The notes under the pieces were generated by a model that worked only from the letters and a program-made list of their open reading frames with translations, searched no databases and was not told the origin of the DNA. A stretch of 63,677 nt of DNA, counting the filler, from Octopus bimaculoides (taxonomy: Eukaryota): the NCBI RefSeq assembly GCF_001194135.2. It is 6 parts of 6 records of this genome, joined end to end, with 100 filler letters (N's around TTAATTAATTAA, not from the genome) between each part and the next. Parts side by side here need not be neighbours in the genome. Positions count along the whole stretch, not along the records: positions 15,544 to 46,919 come from NC_068995.1; 5 more parts are not named here. One strand, given 5' to 3'. This document shows, piece after piece, positions 1 to 63,677 of the stretch (positions within the stretch are counted from its first letter, which is position 1; the number at the start of each line of letters is the position of its first letter). The position numbers and the translations under genes were made by a program.

Positions 1-1163
1 GAGAGAGAGAGACAGAGAGAGAGCAGGAAAGGTAGGGAATGGCGGGGAAACATCAATGCATAAGGTGGCGGAGAAGAGGGAGAGACAGAGATAGAGAGAG
101 AAAGAGAGAGTATAAGGTAAGTAAGTAAATTAGGGAGGAAGAGCATTATAGGAATGTATATTAATAGGGGAGAGAGAAAGGAACAGAGAGAGGGAGAGAG
201 GGAGAGAGAGAGACAGAGAGAGAGGAGGAAAGGTAGGGAATGGAAGGGAAACATCAATGCATGAGGTGGTGGAGAAGAGGGAGAGACAGAGATAGAGGGA
301 GACAGAGATAGAGAGAGAAAGAGAGAGTATAAGGTAAGTAAGTAAATTAGGGAGGAAGACAATTATAGGAATGTATAATAATAGGGGAAAGAGAAAGGGA
401 CAGAGAGAGAGAGAGAGAGAGAGTAGGAAAGGTAGGGAATGGCAGGGAAACATCAATGCATAAGGTGGCGGAGAAGAGGGAGAGGTNNNNNNNNNNNNNN
501 NNNNNNNNNNNNNNNNNNNNNNNNNNNNNNNNNNNNNNNNNNNNNNNNNNNNNNNNNNNNNNNNNNNNNNNNNNNNNNNNNNNNNNNNNNNNNNNNNNNN
601 NNNNNNNNNNNNNNNNNNNNNNNNNNNNNNNNNNNNNNNNNNNNNNNNNNNNNNNNNNNNNNNNNNNNNNNNNNNNNNNNNNNNNNNNNNNNNNNNNNNN
701 NNNNNNNNNNNNNNNNNNNNNNNNNNNNNNNNNNNNNNNNNNNNNNNNNNNNNNNNNNNNNNNNNNNNNNNNNNNNNNNNNNNNNNNNNNNNNNNNNNNN
801 NNNNNNNNNNNNNNNNNNNNNNNNNNNNNNNNNNNNNNNNNNNNNNNNNNNNNNNNNNNNNNNNNNNNNNNNNNNNNNNNNNNNNNNNNNNNNNNNNNNN
901 NNNNNNNNNNNNNNNNNNNNNNNNNNNNNNNNNNNNNNNNNNNNNNNNNNNNNNNNNNNNNNNNNNNNNNNNNNNNNNNNNNNNNNNNNNNNNNNNNNNN
1001 NNNNNNNNNNNNNNNNNNNGAAGCATCAATGCATAAGGTGGCGGAGAAAAAGGAGAGACAGAGATAGGGAAAGAAAGAGAGAGTATAAGGTAAGAAAATA
1101 AATTAGGGAGGAAGCGCATTATAGGAATGTATATTAATAGGGGAGAGAGAAAGGGACACAGAG

Positions 1164-1203
<40 letters not shown>

Positions 1204-1920
1204 AAAGGTAGGGAATGGCAGGGAAACATCAATGCATAAGGTGGCGGAGAAGAGGGAGAGGTAGAGATAGAAAGAGAAAGAGAGAGTATAAGGAAAGTAT
1301 GTAAATTAAGGAGGAAGAGCATTATAGGAATGTATATTAATAGGGGAGAGAGAAAGGGACACAGAGAGAGAGAGAGTAAAAGAGAGAAAGAAAGAGAGGT
1401 AGGGAATGGCAGGGAAACATCAATACATGAGGTGGCGGAGAAGAAGGAGAGACAGTGATAGAGAGAGAAAGAGGGAGTATAAGGCAAGTAAGTAAATTAG
1501 GGAGGAAGAGTATTATGGGAATGTATATTAACAGGGGAGAGAGAAAGCGAGTGAGAGAGAGAGAGAGAGAGAGGAGGAAAGGTAGGGAATGGCAGGGAAA
1601 CATCAATGCATAAAGTGGCGGAGAAGAGGGAGAGGCAGTGATAGAGAGAGAAAGAGAGAGTATAAGGTAAGTAAATTAGGGAGGAAGAGCATTATAGGAA
1701 TGTATATTAATAGGGGAGAGAGAAAGGGACAGAGAGAGGGAGAGAGAGAGCGAGAGAGAAGGAGAGGTAGGGAATGGCAGGGAATCATCAATGCATAAGG
1801 TGGCGGAGAAGAAGGAGAGACAGAGATAGAAAGAGAAAGAGAGAGTATAATGTAAGTAAGTAAATTAAAGAGGAAGAGCATTATAGGAATGTATATTAAT
1901 AGGGGAAAGAGAAAGGGAGA

Positions 1921-1964
<44 letters not shown>

Positions 1965-2725
1965 GAGGAGGAAAGGTAGGGAATGGCAGGGAAACATCAA
2001 TGCATAAGGTGGCGGAGAAGAAGGAGAGACAGTGATAGAGAGAGAAAGAGAGAGTATAAGGCAAGTAAGTAAATTAGGGAGGAAGAGCATTATAGGAATG
2101 TATATTAATAGGGGAGAGAGAAAGGGACAGAGAGAGAGAGAGAGAGAAAGAGAGAGGGAGAGAAGGAAAGGTAGGGAATGGCAGGGAAGCACCAATGCAT
2201 AAGGTGGCGGAGAAGAAGGAGTGACAGTGATAGAGAGAGAAAGAGAGAGTATAAGGTAAGTAAGTAAATTAGGTAGGAAGAGCATTATAGGAATGTATAT
2301 TAATAGGGAGGGAGAAAGGGACAGAGAAAGAGAGAGAGAGAGAGAGAGGGAGAGAGAAAGAGAGAAATAGAGAGAGAGAAGGAAAGCTAGGGAATGGCAG
2401 GGAAACGTCAATGCATAAGGTGGCGGAGAAGAGGGAGAGACAGAGATAGAGAGAGAAAGAGAGAGTATAAGGTAAGTAAATTAGGGAGGAAGAGCATTAT
2501 AGGAACGTATATTAATAGGGGAGAGAGAAAGGGACAGAGAGAGGGAGAGAGAGAGAGAGAGAGAGAGAAGGAAAAGTAGGGAATGGCAGGGAAACATCAA
2601 TGAATACGGTGGCGGAGAAGAGGAAGCGACAGAGATAGAGAGAGAAAGAGAGACTATAAGGTAAGTAAGTAAATTAGGGAGGAAGTGTATTATAGGAATG
2701 TATATTAATAGGGGAGAGAGAAAGG

Positions 2726-2764
<39 letters not shown>

Positions 2765-2922
2765 TGGTAGGGAATGGCAGGGAAACATCAATGCATAAGG
2801 TGGCGGAGACGAAGGAGAGACAGAGATAGAAAAAGAAAGAGAGAGTATAAGGTAAGTAAATTAAGGAGGAAGAGCATTATAGGAATGTATATTAATAGGG
2901 GAGAGGGAAAGGGACAGAGAGA

Positions 2923-2963
<41 letters not shown>

Positions 2964-3125
2964 AAAGGTAGGGAATGGCAGGGGAACATCAATGCATAAA
3001 GAGGCGGAGAAGAAGGAGAGACAGAGATAGGGAAAGAAAGAGAGAGTATAAGGTAAGAAAATAAATTAGGGAGAAAGAGCATTATAGGAATGTATATTAA
3101 TAGGGGAGAAAGAAAGGGACAGAAA

Positions 3126-3172
<47 letters not shown>

Positions 3173-4850
3173 AGAGATAGAGAGAAGGAAAGGTAGAGAA
3201 TGGCAGGGAAACATCAATGCCTAAGGTGGCGGAGAAAAGGAGAGTCAGAGATATAGAGAGAAAGTGAGAGTATAAGGTAAGTAAGTAAATTAGGGATGAA
3301 GAGCATTATAGGAAAGTATATTAATAGGGGAGAGAGAAAGGTACAAAGAGAGGGAGAGAGAGAGAGAGAAAGAAGGAAAGGTAGGGAATGGCAGGGAAGC
3401 ATCAATGCATAAGGTTGCGGAGAAGAAGGAGAAACAGAGATACGGAAACAAAGAGAGAGTATAAGGTAAGAAAATAAATTAGGGAGAAAGAGCATTATAG
3501 GAATGTATATTAATAGCGGAGATAGAAAGGGACAGAGAGAGAGAGAGAGAGAGAAGGAAAGGTTGGGAATGGCAGGGAAACGTCAATGCATAAGGTGGCG
3601 GAGAAGAGGGAGAGAGAGAGAGAGAGAGAGAGAAGGAAAGGTAGAGAATGGCAGGGAAACATCAATGCATAAGGTGGCTGAGAAGAAGGAGAGACACAGA
3701 TAGGGAAAGAAAGAGAGTGTATAAGGTAAGAAAATAAATTAGGGAGGAAGAGCATTATAGGAATGTATATTAATAGCGGAGAGAGAAAGGGAAGGAGAGA
3801 GATAGAGAGAGAGGGAGAGAGAGAGGGAGAGAAGGAAAGGTAGGGAATGGCAGGGAAACACCAATGCATAAGGTGGCGCAGAAGAAGGAGAGACAGAGAT
3901 AGAGAGAGAAAGAGAGAGTATAAGGTAAGTAAATAAATTAGGGAGGAAGAGNNNNNNNNNNNNNNNNNNNNNNNNNNNNNNNNNNNNNNNNNNNNNNNNN
4001 NNNNNNNNNNNNNNNNNNNNNNNNNNNNNNNNNNNNNNNNNNNNNNNNNNNNNNNNNNNNNNNNNNNNNNNNNNNNNNNNNNNNNNNNNNNNNNNNNNNN
4101 NNNNNNNNNNNNNNNNNNNNNNNNNNNNNNNNNNNNNNNNNNNNNNNNNNNNNNNNNNNNNNNNNNNNNNNNNNNNNNNNNNNNNNNNNNNNNNNNNNNN
4201 NNNNNNNNNNNNNNNNNNNNNNNNNNNNNNNNNNNNNNNNNNNNNNNNNNNNNNNNNNNNNNNNNNNNNNNNNNNNNNNNNNNNNNNNNNNNNNNNNNNN
4301 NNNNNNNNNNNNNNNNNNNNNNNNNNNNNNNNNNNNNNNNNNNNNNNNNNNNNNNNNNNNNNNNNNNNNNNNNNNNNNNNNNNNNNNNNNNNNNNNNNNN
4401 NNNNNNNNNNNNNNNNNNNNNNNNNNNNNNNNNNNNNNNNNNNNNNNNNNNNNNNNNNNNNNNNNNNNNNNNNNNNNNNNNNNNNNNNNNNNNNNNNNNN
4501 NNNNNNNNNNNNNNNNNNNNNNNNNNNNNNNNNNNNNNNNNNNNNNNNNNNNNNNNNNNNNNNNNNNNNNNNNNNNNNNNNNNNNNNNNNNNNNNNNNNN
4601 NNNNNNNNNNNNNNNNNNNNNNNNNNNNNNNNNNNNNNNNNNNNNNNNNNNNNNNNNNNNNNNNNNNNNTGAGAGAGAGAGAGAGAGAGAAGGAAAGGGA
4701 GGGAATGGCAGAGAAGCATCAATGCATAAGGTGGCGGAGAAGAGGGAGAGGCAGAGATAGAGAGAGAAAGAGAGAGTATAAGGTAAGTAAATAAATTAGG
4801 GAGGAAGAGCTTTATAGGAATGTATATTAATAGGGGAGAGAGAAAGGGAC

Positions 4851-4883
<33 letters not shown>

Positions 4884-5380
4884 CGGAAAGGTAGGGAATG
4901 ACAGGGAAACACCAATGCATAAGGTGGCGGAGAAGAAGGAGAGACAGAGATAGAGAGAGAAAGAGAGAGTATAAGGTAAGTAAGTAAATTAGGTAGGAAG
5001 AGCATTATAGGAACGTATATTAATAGGTNNNNNNNNNNNNNNNNNNNNNNNNNNNNNNNNNNNNNNNNNNNNNNNNNNNNNNNNNNNNNNNNNNNNNNNN
5101 NNNNNNNNNNNNNNNNNNNNNNNNNNNNNNNNNNNNNNNNNNNNNNNNNNNNNNNNNNNNNNNNNNNNNNNNNNNNNNNNNNNNNNNNNNNNNNNNNNNN
5201 NNNNNNNNNNNNNNNNNNNNNNNNNNNNNNNNNNNNNNNNNNNNNNNNNNNNNNNNNNNNNNNNNNNNNNNNNNNNNNNNNNNNNNNNNNNNNNNNNNNN
5301 NNNNNNNNNNNNNNNNNNNNNNNNNNNNNNNNNNNNNNNNTTTATAGGAATGTATATTAATAGGGGAGAGAGAAAGGGAC

Positions 5381-5413
<33 letters not shown>

Positions 5414-5686
5414 CGGAAAGGTAGGGAATGACAGGGAAACACCAATGCATAAGGTGGCGGAGAAGAAGGAGAGACAGAGATAGAGAGAGAAAGAGAGAGT
5501 ATAAGGTAAGTAAGTAAATTAGGTAGGAAGAGCATTATAGGAACGTATATTAATAGGTGAGAGAGAAAAGGACAGAGAGAGTGAGAGAGAGAAAGAGAGA
5601 GAGAGAGAAGGAAAGGTAGGGAATAACAGGGAAACATCAATGCATGAGGTGGCAAACAAGAGGGAGAGACAGAGATAAAGAGAGAA

Positions 5687-5733
<47 letters not shown>

Positions 5734-6290
5734 GCAAGGTAGGGAATGGCAGGGAAACATCAATGCATAAGGTGGCGGAGAAGACGGAGAGACAGAGAGA
5801 GAGAGAGAAAGAAAGAGAGAGTATAAGGTAAGTAAGTAAATTAGGGAGGAAGAGCATTATAGGAATTCATATTAATAGGGGAGCGAGAAAGGGACAGAGA
5901 GTGAGAGAGAGAGACAAAGAGAGAGAGCGAGAGAGAAAGAGAAGGAAAGGGAGGGAATGGCAGGGAAGCGTCAATGCATAAGGTGGCGGAGAAGTGGGAG
6001 AGGCAGAGATAGAGAGAGAAAGAGAGAGTATAAGGTAAGTAAATTAATTAGGGAAGACAAGCATTATAGGAATGTATATTAATAGGGGAGAGAGAAAGGG
6101 ACAAAGAGAGAGAGAGAGAGGGAGAAAGAGAGAAGGATTGGTAGGGATTGGCAGGGAAACATCAATGCACAAGGTGGCGGAGAAGAGGGAGAGACAGAGA
6201 TAGGGAGAGAAAGAGAGAGTATAAGGTAAGTATGTAAATTAGGGAGGAAGAGCATTATAGGAATGTATTTTAATAGGGGAGAGAGAAATG

Positions 6291-6332
<42 letters not shown>

Positions 6333-6897
6333 AAGAGGGAGAGAGAGAGAGAGAAGGAAAGGTAGGGAATGGCAGGGAAACATCAATGCATAAGGCGGCG
6401 GAGAAGAGGGAGAGACAGAGATAGAGAGAGAAAGAGAGAGTATAAGGTAAGTAAGTAAATTAGGGAGAAAGAGCATTATAGGAACGTATATTAATAGGGG
6501 AGAGAGAAAGGGAAAGTGAGAGAGAGAGAGAGAGGGAGAGGGAGAGAAGGAAAGGTAGGGAATGACAGGGAAACACCAATGCAAAAGGTGGCGGAGAAGG
6601 AGAGACAGAGATAGAGAGAGAAAGAGAGAGTATAAGGTATGTAAGTAAATTAGGTAGGAAGAGCATTATAGGAACGTATATTAATAGGGGAGAGAGAAAG
6701 GGACAGAGAGAGAGAGAGAGAGAGAATGAGAGAGAGAGAGAGAAGGAAAGGTAGAGAATAACAGGGAAACGTCAATGCATAATGTGCCGGAGAAGAGGGA
6801 GAGACAGAGATAGAGAGAGAAAGAGAGAGTATAAGGTAAGTAAGTAAATTTGGGAGGAAGAGCATTATAGGAATGTATATTAATAGGGGATAGAGAA

Positions 6898-6949
<52 letters not shown>

Positions 6950-7106
6950 AAAGGTAGGGAATGGCATGTAAACATGAATGCATAAGGTGGCGGAGAAGAA
7001 GGAGAGGCAGAGATAGAGAGAAAAAGAGAGAGTATAAGGTAAGTAAGTAAATTTATGAGGAAGAGCATTATAGGAAGGTATATTAATAGGGGAGAGTGAA
7101 AGGGAC

Positions 7107-7152
<46 letters not shown>

Positions 7153-7310
7153 GGTCGAAGGTAGGGAATGGCAGGGAAACATCAATGCATGAGGTGGTGG
7201 AGAAGAGAGAGAGACAGAGATAGAGAAAGAAACAGAGAGTATAAGGTAAGTAAGTAAATTAGGGAGGAAGTGCATTATAGGAATGTATATTAATAGGGGA
7301 TAGAGAAATG

Positions 7311-7364
<54 letters not shown>

Positions 7365-8013
7365 AAAAGAGAGAGAGTGAGAGAGAAGGAAAGGTCGGGA
7401 ATGGCTGGGAAGCAACAATGCATAAGGTGGCGGAGAAGAAAGAGAGACAGAGATAGAGAGAGACAGAGATAGAGAGAGACAGAGATAGAGAGAGAAAGAG
7501 AGAATGCAGGGTAAGTAACTAAATTAGGGAGGAAGAGCATTATAGGAATGTATATTAATAGGGGACAGAGAAAGGGACAGAGAGAGGGAGAGAGAGAGAG
7601 AGAGAGAGATAAGGAAATGTAAGGAATGGCAGGGAAACATCAATGTATAAGGTGGCGGAGAAGAGGGAGAGGCAAAGATAGAGAGAAAATAGAGAGTATA
7701 AGGTAAGTAAGTAAATTAGTGAGGAAGAGCATTATAGCAACGTATATTAATAGGGGAGAGTGAAAGGGACAGAGAGAGGGAGTGAGAGAGAGAGAGAGAG
7801 AGATAGAAAGAGAGAGAGATAGAGAGAAAGAGAGAGAGAGAGAGAAAGAGAGAAGGAAAGGTAGGGAATGGCAGGGAAACATCAAAGCATAAGGTGGCGG
7901 AGAAGAGGGAGAGACAGAGATAGAGAGAGAAAGAGAGAGTATAAGGTAAGTAACTAAATTAGGGAGGAAGACCATTATAGGTATGTATATTAATAGGGGA
8001 GAGTGAAAGGGAC

Positions 8014-8044
<31 letters not shown>

Positions 8045-9898
8045 TAGAGGGGGAAGGTAGGGAATGGCAGGGAAACATCAAAGCATAAGGTGGCGGAGAA
8101 GAGGGAGAGGCAGAGATAGCGAGAGAAAGAGAGAGTATAAGGTAAGTAAGTAAATTAGGTAGGAAGACCATTATAGGAATGTGTATTAATAGGGGATAGA
8201 GAAATGGACAGAGAGAGAGAAAGAGACAGAGAGAGATAGAAAGAGAGAGAGAAAGAGANNNNNNNNNNNNNNNNNNNNNNNNNNNNNNNNNNNNNNNNNN
8301 NNNNNNNNNNNNNNNNNNNNNNNNNNNNNNNNNNNNNNNNNNNNNNNNNNNNNNNNNNNNNNNNNNNNNNNNNNNNNNNNNNNNNNNNNNNNNNNNNNNN
8401 NNNNNNNNNNNNNNNNNNNNNNNNNNNNNNNNNNNNNNNNNNNNNNNNNNNNNNNNNNNNNNNNNNNNNNNNNNNNNNNNNNNNNNNNNNNNNNNNNNNN
8501 NNNNNNNNNNNNNNNNNNNNNNNNNNNNNNNNNNNNNNNNNNNNNNNNNNNNNNNNNNNNNNNNNNNNNNNNNNNNNNNNNNNNNNNNNNNNNNNNNNNN
8601 NNNNNNNNNNNNNNNNNNNNNNNNNNNNNNNNNNNNNNNNNNNNNNNNNNNNNNNNNNNNNNNNNNNNNNNNNNNNNNNNNNNNNNNNNNNNNNNNNNNN
8701 NNNNNNNNNNNNNNNNNNNNNNNNNNNNNNNNNNNNNNNNNNNNNNNNNNNNNNNNNNNNNNNNNNNNNNNNNNNNNNNNNNNNNNNNNNNNNNNNNNNN
8801 NNNNNNNNNNNNNNNNNNNNNNNNNNNNNNNNNNNNNNNNNNNNNNNNNNNNNNNNNNNNNNNNNNNNNNNNNNNNNNNNNNNNNNNNNNNNNNNNNNNN
8901 NNNNNNNNNNNNNNNNNNNNNNNNNNNNNNNNNNNNNNNNNNNNNNNNNNNNNNNNNNNNNNNNNNNNNNNNNNNNNNNNNNNNNNNNNNNNNNNNNNNN
9001 NNNNNNNNNNNNNNNNNNNNNNNNNNNNNNNNNNNNNNNNNNNNNNNNNNNNNNNNNNNNNNNNNNNNNNNNNNNNNNNNNNNNNNNNNNNNNNNNNNNN
9101 NNNNNNNNNNNNNNNNNNNNNNNNNNNNNNNNNNNNNNNNNNNNNNNNNNNNNNNNNNNNNNNNNNNNNNNNTAGGGGAGAGTGAAAGGGACAGAGAGAG
9201 AGAGAGAGAAAGAGAGAGAGATAGAGGGGGGAAGGTAGGGAATGGCACGGAAACATCAATGCATGAGGTGGTGGAGAAGAAGGAGAGACAGAGATAGAGA
9301 GAGAAAGAGAGAGTATAAGGTAAGTAAGTAAATTAGGTAGGAAGACCATTATAGGAATGTGTATTAATAGGGGATAGAGAAATGGACAGAGAGAGAGAAA
9401 GAGACAGAGAGAGATAGAAAGAGAGAGAGAAAGAGAGAAGGAAAGGTAGGGAATGGCAGGGAAACATCAATGCATAAGGTGACGGAGAAGAGGGAGAGGC
9501 AGAGATAGAGGGAGAAAGAGAGAGTATAAGGTAAGTAAGTAAATTAGGGAGGAAGAGCATTATAGGAATGTATATTAATAGGGGACAGAGAAAGGGACAG
9601 AGAGAGAGAGAGAGAGAGAGAGATAGAGTATAAGGTAAGTAAGTAAATTAGGGAGGAAGAGCATTATAGGAATGTATATTAATAGGGGAGAGAAAAAAGG
9701 AGAGAGAGAGAGAGAGAAGGAAAGGTAGGGAATGGCAGGGAAACATCAATGCATAAGGTGGCGGAGAAGAAGGAGAGACAGAGATAGAAAGAGAAAGAGA
9801 GAGTATAAGGTAAGTAAGTAAATTAGGGAGGAAGAGCATTATAGGAATGTATATTAATAGGGGAGAGAAAAAAGGAGAGAGAGAGAGAGAGAAGGAAA
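1..9898 (+). repeat. ~200-bp purine-rich tandem satellite: module A + (GA)n + module B + (GA)n; about 40 units visible, interrupted by N gaps
   Basis: Module A GGAAAGGTAGGGAATGGCAGGGAAACATCAATGCATAAGGTGGCGGAGAAG and module B GTATAAGGTAAGTAAGTAAATTAGGGAGGAAGAGCATTATAGGAATGTATATTAATAGGGG recur about every 190-230 bp (module A near 28, 228, 425, 1203, 1395, 1578 ...). Length variation lies in the GA tracts. Confidence 0.97.
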
Positions 9899-11146
9899 NN
9901 NNNNNNNNNNNNNNNNNNNNNNNNNNNNNNNNNNNNNNNNNNNNNNNNNNNNNNNNNNNNNNNNNNNNNNNNNNNNNNNNNNNNNNNNNNNNNNNNNNNN
10001 NNNNNNNNNNNNNNNNNNNNNNNNNNNNNNNNNNNNNNNNNNNNNNNNNNNNNNNNNNNNNNNNNNNNNNNNNNNNNNNNNNNNNNNNNNNNNNNNNNNN
10101 NNNNNNNNNNNNNNNNNNNNNNNNNNNNNNNNNNNNNNNNNNNNNNNNNNNNNNNNNNNNNNNNNNNNNNNNNNNNNNNNNNNNNNNNNNNNNNNNNNNN
10201 NNNNNNNNNNNNNNNNNNNNNNNNNNNNNNNNNNNNNNNNNNNNNNNNNNNNNNNNNNNNNNNNNNNGGGGGGGGGGAAGGTGACAGAGAAAAAGAAGGC
10301 AAACTATAAATATATTTGCTGAAAGAGGAAGAGTAAGAGGTAATAAAGAATGCAAAAGGGGCGGAGTCAAATAAAGAAGAAAAACTAAGGCTAATAACTC
10401 TTATTACATCCCTTTTTAGTTGAAACTATTATTTTCCACATCAATGATTTGCTTCTCTTTTGACATTTAACATTTTCGCTTTTTCTCTCTTCCGATTCTT
10501 ACTCCTCAGCTTCACTCTTCCCGACAATCGTCGCACAGCCCCTATTGAGGTTGCACCTGCTAGAAATCACAGCCTAATCTCACATAAGAAATGTTAAAAT
10601 AATTAAATCTTTTTTTTAATTTCAGAGAAATTCATTTAATTTCTATTTGATGAGAAAACTCCAAAGAAAAGCTAGTTGCAATGCATTACAAAGATGATGT
10701 AGCAATAATATGCATAGTGCAGTGTAGTGCAGCCGTGCACCAGTTGTCGTCCGTCTTTAAGCTGCAAAAATGTTGTCCTATTTTCGTTACATCGTCATTG
10801 TTGAATTTGTTTTCTACGATCGTCACAAGTGTTTGCCGTGGAAAGCTTCAGCCATTTCTTAAATAAATTTACAATTTAGAAATAAATTTCACTTGGGAAA
10901 GAAAATCAGTCTTAATTTATATGGTTAGGGGCTTTTTAGGGATTCGTTCCTTCAACCCCTGACCTTTTAAAACGAAAGATTATCGAGATGGATGTAAATT
11001 AGATTAAAAGAAACGATATTACGACTACAGCGTGAAACATTCGACGTCTTCTTCTGTCCATGAATAAAAGTGGAAGAGGAATTTTAATGATCAGAAATAT
11101 GTCTTGGAAAAAATTATTTGTTTTATAAATGGAAATTACACACATA

Positions 11147-11522
11147 CAGGTGTGGCTGTGTGGTTAGAAGCTTGCTTGCCAACCACATGTTTCTGGTTTC
11201 AGTCCTACTGCGGGGCAACTTGGGAAAAGCGTCTTCGACTATAACCTCGAATCAACCACAGCCTTTTTAGTGGATTTGGTAGAGGGAAAATAAAATAAGT
11301 CTTTCGCAGGTAAGCATACGCTTGTGTGTGTGTGTTTGCATTTGACAACCAGTGTTTGTACGTTTACGTCCTCGTAATTGAGCCGTTTGGCAAAATACAC
11401 CGATAGAAGTACCACGCATAAAATAAAAACATAAAGTACCTAACAACTCTATTCAAATCCATCAAATCGGTGCCCCAGCATGGCCGCAAACAAAAGACTA
11501 AATCCAGTAAAATATAAAAGAT
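11147..11522 (+). mobile_element. Decayed tRNA-derived SINE, family A (octopod-type)
   Basis: Colinear with the better copy at 28153-28569: head GTGGCTGTGTGGTTAGAAGCTTGC, internal (TG)n, and CCCAGCATGGCCGCA ... AGTAAAA tail. Confidence 0.85.
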
Positions 11523-11729
11523 TTAAATAAAACAATCTTTTCCATATTACCTCAACAGATTCGCCGATTTATAAACACTTCGATCTCTTATTTACATTAA
11601 ATCATATTTGGAAATGCTCAGACTTTGCAGGAACAGAAATTCTGTTTCACACAATAGAAATGAATAGAGTTTAAAGCAAAAAAAGGGATTTAATTAGAGT
11701 TATTAGCCTTGAACTGTCTCTGATCATTT

Positions 11730-12111
11730 TTTTTTTTGGTCTTTCTTTTATTTCTTTCGATCTTCCTTTCTTTCTTTCGATCTTTCTTTCGATCTTTCTT
11801 TGTTTGTTTGTTTGTTTGTTTCTTTCTTTCTTTCTTTCTTTCTTTCTTTCGATCTTTCTTTCTTTCGTCCTTCCGTTCGTTCTTTCGTTCTTACTTTCGT
11901 GCATTCTTTCTTTGCTCATTCCTTTCTTTCTGTCTCTCTGTCTCTCTCCCTCTCTTTCTCCCCCCTCTCTCTCCCCTCCAATACATATCAGTCTCCCTCC
12001 TCTTCGTCTCCTCTCTCTCTCAGCACCTCATTATATATTCATTTCAACAACTCCGCCTCTCTTCGTATATCGCTCAGCCCTTGCTCTCCCTCCCTTACTG
12101 ATAAGATCACA

Positions 12112-12169
<58 letters not shown>

Positions 12170-12712
12170 TTCATTCTCGTCAGAGAGATGAGTCCACATC
12201 ATGCTAGAAATACCTGCCAAATGCACTTCAATTTACATCCTCTTTTATACTAAATTCAAAGCCATTTTAAGAAGCATTAATTAAAAACTTTTCCTGAATG
12301 TGGTCAGTCTCCATGCTTGAAATAGAAACCAAGAGACTTTAATTTCANNNNNNNNNNNNNNNNNNNNNNNNNNNNNNNNNNNNNNNNNNNNNNNNNNNNN
12401 NNNNNNNNNNNNNNNNNNNNNNNNNNNNNNNNNNNNNNNNNNNNNNNNNNNNNNNNNNNCTTCAAATTTGTGTTGCTTTTCAATAAAACAAAAAGAGAGA
12501 GAAACAAGACACTTGACGAAGCTTCAATAAAATGTATTTTCCTACAGATGCTCTGGCATCATGCTAGAAATAACAGCCAAGTATCGTAAGCTTTTGTGTT
12601 TCCTATCAAAAATAGATGCTTAGAAAATACACTCTCTTCCCCACTATTATATATCAATGTCTCACTCCACCTCTCTTGCTCTCTCTCTCATACATCCAGA
12701 GTCAACCTCTCT

Positions 12713-12758
<46 letters not shown>

Positions 12759-13818
12759 CATTCGCTGCCCTTCTCACTCTCTCTCTCTCTTTCTCTCTCT
12801 CAGACAATTTATACATTTTTGCATAACTCCTCCTCCTTATCGTTTCCTCTCTCTCTCTCATCCGATACCTTCCCTCTCTCACAAATCATACGCCTTCTTT
12901 TTTTCTCCTCCTCCCCTTTCCTCTCTCTGTACTACCTCCTATATTTCAATATCCCTCCACCTCTTTGCTTTTCCTCCCACCTCACTCTTCTATACATCAT
13001 TATCTCTCACTACTCCTCATTATGTAATATTCTACCACCCTGCCTCTTTTACCTTATTTCTTACTTCCTCTCTTTCTCTCTCGTTTATTGACCAAATCTC
13101 TTCGCCTTTCTTTCATTCTCTCTCTCTCTTTCTTCCTTTCCTTCCCTCTTTCTATATTATTCTTTCTTTCTTTCTTTCTTTCTCCCTTTTCTCTTTGTTT
13201 TCTTTCGTTCTCCATTTCCGTCTTTCTTTCTTTCTTTCTTCTTTTCCTTCTTTCTTTTCTTCTTCTCAGCTTTCTTTCTTTCTTTTTTCTTCTTCTCTGA
13301 TTTCCTTCTTTCGTCCCTTCTCCTCTCCTATCTTTCTTTGCTTCTTTCCGTCTTTCTTTATTTCATTCTTTCTTTCTTTCTTTCTTCTTTCCCTTCTTTC
13401 TCTCCTTCTTTTCTGCTTTCTTTATTTATTTCTTCTTCTTCTCTGATTTCCTTCTTTCGTCCCTTCTCCTCTCCTATCTTTCTTTCTTTCTTTCTTTCTT
13501 TCTCTGTTTCTTTCTTTCTCTGTTTCTTTCTTCTTTTCCTTCTTTCTTTCCTTCTTCTCTGCTTTCTTTCTTTATTTTTTCTTCTTCCCTGATTTCCTTC
13601 TTTCGTCCCTTCTCTTCTCCTATCTTTCTTTCTTCCTTTCTCTCTTTATTTCTGTTTTCCTTGCATCCTCTCTCTACCCTCTCTCTTTCTCTTTCTCACT
13701 CTCTCTCTCTCTTCCCCCTCTCTCTTTCCCTCCCTCTCCTCTACCTTATATATTTCTCTATCATTCCTAATTTCTGCTGTCTCTTTCAACGCAACACACT
13801 GTGTTATTAATCAAATTT

Positions 13819-13867
<49 letters not shown>

Positions 13868-14535
13868 ACCTCATTATATATTACACAATCATTCCGCCCC
13901 CTCTTCCTATTTCTAAAAGAGACTAATTTCACACAAATAAATCATATTTTCAGATTTATCTTAATAATTTCCACTAATTTACGTTCACCAGAAACTAATT
14001 AAATATAAGAATCGAATGTTTAAAAAAGAAACGAATTTATTTCATGTCAACTGAAAAACGAATCAATGATGAGGTGAAGTGTTCGATATTTATTGATAAT
14101 GTGTTATAAACACTTCGATCGATTATTTATATTAAATTATGATTGGAAATCTTCACAATCTGCACAATAAAACAGATTTTATTTAACAAAAATCTCAAAC
14201 TCCATCTTTCTTTCTTCTCCCCCTCTCTCTCCCCCTTTCCCTCTTTACCGCATCACTCCAACTTCCTCTCCTTTCGTAACTCTCTCTCTCTCCCTGTCTT
14301 TCTAAACCATCGTATCATCATTTCTCTCCCCCTCTCTCCACGTCATTATATAATATCCTATCACTACACCTCTTTTACTTTGTCTCTTACCTCATACTCC
14401 CCCTCTTATGCTTAGCTTATACCTCTCTCCATTTCTCCTCCCTTTCTCTCTCCTTTTATTTCTCTGTCTTTCTGCCTCTTTTCTATCTCCACTTCTTATC
14501 TCTCTTTCTCTTTCTCTCTATGTCAGTCTACCTTC

Positions 14536-14571
<36 letters not shown>

Positions 14572-15150
14572 ACCTCATTATATATTAACGCTCCGCCCCT
14601 TTTCTATTTGTCTCATACTCTCCCTCTCTACTAAACACACACGGTTCTCTCTTTCTCTCTTGATCTCCCACTACTTCTCCTCCTTATCTCTCCTCTCATT
14701 CTCTCTCCCCCTCACTCATCTTTTCCCCCCTCTTTTGTTTCTTTATTTTTTCTTTCTTTCTTCTTTCATTATTTATTTCCTTCTTTGGTGTTTCTTATTC
14801 TCTTTCCTTCTTTTTCTCTTTCTTTCCTTTCCCCTCTCTCCTTCTCTTCCCCTGCCCCTAGCTCTCCCTCCCTCTCATTTCCTCCCACTTTCTCTCCCCC
14901 TCAACAATCATTCTGTGGAGCAGAATCATTTCGTCTTACTATCTTTCTTTCTCCCTCTCTATTTCTTTCTTTCTTTTCTTTCTTATTTTCTTTGTTTCTT
15001 TCTTTCTTTCTCCTTTATTTTCTTCTTTCTTTCTCTCTTATTTTCTTCTTTCTCTCTTATTTTCTTTCTTCTTCCTTTCTTTCTATCTTTCTATCTTCTT
15101 TCTTTCTTTCTTTCTTTCTATTTCTCTCTTCCTTTCTTTCCAACTTTATG
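11730..15150. repeat. Pyrimidine-rich (CT/CTTT) low-complexity block with a ~148-bp internal triplication
   Basis: (CTTT)n and (CT)n tracts; motif CTGATTTCCTTCTTTCGTCCCTTCTC recurs near 13297, 13443 and 13589. Confidence 0.9.
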
Positions 15151-15155
15151 TCTTA

Positions 15156-15443
15156 CTAGCAGAAATACCCGGCGTTGCCCGGGTTAAAGAGAATAATGAA
15201 ATCTAAAAACGCCGTCTAGACTACGCAACCCTCAACTGTTAGTAGCTACGATACCATATTTCTACATTAATACCTCTCCAATCCATGCCAGCATGGAACA
15301 TAGACATTAAGTGGAATGCTAGAAGAAAGTTTTCAACTCATATCTATATAAAGTAAATACACGTAATTCAGAAACACGTTTTGTGTATTTTATTTCGTAA
15401 CCAAACAAACAGGTACAGATTATAAGTAATGAAAGGCCAATTT
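15156..15443 (-). mobile_element. Helitron 3' end (non-coding portion), running into a gap
   Basis: Minus strand reads CCCGG-GCAACG-CCGGG (hairpin, 15168-15183), 8 nt, then terminal CTAG followed by T. This is the canonical Helitron 3' signature. Confidence 0.8.
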
Positions 15444-15543
15444 NNNNNNNNNNNNNNNNNNNNNNNNNNNNNNNNNNNNNNNNNNNNTTAATTAATTAAN
15501 NNNNNNNNNNNNNNNNNNNNNNNNNNNNNNNNNNNNNNNNNNN

Positions 15544-15907
15544 ATATGTATGTATGTATATGTGGGTGTGCGTGTGTGTGTACAGATATATTTATATATG
15601 TATATGTAATATGTGCGGGCGTGCATATTGTATATATGTATATACGCAAGCAGACATATACAGACACATGTACACACTAGTTGTAAATATAAACTCTTAC
15701 ATAGACAAATTTAAGTAAATGCTACTCATTATGCATAAATGCCAAAGTGTGTATATTTGTATATATATATACATACAGACGTTTACACAAACATGCATAT
15801 GCGTATATATTTCGGTGTAGTATATGTTTGTGAGATAATATGCTTCTATGTGTGTTACACTTCTGTAAATGCATGTCATACATACAATAGATACATACTT
15901 ACATAAA

Positions 15908-15943
<36 letters not shown>

Positions 15944-16037
15944 CACATACATATATATACATATGTGTGTGTGTGTGCACGCGTGCTTATTGCAAAGTAT
16001 AAATGATAACCGGCAAGAGCCGGGAAAACGGAGCACG

Positions 16038-16078
<41 letters not shown>

Positions 16079-16253
16079 ACACACACTCACACACACACAC
16101 ACACACACGTGTGTAAACTTGATACTACAGAAGCACACAAAATTCTATGATTTATACACGTATACATACGCACACAAGCACAGCTGCAATACGACATACG
16201 TATATACACTTCCACAAACACACAAAACAATGCACCAAAACACACAGGCACTT

Positions 16254-16293
<40 letters not shown>

Positions 16294-16668
16294 GTACATA
16301 GGCATGCATACAGAGGTAAATGCACAATCGCATCAGTAACAATACATGCAGAGTCATGCAAACATGCATATGCACTCGCACAGATTGGACACATGTGCAG
16401 CGAGCTGCACTGAAAGAAAAACACAGAGATATGTATATATACGGAGTTACGTATACCATACACACACGCACACGCACACGCACAGACAAATACACATGCA
16501 CGTACACATGCTCACACATACACGAAGCACACACATACAAAGACACACAGACACGTGCACACTTATATAAAACATCAAATACCCGCTTAATGCTCACAGA
16601 GTAGAACACACACACACATACACACACATGAAAATTTACACACTCTGATACACGCACGGTAAGGCACT

Positions 16669-16713
<45 letters not shown>

Positions 16714-17523
16714 AGAAACACTCACACCTACGCACGCACGCGCATGCATGCACACACGTACACACACATTGTCTTTCCTTACAACACGCCCACAGAATCC
16801 CAACCAAAATACAGGGACACGCATGCACATACAAACATACACACACACGCATACACATGCATGCACGCATGCACACTAACACATGCAGAAAAGCACATAC
16901 ACACACATACATACATGCATACATACATACATACATACATACACGCAGAGTAACGCACATGCACAGACGTACTCTCACAAACTCAGACACAGACATATAT
17001 ACACACAAACTTCTGCACACTGACAGAAGCATAACCCACATACATACGCATATACATACATACATACATACATACATACATGAAAGGAGAGCGGGAGAGA
17101 GAGAAAGAAACACATACATAGACATAGAGAAGCGTACACATACACACACGCACACACACACACAAACACACACAAATACATACATATACGCATAAGTACA
17201 GTGCCCCGCCCAAAACATAGACAGTGACACACACAAACACAAACATATGTACACTCACAAACACACACGTACACACACATTACCGCACACAAACCACAAA
17301 CAAACACATACATACATACATACTCATACATACACACACATACACACACGTACATACACACACATATACAGAGTGCTCCACACAAACCAGACAGACATAC
17401 AGACACACAGCGATACTCACACGCACAGACTCACTCGCATACACGCAAATACATACAAATACACACAGGCACATAAAGCGTGCTACACACAAACTACAGG
17501 CAGACAGACACAGCGTGACAATT

Positions 17524-17559
<36 letters not shown>

Positions 17560-17580
17560 CCATACAAACATACATGGATA
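15544..17580. repeat. Compound, degenerate (CA)n/(TA)n/(CATA)n microsatellite field
   Basis: Read directly from sequence. Confidence 0.9.
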
Positions 17581-18479
17581 CACTCCTATGTTATGTGCGA
17601 GGCTGGGATCTTCCAGCGAAAAGTCAGGCTGTAGCTGTCAGTTTGGTTTCTAGCAAGACTTGGTGGTCGGTGTTGTNNNNNNNNNNNNNNNNNNNNNNNN
17701 NNNNNNNNNNNNNNNNNNNNNNNNNNNNNNNNNNNNNNNNNNNNNNNNNNNNNNNNNNNNNNNNNNNNNNNNNNNNNNNNNNNNNNNNNNNNNNNNNNNN
17801 NNNNNNNNNNNNNNNNNNNNNNNNNNNNNNNNNNNNNNNNNNNNNNNNNNNNNNNNNNNNNNNNNNNNNNNNNNNNNNNNNNNNNNNNNNNNNNNNNNNN
17901 NNNNNNNNNNNNNNNNNNNNNNNNNNNNNNNNNNNNNNNNNNNNNNNNNNNNNNNNNNNNNNNNNNNNNNNNNNNNNNNNNNNNNNNNNNNNNNNNNNNN
18001 NNNNNNNNNNNNNNNNNNNNNNNNNNNNNNNNNNNNNNNNNNNNNNNNNNNNNNNNNNNNNNNNNNNNNNNNNNNNNNNNNNNNNNNNNNNNNNNNNNNN
18101 NNNNNNNNNNNNNNNNNNNNNNNNNNNNNNNNNNNNNNNNNNNNNNNNNNNNNNNNNNNNNNNNNNNNNNNNNNNNNNNNNNNNNNNNNNNNNNNNNNNN
18201 NNNNNNNNNNNNNNNNNNNNNNNNNNNNNNNNNNNNNNNNNNNNNNNNNNNNNNNNNNNNNNNNNNNNNNNNNNNNNNNNNNNNNNNNNNNNNNNNNNNN
18301 NNNNNNNNNNNNNNNNNNNNNNNNNNNNNNNNNNNNATTAAGAAATACTGCTGATTCAGAAGGAGCATGAGAAATTGACAGAAAGAGAGGGGGAAAGAAA
18401 GGGACAGAAACACAGAAATAAAGAAGGTAGAGGGAGAGAACAACTAAGTCACAGTTACAAAGAGGGTACAAGAAAATCA

Positions 18480-18724
18480 GAGAGAGGGGGAGAGAGGGAA
18501 AGAAAGATAGGCAAAGAGAGAGAGGCAAAGAGAGAGAGGCAAAGAGGGAGAGAGGCAAAGAGAGAGAGGCAAAGAGGGAGAGAGGCAAAGAGAGAGAGAG
18601 AGCGGCAAAGAGAGAGAGAGAGGCAAAGAGAGACAGAGAGAGGCATAGAGAGAGATAGAGGCAAACAGAGAGAGAGAGGCATAGAGAGAGAGGCAAAGAG
18701 AGAGAGGCAAAGAGAGAGAGGCAA

Positions 18725-18755
<31 letters not shown>

Positions 18756-18795
18756 AAGAGAGCGAGAGAGAGAGAGAGAGAGAGAGAGAGGCAAA
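18480..18795. repeat. GA-rich minisatellite, unit about AGGCAAAGAG(AG)n, 16-20 bp
   Basis: Repeated AGGCAAAGAGAGAGAG / AGGCATAGAG variants. Confidence 0.85.
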
Positions 18796-18944
18796 GGTTT
18801 GAACTTATGTCGAACTTATATTAACAGGCATGTTGACTGCTACAGTTGAGTATACACATAACTCCTAAGATATATGCGTGTTTGTGTGTGTCTGTCTGTT
18901 TCTATGTGTATGTGTGTTTGTATATGCATGTTTTGCTTTTAGTC

Positions 18945-19740
18945 GGGTTTCTAAACGAATATGTGTGGTGTTGAAACGGAATATAAGACGATTAGGAATA
19001 AGGCCAGTGTATATTCAAGTTGAGTTGTATTTTGTACGTCACATTACTATATTAGATCTTTGGCAAAACAAAGATACACAATTAAAATTGAGAGGACAAG
19101 TATTAAGTCAGTGTAGGTGCTACTGGGTTCGAATTATCAAGGTTTGGAGTATTTCATTTTTGAGCGAAATCAGCGATGCTGGAGCATAATAATATTTTTA
19201 TCAAAAATATTTTGGTATTTGTGCTGAAGGGGAAAGTGTTCGTTCAATAAAACATAATTCAGCGATGGGGGTACAACAACTATACTGGAGGGCATCTTAT
19301 ACCAAATAATGATTTATTCTCTATTTCTACGTGTGTTGATTTTAACAGTTTCTTCAGTGTATGAATGTGTATAAATGTTTCCTTTAAAATCTATTTCAAC
19401 GAAGCGTATCATTGCAATATTTCGAAGAATCATTAACAGTTCCTTTGTTAGCATAGAGATCTTATCCACCTGAATCATATATTCTTGACCAAATGGTTAT
19501 CTATATTCTTGGGAATAGGATTAGATTGCATATCGAAGTAGTTTAGTGCTTCAGAAAGTATTTCTTATAAATTTAATATTTATTATGATTGGTAGACCAA
19601 AATCTTTGAAGAATATACATAAATTTTGATAAGTCAGTTAGATGTTTGAGTTATAAAGGAACAGAAGAACACTGTGTTTATTACGGTGATTTTAGTTTTA
19701 AATTCTATAGTAAAAATAAAACAATATTTTCACTGATTTC
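18945..19740 (-). pseudogene. Heavily decayed reverse transcriptase fragment, probably Penelope-like
   Basis: Manual minus-strand translation gives motif remnants in PLE RT order: DLYANKGTVN (cf. SLYTNVPV), a Q..G.P-like region, LDNSNP.APTL, then IYTGLIPN. Many stops and frameshifts. Confidence 0.5.
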
Positions 19741-19964
19741 AACTCAATCATAAACCCCCATGATTACGTCAAAGGGCATGTTGGGGGGGGGGGGTTAATG
19801 CATATAAAATAAACTACAATAATAATATAATAGAGTACAATACACTAATATGGTATACATAATATATAATGCTAAAATTCAGATTACATATGGTTATATC
19901 AATCTTTATATAATTTAAGGGATTATAAGAGAACTTCTGACAATGTGTGTATGAATGTATATAC

Positions 19965-20005
<41 letters not shown>

Positions 20006-21772
20006 CACGCATTTATGCAAATACATATATATGTACGACTACTGTATTCTTATAAAACACTTTTAGATATATGTAATTATTCAGTTTATTTCAAGATTTC
20101 TTGCCAACAGAGAAAGAACCGGTTTCTAACCTAGATCCAAGGCTCCTTCATTGGAATATCGACATCAACAACAGGGTATTTTGTATGTATGTATGTATGT
20201 ATGTATTTCTAAATATCATTTCTATATGTATACATGTATGTGTGCATGTCTGTATGTATGCAAGCATGTATGTATATACGCATCTATGCATATATGTATA
20301 CATGTATGTACGTACATATATAAGAGTATAAATAAATACGTGTATATTACATGTATATAAGTATAATATACGTAAATCCCTTCGTTGGCAGAAATAATAA
20401 GCAGAAAATTCTTCTGATTTTGATGGGTGGTCAGCAAACATCAACCATATCAAAGCAGGTAGTCTCCTTTATGTTTTTTGTGTACAAAGAGAAGAACAAG
20501 GTGTATTTACATCTGTTTAAACTTCCACGGCATAAGACAGAGAATGTATAATTTAACTATTTTAATTCATCTCAGCTTTTCTAATACAAGCTGTGCTGTA
20601 CATAAATATTCATTAATTATTTAATTACACCACGGACAAAGGCATGATATGCATATTAGCCTAGCTATTACAGAAAAGTGAATGATGCAAATAGCGACTT
20701 GCCAGAAGCATTCGTTGAAAACCGATGAATTACGAGTATTTGTCCATTGATGAATGTTCAACAAACCATGAAACATGTCAAGGAATCCTCCTTTATTTAT
20801 GCTTTACCGATAAGAGTGCAGCGTGTAACAGATCTGTGTAGAATGTCGCTACATTAAATTTATCTTATCGTTCATTTTATAATTTAAATACAGATATATA
20901 TAAATACATACAAATGATATATGAACATATGCATGTATACATACATATATTTACATACCTACATCTACATGTATATATAGATACATATTCGGGTACAGGA
21001 CGTTAGACAAATGAACGGGAGCATAAAAACAAAACGGAATTTGTTTACAGACAACAGAGCGAACACATTGGAAAACAAACAAGTCTGTATATGTATATGC
21101 ATGTATACATGCATATGCTTAAATATCATTTGTATTTATTATATCATCGAACGCACGCGTCCATTTGCAAGTAAGTTTCAACTTTATATAAATAAATATA
21201 TATACAGTATGTATGTGTGCGTGTACGTTCTTGTGAAGTGTGTATGCGCAAGTGTACATACGTGTGATGTGTGTACTTACACGTGTATGGCTCAGTATAA
21301 CTATATATGAAAGTGGGAATATATATATATATATATATATGTATGTATATATATATATATNNNNNNNNNNNNNNNNNNNNNNNNNNNNNNNNNNNNNNNN
21401 NNNNNNNNNNNNNNNNNNNNNNNNNNNNNNNNNNNNNNNNNNNNNNNNNNNNNNNNNNNNNNNNNNNNNNNNNNNNNNNNNNNNNNNNNNNNNNNNNNNN
21501 NNNNNNNNNNNNNNNNNNNNNNNNNNNNNNNNNNNNNNNNNNNNNNNNNNNNNNNNNNNNNNNNNNNNNNNNNNNNNNNNNNNNNNNNNNNNNNNNNNNN
21601 NNNNNNNNNNNNNNNNNNNNNNNNNNNNNNNNNNNNNNNCAGTTGAAAAAACTTTGATAATGTAAATACGTTAATAGTTACCAGGGGTAGCAAAAATCAC
21701 ACAAAAACTAGGATATCACACCCGTTTTATAGGTAGAAATACCAAGTTAAAGTGATGTATTTTGAGTAGATA

Positions 21773-21898
<126 letters not shown>

Positions 21899-22013
21899 GG
21901 AGCAAAACGCATATAAACAATAAGTTCCTTTATGTATATATACGCATGTATGTTTGTATGTATGTACGTATGTATATATGTATGTGTATGTATGTACGTA
22001 TGTACAATAGTGT

Positions 22014-22065
<52 letters not shown>

Positions 22066-23145
22066 ATGCATCTGTGTGTGTGTGGCATGTGTATGTATCT
22101 ATACGTTTGTTTTACATTCGTGGGCAAGTGTATCTGTGCGTCTCTGTGTTAGTGAGTGTGTCTCTGTGAATGCGTGCTTATGCGTGCGTGTGCGTGCATA
22201 TGTGTACGTATGTATGCATGTGTGCACGTGTCGGCTACGTAGCTCTGTTCGTGCGTACGTGCGCGCGTCTGTACACATGCATCGGGTACATAATTCCTGT
22301 CGCAGCACAAAATCCACAAATTCAGCAGAAATCTTCTGGAAGTGACTTGCAAGTTATTTATTCCTTCATATATATATAAGATCNNNNNNNNNNNNNNNNN
22401 NNNNNNNNNNNNNNNNNNNTATATATATATGCATATATATGTATATGTATATATATATAATATATATATTTGTATGTATATGTATATATATATATATATA
22501 TATACATATACATACACGATATATTTTTACTTATTATGTTTATTATGTTTATTTATATGAATACATGTGTATTTATACATTTATTTGTTTATATATTTAT
22601 ATATGTTTATATTTATATTTGTAAATTTATATTTCTTTGTCGATTTTCTTATTTCTGGGATGCTGAGTGTCAATGAGTGAATAGTAAGATTGGTGGTTCA
22701 GGTATGGAATTTTGAGAATGCTACTTTTGGTTAAAATATGGAATATATAAATAAGTAAATGAATGAATAAATAAATAAGTATGTAAATAAATAAATGAAT
22801 ATGTAAATAAATAAATGGATTTAATAAATAAATAAATAGATAAATAAATAGATAAATAAATAAATGAAAATGAAAGATTGAAAGAAAATAAGAAAGAAAC
22901 AAGGCATGGAAGGAATAAAGGAAAAAGTAAAGAAGAGGAAAAGAATGATGGAAAGGAAGAATGGAAGGAAGGAAGGAAGGAAGGAAGGAAAGAACGAACG
23001 AACAAACGAACGAACGATGGATGGATGGATGGATGGATGGATGAATGGATGGATGGATGGATGGGTAGGTAGAATAAAGGAAATAAACAAAGTGTATTTG
23101 AAAGAAAGAGTGAAACAAGAATAGGGGAAGAAAGAAAGAAAGGAA

Positions 23146-23210
<65 letters not shown>

Positions 23211-24319
23211 GAAAAAAGATATAAGTTGTGAAGACAGATAGACAGAAAGATAGAAAGAGGATGGGAAAGATAGAAAGGTGGTAAGAAAATAAGAAAGACT
23301 GAAAAGGGAAACAGAAAATTGTAAATATGAATCATATTATTATCATTATATTTGCTATAAATATATCTGGATTGTGGATTACACACACTTCTGTAGAGAC
23401 AACACTGCTATAAACATTTCTGTAGAGTCAACACTGCTATAGACAGAAGTACTGTTAAAAGTACCAAGTATTTTGTAAGTTTGCAACGGTTGGCTTTTTA
23501 GCGTTTGTTGAATAGAAATAAAGGTTGGGTTTTGTACCAGCAACCACACCCGTATTGGGTGTTTGTCTGTTTCGAAAGGATGAGGGTGGTTGTGAGCTGA
23601 GTGATGTTCGTCTAGGTTGTGTGTACCACAACGCTTTTGGTTGGGGGTAGTAGTTGATAAAGAAATCTCTGAAATCACTCCAAAAAATTATATATTGTCA
23701 TCAAATCTTGTATACTTTAGGTATTGCAATATATATAAATGAAATATTTAAGCAATGTGTTAAGGAGTTAAGTAAAATATGTAAGGTGATGTAAGGCAAC
23801 GAATGAAATCAAAAAGAGAAAAGATACCGTATTAACTTGCATAGTTTGTTTAATAATCCTATAATATTTCGGGGGAAATTCTCCTTTTCAAATAAGAAAG
23901 AAAATTATCAAAGAGTTCAAAGAAATGTGTTGTTACCCGTAGGCCATTTTAGAATGGTGTGATGAAAACATTTCTGCATTAGTGGTATTAACTGTTGTAG
24001 CTGATTGTGTTTGATAGTATCAATAGTAGCAAGCAGTATGATGTGACAACAGGAAGACTAGTAGATGACGTAGCATAACAATTTAGTACGGGTGTGTAAA
24101 GGGTCGGTGAGAAAGGTCACTGAATAATAGACAAACTTTGAGGTAATGTTAGTGAGTAGGTAAGATATTTTGAGAATTTATTTGTTCAAATAGGGTAGCT
24201 TGTACAAAGCTGTAGGACGTGGTAAAATACGCTTGCCGCGATGTGGTGAATGTGTGTAAGAAATAATTTAAAAAGGTGAGAAAATGGGAATAGAGGAAAG
24301 ATATGTGAAGCGAAGTAAT

Positions 24320-24590
24320 TAGAAAAGCTAGTTCGTATTCAGTTCGGTTCTTTTGTTGATTTTTGGTTTATGCTTCGTGATAACAATAGCCTCCTTGATT
24401 CCGAAGTTACCAGTATTCCGGGCAATAGCTAAAGTGATATACCTACTTCACAGTTACGGTATCTGTCGAGGTTTTTCTGGACCAGGAAAACGCGGATATG
24501 TAGATGTTCCTTAATCCGGGCATGAATTGTCTGGATTGTGCTGCTGGTATAGCGATCCCTACATCTAACGCATTTTATCTGGTACACTAT
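24320..24590 (-). pseudogene. GIY-YIG endonuclease remnant of a Penelope-like element; element may extend to ~23380
   Basis: Minus strand: YQIKCVRCRDRYTSSTIQTIHARIKEHL, frameshift, then NTGNFGIKEAIVITKHKPKINKRTEL. This matches the GIY-YIG layout (YxIxCxxC, YIG-like, R..EH, LR.KEA, PxIN). Confidence 0.75.
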
Positions 24591-24608
24591 ATATGTAGGT
24601 GTGTGCGC

Positions 24609-24669
<61 letters not shown>

Positions 24670-24918
24670 NNNNNNNNNNNNNNNNNNNNNNNNNNNNNNN
24701 NNNNNNNNNNNNNNNNNNNNNNNNNNNNNNNNNNNNNNNNNNNNNNNNNNNNNNNNNNNNNNNNNNNNNNNNNNNNNNNNNNNNNNNNNNNNNNNNNNNN
24801 NNNNNNNNNNNNNNNNNNNNNNNNNNNNNNNNNNNNNNNNNNNNNNNNNNNNNNNNNNNNNNNNNNNNNNNNNNNNNNNNNNNNNNNNNNNNNNNNNNNN
24901 NNNNNNNNNNNNNNNNNN

Positions 24919-24968
<50 letters not shown>

Positions 24969-25669
24969 CTTACTCCCTCTCTCTCTCTGCGAATGGATTT
25001 TCAAATGATGCTGGTAGTAGCCCCGCTAAGATGTGATTGTTTAAGGAAGCAGATGTTCCCATGGTGATTGTTGCACATTTTATGTTGTGGACCTTTTGGG
25101 GTATACGTGAAAGATATAAGTATAAATATTTATCAACAAAGTTTCAATGTACATACATGTATATAGTTATTCGTATATTTGCACACTCACGCAGACACAC
25201 ACACAGACAAGCGCGCACGCATGCTTATATAATCACTCTTCATTATCCACTTCCATGCATATATTTGTCTAGTAACACCTCTAATTTGTATACATGTTCG
25301 CTATTAATTCCTATCAGTATATCTCAAAATAAGATCGTTGGTTGCAGTTGAGTCGATAAAATTTTATCCAACTAACTGACAGTCAACAATCCCAATCCAA
25401 TTATAATTCCAAATCCATGACCATATTATTTAACTAACTAGAATCTGCTAATTCAAAAACACCACCATTCAGAGCTGGAACATATTGATGAAATTAAGAG
25501 AAGAACTATGTAATTATTTACGGATTGTGTTACGTTGACATGCAATGTTTTTGTCTATCGCTTCGTTGACTTTCTCTTTGTGTATAGCATTGTTCAATTA
25601 TTATGGTTTAAATATAACTTTGTTGATTTGCATTAGCCTCCATAGTTTGTTGGGTTTTGTATTGCAAGG

Positions 25670-25744
<75 letters not shown>

Positions 25745-26316
25745 CTTTCTCTCTCCTCGCTTTCTCCTCTCTATTTATCTATCTATCTACCTCTATCTCC
25801 ATCTGTCTCTGTCTCTCTAGATACAGCTTTGTTGAATCAACACAACGTTGCGAATAGGGTAACATCCGGAATTAAATGAAACTAGAGGCATTGAGACAGT
25901 CCATAAAAGAATTCACAGATGTCGGTAAGATGCAGTGAGGAGAGAAGAATTTAACGAATCAGGCCCATGCTCTTCGGTTGAAGGCGAAACGGAGAGAAAG
26001 TGCGGTGTTGTTACTTTGCGTACACACTAGTAAATAATGAAGGGATTGAAGTGAAGGAGTAATATTATATGATGTGGTAGCGGGAGGTGATGAGCTGCGG
26101 CTGAGGTGTTATAAAAGTATCAAGAGGGTGGAGAACGTGGTGAAGTAATGTATAAAGAAAGCCGCTATTACAAAATGAAGGTGAATGAAACAATGACACA
26201 AGACGAGTAGAAGGAGGAGGTGGTGTTCAGTTCGAGGAAGGGAGGCGTAGACAAAAATAAAGGTAGTGGGAGGCAAAGAAAACGTACACAGCATGGATTC
26301 ATTAAATTACAATGCA

Positions 26317-26525
26317 TATTCTTTTAATTGTTTCAGTCATTTGACTGCGGCCATGTTACAGCACCGCCTTAAAGGATTTCAGTCGAAGAAATCGACCCTA
26401 ACTCTAACCCTAAATCTTATTCCATCTTTTGCCGAACCGCTAGATTACGAGGACATAAACACATCAGCATCGGTTGTCAAACGATGGCGGGGGGGGGGGG
26501 ACGAACACAGACACACACATACAAA
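26317..26525 (-). mobile_element. SINE family A, 3' half
   Basis: Reverse complement of the family A tail: TGTTTCAGTCATTTGACTGCGGCCATG ... CGGTTGTCAAACGATG. Confidence 0.8.
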
Positions 26526-26794
26526 TATTGCGCGCGCGTGTGTGTGTGTGTGTGTATGTGTGTGTGTGTACAGATTCTTAACATTATTTTTTAATGGTTT
26601 GTGTCAGACTAAATAAGGTACTGACCATTTCAGGATCTCCGTGGTGAGTGAAAACAAAAGAGAAAGTTGTTCTCAGTCCAGAGAGCTGGCAAAAATGCTT
26701 ACAGTTTGTGGACTCCGCTACATGGCTGTTGGTGTCAAACCAGGCGATATTTATGCGCAACGCCAGAACGATATCGCCGATGGAATTCCATAGA

Positions 26795-26925
26795 GTTTGT
26801 CAAATTTCACTCACAAAGATTTAGTTGACCCGAATCCGGTGTAGAAGACGTCTGCACTATGGAGATTGAATCCGAAACCCCATATTTGCGAAGCGAAATA
26901 CCTAACCACATTGCCATTCTTTCGC
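26795..26925 (-). mobile_element. SINE family A, decayed 5' (tRNA-like) part
   Basis: AATTTCACTCACAAAG..TTAGTTGACCCGA ... GTAGAAGAC ... CTAACCAC matches the reverse of the family A head. Confidence 0.6.
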
Positions 26926-27093
26926 CCATTCAGATAAATCGTTTATAGCTTTGTTGTAATGTTTATGTAGTTTATCTGGCCCTTTTGAACTGAAATGTGT
27001 ATACATTCGTTGAACTACAATGGTATGTATAGCATTATTGACTTGCAGTGCTGTATATAGCTTCAATGCATTACATTGCTCTCTCTCTCTCTC

Positions 27094-27136
<43 letters not shown>

Positions 27137-27265
27137 CTCTCTCGCTATATATATTTATATATATATGCGTGTGTGTATGTGTGTACATATATATATATAT
27201 ATNNNNNNNNNNTTTCTCTCTCGCTATATATATTTATATATATATGCGTGTGTGTATGTGTGTAC

Positions 27266-27298
<33 letters not shown>

Positions 27299-27924
27299 TA
27301 TACATGTATATATATATATGGGTTTTATATGAATTATATGTCTAAATGTATACATGCGTGCGCCAGTAAGTTCATGTGTATGTGTGTGTGTGTGTGTACA
27401 CCCTCTTTCAATTGAAATGCTATATATAGTTTCGTGAACATCCAATGGAATGTTTAGAGCTTTGCTGGCTTACAATGGCGTATATAGCCTCGTTGCTCGT
27501 TGGATTTGCAATGTTGTTATATAGCTTCGTTCGCAATGTATAGATTTATATATAGCCACTTTGAATTGAAATACTGTGTATAGCTTCGTTGAAATGCAAT
27601 GCATGTGTATAGCTTCAATGAATTTGTTTGGCGTGTATATGTTTGTTGAAAGCTGTGTATTGGTTTGTTGACTGGCAATGCATAGTATGTATAGCAAGTG
27701 TTTATCTTGTAGAGACACCCTCTCCGTTAGTGAATGAAGCTAATCAACCATTGACGAATTCATCTGATAGGGAGGACAAAAATTAAGCATTTCATTCTAA
27801 TTATCCATTTATCCAGCTTGCACAAAAGAAATAAATCAATAACGATCAATTGATTGATTAACCTGACGACAGAGAGCGTGATTGGTAGAGATGTATGGGA
27901 TAGTGGACAACTCGCCTGGACGAT

Positions 27925-28050
27925 GCAGGTTCTAATGAATTAAGCATGTAAGAAGACTCTTCGTAGTCGCTAGATCCGGTAGAAATAGAAGCCATTTCTT
28001 CCTCAACTTATAGTCTGCCGCTTTAAATAAAGGAGGACACGTTAACTTAG
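27925..28050 (+). mobile_element. Short interspersed repeat, family C (GTCGCTAG.TCCGGTAGAAATAGCAGCC core)
   Basis: Same core at 28735-28870 (+) and 41020-41250 (-); partial cores near 10560, 12200 and 12560. Confidence 0.6.
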
Positions 28051-28152
28051 TCTAAATTTCACACTTTCCTGAAAAAAAAACATATGATGGAATGGTCACT
28101 GCTAGAATGCATTGCACTCCGGTTCTAAAGGATCATTTAAGAAAACTCACCA

Positions 28153-28569
28153 GACGCAGGAGTGGCTGTGTGGTAAGTAGCTTGCTTACCAACCACATCG
28201 TTCCGGGTTCATTCCCACTGCGTGGCACCTTGGGCAAGTGTCTTCTACTATAGCCTCGGGCCGACCAAAGCCTTGTGAGTGGATTTGGTTGACGGAAACT
28301 GAAAGAAGCCCGTTGTATATATGTATATATATATATATATATGTATGTATATGTGTTTGTGTGTCTGTGCTTGTCCCCCCAGCATCGCTTGACAACCGAT
28401 GGTGGTGTGTTTACGTCCCCGTAACTTAGCGGTTCGGCAAAAGAGACCGATAGAATAAGTACTAGGCTTCCAAAGAATAAGTCCTGGGCTCGATTTGCTC
28501 GACTAAAAGGCGGTGCTCCAGCATGGCCGCAGTCAAACCACTGAAACAAGTAAAAGAGTAAAAGAGAGT
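28153..28569 (+). mobile_element. Near full-length tRNA-derived SINE, family A
   Basis: A-box-like TGGCTGTGTGGTAAG, B-box-like GGTTCATTCCC, CCTTGGGCAAGTG core, internal (TA)n(TG)n, and a (TAAAAGAG)n tail. Several other copies occur in the window. Confidence 0.92.
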
Positions 28570-28734
28570 ATCGTAAGATCTGGTAAAAGTAACAGCTAAT
28601 TTTCCCTCCATTTATATTCATCCATCTTAAATAGGTGAAAGATACTTTAAACCTTAATTTCAGAGTTGTTGAAATAAGAGGCAATTTTCCCTCAATTTAG
28701 ATTCTGCTGGCTTATATATAGGAAAGACACGCTT

Positions 28735-28870
28735 AGTCTCAATTGCACAGTCTCTCAAAACATAACTGATGCGATGATTATGGTTATAACGCTTTTCGTG
28801 CAGGTTCTAAGGATTTAAAAAGGAAGAGAAACTCCTTGCAGTCGCTAGGTCCGGTAGAAATAGCAGTCCA
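28735..28870 (+). mobile_element. Short interspersed repeat, family C
   Basis: Similar to 27925-28050 (GTGCAGGTTCTAA ... GTCGCTAGGTCCGGTAGAAATAGCAG). Confidence 0.6.
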
Positions 28871-29337
28871 ATTACTATTACACTAGTGTTTTTACCGAGT
28901 GTAATATATGGGTGCGGGCAAAAGGAAATTTTACCCTTAATTTATATAGCAATAAGAAAATGGAGGGGAATATGTGGTACTCATCAACTTGCAGACATTG
29001 TATTATGACAATTTGCCTGTTTATTTTCAAACTAAGAGGACAGGAAAATAAAAACAATAGACAAACGCATATGACATATTATGTCATATCAGTAATAAAA
29101 AATTAAAAAGGATATCTAGTGACCGAAGAAGGAACAATGTCTTACAGCTGTTTCAGCCTAGGGGTGATATGCCTCATTCTATATAACTCCAGTAAACTGG
29201 AGTAATTGATAGATGAAATGGATGAAAATAGAGGTACATGTATGGTTCTCTAGGCCTCTTTAGAGATTTACAAAGTTCATGGAGTTAATTAACAGTATAC
29301 AAATATAAACATATATATGTATATTCATATATATACT

Positions 29338-29379
<42 letters not shown>

Positions 29380-29394
29380 CATATAAATACACAC

Positions 29395-29455
<61 letters not shown>

Positions 29456-29469
29456 CAGACATTGTGAAG

Positions 29470-29752
29470 ACTCTTCAGTCGTTGACGACGGATGAGCGGT
29501 GCCCAATTTCTTGCTGGACAACATGGACAAATGATTTGTGTGTAGTGATCAAATGATCGTGCTGTATATGACATTAGCTCACAGCCTCCATCAAATCGTT
29601 GCCAGTACAGGTGCACTGTGTGCCACGTGTCTGATGTCGAAATGAACTCAGAGTAACGTGAAATGAAAGTGTTTTGCTCGACAACACAACGCACCACTCA
29701 GTCCGGAAATTGAAAACACGATCTCATCATCCTGAGAGCAGCAACCTCACTA
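29470..29752 (-). mobile_element. tRNA-derived SINE of a third family (D), CORE-like middle
   Basis: Minus strand has a B-box-like GTTTTCAATTTCCGG followed by GTGTTGTCGAGCAAAACACTTTCATTTCACGTTACTC. The same motif appears on + at 43375-43435. Confidence 0.65.
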
Positions 29753-29773
29753 GTGTGTTTGTGTGTGTGTGTT

Positions 29774-29810
<37 letters not shown>

Positions 29811-30374
29811 NNNNNNNNNNNNNNNNNNNNNNNNNNNNNNNNNNNNNNNNNNNNNNNNNNNNNNNNNNNNNNNNNNNNNNNNNNNNNNNNNNNNNNNNNN
29901 NNNNNNNNNNNNNNNNNNNNNNNNNNNNNNNNNNNNNNNNNNNNNNNNNNNNNNNNNNNNNNNNNNNNNNNNNNNNNNNNNNNNNNNNNNNNNNNNNNNN
30001 NNNNNNNNNNNNNNNNNNNNNNNNNNNNNNNNNNNNNNNNNNCATACATATTTACATGATTATATATATATATATACATATATAGATTTGCAGATAGATA
30101 GATAGATAGATAGATACATACATACATACATACATACATACATACACACATACATACATACATACATACATACATTTGCAGACAACACATGTATATAGAT
30201 ATATGCATGCATATATGTATGTGTGTATGTATATATATATTTTTCATATATACATATATATATATAGATAGATATAGATATATATACACGTGTATACATG
30301 TATATACACATAGAAATGTATATATGTGTTTATAGATGTATGTATGTATGTGAACTTATTTCTGTCACTTATTG

Positions 30375-31200
30375 TAATCCATCCATCCATGTACCATTAT
30401 ATTTGTCCATCATTGCAATCAAGTTATCTAGTCACCCGCATAGCCATCCATCTGTTCAACTGATCGCTCATCCAGTTCGTTCATCCACCGTTCCATCCGT
30501 CCATCATTCCAATCATCTGGTTATCTTATCACTTATACAACTATCATTTCATCCATTCATTCCTGCATCCATCCATCCATCCATCCATATGTCCTTATGG
30601 TCATTCAACTGTTATCTATCCATCCATCCGTCCATCCACCTGTTGATCCATCTGCCGGTCCATCCATCTATCCATTTAACAACCTCTCCATCTCGTTCTC
30701 CAGCCTTCTGTCCGCAACCTCCACCGATTCATCAGTCCATCAATCTATCCATCTATACATTGAACTATCCAACCAGCCGGCCACCCGGGCATTCGTCAAC
30801 TTTTTCCGCCATCCTCTTTCTCTGCGAATCCATCCGATCAGCTAACTCTCTATCGAGTATTCCATCTAACTGGCTACCCATACACCCATTCCTCTACGCA
30901 TCCGTCTACCCGTCCATTCATTCATCCGTTTATCAGGACCATCCGTTCAACTATCTGTCTGTTCGTTAATCTTTTTATCTAACCATCCATTCAAAAACCA
31001 ATCCAAGCGTCTACACACTAATCCATACGTTTAATCCGACTATTTAGCAATCAGATCATCTGCCTGTCCATCCATCCATCCATCCATCCACCGATCAATC
31101 AATCCATCCATCCATGTTTTTAACCAACCACCCGTCTAACCATCCACTCATACGTCCATCTTTCCATTCATTGATGCTGACTACCCAACGATCATTTCGT
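30375..31200. repeat. Decayed (CCAT)n tetranucleotide field
   Basis: Dense CCATCCAT remnants. Confidence 0.85.
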
Positions 31201-31249
31201 CCACACACACAGAAACATTTACGTCCACTTATATATATATATACATTTA

Positions 31250-31300
<51 letters not shown>

Positions 31301-31789
31301 ATGCATACATCTATATAATCCAGCTAGTCAACCATATTTTCATCCATTTCAGCTGACAATCCAGTGATCAGTTGATTCCCCCCACACACACACACATACA
31401 TATACACTTGCACATACACATACATACACATACATACACACACATTCACAAATACATACGTTTACACCCACACATACATACATACATACATGCATACATA
31501 CGTACGTACACGTACATACATTCACATAATCAATCTCTCCATCAAAATTTCCATCCATCATTCCACTCAGCCATTCGTCCATCTGTCAACCCATTTAGTC
31601 ATGCGTCCACACGTCCATCTTGCCCCACACCACCCATCAACAAATCAATCCATCTATTCACACATCCATTCATCAATCCACGCACCCACCACCTGGCTAA
31701 CCATTCACATATCCAATCAGACCCAAATACCAGCCGCACAAGCATGTTGGTGTTTTATTTAGACCCGCTGTTTGACTCAGATTCGGAAG

Positions 31790-32600
31790 CTAACAATGTG
31801 ATGTGATGCGATGGGTTGTGATTGATTTGACGTAGAGGGATGTGATGGATGTGATTCAGGGGGAATGTGACTGAAATGATGTAGTGGGATGTGACTGACG
31901 TAATGTAATGGGATGTGATTTGTGTGATGTGGTGGGATGTCTTTGATGTAATGTAGGAGTGACTGATGTGATGCACTGGGATGAGATTGATGTGATACGG
32001 TGCGATGTGATTGATGTGATATAGTCGGATGTGATTGATGTAATGTAGTGGGGTGAGATTGGTGTGGTGGGATAGGATGTGACTGATGTGATATGGTGAG
32101 TTGTGATTGATCAGATGTAATGGGATGTGAGTGATGTGATTGATATGATTGATGTGATGTGATTGATGTGATGTGATTGATGTGATGTGATTGATGTGAT
32201 GTGATTGATGTGATAGGGTTTGTTATGGGAAGATATAGTGGTTGGGGATAGAATGTGATGGGTAGGATAGAGTGGCATGGAATTGGGTGGCAATAAGATG
32301 ACGTGGGATTTAAGGGCTGCAGTATGATGTGAAAGGATGTGATGAAATATGATGGCACTGGGTGGAACCGGATGGAATATGGTCGGAGTATGATTGACAT
32401 GTGACGGAGTAATATGTGATGAGATGTCTTGAGAAATAGTGATGCAATGAGATGTACTATGGTGTAATGGGACATGTTGGGAAGGCATTAAATGTGATGG
32501 GATATGTCATGGGACGAGATGGAATAGGGTGATATGATGTGATGTGAGGTAATGTCATATGGTATGATGTGATATTATATAATGTGATGACAAAGGATGT
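31790..32600. repeat. Decayed (GATGT)n pentanucleotide satellite
   Basis: Purest core GATGTGATTGATGTGATGTGATT at ~32140-32215. Confidence 0.88.
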
Positions 32601-32728
32601 GATAAATCGTTTAGTCCTGGGAGGTTGGACACGATGCGGATACGCGATGAGAAGATACGAGGAGGACGGGTTGGCTTTAGTAGAAATAGTGATGAAGGGG
32701 CATATATAATATATCGTATTCTCTAATA

Positions 32729-32870
32729 AGTTTGACTTAGCTCCATTTTACGCAAAGTTTCGTAGGCTCCTTGGACGTCAGGTATTTAGAGGCAGCTGGA
32801 ATGCTTGTCGAAATAGGTTCGATTGTAGCAGTCTACGAAACTTCTAAGTAGCATGTAGCTGAGTCAAACT
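32729..32870. mobile_element. MITE-like element with ~43-bp imperfect terminal inverted repeats
   Basis: Left arm AGTTTGACTTAGCT ... AAGTTTCGTAGGCT versus the reverse complement of the right arm AGTTTGACTCAGCT ... AAGTTTCGTAGACT. Confidence 0.55.
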
Positions 32871-32946
32871 GTTATAATATACTGCAATATATGTATCGCC
32901 TACCAATTGTGCTGAGTGCTACTTTCTTTCGTTTATCCACTCTGTC

Positions 32947-33017
<71 letters not shown>

Positions 33018-33382
33018 CACACAGACATGTATGTACATATATNNNNNNNNNNTTTGAGTCTGAACTATTTCCAATGATATAAGGAACAACGATGACGGAA
33101 GCTTAATTATAAAAGCATTGCAGGTCAACGTGTATGACAAGACGGTGCTGTAATTATCGGTAATAACTAGTGAAGATGTACGTGTGTGTGTGTGTGTGTG
33201 TGTCCGTGTGGTGTTTGCGTATGTATATGCATATAGGAGAGTATTCGAAACGTGGCAGTTGTGTGTGAACGTATGTGCTTATACACACGTATTTTGGTAT
33301 GTATGCGTGTATGTGTGTGGTATATGTGCACTGGCGATTTCGAAAGTGTTTACGTGGGCATATATATGAAGTTATATACATA

Positions 33383-33447
<65 letters not shown>

Positions 33448-33973
33448 TTGTGCGTGTGTNNNNNNNNNNNNNNNNNNNNNNNNNNNNNNNNNNNNNNNNN
33501 NNNNNNNNNNNNNNNNNNNNNNNNNNNNNNNNNNNNNNNNNNNNNNNNNNNNNNNNNNNNNNNNNNNNNNNNNNNNNNNNNNNNNNNNNNNNNNNNNNNN
33601 NNNNNNNNNNNNNNNNNNNNNNNNNNNNNNNNNNNNNNNNNNNNNNNNNNNNNNNNNNNNNNNNNNNNNNNNNNNNNNNNNNNNNNNNNNNNNNNNNNNN
33701 NNNNNNNNNNNNNNNNNNNNNNNNNNNNNNNNNNNNNNNNNNNNNNNNNNNNNNNNNNNNNNNNNNNNNNNNNNNNNNNNNNNNNNNNNNNNNNNNNNNN
33801 NNNNNNNNNNNNNNNNNNNNNNNNNNNNNNNNNNNNNNNNNNNNNNNNNNNNNNNNNNNNNNNNNNNNNNNNNNNNNNNNNNNNNNNNNNNNNNNNNNNN
33901 NNNAATAATCCACACAATTAGAAATGATGAATTGCATAAAGGGATTCACAAGCAATGTTATTTATTGTGGCTT

Positions 33974-34008
<35 letters not shown>

Positions 34009-34554
34009 ATGTGTATGTGTGTATATATACACACATATATATACACAGACATATACATAAATATATATATATACATATATATGTATATATACATGTATGT
34101 GCATATTTGTATATATGCATATGTGTGTGTGTCTATATATATATAACTATATACATACCTATATATGCATATATATATATGTGTATGTATATATATGTAC
34201 GTCTATATATGTATATATATATGTATATGTATATTCCGTATATGCGTGCATATACATATACATATTCATCTACATACATACACATACACATATGTATATG
34301 TATTATATATCTGTGTGTGTGTATATTAGTATTCAAGTAAGTGTTTGTGTGTTTATGTGTATGTGTGTCTCTTGTTTGTGTGGGTGCGTGTGTGCATATC
34401 CGAATCTGTGTGCGTGAATATGTGTGTGTGAGCATGTGTATGTGAGCATGTTTTTGCATATATATGTATGTTTTACTGTATGCTAATGTCAGTGTGTATG
34501 TGCGTGTGTGTTTCTGTGCTTGTGCGTTTCTGTGTGTGTGTGTTCGTGTATGCG

Positions 34555-34590
<36 letters not shown>

Positions 34591-34627
34591 GCATGTTGAA
34601 GTCTGTATGTGTACCATTGTTTATATG

Positions 34628-34770
34628 AGAGAGAGTGAGATAAAGATCGAAAGAGAGAGAAAGATCAAGAGAGAGAAAGATCAAGAGAGAGAAAGATCAA
34701 GAGAGAGAAAGATCAAGAGAGAGAAAGATCAAGAGAGAGAAAGATCAAGAGAGAGAAAGATCAAGAGAGA
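34628..34770. repeat. 16-bp minisatellite (GAGAGAGAAAGATCAA)n, about 8 copies
   Basis: Direct reading. Confidence 0.92.
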
Positions 34771-35260
34771 GAGAGGGAGAGAGAGAGGCCGAGAGAAAGA
34801 TCGACAGAGAGAGAGAGTATGGGTGGGTAACTGTCTACCTCCGTCTGCATGCGCCTATGGCAATATCCAAAGGGATTGCCTGCATAAGTGTGTGCATATG
34901 TATTTATAAGACTAAATGATTGTTTGCCCTTGTATGCATGTGTCTGTCTATGTATTCGTTTGTCTATGACTGAGTGACACTGTTTTTGTGAGTGTGCATG
35001 CGTATGTGTGTGTGTCTGTGTATGTTTGTGAGAAGGTGTGTGCGTGTTACCATGTGCTTTTATATGTACATATATATATGCCAATATATGTGATTATATA
35101 TATTGCAATTGTAAGTATATATATATGTGTCTGTCTATGAGCGTCTGTATGGACGTGTGTATATATGTGTAAGTTTGTATGCTTATATATTCTACTATAT
35201 ATATTGCATGTCCACACACCCGCACATAATGCATAAACATACAGTGACACACACACGCAC

Positions 35261-35310
<50 letters not shown>

Positions 35311-35792
35311 GAAAATGTGCACCTGTGTATATATGCATATGTAAATGTGTGTATAAATATATATAAGGGTGTGAGTGCATATACATATGTGTGTGTATGC
35401 ATATGTAAATATGTGTATAAATATATGTAAGGGTGTTGTGAGTGCATATACATATGTGTGTCTATGCGTGTGTGTATGTATATATATATGTGTGTGTGTG
35501 TTTTTTGTGTGTGCGCGCATATGTGTGTGAGCTTAGCTTTGTGTGCGAGCGAGCGCATCTTTGTGTGTGTGTGTATTTGTATATATGTGTATGTGTGTAT
35601 TTGTATATATATATATATATGTATGTGTGTATTAGTGCGTAGTCATCAGTATAACGTCCAATGCTAATTTAATATTGTCTTCTGTGCTCCTGGACAAACG
35701 CCAGCTCGCCCTAAACTTCACTTTTATACTATTGATGATAATTAAACGTGTGATATTCAGTTTTCAGTAGTTGAAAGGGATTTAACATTGAA

Positions 35793-35965
35793 AGATGGCC
35801 GCCATCGACGAAGACGGCGCAGCGAAGAGACAGCAATGGCGGCGACGTCGACGTCGACGTCGACGACGACAACCATCCGCCGATGACTTCGCTGCCGCCA
35901 CTGCGATGGTCACCGTCGCTACTGTTGCTGCGATCGCCATCACCGCCGCCTCGGCTATAATGACG
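35793..35965. other. Short CpG-dense island containing palindromic (GACGTC)n
   Basis: GGCGGCGACGTCGACGTCGACGTCGACGACGAC and many GCC/CGC triplets in an otherwise AT-rich window. Confidence 0.8.
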
Positions 35966-36059
35966 TCTTTCCGTTTGGGGCAATTATACAACAGTTAAAG
36001 GCGGTCTTTGGCTAGTTTAGTAATTCTATTAACGCCGAAGTATTCGTGGTAATAAACGA

Positions 36060-36618
36060 TAATAGTAGTGGGGGTGTGGGGGTAATAGTAGTGCTAGTGG
36101 TGGTGGTGGTGGTGGTGGTCACGTCACGGTGGTTGAGATGGTGATGTTAGTCGATGTGGCGGGGGTGGGGGTGGCAAGCGTCGGCGTGGTAGCTTGGTAT
36201 TCGTAGCGTTGAAGATGTATGGAGTTGTGGTACTTGTGATGTGGTGGTGGCGGTGGTGGCGGTGGTGGTGGTGGTGGTGGTTGCTCGGNNNNNNNNNNNN
36301 NNNNNNNNNNNNNNNNNNNNNNNNNNNNNNNNNNNNNNNNNNNNNNNNNNNNNNNNNNNNNNNNNNNNNNNNNNNNNNNNNNNNNNNNNNNNNNNNNNNN
36401 NNNNNNNNNNNNNNNNNNNNNNNNNNNNNNNGAGTTAGTGGTAGTGGCATAGGTGGGGGGTTGTGATGATGATGATGATGACGATGATGATAGTAGTGGT
36501 GATGGTGGTGTTTGTGGTGGTGGTGGTGGTGAAGATTACTAGCGGTGTTATTCGCGGTAATCAGGAAAAATCATGATGACAAGGTGAAGGTTGTAGTACT
36601 GGCATTATCAACAACAGC

Positions 36619-36680
<62 letters not shown>

Positions 36681-36687
36681 CAGCAGC

Positions 36688-36722
<35 letters not shown>

Positions 36723-37110
36723 CAGTAGTAGTAGTTGTTGTTGTAGTAGTAGTAGTAGCAACAATAGTAGTAGTAGTTGTAGTAGTAGTGGTAGTAGTAG
36801 TAGTAGTAGTTGTTGTTGTTGTTATTGTTGTTGTTGTTAATTTCTTGTGGCAGTGATGTTTGCCGGTATGGTGGTAGTGGCGGCGGCGGCGATGGTGGTG
36901 GTGGTGGTGGTGGTGGTGGTGGCTATGGTGGTGGTGGCTATGGNNNNNNNNNNNNNNNNNNNNNNNNNNNNNNNNNNNNNNNNNNNNNNNNNNNNNNNNN
37001 NNNNNNNNNNNNNNNNNNNNNNNNNNNNNNNNNNNNNNNNNNNNNNATGGTGGTGGTGGTGGTTGTGGTGGTGGTGGTGGTGGTGGTGGTGTTGGTGGTG
37101 GTCGTGGGTT
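36060..37110. repeat. Compound trinucleotide microsatellite cluster (GGT, GAT, GTA, GCA, GTT)
   Basis: Direct reading; two N gaps inside. Confidence 0.93.
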
Positions 37111-37382
37111 GGATAATTACTCTTGAGACGGTTGCCATGTTTATCGAAGCAATCCTTTTGGTTCCGCTAATTATTTGTGTGCGACATACGTTTTTCTCGA
37201 ATAACCCTCTGCCTGCATACATATCCACGCACATACACACTCCCATACACACATACGTATGTATGTGTGTATGTATGCATGTACGTATGTATATATGTAC
37301 ATATATATTGAATATATGTGTGTGTGTATGCATGTATGCAATATATACATATATATATACTTATATGCATTTTCATATATGC

Positions 37383-37414
<32 letters not shown>

Positions 37415-37719
37415 AGAAATAAAGAAATAAAGATATAGATACATGTACATATATGTAATGTATAATATAAATGCGTGCATAGAACTGAAAAAAATGTACA
37501 AACAAGCAGAAGATTCCAATACGCTATATAGAGTATATATGTATGTTAGTAATTAATTATTCCAATGCAGGTACCACCCCAGAACGGCCGCAGTCCAATG
37601 ACTGAAACAAGTAAAATGATAACGATAAAAGAAACAACTCTGCGTCTGGTAATTTGATCACGTGAGAGAATTTAATGTGTATTGGTAGGTACAGGAAAGG
37701 AAACCGATATTAATTTTAA

Positions 37720-38620
37720 GCGAATGTTATCTTTCGGTAGTAAGAAAAATAGCTTCTTGACTCTCACTGACTGAAACTCGTCGCTTGAGACATTCTTTCG
37801 TATTTTTATTTGGAGCATAATGCAAACTGCTTTAGGATGTGTAGCATATTGGACAGGCAAAGCTAGCAGTTCCATGATCACTAGTATATAACGGAGGCGG
37901 AAACTGTCAAAGGTGCTCCGGGTTAAGTCCGGTAATACTGCACTCGTTTGCTTGATTGCTAAGTTTCCAAATGGAATAAACTAGAGAAGTGGGCTTCCTC
38001 CCGGTATACAATCTTCAAGGTGTGAAGATTTTGAATATATCGTCATTTGAAATTGTTTACGGCGTGACTTGTAGTCTTCCTCTTGATAGTATCCGGTTGA
38101 TTGAGCGTTGCTCTGAATACCACGGTCTCGGAAAGACAATGGCATTGTAGTGGACAATTAGTTCCATTTCAAAAATTGCAGGTGGGCTACTAGGTTTGCT
38201 GTGCAAATGTGCATATTTTCGGTTGTGGCATGTAATGTACTGAACAATGTCGTCAAGACTGGTAAAGTAACATTTACCTCTCTTGACAACACTTTCTACT
38301 GAAAAATTTGTGTAGAGGAGTTTGTTGTATTTATATGTAGTCGGGAAGTGTTGCTTTATGAGAGCCAGAATATTAGCATTGAAGTCTCAGCTATGAGATT
38401 CATTAAACCAGAAAACTTCCCATTTCCTAGTTCTCATCGGATACGGATTTTGAGAATTTTCTTTCATATCTACTAACAGTATGGCGATTCATCAGCAAAA
38501 ATATTCGAAAACACTCGAGAAAGGATTGGCAACAGTAAATCGAGAAATGATTTCCTTTAACAACATATCGAGGTTTTAATGATTGCTAAATCATTCGTGT
38601 GAAAATGCATCATATTTTCA
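37720..38620 (-). pseudogene. Decayed Penelope-like element C-terminal region (post-RT linker plus GIY-YIG)
   Basis: Minus frame: RTRKWEVFWFNESHS*DFNANILALIKQHFPTTYKYNKLL ... HNRK (cf. RKRNIIWFNPP ... LIDKHFP ... HN), then RKPTSLVYSIWKL ... CPIC ... NKNTKECLKRR. Same architecture as 55440-56300. Confidence 0.6.
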
Positions 38621-38764
38621 TTTCTTCATTCAGAAGTGCGAAAATACGTGACTTTATTATTTATACAATTCAATGATCCGAAATACTTAATTCATCACAT
38701 CAATACAAGGTACATGAGACTTTTGATCACGGGAAAATGGAGTCTTACTGTCGTTGAATATCTC

Positions 38765-38968
38765 ATCTTTTATCTTTTACTTGTTTCAATCATTAGACTA
38801 TGGCCATGCTTGGGCAACACCTTGGGGAATTTTAGTCGAACGAATCGGCCCTAGCGCTTATTTTAAGCCTGATACTTCTTCATCGTTCAATTTTACCGAA
38901 CCCGTAAGTTACGGAGAAATAAACACACCAACACCGGTTGTCATGGGGTGGTGGGGAAAACACACACA

Positions 38969-39006
<38 letters not shown>

Positions 39007-39281
39007 AAGATATATATATANNNNNNNNNNNNNNNNNNNNNNNNNNNNNNNNNNNNNNNNNNNNNNNNNATATACGATGTTCTTCTTGCATTTAAGATCT
39101 TAAATATAGAACTGGGCTTCTTTTAGTTTCCATCTATTAAATCCACTTACAAGGCGTTAGTCGACCCGAGGCTATATGAGAAAACACCTGCCAAAGGTGA
39201 TACACAGTGGGACTGAACCCAGAACCATGTGGCTGAGAAGGAAACTCCTTACCACACAGCCCACAGCCACTCCTGCACCTA
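38765..39281 (-). mobile_element. Full-length SINE family A spanning a small gap
   Basis: Tail at 38765-38960, internal (CA)n(TA)n, and head ending CACAGCCACTCCTGCACC at ~39280. Confidence 0.88.
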
Positions 39282-39694
39282 TATGAATATGCTTGAAATA
39301 TATGACTTTCCGAGTATGGCATGTCCATTCTGCCGCAAATTTCATTTGATCGCCAGTTGGTTGTTAGAGATTCCTTCCCAAACAGCGGGAGGAGACCCTG
39401 CAGGTATTCATCAATTCAGAAATTTTATCTAAAATTGCGAACGGCTACAGTAAAATGCTATACCTCGCTGAATGGCTGATATTTTCCTTCCGGGGCTATA
39501 CACGTACAGAGTTCTGCATGTTCTTGAAAGCGGAACACCTCTAAGATTAACGCTTTCAATATTTCTGTTTTTGCTATATATTGACTTGGTGGTTCTCGCA
39601 TAACCATTTAGCAGGTACGATGAGGTCTATGTCCCACTGAAAAATTGCATGTATATCTAAGCATAGCCGATGTATTTTTCGAAACACTGAAAGT

Positions 39695-39918
39695 AATACA
39701 GATTTCAACTTCTGGCACATGGCCAGCAATTTCAATAGAGTAGGGAGTCGGTTATATCGACCCCCATCTCCAGTACACAACTGGTATTTATTTTATTAAC
39801 CCCGAAAGGATGAAAGGTAAAGTCTACCTCGGCAGAATTTGAACTCAGAACATAGGCACGGACGAAAGGCTGCTGAGCTTTATGCCCGGCGTGCTAACGA
39901 TTCAACCAACTCGCCGCC

Positions 39919-39920
<2 letters not shown>
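39695..39920 (-). mobile_element. tRNA-derived SINE family B, intact (unoccupied) copy
   Basis: Minus strand: GGCGGCGAGTTGG ... GTTAGCACGCCGGGC ... GAGTTCAAATTCTGCCGAGGTAGACTTTACCTTTCATCCTTTCGGGG. The central segment resembles the MetaSINE Meta domain from memory (unverified). Confidence 0.9.
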
Positions 39921-39967
<47 letters not shown>

Positions 39968-39974
39968 CAGTTTT

Positions 39975-40165
39975 TTTTCTGCTCTAGGCACAAGGCCCGA
40001 AATTTTGGGGGAGGTGGCCAGACAATTAGATCGATCGCTGTATGAAACTGGTACTCAATTTATCGACTCCGAAAGGATGGAAGGGAAAGTCGACCTCAGT
40101 GGAATTTGAACTCAGAACGTAAAGACAGACGAAATACAGCTAAGCATTTCGCCTGGCGTGCTAAT
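39975..40165 (-). mobile_element. SINE family B, intact copy showing the empty target ATGCTTAGCTGTATTTCGTCTGTC
   Basis: Reverse complement reads TGGCAGAAACATTAGCACGCCAGGCGAAATGCTTAGCTGTATTTCGTCTGTCTTTACGTTCTGAGTTCAAATTCC ... CCTTGTGCCTAGAGCAGAAAAAA. Confidence 0.92.
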
Positions 40166-40359
40166 GTTTCTGCCAATAATAATAAATATCTTAATGCTAT
40201 AAACAGTATTGTCTTTTATATTCGCGCAAATAACATTTAAAAGAACTTTATTCACCGAAACATTTCTAATTTTGTACACCAGCTAGTCTATGTTATTGTA
40301 TATTTACTAAATAATTCTCTCATCGTTATTTCGATGAAAACAATGAAGTATAAAGTTTT

Positions 40360-40393
40360 CTGATGAGGTAAAATAAAACCGAAACATATTGTA
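40360..40393 (+). ncRNA. Candidate minimal type I hammerhead ribozyme core (PLE-associated type), stem I decayed
   Basis: CTGATGA, then GGT/aaaataaa/ACC (stem II), GAAA, C-A/tat/T-G (stem III), and a GTA cleavage triplet. Only about 2 bp of stem I can form. Confidence 0.4.
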
Positions 40394-41019
40394 AGTTGTT
40401 TCTTGCACTTGCCGAAAAAATCAAGTTACTATTAATCAATGACTAATGCTGCTTTCTTTTTTTTAGCAACGGGTAATTTTTAATATTTGGTTTCTTTGGT
40501 GCTTGCTGCCTGCATTAAATATGTTAACACTAAATTAACTATAGAGATGAAAGATCGGCATCGATGTTGGTTCGTCTTTGTTCTCAAAACGCTGAAGATT
40601 GACATAAAAAGGCAGCTGTTAAATGGACACAATTATAACAAAAAAAGGAATAAATATGGTTGTTGGTTGGGAGAAAACTTCTGACGTAAGAGCATGTGGC
40701 ATTGATCACTCACGGAACACTGTGGAGTTGTTCTCTTGAAGCAACGTTTGATGTGACCGAAGAAAAATTAAATACGATACAGGACAAACAATACCGCCTA
40801 CAATGCGAATGTCGATTGATCCGTATTGATTTATAAATCGTATACTACCGATCTCGTGATATCGCGTGTTGTTTCGACGTTGAAATGTCCTCTTCAAAAT
40901 GCATGTCTGAGAATGATGACAAAGTGACAAGTGCGAAAGTCTCTCTCTCCCATTTGGTAACTCAGGGCTAGAAGAGGAGAGGATACGTTGATACATATTA
41001 ACATTGTTGTAGTTGTTTA

Positions 41020-41250
41020 TGATGTTGCTGTTTAACCAAAGACCGTCTCTGAACGAAACGATTTAGTATCAAAGACATTACAACCGCGACCATCACGTCT
41101 TTTATTTAAAGACTTAGTTGCATCAAGGATTTCATTAACTCATGCGTCCTTCTTTAGTTTTTAAAAGAGTACCAAGCGATTTCATGGAGATTTGGCTGCT
41201 ATTTTTTCTAGCAGTTTGATTGACTGCATAGAGGCCTCCTTCGTTGGTTT
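41020..41250 (-). mobile_element. Short interspersed repeat, family C
   Basis: GGAGATTTGGCTGCTATTTTTTCTAGCAG is the reverse of the family C core. Confidence 0.6.
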
Positions 41251-41633
41251 ATGTTACCGGAGATGACACAGAAGTTGGCTATGGACATACAAAACAAAAT
41301 ATAGCAAACTCATTTCGAGAAACGAATTTCACTTTAATTGAACTCAAAATCAGGACGTGGAAACTTAATATTCTAATGAGGACTTAAAAGATTTAGAAAT
41401 AAGGGTTGTTTAATTTGGCAGTGAGCTTTAAATCTGTTGAGTGGATAATATTGTCAATTAAATCGACATGCTTAATACATGCCTGGGTAATTATTTCATT
41501 AATATCAGAAAGATGAAAAACATAATAGGCTCTGTGAAGATTTGAACTCGTGAAGTACAGATTATAATAATGTTTTCTTACATTTCCAAGATGTTGTAGA
41601 AAATTTGCAATAGCTTAGTGAAAGACAAAAGGA

Positions 41634-41686
41634 AGGCAGCGAGGTGGCAGAAACGTTAGCACGCCGGTCGAACTGCTTAGCGGTAT
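41634..41686 (+). mobile_element. SINE family B, left half (A box), ending at target-site duplication CGGTAT
   Basis: AGGCAGCGAGGTGGCAGAAACGTTAGCACGCCGGTCGAACTGCTTAGCGGTAT matches the family B head and stops abruptly. Confidence 0.9.
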
Positions 41687-43315
41687 AACTGCTCTGTGAA
41701 TTATTGTGAACACTGTTGTGTTGCTTTGTGAAAAACTGTCTCGGTGAATAATTGTGATTTTTGTGGAATTATTACGGTTGCATTTCACGTGAGCTGCTAC
41801 ATTTCCCCCAGCTATGGCAAGTGGTAGTGTCTCCAGTATGGAGAGCTACGCCAAGGCCACTGCGGCGAGGAAGCCAGTGACGCTAGAAACCAAGTTGATC
41901 AAGTTGGATATGGAGGAGGTGACCAGAAGCAGGAATTTGATAGAAGTTGAGGGAGACTCATACAAATTGTGCCCCCCCCCCAAAAAAAAAGAGACAAAAG
42001 AAAACAAAATTCTGAGGACAGTTGTGTATCGTACACAGGCTGTCGAAACTTGTAAAATTGAAATGGTGACGGAAGAGGAAATCGAGGAGTGCCTGGGTGA
42101 AATTGTGAATGAAGCCACGTACATCAGCAGAGGAAGAAAGTTCGGTACGGTAGAGGTGAGGTTCGCCACTATAGAAGAGGCAACCAAGCATGCGACCAGC
42201 ATTTTAAGAAGTGCAAAAATAGCATTGCTACCAAGTTATAGAAGAAGTGTGAAAATACGTATTCNNNNNNNNNNNNNNNNNNNNNNNNNNNNNNNNNNNN
42301 NNNNNNNNNNNNNNNNNNNNNNNNNNNNNNNNNNNNNNNNNNNNNNNNNNNNNNNNNNNNNNNNNNNNNNNNNNNNNNNNNNNNNNNNNNNNNNNNNNNN
42401 NNNNNNNNNNNNNNNNNNNNNNNNNNNNNNNNNNNNNNNNNNNNNNNNNNNNNNNNNNNNNNNNNNNNNNNNNNNNNNNNNNNNNNNNNNNNNNNNNNNN
42501 NNNNNNNNNNNNNNNNNNNNNNNNNNNNNNNNNNNNNNNNNNNNNNNNNNNNNNNNNNNNNNNNNNNNNNNNNNNNNNNNNNNNNNNNNNNNNNNNNNNN
42601 NNNNNNNNNNNNNNNNNNNNNNNNNNNNNNNNNNNNNNNNNNNNNNNNNNNNNNNNNNNNNNNNNNNNNNNNNNNNNNNNNNNNNNNNNNNNNNNNNNNN
42701 NNNNNNNNNNNNNNNNNNNNNNNNNNNNNNNNNNNNNNNNNNNNNNNNNNNNNNNNNNNNNNNNNNNNNNNNNNNNNNNNNNNNNNNNNNNNNNNNNNNN
42801 NNNNNNNNNNNNNNNNNNNNNNNNNNNNNNNNNNNNNNNNNNNNNNNNNNNNNNNNNNNNNNNNNNNNNNNNNNNNNNNNNNNNNNNNNNNNNNNNNNNN
42901 NNNNNNNNNNNNNNNNNNNNNNNNNNNNNNNNNNNNNNNNNNNNNNNNNNNNNNNNNNNNNNNNNNNNNNNNNNNNNNNNNNNNNNNNNNNNNNNNNNNN
43001 NNNNNNNNNNNNNNNNTGATAAGGACAGAAATAACAATGGTTAATGGGAGAAAGGTAACGCGAGTGTTTGAATATTTTGAGTTATAAAACCGTTAAAATG
43101 TTTACATGACGTTGAACGTAAAAGTGAAAAACTGGATAAATGTAACCACCCGACTTCGGGGATCGAGTGGACATTGCGCCTCATTTTTTTTTCATTCTTG
43201 CATATTATCATTTTATTTTAATTACCCCGATTTTATGTTTGCGTTTTGTACTGACTTTATGTTTTGTGTTGTCTTAAAAATTCTTTGTATAGCCCTTTAT
43301 GGGTAATAAAGAAAT
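41687..43315 (+). mobile_element. Tx1/L1-like non-LTR retroelement inserted into SINE B (5' UTR, ORF1, gap, 3' end AATAAAGAAAT)
   Basis: Flanked by CGGTAT at 41681-41686 and 43316-43321; AATAAA at 43305-43310. The SINE sequence resumes in register after the duplication. Confidence 0.8.
41814..42264 (+). CDS. ORF1 (RRM-like nucleic-acid-binding protein) of the Tx1/L1-like element; continues into the N gap
   Basis: 150 uninterrupted, non-low-complexity codons. N-terminal SYAKA motif and an RRM-like segment (LRTVVY ... EEEIEECL ... GTVEVRFATIEEA) resemble L1/Tx1 ORF1 proteins. Confidence 0.7.
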
Positions 43316-43353
43316 CGGTATTTTGTCTGTCTTTATGTTCTGTGTTCAAATTC
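43316..43353 (+). mobile_element. SINE family B, right-half stub (through the B box)
   Basis: CGGTATTTTGTCTGTCTTTATGTTCTGTGTTCAAATTC continues the consensus from 41686. Confidence 0.88.
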
Positions 43354-43354
43354 A

Positions 43355-43535
43355 TGATCTTAAGATTGTAGTTTCGATTCGTGAACCGGGCGGAACGTTG
43401 TATTCTTAAACAGACACTTCATCTCACGTTGCTCCACGATAGATTAGCGTCCCATCCAGGTGGGATGAGGAGATATATACGCTTCAAATCCGGAAAACCA
43501 GACTTATGAACTTATGGCTCGGGAAGGACCTTTTC
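43355..43535 (+). mobile_element. SINE family D (CORE-like), lacking its 5' start
   Basis: GTTTCGATTC (B-box-like), then GTTGTATTCTTAAACAGACACTTCATCTCACGTTGCTC, similar to 29470-29752. Confidence 0.6.
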
Positions 43536-43902
43536 CTCCTTATTTTAATATATGTATGTATGTATATATATACGTTTGCGCGCGCGCGTGTTTGTGAGTG
43601 TGCGTGTGTATGCGTGTGTGACTGTATAAACTGTTTCAGAGTGTAACTCTATCAACTTCTTTATGCGTATATGTATCTATTTTTTGTGTATGTATGTATA
43701 TGACTGCGTTATTCTATGTATTTGCGTCAGTGTGCATCTGTATATGTAAGTATGTATGTCTGTATATTTAGGTAAGCATGTACGTATGTATGTGTGTGTG
43801 TGTGTGTGTATGCATGTATTATGTATGTCCTTATCCTTCTACATGTGTTTGTGAATGTGCGTGCATGTATGTGTGCGTATATAAATATGACTGTACGTGT
43901 TT

Positions 43903-43947
<45 letters not shown>

Positions 43948-44202
43948 GTTTTAGCTGTTTAAATCTGCCTGCATGTGTATGTGCGTAGCAATCAGAGTAA
44001 TTCCGTTTGTGTCCATGTGTGTATGTGTTTGTGTGTGCTGTGCATATGTGCTTGTCTGTTCGTATATGTATGCATGTGTATGTGTGTATGTGTGTGTCAT
44101 TTGAACTTGAGTTTATTTTGAGACTAATTGCGGTAGATATAGGAAATGTCAATCTGTCAAGAACGCTTAAGTCAGAACGGAACAGCTTCTGCACACACAC
44201 AA

Positions 44203-44235
<33 letters not shown>

Positions 44236-44291
44236 AATATATTACTTCACATGTGTACATAAATGCACATATGTATATATGTATGCATGTA

Positions 44292-44342
<51 letters not shown>

Positions 44343-44574
44343 GTATATCTATATATATATATATGTNNNNNNNNNNNNNNNNNNNNNNNNNNNNNNNNNN
44401 NNNNNNNNNNNNNNNNNNNNNNNNNNNNNNNNNNNNNNNNNNNNNNNNNNNNNNNNNNNNNNNNNNNNNNNNNNNNNNNNNNNNNNNNNNNNNNNNNNNN
44501 NNNNNNNNNNNNNNNNNNNNNNNNNNNNNNNNNNNNNNNNNNNNNNNNNNNNNNNNNNNNNNNNNNNNNNNNNN

Positions 44575-44664
<90 letters not shown>

Positions 44665-44848
44665 TCATAAAGATATACATATATGCGTGTATGTATATAT
44701 ATATACATATATATATATACATACTTACATACATACACACATATATACACACGTACACATACACACAAACATATGTATATACTGTCCTGCAAGTATACAT
44801 GCCTCCATTAATACATACATTCAAACATATTCATGTGTGTGCATCAAT

Positions 44849-44915
<67 letters not shown>

Positions 44916-45234
44916 CATAGATAGAAAGAGGGAGAGAGAGAGAGAGATAACAAGTCTTCAACACATATCCCTACGTGATATCTATAGCAACACTATGTTA
45001 GCATTAATTAAATCAATTTAAACTTCATGAACCAATGGAATCAAGAAGGTTTCGATGCTGAAAAAGCTGTAGCGTAAAACTTCACTGAACGTTAGTGTAG
45101 CCATAGTTAGCTTCTCCCAGTAATTCACAGTAGCATACAGCTATACAGGCGCGCACACATGTGCGTTAAAAGGTGTGTGCTTAGACCAGTGGCGGGGAAA
45201 CCTCTCAATGCAGAACTCTTTGAAAATATCTTGT

Positions 45235-45347
45235 TTCTCAACCACATGGTTCTGAGTTCAGCCTCACTGCATCCTCTCCTACAGCCTCGGGTTCACTAAA
45301 GCGTCGTGAGTGAATTTGATAGACGGAAACTGAAAGAAGCCCGTCGT
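45235..45347 (+). mobile_element. SINE family A, internally deleted head fragment
   Basis: CAACCACATGGTTCTGAGTTCAG ... GACGGAAACTGAAAGAAGCCCGTCG. Confidence 0.75.
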
Positions 45348-46100
45348 GCGAAACGCCTAGTTTAGAATAGAGGCAGCTGATGAAGGAAAAGTTCCATATG
45401 TGGCTTGTCTGTTTTCCTATGTGTTCATTCTGTTGTCCGTAAAAAAAAGTTCGTTTTTTGTACTTTGTATGTTCCCGTTCCTTTTTTGTCCACGTTTTTT
45501 TGACATCCTGTACCCGGATATGCATCTATATATACATGTAGATGTAGGTATGTACATATATGTATGTATATATGCATATGCTCACATATCATTTGTATTA
45601 TATATATNNNNNNNNNNNNNNNNNNNNNNNNNNNNNNNNNNNNNNNNNNNNNNNNNNNNNNNNNNNNNNNNNNNNNNNNNNNNNNNNNNNNNNNNNNNNN
45701 NNNNNNNNNNNNNNNNNNNNNNNNNNNNNNNNNNNNNNNNNNNNNNNNNNNNNNNNNNNNNNNNNNNNNNNNNNNNNNNNNNNNNNNNNNNNNNNNNNNN
45801 NNNNNNNNNNNNNNNNNNNNNNNNNNNNNNNNNNNNNNNNNNNNNNNNNNNNNNNNNNNNNNNNNNNNNNNNNNNNNNNNNNNNNNNNNNNNNNNNNNNN
45901 NNNNNNNNNNNNNNNNNNNNNNNNNNNNNNNNNNNNNNNNNNNNNNNNNNNNNNNNNNNNNNNNNNNNNNNNNNNNNNNNNNNNNNNNNNNNNNNNNNNN
46001 NNNNNNNNNNNNNNNNNNNNNNNNNNNNNNNNNNNNNNNNNNNNNNNNNNNNNNNNNNNNNNNNNNNNNNNNNNNNNNNNNNNNNNNNNNNNNNNNNNNN

Positions 46101-46215
46101 ATTAGACGGCGGCCAGGCTGGGGCACCACGTTGAAATTTTAGTCGAATGAATTGACTCCGGTACATATTTTTTAAGCCTGCTACTTATTTAATCCTCCCT
46201 TTTGCCGAGCCGCTG
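46101..46215 (-). mobile_element. SINE family A, 3' fragment
   Basis: GCGGCCAGGCTGGGGCACCAC ... TTTAGTCGAATGAATTGAC ... TTTGCCGAGCCGCT. Confidence 0.7.
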
Positions 46216-46299
46216 CCTGGAGAGTTTATCAGCCGAAACGTTGTGTTAACAACAAACAAGATGAAGACAAATATCCGTCAATTGTAAATAATGTAAATA

Positions 46300-46875
46300 A
46301 GGAAGATCAGTTTATCATAAACTGTAAAACCTTCAGAGTTTTATTTGCATGCTCCGGTGGTAAAGGCTGTGCCCTATATAGGGACTTTATACACCCTGCG
46401 GGACATTCAAGATCCACATAGTTAAACGCTCCTCGTTGACAACTGTAAGTCGACAAAATGAAAACAAAAAACAAAAAAAACAATAAACACGTGCGCAAGA
46501 ATTGGATACAAGAGGAGGAAAACTCCAAGGAGAGAAAGACTGGACGTTGAGGTAACTTGTATGCTTCGGATAGTGGATACGTGGTGTGTAAGAGGAAAAT
46601 AAGAAACAAGTCATTCCACAATACCTGGATCGAGGTGACACGTGACCAGATAGCTCTGAAGAGCAAAGGCCACTGTAGTAGTGAGAGGAGGAGGGGAAGA
46701 CCGGAGGGGAAGACCGGAGGGCAGAGACAGCACGTCTGTGAGACAAGGGTTGAAGTGTGTTCGTAAGAGAATGGGACATTTCTTGCCAATCAGTCGAGTG
46801 GTCTATCTTTGGATGAAGTCTAGGATGTCTGCGCGTGCAGCAACAGTTTCTTACTGGATGTGGGGACACTACTGC
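46300..46875 (-). mobile_element. 3' end of a CR1-group (Crack/Daphne-like) LINE: RT C-terminus plus 3' UTR
   Basis: Minus ORF 46387-46869 contains LTNTLQPLSHRRAVSAL ... HYYSGLCSSELSGHV, typical of the CR1-group ORF2 tail (L.HRR.V..L.LFYRYY.G.CS.EL). Confidence 0.7.
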
Positions 46876-46877
46876 AA

Positions 46878-46919
<42 letters not shown>

Positions 46920-47045
46920 NNNNNNNNNNNNNNNNNNNNNNNNNNNNNNNNNNNNNNNNNNNNTTAATTAATTAANNNNNNNNNNNNNNNNNNNNNNNNN
47001 NNNNNNNNNNNNNNNNNNNTATATATACATACATACACATATATA

Positions 47046-48114
47046 CAGGGTGTCCCCAAAACATGTATACACACTTGAGCAGCTGATAACTCAATTGATG
47101 TTTTTTCTTTCCAGATGAAACCCATTGGAATTAAAGATGGCTATCAGACTAAGTTTTGAACAAAGGAATTCATTCTAAAATGCTACTGTGAGTGTGAAAG
47201 CACAGTTGAAGTGAAAAGACAGTCTAGGAGGGAGTTTCAAACAGATCCACCAATGCGACTCACCATCACTCGATAAGTTTGAAGCCGATGGAACTGCTCA
47301 GAATGCCCACGAGAAGCATTCCAGAAGACCACGAACATCAACAACCCCCACAAAGCAACAAGGATTGCTGGAAATGTATCACCAAAGTCCAAGAAAATCT
47401 GTATGGCAAGCGAGTCGTGAGGTAAGTATTTCAAAATCGTCTGTCCAACGTTTATTGAAGCGTTGTCAATGGAAAAAGTTACGTTCCAAGATTAGTCCAT
47501 GCTATTAATGACGATGATCCAGACTGAAGAGTGCAGTAGTGCGAGTGGTACTTGACAAGATGTGTAGAAGATGCACACGTTCCAAGAAAGATTGTGTAGA
47601 GTGATGAGGCCACATTCAAGTTAAATAGTTCAATTAACCGCCACAATTGCACCTACCGGGGACTTGAGAATCAGCATGTTATGGTGGTATACCATGTTAA
47701 TTTACCAGGAGTTACAGTGTGGTGTGGTTTATCATCAAGAGGATTAATTGGATCATTCTTTTTTGACGCCACTGTGACTGGTCTCGTTTACTTGAACTTG
47801 CTACAACAGTCTGTCTTGCCAAGCATTAGAGAAGACTTTGAAGATGAGGAGTTTTTATTTTCAGCATGATGGGGTACCCCCACATTATCATCACTATGTT
47901 AGATCCTTCCTTGATGAGATCCTGCCAAACAGGTGGGTTGGATGAAAGGGTTTCGTTGAATACCCTCCACGTTCACCAGACCTCACACCACTAGAATTTT
48001 TTTATGGGAATACCTAAAATACAAACTCTAAGCTATGAAACCTGCAACAGTAGCTGATTTGAGCCATTGAACGAGAATGCACACAAATACCAAACGAATT
48101 GTTTCGTGATGTTT
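47046..48114 (+). mobile_element. Tc1/mariner-superfamily DNA transposon, DD41D (rosa-like) spacing; transposase pseudogene from ATG at 47137
   Basis: TA followed by TIR start CAGGGTGTCCCC. Motifs [23 protein letters not shown] and QHDG ... YPPRSPDLTPL(E)FF are present, with 41 residues between the second and third catalytic positions. Multiple stops and frameshifts; right end lies in the gap. Confidence 0.88.
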
Positions 48115-49049
48115 NNNNNNNNNNNNNNNNNNNNNNNNNNNNNNNNNNNNNNNNNNNNNNNNNNNNNNNNNNNNNNNNNNNNNNNNNNNNNNNNNNNNNN
48201 NNNNNNNNNNNNNNNNNNNNNNNNNNNNNNNNNNNNNNNNNNNNNNNNNNNNNNNNNNNNNNNNNNNNNNNNNNNNNNNNNNNNNNNNNNNNNNNNNNNN
48301 NNNNNNNNNNNNNNNNNNNNNNNNNNNNNNNNNNTGGATGTATGTATGTGTGTGTGTATGTATTTATACACACATACATACATACACATGCACACACATA
48401 TACACGTATGAGATATATATTTATAAACACATATAGATATTCTAAAAATATTTTTACGAGTGTGCGTGTGTAAATATGAAATTAATTATATTTTCTTATG
48501 AATTGATGTATGTGCGCACGTGTCTGTATGTGGCTATGCTTGCTAGCGTATAAATTTTATGTTTGTGCGTGCGTCTGTTTACGTATACACATATCCTTAT
48601 TATGATTTCGGATATATTTTGTGCCTGTTCAGACTGAAATAACATCTAACCTCAATATTGCACCATTTGGTCAGTGTATATAATTATTGGGGTCTATTAC
48701 TTTCGTTCAGTGAAGCAGAAAATTGTTTTGAGAAACATTCTCCAGTACAGGTGGTTTGAAAGAATTCTATCAAGATATTATAGACTGCTCAAATAAGTCA
48801 AGTAGTGGAATATATATAATTTAACGTTAAGGACAAAAAATTCCAACGTTTCGAGTGCTTGACTTTTTCAAAGAAAAATAAAATTATAAAGGTCATACCA
48901 GCAGGCTGTAAAACACAGGCGCATGCTTTCGCTCTCTCTCTCACGAAGAGTTTAACCTGAAACAGGAAAACTTTTCTTCATATTATCAAACATATATGCT
49001 TGACTTATTTGCAGTAGCTTTTTGCCAGCGCGTAATGACATGACTCATT

Positions 49050-50230
49050 TCCCAGGAACCAACCGTTTTGTCATAGATTGTTCAGTCCTGTGAAGTACTT
49101 GTTTGAAAGTTTGAGCGATGCTGGAATAACTAATGTTAACATCGTTGTAGCAGACTGTGATAACGTGTTACTATCTTCGTTTTGCAAATTTGAAAAACTT
49201 TATCATTGTGTCACATAACTTAGAGCAGCTATGATATGAGAACATATAACCAGGCTACAAGAACTGTAACTTCCTTAATATTCTTTTCTACTCTAGGCAC
49301 AAGGCCCGAAATTTTGGGGGAGGGGGCCAGTCGATTATATCGACCCTATTACACAACTGGTACTTAATTTATCGACCTCGAAAGGATGAAAGGCAAAGTC
49401 GACCTCCTTAATACTACTCCACAGTTCTCTTTTCAACAAATCTTGACGAGATATTCATATCTACAGGAAAGCTGATCTCCAAACTTTTGCTTCTTCTTTT
49501 ATAAAACAACTTTTGTATGTGTACCAGAATGTCTTTTTCCATTGAAATGGTTCACCAATATTCCCTGAGTGTTGTAAATAATTTATATAACATCATTATA
49601 TCTAATGAAAACGGAGTAGTTTGAGGACATTTTTGGATAGTAATTAGTCGAGTGCGACATTTTTTCACAGTTGTATGACACAGTTGACATTTTCTATAAC
49701 AACGTAGAAGTCAAGAGACGCACTTATTTCTTTTGTATACCAGGTATTTAGTAACTATTTCCTGTTCCTGGATAGCAAAAGCTTATCCTTCTAGGTGAGA
49801 TGAGATGTATCGATTGCAAATCCAGAAGAGGCTACTCTTTCTGTTAATGCTTTTGCTTTACTCAAGCTAGCAGTATATTATCCACGCATAACTTTCTGCT
49901 GGCGTGATGAGTGCTTCTCCCCAATATTTCTATTTAAGTCAGAGTATTTTCATGGACCAGCGCTACGCCCAGATTACCTGTTTAGGATAAATTTCCGTTC
50001 TTGAATGCACGCGTGACGTACTCATCTTTCTTTACTGTTCAGTAATTGCCGTCTGATTGATTTGAAGTGATATCAAATGTTAGTTGACTTGAGCTTAAGC
50101 ATATGCCTCCATTCCTCCTTTTAACAAATATCCTTTCAGTCTCACTGTTGATGTATTCGTTACCAACTTTTGCTTGTACCGTTATTCTCTTGATGTCCAT
50201 GTTGTGGATCTTCTGAAAGTATCTCCATCG
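49050..50230 (-). pseudogene. Old Dong/R4-like (REL endonuclease) non-LTR retrotransposon remnant, interrupted by a SINE B
   Basis: Minus frames: IFVKRRNGG ... SHLEG*AFAIQEQEIVTKYLVYKR ... KCQLC, homologous to the AAQDQ ... CRMC region of the 52981-54716 element. Confidence 0.6.
49283..49407 (-). mobile_element. SINE family B, 3' part
   Basis: TTTTCTACTCTAGGCACAAGGCCCGAAATTTTGGGG ... AAAGGATGAAAGGCAAAGTCGACCTC. Confidence 0.9.
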
Positions 50231-50353
50231 TTATGTCTCACTGAAGGTAGAAATCAAGTCCGGTGACGATAAGTGTATGTATGTGTATGTATGTGTATGT
50301 ATGTGTATGTATGTATGTATGTATGTGTATGTATGTATGTGTANNNNNNNNNN

Positions 50354-50392
<39 letters not shown>

Positions 50393-50978
50393 CGTGTGTA
50401 TGTGTGTATGTATGTATGTATGTGGATACATATATACATACATGCATACATATAAACAAACGCCCGCACAAAGTTTTTTTTTAATCGAAACTGAACCCGA
50501 GAGTTTGTTTTGCAACTCGAGTCTAACATACTGCGACCTTCAGGCGAGACCTGTTATAACTCAATATTAGTAGTATATTTATATCCTTTGATATGTGAGT
50601 GTTTGTGTGTCTCTGTGCGTGCTTGGGTGTTTGCGTGTGTATGACTGTCGCCTGGTTTAAAGAAAACATCACTACAAATTTAAAACGGGAAGTGCGCATG
50701 CACTCGTAAACATAAACTCTCCCCCCACCCACCCCCAAAAAACACACACACATAGCATCAAGACGTACACCCACTACCTTGGCTTAACTTCAAAAACTCT
50801 ATACACATGTGCCCACGCATATGCATATGAGTGGGCATATGCACACTTTATACAAACACATAAAAGATAAACAACAATATACCATTAAACATTTTACTCA
50901 CTACGCACTCATACTCACACAACCATACATACACACACACAAAGACACACACAAAGACACACAGAAATACACACAGAA

Positions 50979-51027
<49 letters not shown>

Positions 51028-52906
51028 TTCTCTCAAGCCAAAACTCAAAAATTCCATTCCACCCAAAATAAAATCTCACTACAGAAACACAAAACACACA
51101 CATATACAGCAAACATAAATAACTAATGCTTTTTAATCTCAACAAAAGCACAGCACATCCAAATCATTCAGCCATATAAAACATTTGCTTAAAACAAATC
51201 TATTCGAAATATTTATCTTTAATTACACAGTTAGAATCACTCATGAACATTCACAAAGAAACTTCCTCACTACACGCATATTTTTATTTTTGTTCTTTGA
51301 CCACTGACAAAATAAACACCTATCCCAGATTTAGAAAATAACATCCTAACGCCAGATGACCACATTCTGGCACGCACATATACACTAACAAATATTTCCT
51401 TGATTAAATGTCAAAAAACAAAATTCTGAAGAAATACAAATGCCACGCGCGCACAAGCACACACACAGAGACACAAATACACACAACCACACACACACAA
51501 ACACACACACACAACCACAAACACACACACACACACACACACAAAACACACACACGGACCTACATACAATTCACAAAACAATCTCCAAAATCACTCATTC
51601 GGGAAAAACACCATTCATTAAGGACTTTTTACATAACTCATCCGTAGACCCCCTTTCTAAAAGACAATACACTTAAAACCTTAAACACACGCACACACAA
51701 CCAAGAGAAAACGTCCAAACAGCAACTCTCTAATTCGAAACATTTATAACACCCTCACAACTACCCTTGCAAACACCACATTACAAAACACTACGTTACA
51801 AAATGAAATGAAAACACCACATTACAAAATAACATGATTTACCAATGAATACGGTACAAACACAATGCAGTTAATTAACATGTAAAGCTAATTAATGAAC
51901 AAACATAAGTACTAGGCCTTCTCCCACACATTAAAGGATAAAAATTCACCGCCAATACCGAATTGTAATAGTTTTCTTCTGAAGATAGATTTGTTTATTA
52001 GTCACTTTTCCCCATAGAATGGTATTTCTCTCTGGTTTTCAATCCTACACATTTAATCCGCCTCTGTTCCCAACCTAAATTTAGTCTATCTCAATAATTT
52101 CTGTATCATTATGTTTATCTTCTAAATTTTAGAATTAATCTTTAATTTTATTTCCACTACGTGAACCGTTTTTCTCCACCTCTCTTCCTTTTTACTCTTT
52201 ATCTTATGATGTATGACTCACGTCCGAAATGTTATAACAGTCTATTTCATCGTCTTTGTGAAACTTTGTTTCTGTGGTCTTTCAGTTTGCTTTTTGACTT
52301 TATAGCATATGTATATATGTGTGTATCTATATCTATATATAGATGTATATATAGTGTATCTATATATATATGTATATATGTATATGTATATATNNNNNNN
52401 NNNNNNNNNNNNNNNNNNNNNNNNNNNNNNNNNNNNNNNNNNNNNNNNNNNNNNNNNNNNNNNNNNNNNNNNNNNNNNNNNNNNNNNNNNNNNNNNNNNN
52501 NNNNNNNNNNNNNNNNNNNNNNNNNNNNNNNNNTATATATATACACACACACACACATATATAATTATATGAACAAAGTAGGGTATCAGACTACCACTTG
52601 CTAGAAAGAGAAGCTGACACTCCAAAACCGTAAATTTCTCACTATTAATAAATACGCGCGAAGTTAATGTAGCAAATATAATAAATAGGCTTACCTTGAA
52701 TAAATTACAAAAGCAAGAAACAGACATCCTTGTATCAAATGATTTCACTTTTGTACGTTTTGTATTCGAGGATCGTCAGCCAGGCTAACTGTATTCATGT
52801 ACTTCATTTATTTTGTATGCATCTACCTTATTTCACTGTATTCATCTACTTTATTTGTATATTTTATTTGTATATTTTATCTATATAGGTTAAACTTGCT
52901 AACCAC

Positions 52907-52980
<74 letters not shown>

Positions 52981-52981
<1 letters not shown>

Positions 52982-54716
52982 GACGTCGCACAGTATACCA
53001 TATAGTGAGGTTGTTGATTGAAGATATTGTGTCTACCGGAGGTTTGTACTGTTTGTCAAATTGCAACAAGGACCTCAGACAGACAGTACTTTTCACAATA
53101 TGCGTGCAGTTCCAAGTAATGCCGACGTTTGCAATACATCTAGATTGTAGGGTGCTACTAAGGTTTTCAGATGTTTTTTTTTTCATATTGGGTGATATTC
53201 AACTTAATGCTTCGATGACAATAGGGATAACCTTTATGTTTGATTCTCGTAGCTGCCACATCTTAGCGATCTCAGTTCTCAGGTATCCATATTTATCAAA
53301 CTTCAGTCTTTCTTTCACGTCAATTATTAGGCACTCTTGTTTATCCCTCCTGAAGGTTACTATATCCGGCCTTCAGCGCTCTAACACCTTGTCTGTCTGG
53401 AAATCAAAGTCCCAGAGGATTTTTGCCTTACCCTTTTCATCCATTATCCTTTCCGGTGTACCAAGCACCCGTAACCTCATATCTATACTTACAGCATAGT
53501 AGCCGGTGGAGGTTTTGGGCTACTTTGTCATGTCTTGAACTCTTTCTGCGCAAGACTTTCACAAGCACTAACAATGTGAATCACGCTTTCAACCCTCTTC
53601 CCACACATTCTGCAGAAGTCCGTTGCACTTGTGCGGTGCATATACTTTTTGACTGAGCTGGTATTTAATTTCTGGTCCTGGGCAGCGATGATTAGGCTTC
53701 AGTATTCTTTTTTAGGTCATCGTTGTTGAGCCACCTTCATGATGCTTCCAGGTCTTTTAATTTGTTGGTTTCACGGTGGAACTGACCATGTAATTCCATA
53801 CGGAGTACGGTTTCTTCTCTCTCGTTGGCTGTTCTTGATCGAAATTCATGAGCCCTCTCAAGTTCAATTTGTTAATCCCTTCCGCACTAGCAGAATACTG
53901 TAGCAAGTCTTGTTTGTTGTTTATCAAGTATTTTGCCATGTTTCTTCTTTCACTATTGATGAACTTCCGTACGCTAATCAGCCACGTCCACTTTTACCTC
54001 CATTCATGTAGAGCCTGTGTACATTTGCCTTAGGGTGGAGGGTACCATTCATTGTCATTGTCTTTTGGGTAGTGTGAAATCTCCGCTTGTGTCAATCTCC
54101 GCTTATGCCCATTTCAGGATGGATGCACTATAGCAGACTACAGCAACAGCCCATATGTTGATGGCAGTCACAAAGTTCCTTGAGTTGAGCTTTGATTTCA
54201 AGAGAAGTTTGAGGCGCTTGAAGTGGGCAGTGATGACCTTGTCTTTCATTACTTTGTGCAAGATATTGTCCAGCTCCAGAATCTCAAGGTATTTGTACCC
54301 ATCATCATCCAGATCTTCCATTCTCTTTTCGTTTGGCAATTCTATGCCCCTACAATTTACTGTTTTCCCCCTTTTCAAAGTAAGCACTGCACACTTCGAG
54401 ATACCCAATTCCATCGCTATATCCTTGTTGCACATTTGCAATAAGGCTCTCAACCAGGTTCTCCATTTCAGGCTCTGTTTTTGCGAACAGCTTTAAATCA
54501 ACCATGAAGAGAAGGTGGATGAGTTGAGGTCCATTCTTTCTCAGCTCATAGTGCACGTTGATTTTGCGTAGGACTACAGAAAGTGGGATCAAGGCTATAG
54601 CAAATAACAGAGGTGAACAATGGTCTCCTTGGAAGATACCTCTTTTGATTATTACCTCGGCTACGTGCTGACGCGCTGGTTGTCACAAGAAAGACGTGTT
54701 CTCCAACTAGGCATGC
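52981..54716 (-). mobile_element. 5'-truncated Dong/R4-clade non-LTR retrotransposon (RT, CCHC finger, PD-(D/E)xK endonuclease), flanked on both sides by (TAA)n
   Basis: KRGIFQGDHCSPLLF, HLLFMVDLKLFA (FMDD-type site mutated), YKYLEILE, AAQDQ, CRMCGKRVESVIHIVSAC, ILWDF..QTD, RPDIV ... IIDV, SALLGTARIL. Microsatellite tracts at 52907-52980 and 54717-54866. Confidence 0.93.
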
Positions 54717-54755
54717 TGTTGTTGTTATTGCTGTTGTTGTTGTTCTTCTTCTTCC

Positions 54756-54836
<81 letters not shown>

Positions 54837-54866
54837 CATTATTATTATTATTATTATTATTATCAT

Positions 54867-55246
54867 TCAGTAGTTTTATTTTTATAACGTGCTTTCACTT
54901 CACTACCGAGCGCAGCTCTGTGCGCCTTGGGTATGTGCTGTGGTTTGCTGTGGTGCTCTTATGTTTACTGTATTGAAAGTGTTTTGCGTAGAATGTGTGC
55001 AGTACCCAGTAGTGCAATTTTCTGTATGTTATATATATTATACTTAAGGCACCTAATATGATAGGAATTGTTTCTGTTTTTAGAATCCACATTCGAGTTA
55101 TCTCTATTTCCAGGTCTTTGTATTTTGAATGTTTTTCCATTTCTTTTAGAGAAACGTTGTCATCTGCCTTTTAGAGAAACGTTGTCATCTGCTTTTAGAG
55201 AAACGTTGTCATCTGCCTTTTAGAGAAACGTTGTCATCTGCTTTTA
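54867..55246 (-). mobile_element. 3' end of a second, divergent Dong/R4-like element; 5' side turns into a 24/25-bp tandem repeat
   Basis: ADDNVSLKEMEKHSKYKDLEIEITRMWILKTETIPIILGAL ... LLGTAHILRKTLSIQ, then 3' UTR, ending at the (TAA)n tract. Confidence 0.85.
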
Positions 55247-55439
55247 NNNNNNNNNNNNNNNNNNNNNNNNNNNNNNNNNNNNNNNNNNNNTTAATTAATT
55301 AANNNNNNNNNNNNNNNNNNNNNNNNNNNNNNNNNNNNNNNNNNNNTATATATATAACCAAGAACAAAAGAGCATAAACGTAGTCACACCGGCACACATA
55401 CATACATGCACACACCGAGAAGATAAACATACATTAAAA

Positions 55440-56300
55440 CCTGAGTATAAATAAAAGAGAGGAGGTAATCAATAAAACCATTTAAGGTTAATGAAGAGGA
55501 ATTTGGATATATGCTTACAAGAATAAACTCTTTCATCTCTCGAATTTAAGATAGAACCGTTCATTTTCATAATTATATAAGACTCCTCTAGGCAAAATGG
55601 ACAAGTTCCATTTCTAATCCTATGAGAAGGGGCAGAATAAAAATATTGCAAGAAATAGAGAAATTCGTTATCTCTTAGGTTTCTATACCTTTTTCGATAG
55701 ACTAGTACTAGTGTCTTTCTGAGGATCATTAAAAGATGATTTATGATTATTCAAACGTAATTTAAAAGTGGTCTGTGTGAAACCTATCTAATGGAACCTT
55801 GAGAGATCACATTTAGTAATAGTGGCGTTTTATACAACATGTTTCATTTTAAAATACCTTTAACCTTACAGATGTTAGGGTTTCTACAGCTACAATTGTT
55901 ACTAATATTAGACGCACTGTTGCTATGGGTATATGTATTGATAGAGATAGGGTTTGCGTGGGTATGGAGATCGTTGGTAGAGGATATGTGGCTATTTGAG
56001 TAAATAGGGTTAGTATTAGTAGTAGGAGAGCTTAACTTCTTGTAGAAAATATTTACGTTTCTGTTGTTAAAGGAAGAAATAATCCTAAATAAGTTCGGAG
56101 AAACAGAAAAGCCAAATCTAATCATTCTGTTTTTGAATATCCCAGCATACCGAGATTCACTAAAATTAGATTTAATAATAGAACGAATAGACTTTATAAA
56201 GTTAGACTTCAAATGTTTAGCAAAAAGGAATATAAACCAAATTGTGGAATTAATGTGTTTCCTGTTGGTATGGTGGTTTTAATTATACGGGTCACCCATT
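55440..56300 (-). pseudogene. Penelope-like element C-terminus with GIY-YIG endonuclease (Neptune-like cysteine-rich linker)
   Basis: RKHINSTIWFIFLFAKHLKSNF ... FSVSPNLFRIISSFN ... NCSCRNPNIC, then HVV.NATIT ... IGFTQTTFKLRLNNHKSSF ... STSLSK ... CPFCLEESYII ... LNSRDE ... CKH. Frameshifted. Confidence 0.82.
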
Positions 56301-57703
56301 CGACGATATGGTATATGTTTCTTTTTACCTCTGCTGTTTTCTGCTGTCCATCGTAAATAAACATACGTACATACATACATATTTATTGCAGAAAAACGTT
56401 ACTGAGGTTTAAAGTTTAATCATTTTCAATTAATCAGTAAACAAGATTTAGGAGCTGGCATTTTCTGCAAGATAGTTGTTTATCACAGAATGAAAGCAAA
56501 ATCATTATACGAGGAGCAATTTTTATTTAACAAACTAAGGAAAAACATTACGACGATTAAAGTTGTAAGAACGTCTGAAGTTTTAATAAATTTTTTGTTT
56601 GCCTTTAAAATTTAATTCAGTATTAAGAGTAGCAGAATTATTATTTCTTGGTGTAAATTAACAACGCTTTTTTGCTTTCAGACAGCATGATTGGATTTTC
56701 AGAATAGCAGGATTCAGATGTTTTTCTTCATCTTCAGGCAAATTGACACGAACTGTAGCTGAATTGTAGGTTTTATTTTTATTTTGCATGAATGTCGACT
56801 AACAAACTCCCTTTGCCATAACAGAGGCGGTTGAACCCTCCTGCCTTCAGTGGAGGTATCGGCTATTTTTGCATTTAAAAATTTTTTATATCAGTCATGG
56901 CTTTACTATTCATATGATCATATCCCCTTCTTACTATTGCACTGATATACCCTGTCTTTCTAGGTCTTCTTATTATATATAGGTATGGCTCTTTTAATTC
57001 TTGATTTTACAATAAAATTAGTATTACATTAATATTTACTATTTTATAGAAAATTATTTTTCAGAATGAATTTTCGCATTCTTTTGTGACTCGTTCGTGT
57101 TATGAACTCTGTTTCAATATAAAAAATGCAGTGAAGATATAGGAACTAATATATTTTACAATTATAATTACATTTCCCATCCATAAAATTCTTATTTTAA
57201 TTCAATCATCAACAATGAAAAATAATTCAAATATTTTTTACCAAAAGAATATTTATTACTTTTATTGCTTTGCCTGGAAAAACGTGGATTACAATGAAAA
57301 TGCGGGTGCATGCATGTTAATATTCTAATATTAAGTTATTTCTAATGTCAAGTTATTACACCTAAAAAAAGACAGTAGGATTGGCCTAATTCGTCACATC
57401 TGAAGGAAACTAAAAAAGTACTTAAAAGTAAAAATTCAACTGTACTTCAAATATTGCAGCCGAGAATAACATTTTAAAAATTAAAATACATTATATTAGA
57501 TGAATTTGAGATAATTTATTTTATAGCTTATGAGGATGTAGAAAGACGATTCAATCTTTAAAAACATAGTACAAAAATAATCAAAAAGAAACTGAAACAA
57601 AATTTGATATTTTTTTAATCATGTCTTTTGAAATATACATTTAAAAAAGTCATTGTATTTCGTCGTATCAAGTACAAACAATGGAATATAAAGAGGTAAA
57701 TAA

Positions 57704-57873
57704 TATTCTTTTCTACCCAAGGCACATGGCACACAATTTTGGGGGAGGAGCCAAGTCGATTAGATCAACCCCATCACGCAACTGATACTTAATCTATCGA
57801 CTCCCAAAGGATGGAAGGCAAAGTTGACCTCAGCAGAATTTGAAGTCAGAACGTAAAGACAGACGAAATACCA
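57704..57873 (-). mobile_element. SINE family B, right half (from TGGTAT through the B box to the 3' end)
   Basis: Minus strand: TGGTATTTCGTCTGTCTTTACGTTCTGACTTCAAATTCTGCTGAGGTCAACTTTGCCTTCCATCCTTTGGG ... CCTTGGGTAGAAAAGAAT. Confidence 0.9.
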
Positions 57874-58950
57874 ATTTCTTTATTGCCCACAGGGGGCCAA
57901 ACATAGAATGGTACAAAACAACTGATTGGGATCAGTAATGCGAATGGTTTACATAAATATGACTAAAAATTTTATAAAATATAAAAAATCGAATGATATT
58001 AACAGTACGTTAGACAACACAAATGAAGCGATGATCAGGCCGCGCTCCGACCCCACAAGCCCTGATCTGATCTATCGCTGGCACCTTTTTTATTCTTTTT
58101 TTTTCTGACTATTCACACGGTTCCTTGCACGCACAACACTCTTGCAACATGCTACCATCTCTTTTGGAACGTACACTCCGACAAACATCTCCTCTCCAGC
58201 CACAGTTTCCTTTTCAAATGAAAGTCAAAAATGAACGTAAATTGTGGCCAGAGATAAAGTTGCCTGTCTTAATTCCTTTTATCCTCGTCTTCCATACTAC
58301 CTCTTTCGCTATTGCTACAACCGTGAGAAAACAATTCTTACCTTCGTTTGTTAAAACTCCCGGTGGGTCAGTTTTTATAATTGACTCAGTCGACAGCTGT
58401 ACTCTTCCCTGGCCAGACAACAGGTGTTCAGGATAAGCCACATTTCAGATATTTCCGGACATTGAACAATAGCATGAGGGACGGTTTCCTGTCTCTCCCG
58501 CATCTTGGACAGGTCGGCAACTGACGCTTACCGTGTCTTACAAGCTTATCCCAAACGGGCAAGGCACCTCTGTAGCATTGCCAGGTTAAGGACATTTGGA
58601 AGTTGTCCAACGTTCTCAACCCGAATGTACGGTGAAACAGGCTGTCCAGTTGAATAAATCCGAGACCTAGAGTCGCCCCTAGACCATCGTCGCATTCAGA
58701 CTCTACCAACCCACTATATAAAATCCGTGTGGAACCCCCACCGCTGGCGTTTCCCGAGTGCCGGAAAAGCAAGAGGGCCTTACGACACTTTTTATGCCAT
58801 TCACTCGACCTCGGTCTACGAGAACACCAGGCTTCCTGCTCGCAAAAACTTTTGAACTCGGGGAACATTTGTCTGGCCAGTGGAGACCACACCCGTTCAC
58901 TATCCAGGAGAATCCAGAGGTGCCTCAATCTCAACGCATGCCTGCGCATC
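57874..58950 (-). mobile_element. Tx1/L1-like retrotransposon 3' part (ORF2 zinc-knuckle C-terminus plus 3' UTR) joined to SINE B
   Basis: LTWQCYRGALPVWDKL ... CPRCG, frameshift, ETVPHAIVQC ... AKEVVWKTR ... FQKRW: the L1/Tx1 ORF2 C-terminal CCHC region. Ends AATAAAGAAAT; the 5' part runs into a gap. Confidence 0.88.
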
Positions 58951-59112
58951 NNNNNNNNNNNNNNNNNNNNNNNNNNNNNNNNNNNNNNNNNNNNTTAATT
59001 AATTAANNNNNNNNNNNNNNNNNNNNNNNNNNNNNNNNNNNNNNNNNNNNTGGAATCAAAGTTGCACAAGATTGGTCCCGGACGGCAGAGTTGCTTGAGA
59101 GCAACGCGACAC

Positions 59113-59163
<51 letters not shown>

Positions 59164-59164
59164 C

Positions 59165-59197
<33 letters not shown>

Positions 59198-59220
59198 TAC
59201 AGACAGACAGACAGACAGAC

Positions 59221-59264
<44 letters not shown>

Positions 59265-59283
59265 TGAGATAGATAGATAGATA
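59113..59283. repeat. (GATA)n/(GACA)n tract; similar tracts at 29396-29460, 32947-33013, 44849-44925, 59620-59715, 61893-62075 and 63097-63183
   Basis: Direct reading. Confidence 0.95.
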
Positions 59284-59652
59284 TCAACTGTTTGATTATT
59301 CCTTTTTATTATGCCGTGCTTGAAGTAGTGATTTTGTGGCATATTGTAATTCTGTCGGCGACAACGTGCTTCATAGGTAAGAGTGAAATAGTAGTAGTAG
59401 TAGTAGTAGCAGCAGCAGTAGTAGTAGTAGTAGTAGGAGGAGGAGGAACTGTTAATAAGCAATTCCGCTTCTTTTGGTGAAAGTCGTGTAGATGGTAGAT
59501 GTAGTGATGACATTGATGGATTCTAATTGTGGGGGAAATCATGAGAGTGCTAAAGACACAGATGGTTGTGGATGTACCGGAACGTTTTTTGTATCGATCT
59601 TCATCGACGGATAGACAACAGACAGACAGATAGATAGATAGATAGATCGATC

Positions 59653-59688
<36 letters not shown>

Positions 59689-60658
59689 CATAAAAAATAC
59701 ATAAACAGATAGATAGACATGATGAATTTGATGTAGATTGTATTATGTCGTATTCCAAGTTCAGCACATGGCGAGAAAAAGCTTATCATTATTTTGTTTT
59801 GTTTTCTTCTTCTTTTTCTTTTGTATTATCAGGACTATTTTGTCGAATTAGTTCTTTACTTCTAAAAATATTGTAGTTTATTATTTCCAACATGTTCACT
59901 AACAGAACATATATATGTTCCTTGATGGTCATAGTAGCTTTGATGCATGTAGCAACTTCGTTGAATGTTATAGAACCGTACGTTACTAGTGGTTATTTTC
60001 ACAATAGGGGATAAATGGTGATTAGAACTGGTATTCTGAGGTTCTTGTTGCTATAGTTTAGCTCAGACTATCTCTGTTTGAGTAGATCTCTGCCCAAAGT
60101 AATTTTAGCCGTAATCAGCTTGTAGTTTTAATCTTGTCTAAGACTACAATATTAATGTTCTTTCAAGTAAAGAATGAACAAATTATGTTATTGAGTTGCT
60201 ATTTCTAGGAGGGCGATCGACCATAAAAATAATCTTGCATTAGTGTTTCTGAAGAATATAGCGCTGGCATTATTGATAATGCGCACAAGAGTGGTGTTGG
60301 ATTTTAACATAATGAAACCAATTCGTGTTATTCACTTTGCCCTCCCCTTTTCTCATTAATTTTAATATATTGTAATCCTGTCATTGTTACAGATTCTTCA
60401 TTTAATCTTTTCCCACGCTTCTTTCACAGCTTTCCTTTCTTCTATATTCTCCTTTTACTATATCTTAACTTCTTCCTATTTCGATAAAATTCTCCCAATT
60501 CTTAAAGCGTTTTCTGTTTTTTTTTTCCATTTACTTGTCTTGTTTAATTCATTCTAATCTCATTTCTTCGTATTGCTGTTACATCTCTATTCAATCTTTG
60601 TTTCCAAATTCGGATTAATCTCACATTTTATATATATATATGTATGTATGTATGTATG

Positions 60659-60689
<31 letters not shown>

Positions 60690-60709
60690 ATATGCATTAT
60701 ATATGCATG

Positions 60710-60755
<46 letters not shown>

Positions 60756-61892
60756 GTAGTATATTGCCACTTAAGTGTNNNNNNNNNNTATATATATATA
60801 TATATATATATTTGATTCCAGTACAAGTATGATCAAAGACTGGTACTGATTGAAGCTATGTCTCGATCTCCTCCACAGAAAATAAGATACTAGGCCGGTA
60901 TCTTCAAACCTTAACATAGGCTACCCTGAATTGGCAATCATATACACCCTCTGCTCTGAAACAAGATGAGTTCCTCACGGTTGTATGTCGACGATCAGTG
61001 TGTTGAACAAACAATAAATAGCAACATATTACAAAATAACGGGTTGTATCATAGAACGTTACTTATCAACACATGAACTACTAAGATTTGTCATGATACT
61101 GTTAAAACATATGAACCACAACTTTATTATTCATGCATGTATTGCTGTATGTCATTCGCTGAACACATTCAACAGTGCTGTGATCAGATGTATTTTAGCC
61201 ATGACTATCTTGCAATATTTCAGATAAAATGTAGCCAGAATCACACAAAATGAAATGTCTTTATTTCCCAGTGATAATACTAGAAATAGAAATAGCGTGA
61301 CAATTGAAGCCAATATATATAATGGAATTATTTAGGTAGGATTGTATATATTTACATATATAACTAAAGATAGATATAGATAGAGAGATAGATAGATAAA
61401 TAGATAGATAGATACACAGATACATACATACATACATACATGTAAACAATATATTAATGTATGTATGAATATATTATTCTATAGTATATATGTATATGAG
61501 CACACGTGCATGGCACAGACGCACACATACAAACACACACATGCATCGGTGCGCACACACTGACACACAACACATATATATGTATGTATGTATTTAGCGG
61601 AAAGTTTTAAATTTAAAAGAGAGATTTGACGCTAACATCCATTATTATTGAAATTTATTCCTATGTCAACATTTCTGTATAAGGCTATATATGACTTTCA
61701 AATTTAAGTCAAACATATAATTTGCCTTACACGTCTTCAGGGAAATAAACAAAAAATCAAGAACAAGAGGTACNNNNNNNNNNNNNNNNNNNNNNNNNNN
61801 NNNNNNNNNNNNNNNNNTTAATTAATTAANNNNNNNNNNNNNNNNNNNNNNNNNNNNNNNNNNNNNNNNNNNNGTGACAGCACGTCCGTGAG

Positions 61893-61966
<74 letters not shown>

Positions 61967-62017
61967 CAGACAGATAGCAGACAGACAAACAGACAGACAA
62001 ACAGACAGACAGACAGG

Positions 62018-62049
<32 letters not shown>

Positions 62050-62177
62050 TAGATAGATAGATAGATAGATAGATATCATTTTCCGAAGCGCTAGGTTACG
62101 GGAATGTAACCAAACCAGCACTGGCTGTCAAGCAGTAATGGGGGACAAACAGAAACAAAAAGACACTTATAAATATA

Positions 62178-62930
62178 TGCTGGGGTTTGAACTAGATTTG
62201 TCATCTTAAAATAAAAGTTTTGTCTTTAAAAATCAGAGTATCAATTAGATTATGGCTGCGAAATAACAGTTTACTCGAAGTAGCCGCATTAGCTTCCACT
62301 GCGGCCTCAACGCTGATCCAGAATCAGCTGCATGCGTTCCTCACTGGGAAGATTTTCGACCACCTCCCTCATCTTGGCCACCAGGTCCGTCTTGGTGTTG
62401 CAGTCAGTGCGGTTGTTGCCTTTCTCAACCGCACCCAACACATAGTCATCCATGCGATTACAATCGGTTGCCAGAAATTGGGGCTGGTGAAGGCGTATAC
62501 ATTCACCGACAACCACTTCTTACTCTTTCTGGAGGTATGGCAAAGAGTTGAATTCTGCTGGCACATATACGGGCTTCTATCAGCAACCGTCTCCAACCAG
62601 TTTTGACCACAGTCTCCGGCAGCTCCCCATAAACATCTGAATTGAACCTAAGTCTGTGTTCATCAGTTGTTGGATGTATGTCGGCGTATGGACGCAGTCA
62701 GTATACCTACAGTGTCCCTTTCTGTTCGCCGCAGCTTTGTCATCGTCACCCTAGCAGATCTCCGTATCACAATTCTCCATGTCACGGCTTTTATGTTGTG
62801 CACAGAGCATTTGCAGCAGCCATGGCGTGTGGATTTTGACACTTGGTGGGAACTATCATCATATAGGCAATTCTTCTTTCTCCAATTTTTCAGATAGCTT
62901 CCAGTCTGCCATGACAGCTAACTTCCTCTC
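62178..62930 (-). mobile_element. Tc1/mariner-superfamily transposase remnant, maT/DD37D-like, with one decayed TIR at ~62178
   Basis: WLETVADRSPYMCQQNSTLCHTSRKSKKWL ... SPNFW, small deletion, DCNRMDDYVLGAVEK ... CNTKTDLVAKMREV ... EAAVEANAATSSKL (cf. QQDSAPCHTS ... FWPPNSPDCNPMDYYVWG). DD37D spacing is inferred by restoring the deletion. Confidence 0.78.
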
Positions 62931-62964
62931 AATTACAATTTTAATATTTATGCCTTACAAAAAG

Positions 62965-63095
62965 CGGTGGGCCAGTACATTCGTTAGCACGCCGGGCTAT
63001 ATTTCATCTTAACGATATTTCATCCGTCTTCAAGTTCTAAGTTCAAAATCTGCCGAGGTTTGCTTTGCCTTTCATACTTTAGGGGCCAATAACAT
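62965..63095 (+). mobile_element. SINE family B, decayed, target site unoccupied
   Basis: GTTAGCACGCCGGGC ... TTAACGATATTTCATCCG ... AAGTTCAAAATCTGCCGAGG ... GCCTTTCATACTTTAGGGG. Confidence 0.8.
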
Positions 63096-63137
<42 letters not shown>

Positions 63138-63142
63138 CAGAT

Positions 63143-63173
<31 letters not shown>

Positions 63174-63677
63174 TAGATAGATCCCAATATTTTTATATGA
63201 GACAGCAAAATAGCTGTTCAGTAAATGCCAAATAGAAACAAAACGCTGAAAGCAAATTATAGGTAATGAAGAAAATATTTGCATTCGTAATATATAACTT
63301 AAGGATTTCATGTAAAGTACACCAACGTATTTTTTGCTATTTATGTGATTTATAATAGAAAATAAATAATTTTGAAAACGCTTATAGAAGCTAATAAATA
63401 TTTCTAAAAAGGAAAATGGCTTCTCTGATCATTTACGTGTGTACAATATTTCATAATTTCCCAGCAAATAATTAATGAGTAATAGTCTTGATAGAGTGTT
63501 TTATGAGATTTTCTGCATACATTTTCTGGTGTGGCTGTTTTTGTGATGCGAATTATTCTTTTCTTGTTCCTGTAGTACGTGTATATGTGTCTAAATGTAT
63601 ATAAAGAGATGTGTGTTTGCGTGCACGTACGCAAATATACATGCACACACGCATATGTGTGTGAATGTATACGTATG

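What the first reader, a model, noticed from the sequence alone, without database searches (positions are those of the whole stretch)
41634..43353. Tx1/L1-like retroelement splits a SINE between its Pol III A and B boxes, with a clean CGGTAT target-site duplication
Seen: the SINE B head (41634-41686) ends at ...CTTAGCGGTAT. An unrelated 5' UTR and ORF1 follow, then a 3' end AATAAAGAAAT, and the SINE resumes at CGGTATTTTGTCTGTC...GTTCAAATTC (43316-43353). Intact copies in the same window (39975-40165, 39695-39920, 62965-63095) show the empty site. Established: several Tx1-clade elements are sequence-specific (Tx1L into Tx1D DNA transposons, Keno into U2, Mutsu into 5S, Dewa into tRNA tandem-array spacers, Kibi/Koshi into microsatellites). 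Inference: this lineage uses an abundant SINE as a renewable safe-harbour target, and each insertion breaks that SINE's internal promoter.
Basis: partly seen in the sequence, partly recalled or inferred. Interest (0 to 1): 0.88.

Follow-up and report, generated by a model that had tools for sequence, protein, structure and literature searches.

The report
Octopus retroelement inserted in a SINE head
A short LINE-derived retroelement of an octopus genome sits inside the front part of a SINE with a clean 6-base target duplication; a few relatives elsewhere also abut this SINE head, which hints at, but does not prove, targeted insertion.

Summary
A SINE head stops at 41686 and resumes at 43316, with CGGTAT on both sides. 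With one CGGTAT copy removed, the joined halves align without a gap to an intact copy at 40175-40102.

The insert is a non-LTR retroelement of an octopus-only family. Left of the gap it has a 127-nt 5'UTR and 150 open ORF1 codons. Right of the gap it has a 299-nt 3'UTR that aligns with the 3'UTRs of relatives.

One relative, in O. vulgaris, is a full-length 5.3-kb LINE. Its ORF2 has endonuclease, reverse transcriptase and zf-RVT domains and is collinear with human L1 ORF2p. That places the family in the L1/Tx1 group; the Tx1 clade itself was not tested.

Contiguous relatives of 1.55-1.8 kb carry ORF1 only. The assembled 1629-nt insert therefore probably hides no ORF2 and is a HAL1-like non-autonomous element.

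Site-specificity is only partly supported. SINE-head sequence follows four of 12 relatives' 3' ends (three independent events), and it starts at different head positions. Most relatives lie head-to-tail with each other, and one has a non-SINE flank.

Tx1 lineages that target other transposons are already known.

The parts
41634..41686 (+). 5' part of the interrupted SINE head (head positions 1-53). It includes an A-box-like TAGCACGCCGG at 41657-41667.
   Evidence: 88% identity to the intact copy at 40175-40134 and 86% to 39920-39886. Box assignment comes from a motif scan only. Rfam and ARAGORN find no tRNA likeness.
41681..41686 (+). Left copy of the target-site duplication, CGGTAT.
   Evidence: Read directly. 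The SINE alignment overlaps here.
41687..41813 (+). 5' UTR of the inserted element (127 nt).
   Evidence: No match to the SINE. It shares motifs, seen by eye, with the 5' UTRs of relatives in L007 and L010; the multiple alignment itself is noisy.
41814..42264 (+). ORF1, first 150 codons, open into the gap. By eye it has an N-terminal region and an RRM-like beta-alpha-beta part (no RRM domain was detected by any tool). It contains a C10A9 homopolymer at 41972-41990.
   Evidence: ORF listing. 86% and 84% identical to O. bimaculoides proteins P0001 and P0003, which go on to a CCHC zinc knuckle. 148 relatives were found; every member that carries a name is from Octopus.
42265..43016 (.). Assembly gap (752 N, length estimated) inside the element. 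It should hold the rest of ORF1.
   Evidence: One search lists the N run. With this length the element is 1629 nt, matching contiguous ORF1-only relatives of 1.55-1.8 kb.
43017..43315 (+). 3' part of the element. It may begin with a remnant of the ORF1 segment that precedes the zinc knuckle (RTEITMVNGRK). The 3' UTR follows, with a hairpin-like CCACCCGACTTCGGGGATCGAGTGG at 43146-43170 and AATAAA at 43305-43310. It ends in GAAAT with no poly(A).
   Evidence: Aligns with the 3' UTRs of L003, L007, L008, L005, L001 and L002. A profile of the terminal 60-odd nt finds it at E 1e-6. The remnant match to P0003 is weak, with 47 of 2000 shuffles as good. The hairpin's energy signal is weak.
43316..43321 (+). 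Right copy of the target-site duplication, CGGTAT.
43322..43353 (+). Rest of the SINE head (head positions 54-85), with a B-box-like GTTCAAATTC at 43344-43353.
   Evidence: 91.7% identity to the intact copy at 40137-40102. Motif scan.
43354..43540 (+). Sequence that follows the head. It is either the body and tail of a different SINE family sharing this head, or unrelated DNA.
   Evidence: No similarity to the bodies of the two intact copies or to anything else in about 95 kb of octopus DNA held.
39965..40176 (-). Intact SINE copy that shows the empty site.
   Evidence: Gap-free alignment across the insertion point.
39690..39921 (-). Second, more diverged intact SINE copy that shows the empty site.

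Best explanation
An octopus non-LTR retroelement of the L1/Tx1 type inserted by target-primed reverse transcription into the head of a resident SINE, in the same orientation as the SINE. It is most likely a non-autonomous, roughly 1.6-kb version that keeps only ORF1 (an RNA-binding protein that carries a CCHC zinc knuckle in relatives) and the family's 3' UTR.

Inferred steps of insertion:
- The bottom strand was nicked between ...CTTAG and CGGTAT.
- The top strand was nicked six bases further on.
- Fill-in gave the CGGTAT duplication.
- The endonuclease and reverse transcriptase would have come in trans from a full-length relative such as the 5.3-kb element seen in O. vulgaris.

The insertion separates the SINE's A-box-like and B-box-like motifs by 1.6 kb, so that SINE copy can no longer be transcribed as a unit. 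This consequence is inference.

The lineage shows a recurrent physical association with this SINE head, which fits a regional preference for it. A single fixed target site is not shown, and head-to-tail joining with other copies is the commoner context among relatives.
For: Insertion and duplication.

Retroelement identity:
- ORF1 is 84-86% identical to O. bimaculoides CCHC proteins, with zf-CCHC in P0001 and P0003.
- The 3' UTR aligns with relatives, including the terminal ...CCCTxxTGGGTAATAAAGAAAT.
- The related L001 unit has ORF1 (39% identical) plus a 1132-aa ORF2 with Exo_endo_phos, RVT_1 and zf-RVT. That ORF2 matches human L1 ORF2p over residues 3-868 at E 2e-71.
- Among the recently active LINE families tabulated for O. 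vulgaris, L1-Tx1 is the only L1-group superfamily; L1-Tx1 is also listed for coleoids.

ORF1-only form:
- L003 element B is contiguous, about 1.56 kb, runs from ORF1 to the same 3' end, and has no ORF2.
- L005, L007, L008, L010 and L013 are similar, and none of L003-L013 gives a tblastn hit with ORF2.
- The gap estimate gives 1629 nt for the window's element.

SINE association:
- SINE-head sequence follows the 3' end in L004 (head positions 16-63, score 43 against a shuffle mean of 16 and SD 2.6), L007 (17/17), L010 (homologous to L007) and L013 (head positions 38-93, score 62).
- Every significant SINE-head match in the non-window loci lies at an element end.
Against: - The window holds only one copy.
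- No endonuclease or reverse transcriptase lies in the piece, and the gap hides the middle of the element.
- In relatives the SINE piece starts at head positions about 15-16 or 38, not 48, so there is no common cut site.
- In L004, L007 and L010 the SINE piece is followed by the next element's 5' UTR, and it has diverged together with that UTR. It may therefore belong to the downstream unit (5' transduction or template jump) rather than mark a DNA target.
- L003 element B has a non-SINE 3' flank. L001, L002, L005 and L008 are head-to-tail arrays with no SINE sequence.
- The Logan contigs come from one run series of unknown species.
- SINEs cover about 12% of an octopus genome.
Confidence: 0.6

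Rival explanations
1. Chance nesting. The element has no preference for the SINE and landed in one of the very many SINE copies.
For: SINEs are about 11.6% of the O. vulgaris genome and the largest repeat class in O. bimaculoides. There is one copy in the window. L003 element B has a non-SINE flank, and most relatives abut other elements. Junction positions on the SINE differ.
Against: There are three further independent cases of SINE-head sequence exactly at element ends. No significant SINE-head match lies elsewhere in about 48 kb of relatives' loci. My rough estimate for that arising by chance is below 1 in 1000.
Confidence: 0.3
2. A full-length autonomous LINE lies here, and its ORF2 (about 3.5 kb) is hidden because the gap length is underestimated.
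For: The gap length is only an estimate. A full-length 5.3-kb relative exists.
Against: Contiguous ORF1-only relatives of 1.55-1.8 kb exist, and the estimate fits them. The first codons after the gap weakly resemble the ORF1 segment before the zinc knuckle (RTEITMVNGRK against RTLIVVVEGRK), not an ORF2 end.
Confidence: 0.2
3. A chimeric retrocopy. Reverse transcriptase switched between SINE RNA and element RNA, so no resident SINE was cut.
For: In L004, L007 and L010, SINE-head pieces starting at head position about 15 are attached to the 5' UTRs of elements that sit directly after another element's 3' end. That pattern fits template jumps or co-transcription.
Against: In the window the SINE is complete on both sides, with a 6-bp overlap typical of a staggered cut. 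Two switches at exactly matching SINE positions would be needed.
Confidence: 0.07
4. Scaffolding artefact. The contigs left and right of the gap come from different loci.
For: The piece has 16 gaps, counting the two linker runs at its edges. If the family really were site-specific, junctions from different loci would look alike.
Against: The SINE halves are complementary with an exact 6-bp overlap. Orientation and module order match contiguous relatives.
Confidence: 0.03

Closest known systems
Tx1-clade LINEs that prefer other transposons as targets: Tx1L in the Tx1D piggyBac element, crocodilian Tx1-Mar in Mariner-N4_AMi, and Tx1-8_Crp and Tx1-4_AMi in LTR elements (Kojima 2015, PMC4494074)
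   Same: The element is an L1/Tx1-type retroelement found inside another repeat family in a fixed orientation with a short duplication. That paper also discusses the idea that transcription depends on the flanking target.
   Different: The candidate target here is a SINE head, which none of the papers I found reports. A preference is not demonstrated. Junction positions vary. The copy is probably ORF1-only. Clade membership is untested.
HAL1 (half-L1) of mammals, a non-autonomous L1 derivative encoding only ORF1p (PMC5753468)
   Same: ORF1 and the 3' end are kept and ORF2 is lost. It is presumably mobilised in trans by a full-length relative.
   Different: The host is a cephalopod. ORF1 is of a type that carries a CCHC zinc knuckle in relatives, which I recall human L1 ORF1p lacks. 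The element has no poly(A) tail and a conserved 3' UTR. ORF2 loss is shown in relatives but hidden by the gap in this copy.
Keno (U2 snRNA genes), Mutsu (5S rRNA genes) and Dewa (spacer of tRNA-Leu genes) in zebrafish (PMC3706591; PMC4494074)
   Same: All use a multicopy, Pol III-type or small-RNA-related sequence as a harmless landing place.
   Different: Those have one defined site shared by essentially all copies. Here only a minority of 3' junctions touch the SINE head, and at different positions.
Human LINE-1 ORF2p (PDB 8sxt, 8uw3 and others)
   Same: The ORF2 of the full-length octopus relative is collinear with it from the endonuclease through the reverse transcriptase (E 2e-71).
   Different: This concerns a relative, not the window's copy. 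The octopus ORF2 also has a C-terminal zf-RVT domain. The ORF1 type differs.

Membership tests
Non-LTR retrotransposon of the L1/Tx1 group | ORF2 with an apurinic-type endonuclease followed by reverse transcriptase and a C-terminal zinc-binding motif | not testable with these tools
   No such ORF lies in the piece, and the middle of the element is a gap. The feature is met in the related O. vulgaris unit L001, which is linked to the window by ORF1 (39% identity, E 3e-12) and by 3' UTR similarity.
Non-LTR retrotransposon of the L1/Tx1 group | ORF1 with an RNA-binding domain and CCHC zinc knuckle | tested here: inconclusive
   The window has the N-terminal 150 codons with no Pfam hit. The knuckle would fall in the gap. 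It is present in 84-86% identical proteins P0003 and P0001.
Non-LTR retrotransposon of the L1/Tx1 group | Insertion with a target-site duplication and no terminal repeats | tested here: met
   6-bp CGGTAT duplication. The ends AACTGC... and ...GAAAT are unrelated.
Tx1 clade | Reverse transcriptase groups with Tx1 in a phylogeny | not tested
   No RT lies in the window, and no named Tx1 references appeared among the hits. The only indirect support is that octopus repeat annotations list L1-Tx1, and one search's table of recently active families shows no other L1-group superfamily.
Sequence-specific LINE | Most copies share the same target sequence and cut position at the 3' junction | tested here: not met
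   Of 12 other 3' junctions of relatives, 4 (3 independent) are followed by SINE-head sequence, starting at head positions 15-16 or 38. The window's starts at 48. The rest are followed by other elements or unrelated DNA. The sample is small and is not the window's own family.
HAL1-like ORF1-only non-autonomous LINE derivative | ORF1 and LINE 3' end present, ORF2 absent | tested here: inconclusive
   Met in contiguous relatives (L003 element B; also L005, L007, L008, L010, L013). In the window the gap prevents proof, but the estimated length of 1629 nt fits.
tRNA-derived SINE (SINE2) | Head recognisable as tRNA-like, with Pol III A and B boxes | tested here: inconclusive
   ARAGORN finds nothing. 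Rfam finds no tRNA match even at E 10. Motif scans find A-box-like TAGCACGCCGG(G) (one mismatch to the loose consensus in the intact copies, two in the split copy) and B-box-like GTTCAAATTC, 52 nt apart. The literature classes octopus SINEs as tRNA-Core or tRNA-Deu.

The most novel reading that the evidence does not exclude
Octopuses may carry a lineage of ORF1-only (HAL1-like) L1/Tx1-type retroelements that preferentially enter the head of an abundant SINE. These would then spread together with the SINE's first part, from head position about 15 up to the entry point. In effect they would borrow the SINE's transcription start and build head-to-tail arrays. That would be a LINE derivative parasitising a SINE, the reverse of the usual dependence.
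Probability: 0.2. Interest if true: 0.7.

Novelty: new member of a known kind. Interest (0 to 1): 0.42.

Why it matters
Nested repeat insertions are routine in a genome that is two-thirds repeats, so the locus alone is ordinary. A real preference for a SINE head would add a SINE to the list of safe-harbour targets used by Tx1-type elements. It would also give a case where a LINE derivative disables, and perhaps exploits, SINE copies. ORF1-only LINE derivatives outside mammals would show that the HAL1 route to non-autonomy is general. Both points can be settled cheaply from the existing chromosome-level octopus assemblies.

Tried and rejected
- Pfam on the 150-aa ORF1 fragment gave no hit.
- Exact look-ups of the closest proteins (P0001, P0002, P0003) in the contig index found nothing on record, so no second genomic copy of the window's own family could be fetched. 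A protein search with P0003 returned only old O. bimaculoides models without contigs.
- A metagenome scan with ORF1 motifs found no relative. A scan with the 22-nt junction string gave one hit, which by my reading of its translation is a chance match inside a bacterial dapB-like gene.
- L002, from the O. bimaculoides chromosome assembly, is one-third N and added only one head-to-tail junction.
- The 24/27 similarity between the element's 3' UTR (43244-43270) and the SINE just downstream of the insertion (43321-43346) looked significant at first, with 0 of 2000 shuffles as good. The motif TTTATGTTTTGTG is conserved in relatives' 3' UTRs, and this SINE copy owes its match to C-to-T changes. I treat it as coincidence.
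- I considered LTR and DNA-transposon readings. The ends are neither TG...CA nor inverted repeats, so I rejected them.
- I considered a processed pseudogene of a host gene. The 148 relatives, the tandem units and the LINE-type 3' UTR reject it.
- Names of ORF2 homologues did not separate Tx1 from L1.
- The species of the SRR118693xx runs could not be found in the literature.
- The Rfam miRNA hits across the piece are low-complexity artefacts below the gathering scores.

Full report
**Observation**

A SINE head runs from 41634/41635 to 41686 and ends ...GCTTAGCGGTAT. Unrelated sequence begins at 41687. It ends ...GGGTAATAAAGAAAT at 43315, and the SINE resumes at 43316 with CGGTATTTTGTCTGTC...GTTCAAATTC (to 43353).

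An intact copy on the minus strand (40180-39965) matches 41645-41686 with its positions 6-47, and 43318-43353 with its positions 44-79. When the two halves are joined with one CGGTAT removed, they align without any gap to 40175-40102 (89.2% over 74 nt) and to 39920-39835 (76.7%). The duplicated string is exactly six bases, because the flanking bases differ on both sides.

This is a true interrupted SINE with a target-site duplication.

**The gap**

The 752 N (42265-43016) lie inside the insert. Frame continuity cannot be known. The ORF that starts at 41814 is open for 150 codons up to the gap. After the gap all three frames stop within 1, 9 and 23 codons.

Three things indicate that both sides belong to one element:
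- The SINE halves complement each other exactly.
- The left side is the 5' UTR plus the start of ORF1, and the right side is a 3' UTR of the same repeat superfamily (below).
- Contiguous relatives have the same modules in the same order within 1.55-1.8 kb. The window's element measures 1629 nt with the estimated gap.

**What the insert is**

The 150-aa fragment has no Pfam hit. It is 86% and 82% identical to two proteins, one of them an Octopus bimaculoides 'CCHC-type domain-containing protein'.

A full HMMER scan of 1.84 billion representatives gave 148 relatives. Every member that carries a name comes from O. bimaculoides, O. vulgaris or O. sinensis. The rest come from Logan assemblies of one run series. 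P0003 (453 aa, 84% identical) shows the whole protein, read by eye from its sequence: an N-terminal region, an RRM-like part, a middle part and a lysine/glutamate-rich tail; Pfam detects only a CCHC zinc knuckle.

One relative, P0024 of O. vulgaris (39% identical), could be fetched with its chromosome context as locus L001. ORF1 there is followed by a 1132-aa ORF2 with Exo_endo_phos, RVT_1 and zf-RVT domains. That ORF2 aligns with human LINE-1 ORF2p over residues 3-868 at E 2e-71. The unit is 5.28 kb and occurs at least three times head-to-tail at 99.1-99.6% identity.

The unit's 3' end (...CCCCTTGTGGGTAAATAAAATAAAA) resembles the window's (...CCCTTTATGGGTAATAAAGAAAT). The window's 43100-43315 aligns along its length with the 3' UTRs of six relatives. 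A profile of the terminal 60-odd nt finds the window's end at E 1e-6.

The insert is therefore a non-LTR retroelement of the L1/Tx1 architectural group. Among the recently active LINE families tabulated for O. vulgaris, L1-Tx1 is the only L1-group superfamily, and L1-Tx1 is also listed for coleoids. This makes 'Tx1-like' reasonable. I could not test clade membership, because there is no RT in the window and no named Tx1 references appeared among the hits.

**Probably ORF1-only**

In L003 (3310 nt), element B runs from about 1500 to 3062. It has a 5' UTR, ORF1 with its knuckle, an A-rich stretch, the family 3' UTR and the end ...GGGCCCTAATGGCTAATAAAAGAAAT. It has no ORF2.

L005, L007, L008, L010 and L013 show the same compact units. 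tblastn with the L001 ORF2 finds nothing in any of L003-L013.

The first codons after the window's gap (RTEITMVNGRK) weakly resemble the ORF1 segment just before the knuckle (RTLIVVVEGRK in P0003). Shuffles matched this score 47 times in 2000. This would put both gap edges inside ORF1, but it is weak evidence.

I therefore read the window's copy as a HAL1-like non-autonomous element, with about two-thirds confidence. HAL1 is the known mammalian precedent (PMC5753468).

**Is the SINE a preferred target?**

The window has a single copy, and about 12% of an octopus genome is SINE. The window alone therefore proves nothing.

I could not fetch other copies of the same family. I could examine 12 other 3' ends of relatives.

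SINE-head sequence follows the 3' end directly in four of them:

| Locus | Head positions | Evidence |
|---|---|---|
| L004 | 16-63, with two small deletions | score 43 against a shuffle mean of 16 (SD 2.6) |
| L007 | 15-31 | 17 of 17 identical |
| L010 | homologous to L007 | degenerate |
| L013 | 38-93, running to the contig end | score 62 |

All significant SINE-head matches in about 48 kb of non-window loci lie at element ends. By my rough arithmetic that is very unlikely by chance.

Several points argue against a fixed target:
- The positions differ from the window's (48).
- L007 and L010 are one event, not two.
- In L004, L007 and L010 the SINE piece is followed by the 5' UTR of the next element and has diverged together with it. 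It may be part of the downstream unit. Possible causes are co-transcription from the SINE start, 5' transduction or a template jump.
- L003 element B has a plain non-SINE flank.
- L001, L002, L005 and L008 are head-to-tail arrays with no SINE sequence.

The commonest neighbour of these elements is another element. A single fixed target site, the defining trait of sequence-specific LINEs, is not met in this sample. A regional preference for the SINE head remains plausible.

**The SINE**

ARAGORN and Rfam do not see a tRNA in the head. Motif scans find an A-box-like TAGCACGCCGG (41657-41667) and a B-box-like GTTCAAATTC (43344-43353), 52 nt apart in the uninterrupted head. The insertion falls between them.

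That the insertion disables Pol III transcription of this copy is a sound inference, but it is not shown.

Downstream of 43353 the sequence differs from the bodies of both intact copies and has no other copy in my data. 'SINE B' as a family is therefore unverified.

**Comparison with known systems**

The same literature already describes Tx1 families that prefer other transposons: Tx1D, Mariner-N4_AMi and LTR elements. It also describes dependence on flanking transcription. I found no report of a SINE as the target.

If confirmed, this would be a new member of a known kind. The more unusual possibility is that ORF1-only elements travel with the SINE's 5' part and so parasitise a SINE. That deserves a genome-wide look.

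**Verdict**

The retroelement and insertion reading is right in kind. The clade is unproven. The copy is likely ORF1-only. SINE targeting is suggestive only.

Noticed in passing
L001 4445-19184 (O. vulgaris OX597840.1): At least three head-to-tail full-length LINE units with a period of about 5278 bp, 99.1-99.6% identical. Each junction keeps a similar 11-13-nt string: the left flank reads AACCCGACAGG and the junctions read CACTGATAAGG and AACACCCGATAGG. This could reflect repeated insertion at one site or unequal crossing-over. The right end of the array is lost in a 100-N gap.
   Followed up: partly
L003, L004, L005, L007, L008, L010, L013 (Logan SRR118693xx) and L002 9675-10393 (O. bimaculoides chromosome assembly): ORF1-only units of 1.1-1.8 kb lie head-to-tail with 0-50 nt between the 3' end of one and the 5' UTR of the next. 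L003 also has a 50-nt 3'-end fragment wedged between two units.
   Followed up: partly
L004 45-79; L007 581-597; L010 18-33: The SINE-head pieces between units all begin at head position about 15-16. That is near where the intact copy at window 40176 starts (position about 13). They end where the next 5' UTR begins (positions 63, 31 and 31). This would fit transcripts that start at the SINE's own start site.
   Followed up: partly
window 43244-43270 against 43321-43346: 24 of 27 bases match between the element's 3' UTR and the SINE just past the insertion point, with 0 of 2000 shuffles as good. The motif is conserved in relatives' 3' UTRs, so this is probably coincidence rather than captured target sequence.
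   Followed up: yes
window 43146-43170: A hairpin-like inverted repeat (CCACCCGA...TCGAGTGG) whose sequence is conserved in the 3' UTRs of L007 and L008. The folding energy is not better than shuffles in the window's copy (z -0.3) and only modestly better in L007 (z -2.4).
   Followed up: partly
window 41972-41990: A C10A9 homopolymer run inside ORF1, encoding PPPKKK. Relatives have shorter versions. It is a likely site of slippage or sequencing error that could shift the frame.
   Followed up: no
proteins P0017 and P0103 (O. bimaculoides UniProt models): Host gene models (a WD40-repeat protein and an astacin/ShK protease) contain a segment homologous to this ORF1. These are probably annotation chimeras with repeat-derived exons.
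   Followed up: no
window 43354-43540: The sequence after the B-box-like motif is unlike the other two SINE copies. It holds a second B-box-like GTTTCGATTCG about 27 nt further on. It has no other copy in the DNA I held.
   Followed up: partly
window 15544-46919: The piece is dominated by microsatellite and low-complexity DNA and has 16 N runs, counting the two linker runs at its edges. Dozens of Rfam microRNA hits (mir-297, mir-3149, mir-466 and others) fall on these tracts, all far below the gathering scores.
   Followed up: yes
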